From Escherichia coli (GTDB lineage Bacteria > Pseudomonadota > Gammaproteobacteria > Enterobacterales > Enterobacteriaceae), in NCBI RefSeq assembly GCF_050920415.1, contig NZ_CP169309.1: a stretch of 64,000 nt of DNA. One strand, written 5' to 3'. Position numbers and translations under genes: made by a program. The notes under the pieces were generated by a model, which had not been told where the DNA came from, made no database searches, and saw nothing but the letters and a program-made list of their open reading frames with translations. Below, one piece after another: positions 1 through 64,000 of this stretch (its first letter is position 1; every line of letters begins with the position of its first letter).

Positions 1-9710: not shown

Positions 9711-11102
9711 ATGCTGGCTTTCTTAAACCAGGTTCGCAAGCCGACCCTGGATCTTCCGCTCGAAGTGCGGCGCAAAATGTGGTTCAAACCGTTCATGCAA
9801 TCCTACCTGGTGGTCTTTATCGGCTACCTGACGATGTACCTGATTCGCAAGAACTTTAACATCGCGCAGAACGACATGATCTCGACCTACGGCTTGAGCA
9901 TGACGCAGCTGGGGATGATCGGCCTGGGCTTCTCCATCACTTATGGTGTGGGTAAAACACTGGTTTCCTATTACGCCGACGGCAAAAACACCAAACAATT
10001 CCTGCCGTTCATGCTGATCTTGTCTGCCATTTGTATGTTGGGCTTCAGTGCCAGTATGGGCAGCGGCTCGGTTAGTCTGTTCCTGATGATTGCCTTCTAC
10101 GCCTTAAGCGGCTTTTTCCAGAGTACCGGGGGATCGTGCAGTTACTCCACCATCACCAAATGGACGCCGCGTCGTAAGCGCGGGACGTTCCTCGGTTTCT
10201 GGAATATTTCTCACAATCTTGGCGGTGCGGGCGCGGCAGGTGTGGCGCTGTTCGGCGCAAATTACCTGTTTGACGGCCATGTAATCGGCATGTTTATTTT
10301 CCCGTCCATCATCGCGTTGATTGTCGGTTTTATCGGCCTTCGTTACGGCAGCGACTCCCCGGAATCTTATGGCCTCGGCAAAGCTGAAGAACTGTTCGGC
10401 GAAGAGATCAGCGAAGAGGACAAAGAGACAGAATCTACCGATATGACCAAGTGGCAGATCTTTGTTGAGTATGTGCTGAAAAACAAAGTGATCTGGCTGC
10501 TGTGCTTCGCCAACATTTTCCTCTATGTGGTGCGTATTGGTATCGACCAGTGGTCAACCGTGTATGCGTTCCAGGAACTGAAACTCTCTAAAGCGGTGGC
10601 GATTCAGGGCTTTACGCTGTTTGAAGCTGGTGCGCTGGTGGGTACGCTGTTGTGGGGCTGGCTCTCTGACCTGGCGAACGGTCGCCGTGGCCTGGTGGCC
10701 TGCATCGCGCTGGCGCTGATTATCGCCACGCTCGGTGTGTATCAACATGCCAGCAACGAATATATCTACCTGGCTTCTCTCTTTGCGTTGGGTTTCCTGG
10801 TCTTTGGCCCGCAATTGTTGATTGGTGTGGCTGCTGTTGGCTTTGTACCTAAAAAAGCCATTGGCGCTGCCGATGGTATTAAAGGCACCTTCGCTTACCT
10901 GATTGGCGACAGCTTTGCCAAGTTAGGTCTGGGGATGATTGCCGATGGTACGCCGGTATTCGGCCTTACCGGCTGGGCAGGCACCTTTGCTGCACTGGAT
11001 ATCGCCGCGATTGGTTGTATCTGCCTGATGGCGATAGTGGCGGTGATGGAAGAACGCAAAATCCGCCGCGAGAAAAAGATTCAGCAGTTGACAGTGGCAT
11101 AA
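9711..11102 (+). CDS. uhpT: Hexose-6-phosphate:phosphate antiporter UhpT (MFS, organophosphate:Pi antiporter family)
   Basis: 463-aa MFS ORF downstream of uhpABC. Confidence 0.95.
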
Positions 11103-11120
11103 ACGTAACTGGTGACTTTT

Positions 11121-11147
11121 GCCCGGCATGACGCCGGGCTTTTTTTA
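11121..11147. terminator. Bidirectional intrinsic terminator between convergent uhpT and ade (gcccggc-atgac-gccgggc + T8)
   Basis: Perfect 7-bp inverted repeat followed by T-tract. Confidence 0.7.
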
Positions 11148-12914
11148 TTATTCCGTGACTTCCAGCGTGGTGAAGGCAAACTTTTCACCATCAAACAGCC
11201 CCTGGCTGGTCAGTTTCAGTGCGGGGATAACTGGCAGGGAAAGAAACGCCATCTGAATAAACGGCTCATCCGGTAACGGACCACATTCACGGGCGGCAGC
11301 TTTCAATGCGTCAATTTGCTCCGCCAGCGACTGCGCCGTGTCGGTGCTCATCAGCCCGGCAATGGGCAATGGCAGATGGCTCTGTACCTGACCGTTACGT
11401 ACTACGCATAGTCCGCCGCCATCCTGAATCACCTGATTGACCGCCAGCGCCATCTCTTCAGCACTACGACCGATCACCACAATATTATGGCTGTCATGGC
11501 TGACTGTCGCAGCCAGCGCGCCTTCATTCAGGCCAAAGCCGCCGAGCAAACCACAAGCCGGAGCCAGCCGTTGCCCGTAACGCTCAAGTACGGCAATAAA
11601 GCACACATCATCGCGATCAAAACCATTTTCGCTGTAGATGCTGGAGCGGGAGTGCGTAATCAATTCGTTATGGATGACGTCAATGACCCGATAGCGTTTT
11701 CCGGGTGTGAATTGCAGGGCAAAGTCGCTGGCAGAAACTGGCTGGCGGGCAATGGTATTGCCATACGGCGGAGCGGATTGTGCCAGTCTTGCCGACTCTT
11801 CCGCCTGTAAGGTTTGCGCGTCAATCGGTTCGCCTTTCACCAGTACCTGCTGCACCGTGACCTTACGTGCATCGCTCAACAGGACGATATCGGCCTGCTT
11901 GCCGGGTGCCAGTAAGCCGAGGTGATTCAGACCAAAATGGCGTGCCGTTGACCAGCTGGCGACGCGATAAGCCACATGCAGCGGTACATTGTGTTGTTCG
12001 ATCAGGCGGCGAATTAAGGCATCGATATGCCCTTCATGGGCGATCTCCCACGGGTTACGGTCATCGGTGCAGAGCATACATTGCGGGCTGTTAAATTCGT
12101 TGAGCAACGGTGCCAGTGCGTTGAGATTGCGGGCAGCGGACCCTTCGCGGATCATCAACGACATGCCGAGTTGTAACTTCCGGCGACCTTCTTCCAGCAG
12201 ATAACTTTCGTGGCAGTTTTCAATACCCGCAGCAATATAGGCATTAAGTTCTTTACCGCCCAAACCCGGGCAGTGACCGTCCAGCGTCAGGTGGCGAAAT
12301 GCGTCCAGTTTATCGAGCAGCGCATTCTGTCCGCTAATTACGCCAGGGTAATCCATCATTTCAGCAAGGCCGGTAACCTGCGGATGGTCACGCCAGGCGA
12401 GCATCTGTTCAAGTGTAAAACTGGCACCGTTAACATCGCAGCCTTCCAGGGCAGGTACGCAAGAACTGACCTGCAAATACTGGTTTTGCCTTGCCTGTTC
12501 GGCACAGCGGGCAAACCAGGCGAATCCGGCTTCGCCCATCACGTTGACGATTTCATGGGGGTCGCAAATAACGGTCGTCAGGCCGCGCGGCAGGGTGGCG
12601 GTTTCAAAAGTAACCGGCGTCATCATGCTGGATTCAATATGCAGGTGAGCATCAATAAACCCTGGCACCGCCGTTGCGCCGCGTGCATCAATCCGCTGCA
12701 AAGCCGGAGCGTCAGCATATTCTGCGCCAACACCGGCAATGTAACGTCCTTTAATCACAATTGGCCCGGAAATTTCTCCGCCATTGATCAGATCGAGAAT
12801 AGAGACATTATCAATAATATAATCGGCAACAGCGTCGCCACGGGAAACGGCTAACAATTCCTGGTATTCAACCCGGCTAATGTGATGAAATTTATGGTTA
12901 ATGGAATTATTCAT
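11148..12914 (-). CDS. ade: Adenine deaminase (amidohydrolase superfamily)
   Basis: 588-aa ORF with metal-binding HxH amidohydrolase motif ([12 protein letters not shown]). Confidence 0.93.
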
Positions 12915-13088
12915 ATTTTTCTCATTTTGATTTTATCAATTTGATTATTATTTATCATAAAGAAACGTCGCAAGATTATTAAAGAATATCCATTAATGTG
13001 CAATTGAAATGTGATAATTATCACTGAACCGTTGTTGTCATTTGTTTTACAAAAGCAAGGGATTAAATCTCCTCCAATGGACAAAAAA

Positions 13089-14423
13089 ATGAATAATGAC
13101 AATACCGATTACGTGAGTAATGAATCAGGGACGCTTTCGCGATTATTTAAACTACCTCAGCATGGGACCACCGTCCGCACAGAATTGATTGCGGGGATGA
13201 CCACTTTTTTAACCATGGTGTACATCGTTTTTGTGAACCCGCAAATCCTCGGCGCGGCACAAATGGACCCGAAAGTGGTGTTTGTTACCACCTGTTTGAT
13301 TGCCGGTATCGGCAGTATTGCGATGGGGATATTTGCTAACTTACCCGTGGCGCTGGCTCCGGCAATGGGGCTGAACGCCTTCTTTGCGTTCGTTGTCGTG
13401 GGGGCGATGGGCATCTCCTGGCAGACCGGGATGGGCGCAATATTCTGGGGCGCAATTGGGCTATTTTTGCTCACGCTGTTTCGCATCCGGTACTGGATGA
13501 TCTCCAACATTCCATTAAGTTTACGTATTGGTATCACTAGCGGAATCGGATTATTTATCGCCTTAATGGGGTTAAAAAATACTGGTGTTATTGTCGCCAA
13601 TAAAGACACCCTGGTGATGATTGGTGATTTAAGTTCTCACGGTGTGTTGTTAGGTATATTAGGGTTTTTTATTATAACCGTGTTGTCATCTCGTCATTTT
13701 CATGCCGCGGTGCTGGTCTCTATTGTGGTGACGTCTTGCTGTGGATTATTTTTCGGTGATGTTCATTTTAGCGGCGTCTATTCCATTCCGCCTGATATTA
13801 GCGGCGTCATTGGTGAAGTGGATTTGAGTGGCGCATTATCACTTGAACTCGCTGGTATCATTTTCTCCTTTATGCTGATCAACCTATTTGATTCATCAGG
13901 AACATTAATCGGTGTGACTGATAAAGCTGGCTTAATAGATAGTAACGGTAAATTCCCTAATATGAATAAGGCGCTGTATGTTGATAGCGTCAGTTCGGTG
14001 GCGGGCGCGTTTATCGGCACCTCGTCTGTTACCGCCTATATTGAAAGTACTTCTGGTGTGGCAGTTGGTGGTCGAACGGGGCTGACTGCGGTCGTGGTCG
14101 GCATTATGTTTCTGTTGGTTATGTTTTTCTCGCCGCTGGTGGCAATGGTCCCTCCTTACGCCACCGCCGGAGCGTTAATCTTTGTTGGCGTGCTGATGAC
14201 CTCAAGCCTGGCGCGCGTTAACTGGGATGATTTTACCGAATCAGTACCTGCATTTATTACTACGGTGATGATGCCCTTTACTTTCTCGATCACCGAAGGG
14301 ATTGCGCTTGGCTTTATGTCGTACTGCATCATGAAGGTGTGCACCGGGCGCTGGCGCGATCTGAACCTGTGTGTGGTGGTGGTTGCAGCTCTGTTTGCTC
14401 TGAAGATTATTTTGGTGGATTAG
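13089..14423 (+). CDS. adeQ: Adenine permease (NCS2/AzgA-like purine transporter); native start probably MNNDNTDY (track ORF starts at 13011)
   Basis: Polytopic membrane protein divergent from ade; synteny with K-12 yicO. Confidence 0.88.
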   Translation: MNNDNTDYVSNESGTLSRLFKLPQHGTTVRTELIAGMTTFLTMVYIVFVNPQILGAAQMDPKVVFVTTCLIAGIGSIAMGIFANLPVALAPAMGLNAFFAFVVVGAMGISWQTGMGAIFWGAIGLFLLTLFRIRYWMISNIPLSLRIGITSGIGLFIALMGLKNTGVIVANKDTLVMIGDLSSHGVLLGILGFFIITVLSSRHFHAAVLVSIVVTSCCGLFFGDVHFSGVYSIPPDISGVIGEVDLSGALSLELAGIIFSFMLINLFDSSGTLIGVTDKAGLIDSNGKFPNMNKALYVDSVSSVAGAFIGTSSVTAYIESTSGVAVGGRTGLTAVVVGIMFLLVMFFSPLVAMVPPYATAGALIFVGVLMTSSLARVNWDDFTESVPAFITTVMMPFTFSITEGIALGFMSYCIMKVCTGRWRDLNLCVVVVAALFALKIILVD

Positions 14424-14475
14424 TAACTGGCGAGGGTTTCCAGATATCATGAGTTCTGATTACGCAGGAGAACTC

Positions 14476-14928
14476 ATGATCTGGATAATGCTCGCTACGC
14501 TGGCGGTGGTGTTTGTAATTGGTTTTCGGGTGCTGACATCCGGGGCCAGAAAGGCGATTCGCCGTCTCAGCGATCGGCTGAATATTGATGTCGTACCCGT
14601 GGAGTCGATGGTCGATCAAATGGGAAAGTCAGCCGGTGAGGAATTTTTACGTTATTTGCATCGCCCGGATGAGTCGCACCTGCAAAACGCCGCGCAGGTG
14701 TTGCTCATCTGGCAAATTGTCATTGTCGATGGAAGCGAACAGAACCTGCTGCAATGGCATCGGATTTTACAAAAAGCTCGCCTCGCCGCGCCGATTACCG
14801 ATGCTCAGGTCAGGCTGGCGCTGGGTTTTCTGCGCGAAACCGAACCTGAAATGCAGGATATTAATGCTTTTCAGATGCGCTATAACGCATTCTTTCAGCC
14901 TGCTGAGGGCGTTCACTGGCTGCATTAA
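14476..14928 (+). CDS. yicN: DUF1198-family small membrane-anchored protein YicN (track ORF starts at 14449)
   Basis: 150-aa ORF downstream of adeQ; synteny. Confidence 0.8.
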   Translation: MIWIMLATLAVVFVIGFRVLTSGARKAIRRLSDRLNIDVVPVESMVDQMGKSAGEEFLRYLHRPDESHLQNAAQVLLIWQIVIVDGSEQNLLQWHRILQKARLAAPITDAQVRLALGFLRETEPEMQDINAFQMRYNAFFQPAEGVHWLH

Positions 14929-14959
14929 AACCGTTTCGTCTTATTAGCCTACAGACCGC

Positions 14960-15010
14960 GCCTGAGCTGGTGGGTGGATAAGGCGTGCACGCCGCATCCG
15001 GCATCGGAAC
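14960..15010. repeat. REP (repetitive extragenic palindrome) element
   Basis: ggataaggcgtgcacgccgcatccggca matches E. coli REP consensus. Confidence 0.7.
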
Positions 15011-15043
15011 TGACAGTAGGTGAACGCATTATCTACGTTCTAT

Positions 15044-15367
15044 TTACAGCAGCACCTCCAGCCCGTGTTTTTGCACAATGCTGAGCAGTTTTAATGAAAT
15101 GCCATTGGGGCGTTTAGCGCCACTTTCCCATTTTTGTACAGTTGAAACGCTGGTATTGAGATAGTGAGCGAAGACGGGCTGACTCACTTTTAATTTTTCC
15201 CGCAGTGCTTTTATCTCAACAGGTTGTAAGTCTTGCACGCTGGTCAGGCAGGCTTTGTCAAAAGTACGCATCGTTTCGGCAGAAATAGCATCGACGCTGG
15301 ACAATCCAGCAGCTGCGCTGTGAATAGCCTCAAATGCAGGACTTTTAAATTTAGTTTTTGCAGTCAT
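15044..15367 (-). CDS. HTH (XRE-like) antitoxin, HigA-2-like; downstream partner of the toxin gene
   Basis: 107-aa ORF with C-terminal helix-turn-helix (VSQPVFAHYLNTSVSTVQKWESG), overlaps toxin ORF by 17 nt. Confidence 0.7.
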   Translation of the reverse strand: MTAKTKFKSPAFEAIHSAAAGLSSVDAISAETMRTFDKACLTSVQDLQPVEIKALREKLKVSQPVFAHYLNTSVSTVQKWESGAKRPNGISLKLLSIVQKHGLEVLL

Positions 15368-15710
15368 AGCAGATCTCTGTCAGTTCTTTAGTGTTAATCA
15401 TTGCTGTTAGTTGGGCTTTCGTCAGGAAGGCATAATGCTTTGCAAGTTCACGAAACCCAGCCAGTTCCTGACTATTGATGTTCGACATATCCTGTTTTGC
15501 ATATAAAAACGTGTAAAACCAATTGCTTCCCCCTTTTGCCAGAATAATTGCACGCTCACGATTTTGGTGAAGGCGCTTTTTAAAAACGCCACCACCAAGT
15601 GCATCAGCTTTACCTTGCTCCGTTTCTAAAATGGCCCGGCACAACTCTTCATCTGTTATTGCATGAGACCTGGCTTCCCTTGCAAACCATTTGGTTTTAA
15701 ACACGCGCAT
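15351..15710 (-). CDS. RelE/ParE-superfamily toxin, HigB-2-like (toxin-first gene order)
   Basis: 119-aa ORF; pattern GGG..KKR...RERAIILAKGG.NWFYTFLYAKQD resembles HigB-2-type toxins; paired with HTH antitoxin. Confidence 0.65.
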   Translation of the reverse strand: MRVFKTKWFAREARSHAITDEELCRAILETEQGKADALGGGVFKKRLHQNRERAIILAKGGSNWFYTFLYAKQDMSNINSQELAGFRELAKHYAFLTKAQLTAMINTKELTEICYDCKN

Positions 15711-15937
15711 ATCGTTGAGGTCCTGTTATTAAAGTATATCACCAAGTGCAATACTTTATCCCTTATTCCTAACCCAATCGCGAAAATGCATATCAGCTTG
15801 CCCTATGATTTTTATTTCTTCGAGCAGCCTCGAACTTTTCCCACAACACCGTAAAAGTTGCAAAAACGTTAAATGTGTCACACATTTCAGTGTTAAAGTG
15901 GTCGGCTTTTCCGTTGAAACATGCCACGGGTAACACC

Positions 15938-17122
15938 ATGAGTGAATTTATTGCCGAAAACCGCGGCGCGGATGCCATCATCCGACCGAACTGGTCCGCC
16001 GTTTTCTCGGTAGCGTTTTGCGTCGCCTGCCTGATTATCGTTGAGTTTTTGCCCGTCAGTTTGTTGACGCCAATGGCCCAGGATTTAGGTATTTCGGAAG
16101 GGGTTGCCGGGCAATCGGTGACCGTGACCGCCTTTGTGGCAATGTTTGCCAGTTTGTTTATTACCCAGACAATTCAGGCCACTGACCGCCGCTACGTTGT
16201 TATTTTGTTTGCCGTTTTGCTGACGCTCTCCTGCTTGCTGGTTTCCTTTGCCAACTCATTCAGTTTGCTTTTAATCGGTCGTGCCTGTCTGGGGTTGGCA
16301 CTCGGCGGGTTCTGGGCGATGTCGGCGTCGCTGACCATGCGTCTGGTACCAGCGCGTACGGTGCCGAAGGCGCTGTCGGTGATTTTCGGCGCGGTTTCTA
16401 TTGCGCTGGTGATAGCCGCACCGTTGGGTAGCTTTTTAGGTGAGCTTATCGGTTGGCGCAATGTCTTTAATGCGGCGGCGGTGATGGGCGTGCTGTGTAT
16501 TATCTGGATTATCAAATCATTGCCTTCGCTGCCTAGCGAACCCTCGCATCAGAAGCAAAATACTTTCCGCTTATTACAGCGTCCGGGCGTGATGGCCGGG
16601 ATGATCGCCATCTTCATGTCTTTCGCCGGGCAGTTTGCTTTCTTCACGTATATTCGTCCAGTGTATATGAATCTCGCAGGATTCGGCGTGGATGGCTTAA
16701 CGCTGGTGCTGTTGAGTTTTGGTATCGCCAGCTTTATCGGCACGTCGCTTTCGTCGTTCATTCTTAAACATTCGGTAAAACTGGCCTTAGCAGGTGCGCC
16801 GTTAATACTGGCTCTGAGTGCGTTGGTGCTGACGTTGTGGGGAAGCGATAAAATCGTGGCGACCGGCGTTGCGATTATCTGGGGGCTGACTTTTGCTTTA
16901 ATTCCCGTTGGCTGGTCAACGTGGATCACTCGCTCACTGGCCGATCAGGCAGAAAAAGCCGGGTCTATTCAAGTGGCGGTTATTCAGCTTGCTAATACTT
17001 GTGGCGCAGCAATCGGCGGTTATGCGTTGGATAATATTGGTCTGACTTCGCCGCTGATGTTGTCCGGCACATTGATGTTGCTTACCGCGCTGTTAGTCAC
17101 CGCAAAGGTGAAAATGAAGTAA
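15938..17122 (+). CDS. nepI: Purine ribonucleoside efflux pump NepI (MFS); track ORF starts at 15875
   Basis: 12-TM MFS protein starting [13 protein letters not shown]; synteny with K-12 yicM. Confidence 0.9.
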
Positions 17123-17324
17123 CGTATTTACAGGAGGGGTTACTGCTGTGGTGGGAAAGCTCTCCTGTTCTTCCCCCTGATAACCCTTGATCAGGTATTG
17201 TTCTTATCTTGTTGTTATTTCCATTATTCCGCCTGTATTCATCATTTACTCATCATGAATCATCATTTTCCCTCATGTTAAAGAAAGGTCATTTAATCTG
17301 AACGCATAGCGACAGGGATGACAA

Positions 17325-20300
17325 ATGGCAGGGAAAGCGCATGGGAATGGCGATCGTCGGGGCGATAAAACCATATGTGGATTGGGGGATCGTTTACGTC
17401 GTCTGACCGCCGGTATTTGCCTGATAACACAAACTATTTTCCCTGTTATGGCTGCTGCCCCTACGCATGTTAACCCTGCGCATTCGGATACTGCCGCGTC
17501 ACTGATCCTGTCGAACGTTAAAACTATTCCATACACCTTGGGGGCGTTGGAATCGCCACCAACGGTCGCGGCACGCTTTGGTATTACCGTTGATGAATTA
17601 CGTCGCCTGAATCAGTTCCGTACCTTTGCGCGGGGCTTTGACAATGTGCGTCAGGGCGATGAGATAGATGTACCACTCATCAACAGTAACAGCCCTGAAG
17701 CGCGCACTCTGAAAGCAATGCAGATGGAGCGCGACGGTAAAGATCCACAAATGCAGGTCGCGGAAGTGGCGCAACAAAGTGGGACACTTTTAGCGCGCGA
17801 TATGGACAGCGAACAGGCTGCGAGTATGGCGCGTGGCTGGGTGGCTTCTTCTGTGTCTGCGCAGGCGACAGACTGGCTCAGCCGCTGGGGAACTGCCCGG
17901 GTATCTCTGGGTGTTGATGAAGATTTCAGCCTTAAAAGCTCTTCATTTGAATTTCTCCATCCCTGGTACGAAACGCCAGATAACCTGGTCTTCAGCCAGC
18001 ACACACTTCACCGTACGGATGATCGCACTCAAACCAACCACGGTATCGGCTGGCGTTATTTCACATCGAGCTGGATGTCTGGCGTCAATATGTTTATCGA
18101 TCATGACCTGACCCGCTATCACACCCGAACCGGGATGGGCGTTGAATACTGGCGCGATTACCTGAAACTGAGCGGCAACGGTTATCTGCGCCTCAGTAAC
18201 TGGCGTAGTGCACCGGAACTGGACAATGATTATGAAGCACGCCCGGCGAACGGTTGGGATCTTCGCGCCGAAGGCTGGTTACCGGCCTGGCCGCAGTTGG
18301 GTGGTAAGTTAGTCTATGAACAATATTACGGCGATGAAGTGGCGCTATTTGGTAAAGATGAGCGACAAAATGATCCTCACGCGATTACCGCAGGATTGAG
18401 TTACACCCCCGTTCCCCTGATCTCCTTTAGTGCCGAGCAACGGCAGGGCAAACAGGGAGAAAACGACACCCGAATTGGTATGGAGTTGACGTTGCAACCC
18501 GGTCATTCACTGCAAAAACAGCTCGATCCGGCTGAAGTTGCAGCACGACGCAGCCTTGCGGGCAGTCGCTATGACCTGGTCGATCGTAATAGCAATATTG
18601 TCCTCGAATATCGCAAGAAAGAGCTGGTGCGGTTGACGCTGACCGATCCGCTGAAAGGCAAGCCGGGCGAGGTTAAATCGCTGGTTTCTTCCTTACAAAC
18701 CAAATACGCGCTGAAAGGTTATGACATCGAAGCCGCCGCCCTGCAATCAGCGGGCGGAAAAGTTGCTGTTTCCGGCAAGGATATTCAGGTCACCATTCCT
18801 CCCTACCGATTCACGGCAATGCCTGAAACCGACAACACTTACCCGATAGCGGTTACAGCGGAAGATTCGAAAGGAAATTTCTCCCGGCGTGAAGAAAGTA
18901 TGGTGGTTGTAGAAAAACCCACACTAAGCCTCGCTGATTCAACGCTTTCTGTCGATCTACAAATTCTGCTTGCGGATGGAAAATCAATCTCAACGCTGAC
19001 CTATACCGCGCGAGATTCCAGCGGCAAGCCTATCCCGGGTATGACATTAAAAACCCATGCGAAAGGTTTGCAAGATTTCGCCCTAAGCGAATGGAAAGAC
19101 AACGGTAACGGAACCTATACCCAGTTAGTTACCTCCGGGAAGACGTCAGGCGCGTTGTCGCTGATGCCACAATTTAACGGCGACGATGTTGCTAAAACAC
19201 CAGCGCTGATTGCCATTGTGGCTAATATGGCATCCCGAGCGGACTCCATGATTGAAACAGACCAGAATAATTACGTCGCGGGTAAGCCGATAGGCGTAAA
19301 AGTGACCCTGAAAGATGAGAATGGCAACGGGGTTACCGGAAGAAAAGAACTTCTTAAACAGGCTGTTAAAGTAGACAACACGAAGACTGATGCTGTTAGT
19401 GCCTGGACGGAAGAAAGTGAGGGAGTTTACAAAGCAAACTATACGGCCCATCTCATTGGCGACAAATTAACGGCCCAGCTGACGATGCCCGGCTGGCAAA
19501 CCAAGCATTCGGATGCGTTCAGTATTGCGGGTGATAAAGATACCGCCAAAATCGCTGCGATGCAGATCACCGCGAATAACGCAGTCGCCAGACGCGATCA
19601 CAATACCGTCGCTGTGACGGTCAGGGACGTGCATCAAAATTTACTGCAGGGACAAAATGTTACCTTCACGGTCGTGAATGGTGCGGCGGTTTTTGCCGAT
19701 CCAAATGGCGGTATTGTGACGACAGATAAAGACGGGATTGCCAGCGTTAACCTTGCCAGTGACCAGGCGGTAAACAGTCTTATCAAGGCCGAGATCAATG
19801 GCAGTAGTCAGTCTGTGGAAGTGAGCTTTATCACTGGCGATATCTCGCAGCTAACCTCCACCATCAAGACGGACGATGTGTCATACACCGCGGGTGGCAA
19901 GATAAAAGTGTCAGTTACCCTTATGGATGAGCAGAAAAACCTGGTGAAAGGGATGGCTTCGCTGCTGGCGGGTAGCGGTGTGGTCGAGGTGAGCGGTACA
20001 GATAAAAATGAAACGGGTAACTGGAGCGAAGAGTCTGATGGCGTTTACACCACCACCCGAACCGCGAAGATTGCTGGCAATAGCCATTACGCCACGCTGA
20101 AACTATCGACATGGAGTAGCGCGCAGCAATCCGATGCGTATGTCATCCGCGAAAGCGGAGCTGTGCTGGCTTATTCCTCTATCGTTACCGACAAAACGAC
20201 CTATACCGCAGGCGGTGCGATTAAAGTTACGGTAACGCTCAAGGATAGCTATGAAAACCTGGTCGGGGGGCAACGAGACGCTATCAGCCAGGTTATCCAG

Positions 20301-38612: not shown

Positions 38613-38904
38613 GCGCCTCGATTGCTACATGGAGGCGGGGCGCATTATAGCTACTTCCTTGAGTTTCTACATCCCCCAGATCAGTTTTTTCCGCCTAATA
38701 CATTCAGCGTATTATCACGAAAACATTATAGTTCATATAAAACCCATACTTTACAATGATATATGAGCGTAATTTACGCTACCACGATCACATAAAACAA
38801 GAATCATAAATTAATAACCAGATATCGGAATATTCGCTCTCACAGGGATGGTTTACAAAATGCGTTATCGGTCTCAGCACCCCTATAGCATCAAGGAAAA
38901 GCAG

Positions 38905-40287
38905 ATGAAGAGTGAAGTGTTGTCCGTTAAAGAGAAAATTGGTTATGGCATGGGAGACGCCGCCAGCCACATTATTTTCGATAACGTAATGTTATATATG
39001 ATGTTCTTTTATACCGATATTTTTGGCATTCCTGCCGGATTTGTCGGAACCATGTTTTTGGTCGCTCGTGCACTGGATGCGATTTCCGATCCTTGCATGG
39101 GGTTGTTGGCCGATCGAACGCGCTCTCGCTGGGGTAAATTTCGTCCATGGGTACTGTTTGGCGCACTGCCATTCGGGATCGTCTGTGTACTGGCCTATAG
39201 CACGCCAGATCTCAGTATGAACGGAAAAATGATTTATGCAGCAATTACTTACACCCTACTTACCTTACTTTATACCGTCGTCAATATCCCTTACTGCGCA
39301 TTGGGTGGTGTAATCACCAATGACCCGACTCAGCGTATCTCGCTGCAATCCTGGCGTTTTGTGCTGGCGACCGCGGGAGGCATGCTCTCTACTGTGCTGA
39401 TGATGCCGCTGGTTAATTTAATTGGTGGTGATAATAAACCACTCGGTTTCCAGGGCGGTATCGCGGTCCTTTCCGTGGTGGCATTTATGATGCTGGCATT
39501 TTGTTTCTTCACCACTAAAGAACGCGTTGAAGCACCACCTACAACGACGTCTATGCGGGAAGATTTACGTGATATCTGGCAAAACGACCAGTGGCGTATT
39601 GTCGGTTTCCTGACCATTTTCAATATTCTGGCGGTGTGCGTACGCGGCGGGGCGATGATGTATTACGTCACATGGATTTTGGGTACGCCGGAAGTGTTTG
39701 TCGCTTTTCTTACCACTTATTGCGTGGGTAACCTGATTGGTTCCGCACTGGCGAAACCGCTGACCGACTGGAAATGTAAAGTCACTATCTTCTGGTGGAC
39801 GAACGCCCTGCTGGCAGTGATTAGCCTGGCGATGTTCTTTGTTCCTATGCAGGCCAGCATCACCATGTTTGTCTTCATCTTCGTGATTGGTGTGTTGCAT
39901 CAACTGGTGACACCTATCCAGTGGGTAATGATGTCCGATACCGTCGACTACGGCGAGTGGTGCAATGGTAAACGCCTGACCGGGATCAGTTTTGCTGGCA
40001 CGTTGTTTGTGCTCAAACTGGGGTTGGCCTTCGGCGGCGCTCTTATCGGCTGGATGCTGGCTTATGGCGGATATGATGCGGCAGAAAAAGCGCAGAACAG
40101 TGCCACGATTAGCATCATTATCGCGCTATTCACGATTGTTCCGGCGATCTGTTACTTGCTGAGCGCGATTATCGCTAAACGCTACTACTCACTCACGACG
40201 CACAATCTGAAAACCGTTATGGAACAGCTGGCCCAGGGCAAACGCCGTTGCCAGCAACAATTCACCTCTCAAGAAGTGCAGAACTAA
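38905..40287 (+). CDS. yicJ: Glycoside-pentoside-hexuronide:cation symporter family transporter YicJ (track ORF starts at 38848)
   Basis: 460-aa MFS/GPH ORF starting MKSEVLSVKEKIGYGMGD; upstream of yicI. Confidence 0.88.
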   Translation: MKSEVLSVKEKIGYGMGDAASHIIFDNVMLYMMFFYTDIFGIPAGFVGTMFLVARALDAISDPCMGLLADRTRSRWGKFRPWVLFGALPFGIVCVLAYSTPDLSMNGKMIYAAITYTLLTLLYTVVNIPYCALGGVITNDPTQRISLQSWRFVLATAGGMLSTVLMMPLVNLIGGDNKPLGFQGGIAVLSVVAFMMLAFCFFTTKERVEAPPTTTSMREDLRDIWQNDQWRIVGFLTIFNILAVCVRGGAMMYYVTWILGTPEVFVAFLTTYCVGNLIGSALAKPLTDWKCKVTIFWWTNALLAVISLAMFFVPMQASITMFVFIFVIGVLHQLVTPIQWVMMSDTVDYGEWCNGKRLTGISFAGTLFVLKLGLAFGGALIGWMLAYGGYDAAEKAQNSATISIIIALFTIVPAICYLLSAIIAKRYYSLTTHNLKTVMEQLAQGKRRCQQQFTSQEVQN

Positions 40288-40296
40288 GGAACGGCA

Positions 40297-42615
40297 ATGA
40301 AAATTAGCGACGGAAACTGGTTGATTCAACCTGGCCTCAATTTGATTCACCCGCTTCAGGTGTTCGAGGTTGAACCGCAGGGTAATGAAATGGTGGTCTA
40401 TGCTGCCCCCCGTGATGTGCGTGAACGTACCTGGCAGCTTGATACGCCTTTATTTACGCTGCGCTTTTTCTCCCCACAGGAAGGTATTGTCGGTGTACGG
40501 ATTGAGCATTTTCAGGGGGCGCTGAATAACGGTCCTCATTACCCGCTCAATATTTTGCAGGACGTGAAGGTCACAATCGAAAACACAGAACGTTACGCTG
40601 AGTTTAAAAGTGGCAACTTAAGTGCGCGTGTCAGCAAAGGTGAGTTCTGGTCACTGGATTTTCTGCGCAACGGCGAACGTATTACCGGTAGTCAGGTGAA
40701 AAATAATGGCTACGTGCAGGACACGAATAATCAACGAAATTATATGTTTGAGCGGCTGGATCTTGGCGTTGGCGAAACAGTTTACGGTCTGGGAGAGCGC
40801 TTTACTGCCCTGGTGCGCAATGGCCAGACGGTAGAGACCTGGAACCGGGACGGCGGCACAAGTACTGAACAGGCGTATAAAAATATCCCGTTCTATATGA
40901 CTAACCGTGGTTATGGTGTACTGGTCAATCATCCCCAATGCGTCTCTTTTGAAGTGGGATCGGAGAAAGTCTCCAAAGTGCAGTTCAGCGTTGAGAGTGA
41001 ATATCTCGAATACTTTGTTATCGACGGCCCGACGCCGAAAGCGGTACTTGATCGTTATACCCGTTTTACTGGTCGTCCGGCGCTGCCGCCCGCGTGGTCC
41101 TTCGGCCTGTGGCTAACCACTTCATTTACCACCAACTACGACGAAGCGACGGTAAACAGCTTTATCGATGGTATGGCGGAACGCAATCTGCCACTGCATG
41201 TTTTCCACTTTGACTGTTTCTGGATGAAAGCCTTCCAGTGGTGCGATTTTGAGTGGGATCCGCTGACCTTCCCGGACCCGGAAGGGATGATCCGCCGCCT
41301 GAAAGCGAAAGGGCTGAAAATCTGCGTCTGGATTAACCCCTATATCGGGCAAAAATCCCCTGTCTTTAAAGAGTTACAAGAGAAAGGTTATTTACTCAAA
41401 CGCCCGGACGGTTCGCTGTGGCAGTGGGATAAATGGCAGCCAGGTCTGGCGATTTATGACTTTACCAATCCGGATGCCTGCAAATGGTACGCCGACAAAC
41501 TGAAAGGTCTGGTCGCGATGGGCGTTGATTGCTTTAAGACCGACTTTGGCGAACGTATTCCAACCGATGTTCAATGGTTTGACGGTTCCGATCCGCAGAA
41601 AATGCATAACCATTATGCGTACATCTACAACGAACTGGTGTGGAACGTGCTCAAGGAAACCGTCGGCGAGGAAGAAGCCGTCTTGTTTGCCCGCTCGGCC
41701 TCCGTCGGTGCGCAGAAATTCCCGGTACATTGGGGTGGCGACTGTTACGCTAACTACGAATCAATGGCGGAAAGCCTGCGCGGTGGTTTGTCTATTGGCC
41801 TTTCAGGTTTTGGTTTCTGGAGCCACGATATCGGCGGCTTTGAGAATACCGCTCCGGCGCACGTTTACAAACGCTGGTGCGCGTTTGGTTTGCTCTCCAG
41901 CCATAGCCGTTTACACGGCAGCAAATCTTATCGTGTGCCGTGGGCCTATGATGATGAGTCCTGTGATGTGGTGCGCTTCTTCACGCAACTGAAATGCCGC
42001 ATGATGCCGTATCTGTATCGTGAGGCTGCTCGTGCGAACGCGCGGGGTACGCCGATGATGCGGGCCATGATGATGGAGTTTCCGGACGATCCGGCTTGTG
42101 ATTACCTTGACCGTCAATACATGTTAGGCGACAACGTGATGGTTGCTCCGGTGTTCACTGAATCGGGCGATGTGCAGTTCTACTTGCCGGAAGGTCGCTG
42201 GACACACCTGTGGCACAACGATGAACTCGATGGTAGTCGCTGGCATAAACAGCAGCACGGCTTCCTGAGTCTGCCCGTTTATGTGCGTGATAACACCCTA
42301 CTGGCGCTGGGCAACAACGAGCAACGTCCCGATTACGCGTGGCACGAAGGCACGGCATTCCAGCTCTTTAATCTGCAAGACGGGCATGAAGCCATCTGTG
42401 AAGTGCCCGCTGCCGATGGTTCCGTTCTTTTCACCCTGAAAGCGGCGCGTACTGGCAACACAATTACTGTGAATGGTGCGGGCGTGGTGAAGAACTGGAC
42501 GCTGTGCTTGCGCAATGTTGTGAAAGTAAATGGTCTGCAAGGCGGTTCGCAGGCTGAAAGTGAGTTGGGGGTAGTGGTGATGCCAGCGGCTAACTTGCTG
42601 ACAATCACGTTGTAA
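40297..42615 (+). CDS. yicI: Alpha-xylosidase YicI (glycoside hydrolase family 31)
   Basis: 772-aa ORF with GH31 catalytic region (WINPY...DFGE); operon with yicJ. Confidence 0.92.
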
Positions 42616-42666
42616 TCTATTGAAGAAATGCCGGGTATGTCTGAGCGTACCCGGCGAAATTGACTT

Positions 42667-44376
42667 TTACTGCACCGGCTCCGTCGACGTAACTTCACCA
42701 CTGGAAACTACGCCCGCATTCATGGTTTGAGTCACTTGCTGCTTTGCGGCATTCACGGCATGCAATTGCCCGCTAACCGTAGGTTTCAGCGGGACATTGA
42801 CCTGAATATCGCCACTGGCGGTAAGCTGAATATTGCCGTCGCCAGTCAACGGTAGTTCAGGCCATCCCCACTGTTGCAAAATATTCACCGGCACACCGCG
42901 TCCATTCAGGCTGATATGGGTCTGACGTTGTGGCGTTTGTGAAACACTGGCGGTGGCTTCCAGAATGCCTTTTTCAGTAAATGCACTCAGTTCGCTGATA
43001 TTCACCGTGCTGCTGTTGGCAGTTAGCGCCAGCGACGGACGACGGACATCAACACGATTAAACGTTGCGGCGGCGGCATTCAGATTCGCCGAGCCACTCC
43101 AGACGCCCCATTTATGATCGGTAACCAGCGTCAGATTGGCACCGTAACCATCGAGCGCGGTGAGCTGCCACGGGAAGTCAGGGTCGATATCAATGATCAG
43201 ATTGCGGCTGGCGCTAAATCTCTTCAGTTGCAGGCTGTTTAACCAACCGGGTGTCGTTTCCATCCATAACTGTTGCCAGTTTTTTGGCAAGGTATATTCC
43301 AGTCCGGCAATTGCCGCATCATCAAGGATCAACATTTTCCCGTCACGCAACCAGTTCCCTGACGTTCTGACCATGCCCCCTTCCCAGCGGCTGGTGAACT
43401 GGCGCAGTGCTACGCCCTGCGGGGAAAATTCCGCGTTTATAATCGGGTCAAATAAATGCAGCGAACCATAAATGAACTCGCTGGCGTTCATCGACAGTTT
43501 GCCTTCCTGTGTCTGCCAGTCATCTTTACTGAAGGTCATGTTGCGCAAGCTGAGATCGAGGTCGGTCACCGCCCAGTCCGGACCTTGCAGACGAGCGTCA
43601 ATGACTTCCAGGCGACCAATCTGCAACGACGGGACAGAGCGTAATGGCGCAAAGAAGTCGGTTAGCGATTTTTCGCTTTGTAGACGGATATCCGCCAGCC
43701 GCAGATTTTCCACTTGCCAGCTGCCGTCGGCGTTACGCTGCGCGTTTCCGGTTAATGTCCCGCGGGCGATGTCGGCACCCAGGTTAGTCAGCGTAACGCG
43801 ATCGTTATCAATACTGCCTTCAATCAGTACATTGGTGGCAGGAACATCATTGAGCGAAAGCGATCCGGCGCTGAATTGAATTTGCGCCTTCGTACCCAGC
43901 ACTTTACCGGCTTCTGGTGACCACGGAACCACGCCGCCATTTACCCGTTGCGCGCTCAGTTTCCATTCGCTATTCGGGCTATTAAACGCCATATCACGCA
44001 GTTGCAGACGATCGGCTTTGAACGGCAGCGGCGCGGTCTGGTCGGTGAGATTCAGCGTCCCGTTTTCCAGCAGGATGGTATCGACATGGCGTGGTTCGGT
44101 CAGTTGCCGACTGCTTAGCGCAATGTCGACACTTTTTGCCACCAGGGTAGCGGGCTGACCATCACGACCAAACGTGACGTTCTCCAGCACGATATGAGAT
44201 GGCGCGGAAAAACGGTGATCCATCGCCCCGAAGGCCAGATGATAGTCGCTATTATCGGAAACCCATGCGCTGATATGTTCTGCTCCCCAGCGGGTTTGCA
44301 GAAGGAAATAGAGGCCAGCGATCGCCACTAACAGAGCGATGAGAATGTAGAGAAGCAGCTTCCCAATAAATTTCAT
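42667..44376 (-). CDS. yicH: AsmA-family protein YicH (track ORF extends to 44400)
   Basis: 569-aa ORF with N-terminal TM anchor MKFIGKLLLYILIALLVAIAGLYFL; synteny. Confidence 0.85.
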   Translation of the reverse strand: MKFIGKLLLYILIALLVAIAGLYFLLQTRWGAEHISAWVSDNSDYHLAFGAMDHRFSAPSHIVLENVTFGRDGQPATLVAKSVDIALSSRQLTEPRHVDTILLENGTLNLTDQTAPLPFKADRLQLRDMAFNSPNSEWKLSAQRVNGGVVPWSPEAGKVLGTKAQIQFSAGSLSLNDVPATNVLIEGSIDNDRVTLTNLGADIARGTLTGNAQRNADGSWQVENLRLADIRLQSEKSLTDFFAPLRSVPSLQIGRLEVIDARLQGPDWAVTDLDLSLRNMTFSKDDWQTQEGKLSMNASEFIYGSLHLFDPIINAEFSPQGVALRQFTSRWEGGMVRTSGNWLRDGKMLILDDAAIAGLEYTLPKNWQQLWMETTPGWLNSLQLKRFSASRNLIIDIDPDFPWQLTALDGYGANLTLVTDHKWGVWSGSANLNAAAATFNRVDVRRPSLALTANSSTVNISELSAFTEKGILEATASVSQTPQRQTHISLNGRGVPVNILQQWGWPELPLTGDGNIQLTASGDIQVNVPLKPTVSGQLHAVNAAKQQVTQTMNAGVVSSGEVTSTEPVQ

Positions 44377-44496
44377 GGTCTTCCATCCCGTGAAATGCAC
44401 ATAAGGGAGTTATGCACGATTTACGCGCAATCCTCAAGGCGGGAATGGTGAAAGAGGTGAGACTACGGCGGTAATTATCTTACCGCCGCCAGTGAA

Positions 44497-45888
44497 TTAC
44501 TGTTTTTCTGGTGGGAAAATCAGATTCAGCACGATGGCAGTAATACCGCCCGCGGCGATCCCGGAGGAGAGCAGGTTTTTCAGCCATTCAGGGGCAAACT
44601 GCAAAATCAGCGGCTGCTGAGACACGCCCAGACCGACCGCCAGCGACAGCGCGATAATCAGAATCGCCCGACGGTTCAGCGGCTCACGAGAAACGATACG
44701 CACACCGGAGGCGGCGATGGTGCCAAACATTACAAGCGTTGCACCGCCCAGAACCGGTTCTGGAATGTGTTGTACAAAACCGCTCACTGCCGGGAACAGA
44801 CCCAGCACGATCAACATCAGCGCGACGACAAAACCGACATAGCGGCTGGCAACACCGGTCAACTGGATCACACCGTTGTTCTGCCCGAAGCAGGAATTCG
44901 GGAAAGTGTTAAACACCGCCGAAACAAACGAGTTCAGGCCGTTTGCCAGCACGCCGCCTTTCAGGCGTTTCATGTACAGCGGACCGGATACAGGCTGTTC
45001 GGAAACGTCAGACGTCGCCGTGATATCGCCAATAGTTTCCAGCGAAGTGATCATAAAGACCAGCATCAGCGGCAGCAGCAGGCTCCATTCAATGCCAAGA
45101 CCGTAGTAGAGCGGGGATGGCACCATAATCAGTTCTTGCGTCATCGGTTCGTTGCTTTCTGGCAACATGCCCATAAACCACGCCAGCGCATATCCTGCCG
45201 CCATCGCAATCACCAGTGAAGCCACGCGCAAATATGGGTTACGCTGACGGTTAAGCAGGATAATTAAGGCCAAGACCACGCCTGCCAGCAACAGATTTTT
45301 CGGTGCGCCGAAGGTGTTATCGCTCATGGCTGCGTAACCGCCGCCAATGGATGTTAGCCCAACCTGAATTAGCGACAGGCCGATAATCATCACCACAACG
45401 CCAGAAACCAGCGGCGTAATAATGCGGCGCGCCAGATGCAGAACACGGGAGATCACCATCTCGGTGCAACTTGCCAGCATCAACGTGCCGAACAAAGCCG
45501 CCATCATGGTAGGAACATCAGCACCACCGGTCTTCAGCGCTGTGCCGCCCATAATCAGCGGGGCAACAAAGTTGAAGCTGGTGCCCTGAATAGACAACAG
45601 CCCGGAGCCAACCGGACCCCAGGCCTTAATTTGAATAATCGACGCCACACCGGAGGCAAACAGCGACATACTAATAATGTGTTGCGTGTCTTGTGCCGGT
45701 AAACCCAGCGCCTGGCAGATTAATAGCGCTGGCGTGATCACCGCAACGAACATCGCCAGCAGATGCTGACAGGCGGCAAACAGAGTTTGAGGAAGCGGCG
45801 GACGATCTTCAAGACGGTAAATCAGTTCGCTGTTTTGAGTCTGCGCAACCGGTTGCGCATTTTCTGACTCGAGGGTGGAAACAGACAT
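44497..45888 (-). CDS. xanP: Xanthine permease XanP (NCS2 family)
   Basis: 463-aa NCS2 transporter starting [17 protein letters not shown]; synteny. Confidence 0.9.
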
Positions 45889-46167
45889 CGAAAACAATCC
45901 CGTGGAAGCAAAGCGGGCATTTTAGCTGAGCAAAAGAGAAAAGCAAACGTTTGCTACACCTTCTTCTAAATATTTAAATGAGATAAATGCACTTTTTTAT
46001 ATAACTTTTGGTATTTTTCTGCTTAAAATCCATGCCATTTGTTCATTAACAGCTGAGAATTTGACCCAGGAAAGCATGACTCGATACCCGTCATATTTCA
46101 TGAAGGTGCCACTGCGCGATGAAGTATGACGAGTATGAAAGAGTGATGCGGATACAAAGGAGTAACT

Positions 46168-47373
46168 ATGTTTCATCTCGATACTTTAGCAACGCTTGTT
46201 GCTGCAACGCTGACGTTGCTGCTCGGGCGTAAGTTGGTCCATTCCGTCTCCTTTTTGAAGAAATACACCATACCGGAACCTGTTGCGGGTGGTTTGTTGG
46301 TGGCGCTGGCGCTACTGGTACTGAAAAAAAGCATGGGCTGGGAAGTCAACTTTGATATGTCCCTGCGCGATCCGTTAATGCTGGCTTTCTTCGCCACCAT
46401 TGGCCTGAACGCCAACATTGCCAGTCTGCGCGCTGGTGGGCGTGTGGTTGGTATTTTCCTGATTGTGGTTGTTGGCCTATTGGTGATGCAAAATGCCATT
46501 GGCATTGGTATGGCTAGCCTGTTAGGGCTTGATCCACTGATGGGGCTGCTGGCCGGTTCTATTACGCTTTCGGGCGGTCACGGTACGGGTGCTGCCTGGA
46601 GTAAATTGTTCATTGAACGTTATGGCTTCACCAATGCGACGGAAGTGGCGATGGCCTGTGCAACGTTCGGTTTGGTGCTGGGCGGCTTGATTGGCGGTCC
46701 GGTGGCGCGCTATCTGGTGAAACACTCCACTACACCGAACGGTATTCCGGATGACCAGGAAGTCCCGACGGCGTTCGAAAAGCCGGATGTGGGCCGCATG
46801 ATCACCTCGCTGGTGCTGATTGAAACTATCGCGTTGATTGCTATCTGTCTGACGGTGGGGAAGATCGTTGCGCAACTTTTGGCTGGCACCGCTTTTGAAC
46901 TGCCAACCTTCGTTTGTGTGTTGTTTGTTGGCGTGATTCTGAGCAACGGTCTGTCAATGATGGGCTTTTATCGCGTTTTTGAGCGTGCGGTATCCGTTCT
47001 GGGTAACGTAAGTCTGTCGTTGTTCCTGGCGATGGCGCTGATGGGGCTGAAACTATGGGAGCTGGCTTCGCTGGCGCTGCCGATGCTGGCGATTCTGGTG
47101 GTACAGACCATCTTCATGGCGTTGTATGCCATTTTCGTCACCTGGCGCATGATGGGTAAAAACTACGATGCGGCAGTGCTGGCAGCGGGTCACTGTGGTT
47201 TTGGCCTTGGTGCAACGCCAACGGCAATCGCCAACATGCAAGCAATCACCGAACGTTTTGGCCCGTCGCACATGGCGTTCCTGGTCGTGCCGATGGTTGG
47301 TGCGTTCTTTATCGATATTGTCAATGCGCTGGTGATTAAGCTGTATTTGATGTTGCCGATTTTTGCGGGTTAA
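46168..47373 (+). CDS. gltS: Sodium/glutamate symporter GltS
   Basis: 401-aa polytopic ORF; synteny between xanP and recG. Confidence 0.92.
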   Translation: MFHLDTLATLVAATLTLLLGRKLVHSVSFLKKYTIPEPVAGGLLVALALLVLKKSMGWEVNFDMSLRDPLMLAFFATIGLNANIASLRAGGRVVGIFLIVVVGLLVMQNAIGIGMASLLGLDPLMGLLAGSITLSGGHGTGAAWSKLFIERYGFTNATEVAMACATFGLVLGGLIGGPVARYLVKHSTTPNGIPDDQEVPTAFEKPDVGRMITSLVLIETIALIAICLTVGKIVAQLLAGTAFELPTFVCVLFVGVILSNGLSMMGFYRVFERAVSVLGNVSLSLFLAMALMGLKLWELASLALPMLAILVVQTIFMALYAIFVTWRMMGKNYDAAVLAAGHCGFGLGATPTAIANMQAITERFGPSHMAFLVVPMVGAFFIDIVNALVIKLYLMLPIFAG

Positions 47374-47483
47374 CCGATGAAGCGGCGGTAGAAGTGCCGC
47401 CGCAACAAAGACAAAAGCCTGATATGCTTCGCTTATCATGCCTGCGCATTGATTCACAATTTATTGAATTTGTAGTTTTTTTT

Positions 47484-47518
47484 AGGACGGATAAGGCGTT
47501 CACGCCGCATCCTACAGG
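47484..47518. repeat. REP element between gltS and recG
   Basis: ggacggataaggcgttcacgccgcatcc matches REP consensus. Confidence 0.7.
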
Positions 47519-47561
47519 AAGGTAGGGTAACCTGAAATGGCGGTTTTCTCACCGCCGCTTT

Positions 47562-49643
47562 TTACGCATTCGAGTAACGTTCCGTTTCCGGCATCCAGCG
47601 TTCTATCAGGGCTTTTGCCTGCTGTGGGTAACGTTCGTGAATATGGCGTGCCAGGCGCTGAACTTCCGGGATCATCGCCTGATCGCGCAGTAAATCTGCC
47701 ACTTTAAATTCGGCATTCCCTGTCTGACGCGTACCTAGTAGCTCACCTGGGCCGCGTATCTCCAAATCTTTCTGTGCAATCACAAAACCGTCGTTGCTGT
47801 CGCGCAGCACTTGCAGGCGAATTTGCGCCGTTTTAGAAAGCGGTGTTTTGTAGAGCAACACGCAGTGAGAAGCCACCGCGCCACGACCTACACGCCCGCG
47901 CAGCTGGTGTAACTGCGCCAGACCCAGACGCTCAGGGTTTTCGATAATCATCAGGCTGGCGTTAGGCACATCAACGCCGACTTCAATAACGGTCGTGGCA
48001 ACCAGCAGGTGTAACTCGCCTTGTTTAAATGATGCCATGACGGCCTGCTTCTCGGCTGGTTTCATCCGTCCGTGTACCAGACCAACATTCAACTCTGGTA
48101 GCGCCAGTTTCAACTCTTCCCAGGTAGCTTCCGCCGCCTGTGCTTCCAGTAATTCTGATTCTTCAATGAGTGTGCACACCCAGTACGCCTGACGCCCTTC
48201 AGTCATACAGGCGTGGCGCACGCGGTCGATAATGTCGTTGCGGCGGGTATCCGGGATTGCCACTGTCGTCACTGGCGTGCGGCCTGGCGGCAGCTCATCT
48301 ATCACCGAGGTATCGAGATCGGCATATGCAGTCATTGCCAGCGTGCGGGGGATCGGCGTGGCGGTCATGATCAACTGATGCGGATGGAAGCCCTGCTGCT
48401 GGCCTTTCTCCCATAACGCCAGACGCTGATGCACGCCAAAACGATGCTGTTCGTCGATAATCACCAGCGCCAGGCCGTTAAACTGCACCTGTTCCTGGAA
48501 GATGGCGTGTGTACCGACAATCATCTGCACCTGACCGCTGGCGATGGCTTCCTGCTGTGCCAGTCGTGCTTTACCTTTCTGTTTACCGGCGAGCCAGCCC
48601 ACTTCGATACCGAGCGGAGCAAACCAGTTACGGAAGTTATTGGCGTGCTGCTCGGCGAGTAATTCGGTTGGTGCCATCAATGCCACCTGTTTGCCGTGCG
48701 CAATCGCACGCAACGCGGCGAGGGCGGCGACCAGCGTTTTACCGGAACCTACATCGCCCTGCACCAGGCGCATCATCGGCACATCCAGCGCCATATCGCG
48801 CTCGATCTCCGCCACCACGCGTGCCTGTGCGCCCGTTGGCTTGAACGGTAAGGCTGCGAGGAGTTTATTTTTCAGCGCGTCATTGGCGCTCAGCGGCTGG
48901 GCATGAAAACGCTGTGCTCCGGCACGTAAGGCTAACATGCTGAGGTTGTGCGCCAGCAACTCTTCCAGAATCAGTCGGCGTTGTGCCGGATGCTGCCCGG
49001 TTTCGAGATCGCTAAGCTGTAGCGTCGGCGGCGGGCGGTGCAAAGTGCGCAACGCTTCCGGTAGCGTCATCATTCCTTGTGACAGTTCCGGCGGCAGGAG
49101 TTCTTCAATGGCGCAGGTGTCGAGCAGATCCAGCGCCTGGTCGGTTAATTTACGCAGCGTGGCCTGCTTTACGCCTTCCGTAGTTGGGTAAACCGGCGTG
49201 AGCGTCTCCTGCAACTCTGGCATACTGAGATCGCCCTGCACGCGGTATTCCGGGTGGATCATCTCCGCACCATATTTACCGCGCTTTGCTTCGCCATAGG
49301 CCAGCACGCGGCGGCCAGTCGCCAGGCTATTTTTCATTGCCGCGTTGAAGTTGAAAAAGCGCATGGTGAGAATGCCGGAACCGTCGCTGATCTGGCAGGT
49401 CATCATCCGCCGACCGCCGAAGGAGATATTGCAATTCAGCACTTCGCCTTCCACCGTGGCGTAAACGCCCGGCAGTAGTTCACCGATGGGGTAGAGATGG
49501 GTGCGATCTTCGTAGCGCAGAGGAAGGTGTAAGAGTAAATCCTGCACGGTATGCAGATTGATTTTCGCCAGCTTATTACTTTGCGCCGCGCCAACGCCCG
49601 TTAGCGAACTGAGCGGAACAGCATCTAACAGGCGACCTTTCAT
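47562..49643 (-). CDS. recG: ATP-dependent DNA helicase RecG (track ORF extends to 49676)
   Basis: 693-aa ORF with wedge domain and SF2 helicase motifs (GDVGSGKT, DEQHRFG); last gene of spoT operon. Confidence 0.95.
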   Translation of the reverse strand: MKGRLLDAVPLSSLTGVGAAQSNKLAKINLHTVQDLLLHLPLRYEDRTHLYPIGELLPGVYATVEGEVLNCNISFGGRRMMTCQISDGSGILTMRFFNFNAAMKNSLATGRRVLAYGEAKRGKYGAEMIHPEYRVQGDLSMPELQETLTPVYPTTEGVKQATLRKLTDQALDLLDTCAIEELLPPELSQGMMTLPEALRTLHRPPPTLQLSDLETGQHPAQRRLILEELLAHNLSMLALRAGAQRFHAQPLSANDALKNKLLAALPFKPTGAQARVVAEIERDMALDVPMMRLVQGDVGSGKTLVAALAALRAIAHGKQVALMAPTELLAEQHANNFRNWFAPLGIEVGWLAGKQKGKARLAQQEAIASGQVQMIVGTHAIFQEQVQFNGLALVIIDEQHRFGVHQRLALWEKGQQQGFHPHQLIMTATPIPRTLAMTAYADLDTSVIDELPPGRTPVTTVAIPDTRRNDIIDRVRHACMTEGRQAYWVCTLIEESELLEAQAAEATWEELKLALPELNVGLVHGRMKPAEKQAVMASFKQGELHLLVATTVIEVGVDVPNASLMIIENPERLGLAQLHQLRGRVGRGAVASHCVLLYKTPLSKTAQIRLQVLRDSNDGFVIAQKDLEIRGPGELLGTRQTGNAEFKVADLLRDQAMIPEVQRLARHIHERYPQQAKALIERWMPETERYSNA

Positions 49644-49648
49644 GGCGC

Positions 49649-50338
49649 TTACCCTGCTGCCTGCATAGTGGCCCACCAGTCGGCATCAGCTTCAATTTCG
49701 CCTTGCTGATTAACGTGGGGGTAGGGCAGGCCTTTGCGTTTTGCGACTTTCGCCAGCACCGGATAGCCGCCTTCAAACAGCAGGCGTTGTTGCTCTGCTT
49801 CCGGCAACATGCTGTTTTCACGCAGATACATACCTGCGTTTTGCCGCTGGCGCTGGGCTTCGTAAAGAATGAGGGCTGAGGCAACGGAAACATTCAGCGA
49901 CTGCACCATACCGATCATCGGTATAATGATGTCCCGATCCGCCAGGGCTAACGCTTCCTGAGTGATGCCCGTTTTCTCCTGACCCATCAAAATACAGGTC
50001 GGGCGGGTGTAATCAATTTCGCGGAAATCGACAGCGTTATCAGAAAGATGGGTTGCCAGAATCTGCATGCCCTGGCCTTTCAGATGAGCAACGGCATCGC
50101 CAATGGTGCGGTGTGTTTTCACCTGCACCCAACTGTTGCTGCCAGCCGCAGCCGAAGCCATGGTGCGCATCCGACTGCCAGGCCAGACAGCATGAACTTC
50201 ATGTACGCCAACGGCATCTGCAGTACGAATAATCGCAGAAACGTTATGAGGTTTGTGGACCTGCTCCATGCAGACGGTCAGATCAGGCTGCCGCCTGGCG
50301 AGCATTTCGCAGATGCGTGCATAACGTGTTGAGTTCAT
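49649..50338 (-). CDS. trmH: tRNA (Gm18) 2'-O-methyltransferase TrmH (SpoU)
   Basis: 229-aa SPOUT-family ORF between spoT and recG. Confidence 0.93.
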   Translation of the reverse strand: MNSTRYARICEMLARRQPDLTVCMEQVHKPHNVSAIIRTADAVGVHEVHAVWPGSRMRTMASAAAGSNSWVQVKTHRTIGDAVAHLKGQGMQILATHLSDNAVDFREIDYTRPTCILMGQEKTGITQEALALADRDIIIPMIGMVQSLNVSVASALILYEAQRQRQNAGMYLRENSMLPEAEQQRLLFEGGYPVLAKVAKRKGLPYPHVNQQGEIEADADWWATMQAAG

Positions 50339-50344
50339 AAAACA

Positions 50345-64000: not shown

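Follow-up and report, generated by a model that had tools for sequence, protein, structure and literature searches.

In this work we have analysed two small overlapping genes which lie between yicN and nepI in a 64,000-nucleotide stretch of Escherichia coli DNA (contig NZ_CP169309.1 of assembly GCF_050920415.1; hereafter the window). [quoted passage not shown] According to this model, a single transcript would arise from a promoter of the extended -10 type, which lies some 25 nt before the toxin ATG, with the toxin encoded first, and the 17-nt overlap between the genes suggests that translation of the antitoxin is coupled to that of the toxin. By homology, the toxin would adopt a RelE fold, enter the ribosomal A site and cut mRNA which is being translated. 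The antitoxin is probably a dimeric XRE-HTH repressor whose N-terminal ~45 residues would wrap around the toxin and block its access to the ribosome; alone or together with the toxin, it would also bind an inverted repeat over the -10 element and so shut off the operon. The module appears to have long resided between nepI and yicN in Enterobacteriaceae, and one deletion ending at a REP element may have produced the empty allele which is now carried by the majority of E. coli, including K-12 and B. The module is already known in kind and its toxin is already annotated by RefSeq. It adds one to the type II toxin-antitoxin modules which vary between strains of E. coli, with little significance beyond bookkeeping, and a search of the searchable literature found no experimental study of the nepI/yicN toxin-antitoxin locus in E. 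coli.

The listing of open reading frames places both genes on the minus strand, with the toxin gene (15351–15710, 119 aa) upstream of the antitoxin gene (15044–15367, 107 aa) and 17 nt in common, exactly as an earlier interpretation of this DNA, the sequence-only reading, had described them. Both frames are far beyond chance, and the 119/107-aa layout with its 17-nt overlap was constant across all eight Enterobacterales loci that we compared. The ATG of the toxin at 15710 corresponds to the start in homologs from other genera (MRVFKTKWF...); RefSeq places the start at a GTG at 15704, two codons further downstream, which gives a protein of 117 aa. In the RefSeq genome of E. coli N96, whose sequence is identical here, the two products are annotated as a "type II toxin-antitoxin system RelE/ParE family toxin" and a "helix-turn-helix domain-containing protein", and the pair is flanked by yicN and nepI. 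Both reading frames of the window allele are intact, with ATG, Shine-Dalgarno sequence and every invariant residue of the family, and both genes are under purifying selection (dN/dS 0.03–0.26, and 0.06–0.26 within E. coli).

The toxin matched the Pfam family PF06296 ("RelE") over residues 1–113, against positions 1–120 of the 120 in the model (E 9.8e-42, 142 bits), and PF06296 was present in all 120 listed toxin homologs. No other family appeared in the Pfam scan, in which matches with independent E values up to 10 were listed; in particular, we did not detect PF05015 (the Rts1-type HigB), PF09907 (the K-12 HigB and SehA type) or PF05016 (ParE and K-12 RelE), and among the NCBIfam models none matching the toxin was found. 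V. cholerae HigB-2 (VcHigB2) also falls in PF06296 in our Pfam comparison and is assigned to it in PMC11980606. The HMM search which the sequence-only reading had called for thus upheld its view of a toxin-upstream, Hig-type pair made of a RelE-superfamily toxin and an HTH protein, the antitoxin matching HTH_3 (1.2e-7). Judged by these sequence matches, the family is more exactly HigB-2/HigA-2 (PF06296) and not that of the Rts1 and K-12 HigB toxins, PF05015 and PF09907. Direct similarity to VcHigB2 is too low to carry this assignment: neither a phmmer search of the PDB with the toxin nor a search with a 26-sequence profile of its subfamily gave any match, and hhalign of the toxin against VcHigB2 gave a weak alignment (E 0.013). 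The link to HigB-2 was therefore made through Pfam, the fold search and a Coxiella intermediate. An AF2 model of the toxin (pLDDT 88.7) has the predicted elements E2-6, H7-15, H20-31, E36-39, E42-46, E53-60, E63-71 and H80-94. When it was compared with the PDB by Foldseek, the best ten matches were all VcHigB2, with a probability of 1.00 (0.99 for the tenth) and TM scores of 0.50–0.61. The model predicts a RelE/BECR fold, in which the core is an antiparallel beta-sheet, two helices lie at the N-terminus and a third, at the C-terminus, packs against the sheet.

The active site can be followed along the same route. In a MAFFT alignment, K44, R46, Y70 and K72 of the toxin align with active-site residues of VcHigB2, and BLASTP to Coxiella burnetii ToxP makes R53 the equivalent of R64 and K72 that of ToxP K79; the register of R53 rests on this bridge, that is, on BLASTP combined with the published ToxP/HigB2 alignment (PMC10098735). 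Among 23 homologs R53 and K72 never vary, and R46 is nearly invariant. We propose K44, R46, R53, Y70 and K72 as the putative catalytic residues, which would be the equivalents of all five active-site residues of HigB2. In VcHigB2 itself, R51, R64, Y82 and K84 were established by mutagenesis (PMC5416850), and K49 was added to the active site in PMC10098735.

The antitoxin carries an XRE-type HTH in its C-terminal part, at about residues 46–102. Besides HTH_3, it matched the Pfam family MqsA_antitoxin (1e-5), and a phmmer search of the PDB aligned its residues 46–102 with residues 38–94 of V. cholerae HigA-2 (5jaa_A, 8.3e-10). The same search revealed no detectable similarity between the N-terminal regions of these two proteins. 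The antitoxin stayed under every NCBIfam cut-off (41.1 bits against 61.8 for MqsA TIGR03830, 41.3 against 60 for NadS NF041265 and 29.2 against 110 for YiaG NF007481), and its matches there were confined to the shared HTH region. Its N-terminal region is conserved across genera and with the functional AntitoxP of Coxiella, and in an AF2 model of the toxin fused to the antitoxin, residues ~6–40 of the latter reached a pLDDT of 87–92. We infer that this conserved region (about residues 5–45) binds and neutralises the toxin.

Upstream of the toxin gene we found an inverted repeat at 15730–15758, whose 13-nt arms (15730–15742 and 15746–15758) are 85% complementary and which we regard as the candidate operator. 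Its core at 15737–15751 reads TTGCAC-TTG-GTGATA on the minus strand. This is the E. coli form of a palindrome, TAGCAC-N3-GTGCTA, which precedes the toxin gene in all the Enterobacterales homologs that we examined, 8 loci in 8 genera, and lies over the -10 at syntenic and non-syntenic sites alike; compared with the other genera, each half-site in E. coli departs by one mismatch. A candidate extended -10 element, TGaTATACT, was read by eye at 15733–15741 on the minus strand, where it overlaps the right half of the operator. The corresponding sequences in other genera are TGcTATAcT, TATAGT, TATATT and TACACT. A strict scan of 14900–16000 for sigma-70 -35/-10 promoters and intrinsic terminators found neither. 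The Shine-Dalgarno sequence AGGA (15721–15724, minus strand) precedes the toxin ATG by 10 nt and appears as ACAGGA in the homologous loci. In the footprinted operator of VcHigA2, one inverted repeat extends across the -10 (PMC11006873), and the candidate operator here would share this architecture. Binding studies could start directly from the Enterobacterales consensus TAGCAC-N3-GTGCTA.

Among characterised systems, ToxP/AntitoxP (CBUA0028/CBUA0027) of the C. burnetii plasmid QpH1 comes closest. ToxP is 31% identical to our toxin along the entire length, C-terminal extension included (E 1e-18), and AntitoxP is 55% identical to the antitoxin over residues 5–106, including the N-terminal region (E 7e-37). 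ToxP is toxic and blocks cell-free translation, its antitoxin rescues, AntitoxP binds both the toxin and the promoter, and the change of K79 to E abolished the toxicity of ToxP (PMC10098735). The two systems have the Pfam toxin family and the toxin-first order in common. However, ToxP/AntitoxP is plasmid-borne and has a role in plasmid maintenance, whereas the window pair is chromosomal and lies between core genes; moreover, the beta2-beta3 loop of ToxP is longer and basic (GKGKRGG), that of the window toxin being 6 residues shorter. The second relative is the V. cholerae pair HigB-2/HigA-2 (VCA0468/0469; PDB 5JA8, 5JA9, 5JAA and 8A0X; PMC5416850, PMC11006873), in which the toxin inhibits growth via ribosome-dependent cleavage of mRNA (PMC5416850). 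It shares with the window pair the Pfam family, the best fold match, the toxin-first operon and the C-terminal HTH of the antitoxin. It differs in that VcHigB2 is only about 20% identical to the window toxin, in the VcHigA2 operator (TGTACGC-N5-GCGTACA instead of TAGCAC-N3-GTGCTA) and in being a superintegron cassette, whereas the window pair occupies a fixed site in the core genome. In this family, the structure has been solved for the V. cholerae member and function has been tested for the plasmid member from Coxiella.

Other toxin-first systems are less close. Rts1 HigBA, K-12 HigBA (ygjNM) and SehAB combine a RelE-superfamily toxin with an HTH antitoxin in the same order as the window pair, and it was in the Rts1/K-12 sense that the label HigBA had been used in the sequence-only reading. 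HigB toxins of the Rts1 and K-12 types are placed in PF05015 and PF09907 (PMC11980606, Table 1), and K-12 HigA, with 138 aa, and SehB, with at least 143 aa, are longer than the 107-aa antitoxin of the window. YiaG-type systems resemble the window pair in that a PF06296 toxin is followed by an HTH protein with a HigA2-like HTH, but the window toxin is without the N-terminal extension found there and the antitoxin reaches 29 of the 110 bits required by NF007481. We considered Salmonella SehAB as an ortholog, from which inhibition of RNase III would have followed, and rejected it: SehA is 40% identical to K-12 HigB and has another order of secondary-structure elements, and the length of SehB speaks against it as well. 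In Salmonella, the ortholog is instead the pair which adjoins nepI. Acinetobacter baumannii HigBA2 was likewise set aside as a relative, since it is described among Gp49-domain toxins.

Comparison of the yicN-nepI interval across 5,426 complete E. coli genomes found the pair in 1,716 (about 32%). O157:H7 and ST131 EC958 carry it, and the interval is empty in the K-12-derived NEB10-beta and the B-derived NEBExpress; its absence from K-12, which the sequence-only reading had assumed, is correct and makes K-12 a natural null host in which to test the pair. The variable segment spans 15002–15843, where 842 bp with both genes, the promoter, the operator and, upstream, some 130 bp of spacer stand in place of 43 unrelated bp in the empty alleles. 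All empty E. coli alleles that we examined have one and the same boundary and resume at position 15844 of the window. On the other side is the REP element, which had been noted beside the pair at 14960–15010 and is real: it has an exact REP core consensus at 14976–15002 on the minus strand (0 expected by chance) and forms a hairpin. Since the REP is common to occupied and empty alleles, which are shared through 15001, it is a boundary feature of the indel and not a part of the module. An Rfam search of 14400–16400 returned only sub-threshold matches, namely the REP-derived naRNA4 (14972–15037) and a spurious miRNA.

Could the pair be a mobile cassette which landed beside the REP in some lineages of E. 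coli, the empty state of K-12 being ancestral? The left boundary of the indel coincides with the exact end of the REP, and the family is clearly mobile: homologs occupy unrelated sites in Dickeya and Yersinia, adjoin integrases in Pantoea and Morganella and, in one metagenomic case, lie amid AbiE, Fic and transposase genes, and the family occurs on 183 plasmid records. In this strain the toxin-antitoxin genes diverge from those of other E. coli by 0.3–2.0%, against 3.3–4.5% for the flanking genes. The toxin tree also conflicts with the species tree (C. koseri and Dickeya toxins are 82% identical, those of C. koseri and E. coli 72%), and for this reason a strictly vertical history is not established. 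Nevertheless, we consider a recent insertion unlikely. The pair lies in the same orientation between nepI and yicN in Citrobacter koseri and Klebsiella oxytoca and, with orientation unchanged, adjoins nepI in Salmonella enterica, so that four genera including Escherichia have the same site and the same arrangement, in which the promoters of the toxin gene and of nepI face each other. The 842 bp contain no recombinase, transposase, terminal inverted repeats or target duplication, and the identity of the antitoxin to that of C. koseri (85%) is near that of its neighbours nepI (87%) and yicN (83%). Synteny in other genera together with a single shared empty boundary makes one loss more parsimonious than insertion, and it is more likely that K-12-type alleles lost the pair than that the others gained it recently. 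The yicN-nepI location given in the sequence-only reading agrees with the RefSeq flanks in N96, while its description of the pair as inserted is not supported as it stands by the nepI-adjacent pairs of three other genera, and the notion of an insertion linked to the neighbouring island has to be corrected. When the 43 bp were compared with the 842 bp for a deletion scar, no significant collinear similarity emerged: the score over the whole segment was matched by 17 of 500 shuffles, its best place being non-collinear, and that near the junction by 935 of 1000. Occupied and empty alleles may serve as markers of an old haplotype split at nepI.

It might be argued that the copies which remain in E. 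coli are decaying remnants, no longer toxic or regulated. In O157:H7 the ATG of the toxin is changed to ATA and the protein also carries G61V, both half-sites of the E. coli operator are degenerate, no other toxin in the enterobacterial set is as divergent as that of E. coli, and two thirds of the genomes have lost the module. This is improbable for the window allele, with its intact frames, start codon, Shine-Dalgarno sequence and family residues, with the low dN/dS within E. coli, and with an antitoxin which is identical or nearly so between distant E. coli strains.

A role in phage defence had been raised as a speculation in the sequence-only reading. In such a role, the toxin would be freed on infection and halt translation before the cycle of the phage is complete, leading to abortive infection, which would be compatible with the toxin-antitoxin operon that we propose. 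RelE/ParE-superfamily modules have been discussed as defence toxins (PMC11980606), AbiEi/AbiEii and Fic genes stand beside the metagenomic homolog mentioned above, and the locus varies between strains. We give this role little credence: PADLOC-DB 2.0 returned 0 families for the toxin and only weak, generic HTH matches for the antitoxin (best RmrA, 5.6e-6, over the HTH), and the E. coli locus is situated among housekeeping genes, outside any defence island. The family was found in no real phage record either, its sole match being a contig from a Salmonella Infantis genome which had been filed under phages.

At its C-terminus the toxin has an extra predicted helix and strand (residues ~97–115) which are conserved (KELVEICHD) and absent from VcHigB2. 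The extension is covered by positions 97–120 of PF06296, of which VcHigB2 matches positions 8–96 only; the helix and strand occur in the window toxin, Coxiella ToxP and the greater part of PF06296 and are missing from the only member of the family with a solved structure. It is conceivable that they redirect the toxin away from ribosome-bound mRNA, as Salmonella SehA, which is without RNase activity, inhibits RNase III through an extra C-terminal helix (PMC12817084). However, SehA belongs to a different family and is without the canonical active-site residues, whereas the window toxin has equivalents of all five in HigB-2, and ToxP, which aligns through the same C-terminal extension, blocks cell-free translation. 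A non-canonical target is in our view very doubtful. We are equally sceptical of the broader idea that the extension brings different regulation or an additional target to the main PF06296 branch, or that the pair holds the nepI-proximal island haplotype together.

Close to the pair lies the nepI-yicS island, with iatC/air, eilA and genes for type III translocators, and the stabilising role which the sequence-only reading had speculated about would make the pair an addiction module, retained because it prevents loss of this island. The co-occurrence is striking, with the pair in 745 of the 747 genomes which have the nepI-iatC junction against 32% overall, yet an addiction module is most improbable here: about 971 genomes, including O157:H7 and ST131 EC958, have the pair without the island, as do three other genera, among them Citrobacter and Klebsiella, where nepI adjoins yicS or other core genes, and deletion of the island would spare the pair, from which it is separated by the core gene nepI, while post-segregational killing needs the two to be lost together. 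The pair is only 1.5 kb away and linkage with shared ancestry alone predicts the association; with this spacing and with so many genomes carrying the pair on its own, tight linkage suffices to explain the co-occurrence.

We found that the toxin gene (119 aa, 15351-15710, minus strand) lies upstream of the antitoxin gene (107 aa, 15044-15367, minus strand), with both on the same strand and overlapping by 17 nt; the ORF list thus has the two overlapping minus-strand ORFs exactly where the sequence-only reading had placed them. The DNA of the pair is 100% identical in the RefSeq E. coli strain N96, where it also stands between yicN and nepI, and its products are annotated there as 'type II toxin-antitoxin system RelE/ParE family toxin' (WP_001521686.1) and 'helix-turn-helix domain-containing protein' (WP_000125643.1). 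The RefSeq/PGAP start of the toxin is GTG 15704, two codons 3' of ATG 15710, which gives 117 aa. We favour ATG 15710 because all toxin homologs from other genera open with MR(V/I)FKT; an AGGA motif lies 10 nt 5' of this ATG. In O157:H7 FWSEC0004 (locus L010, 4254-4262, equal to 15702-15710 of the window) the ATG is changed to ATA, so that the sequence reads IRVFK..., and G61V is present too; this toxin may be translated poorly, or from the GTG two codons on with the loss of the invariant R2. The toxin coding region also contains an inverted repeat (15564-15598, 17-nt arms, 82% complementary, 1-nt loop), which gives rise to a spurious sub-threshold Rfam miRNA match.

To which family does the pair belong? 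In a Pfam scan the toxin matched PF06296 over the entire 120-position model (E 9.8e-42) and no other family, which bears out its proposed place in the RelE/ParE superfamily. According to a 2025 review of this superfamily, HigB-2 of Vibrio cholerae (VcHigB2) belongs to PF06296, the members of which are ribosome-dependent mRNA-cleaving toxins with the toxin gene first (PMC11980606). VcHigB2 itself, as a query identical to PDB 5ja9_C, was found in PF06296 at E 3.3e-8 and over model positions 8-96 only. Direct sequence searches joined the window toxin to no solved structure, and its AlphaFold2 model, built with 26 homologs as input and of good confidence (pLDDT 88.7), had VcHigB2 as each of its ten best fold matches in the PDB (TM 0.50-0.61, about 20% identity, probability 1.00 and still 0.99 for the tenth). 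The model predicts an additional helix (98-106) and strand (110-115) beyond the canonical C-terminal helix; this C-terminal extension (KELVEICHD) is conserved across the toxin family and is lacking in VcHigB2. The antitoxin has an XRE-type HTH (HTH_3, 1.2e-7) and scored under every curated cut-off of the NCBIfam MqsA, NadS and YiaG models; its nearest solved relative is VcHigA-2 (8e-10, residues 46-102 against 38-94). When toxin and antitoxin were joined through a linker in one AlphaFold2 model, the linker was disordered and antitoxin residues ~6-40 formed two helices with a pLDDT of 87-92, higher than that of the HTH domain (69-86), a pattern consistent with packing of the antitoxin N-terminal region on the toxin.

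The closest characterised pair is ToxP/AntitoxP (CBUA0028/0027) of the Coxiella burnetii plasmid QpH1: ToxP is toxic, inhibits cell-free translation and is neutralised by AntitoxP, a protein that binds ToxP as well as the promoter (PMC10098735). Against ToxP the window toxin can be aligned from end to end, C-terminal extension included (31% identity, E 1e-18); the antitoxin and AntitoxP share 55% identity across residues 5-106, a stretch that takes in the N-terminal region (E 7e-37). A tblastn search of plasmids recovered the family from 183 records, of which 19 belong to Coxiella. Mutagenesis has shown that VcHigB2 activity requires R51, R64, Y82 and K84 (PMC5416850), and K49 is also counted among its active-site residues (PMC10098735). 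In a MAFFT alignment K44, R46, Y70 and K72 of the window toxin stand opposite K49, R51, Y82 and K84 and would be their counterparts, R53 appears opposite the R64 equivalent through the ToxP alignment, and in that alignment K72 would correspond to ToxP K79, whose change from K to E abolished toxicity (PMC10098735). Across 23 homologs there is no variation at R53 or K72 and almost none at R46.

A candidate operator, an inverted repeat with 13-nt arms, occupies 15730-15758, between 20 and 48 nt 5' of the toxin ATG. A near-perfect TAGCAC-N3-GTGCTA palindrome precedes each of the homologs compared, from Citrobacter, Salmonella, Klebsiella, Dickeya, Yersinia, Pantoea and Morganella, and since these loci occupy different genomic contexts, the motif can be assigned to the module itself; in E. 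coli it reads TTGCAC-TTG-GTGATA, with a single substitution in each half-site. The right half of the palindrome merges into TGcTATAcT, which we infer to be an extended -10, followed by ACAGGA close to the ATG; a strict -35/-10 scan gave no promoter. The footprinted VcHigA2 operator is likewise a single inverted repeat reaching over the -10, although its sequence and spacing differ (PMC11006873). In those features of membership that can be tested, the pair agrees with the HigB-2/HigA-2 family; the operator and a toxin-neutralising N-terminal segment of the antitoxin are putative further features. It belongs neither to the Rts1 HigB and K-12 HigB families nor to SehAB, so the proposed HigBA-type label holds for a toxin-first RelE-superfamily/HTH pair of the HigB-2/HigA-2 kind (PF06296) and not for the Rts1/K-12 HigB families. 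The pair is already known in kind: automated annotation recognises it, and other members of its family have been studied structurally and functionally. No publication on this E. coli locus came to light in the open-access literature.

The pair occupies this site in 1,716 of 5,426 complete E. coli genomes, including O157:H7 and ST131 EC958, and the remainder match the flanks only, among them B-derived NEBExpress, UTI89 and K-12 NEB10-beta, the last confirming the absence from K-12. The occupied allele has 842 bp (15002-15843) in place of 43 unrelated bp in the empty one. The left edge of the segment is the end of a REP element common to both alleles, which had been noticed earlier and is an exact REP-core match at 14976-15002 (minus strand; 0 expected by chance), and the right boundary is identical in all empty alleles among those listed. 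Another copy of the REP is found at 47489-47515, and the one by the module (14972-15037) gives a sub-threshold Rfam match (33.9 bits, where the gathering score is 59.5) to naRNA4, a REP-derived nucleoid-associated RNA.

Was the pair inserted here, as first worded? It lies between nepI and yicN in C. koseri and K. oxytoca and adjoins nepI in S. enterica, each time oriented as in the window, and this shared site and orientation favours loss. Identity to C. koseri is 85% for the antitoxin and 72% for the toxin; the corresponding values for nepI and yicN are 87% and 83%. Both pair genes are under purifying selection (dN/dS 0.03-0.26). Taking these findings together, we favour the view that the pair is an old resident which was lost once, the empty allele then spreading through recombination. 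This view is tempered by the conflict of the toxin tree with the species tree (C. koseri-Dickeya, 82%), by the mobility of the module at longer range, where it is found beside integrases, on plasmids and in a mobile or defence context, and by the lack of any detectable deletion scar. Between the end of the indel and the nepI start codon lie 94 bp (15844-15937). The promoters of the toxin gene and nepI point away from each other, and the ~90 bp nearest nepI are conserved whether the allele is occupied or empty, as well as in Citrobacter and Salmonella. Compared with other E. coli (11148-17122 against L010 and a second locus, L011), adeD, adeQ, yicN and nepI of this strain differ by 3.3-4.5%, and the 3' half of nepI by 12% from O157:H7, whereas the toxin and antitoxin genes differ by just 0.3-2.0%. 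Only 16 of 5,403 genomes have at least 99% identity over 14449-16100. Although the numbers are small, this suggests that the haplotype around nepI is rare and deeply diverged and that the toxin-antitoxin segment in it was shared more recently.

A role in phage defence, also raised earlier, is conceivable for any type II module, but it found no specific support here, the toxin having no PADLOC match and its family no genuine phage record. Nor do we favour a role in stabilising the neighbouring island (~17 kb, 17545-34041, between nepI and yicS). The island carries the inverse autotransporter adhesin gene iatC/air (9.4 kb, rich in Ig repeats), the gene for the HilA-family regulator EilA, and type III translocator and chaperone genes of the IpaD/SipD, YopB/SseC and SycD families, with yicS beyond; it resembles the eip/eilA/air locus described in enteroaggregative E. 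coli 042. It is confined almost exclusively to the haplotype with the pair, since of the 747 genomes (among 5,426) with the nepI-iatC junction 745 carry the pair. The pair is, however, also present where the island is missing, in about 971 E. coli genomes (1,716 minus 745) and in three other genera, and deletion of the island would leave the pair in place because nepI stands between them; linkage accounts for the association.

Elsewhere in the window, two 'hypothetical protein' genes (160 aa and 479 aa) lie at 3791-5990 between ilvN and uhpA, presumably neighbours in K-12, and may be another small strain-specific insertion. A rhuM gene fragment (38284-38618) directly adjoins tRNA-Sec (selC) and looks like the leftover of an island formerly integrated there.
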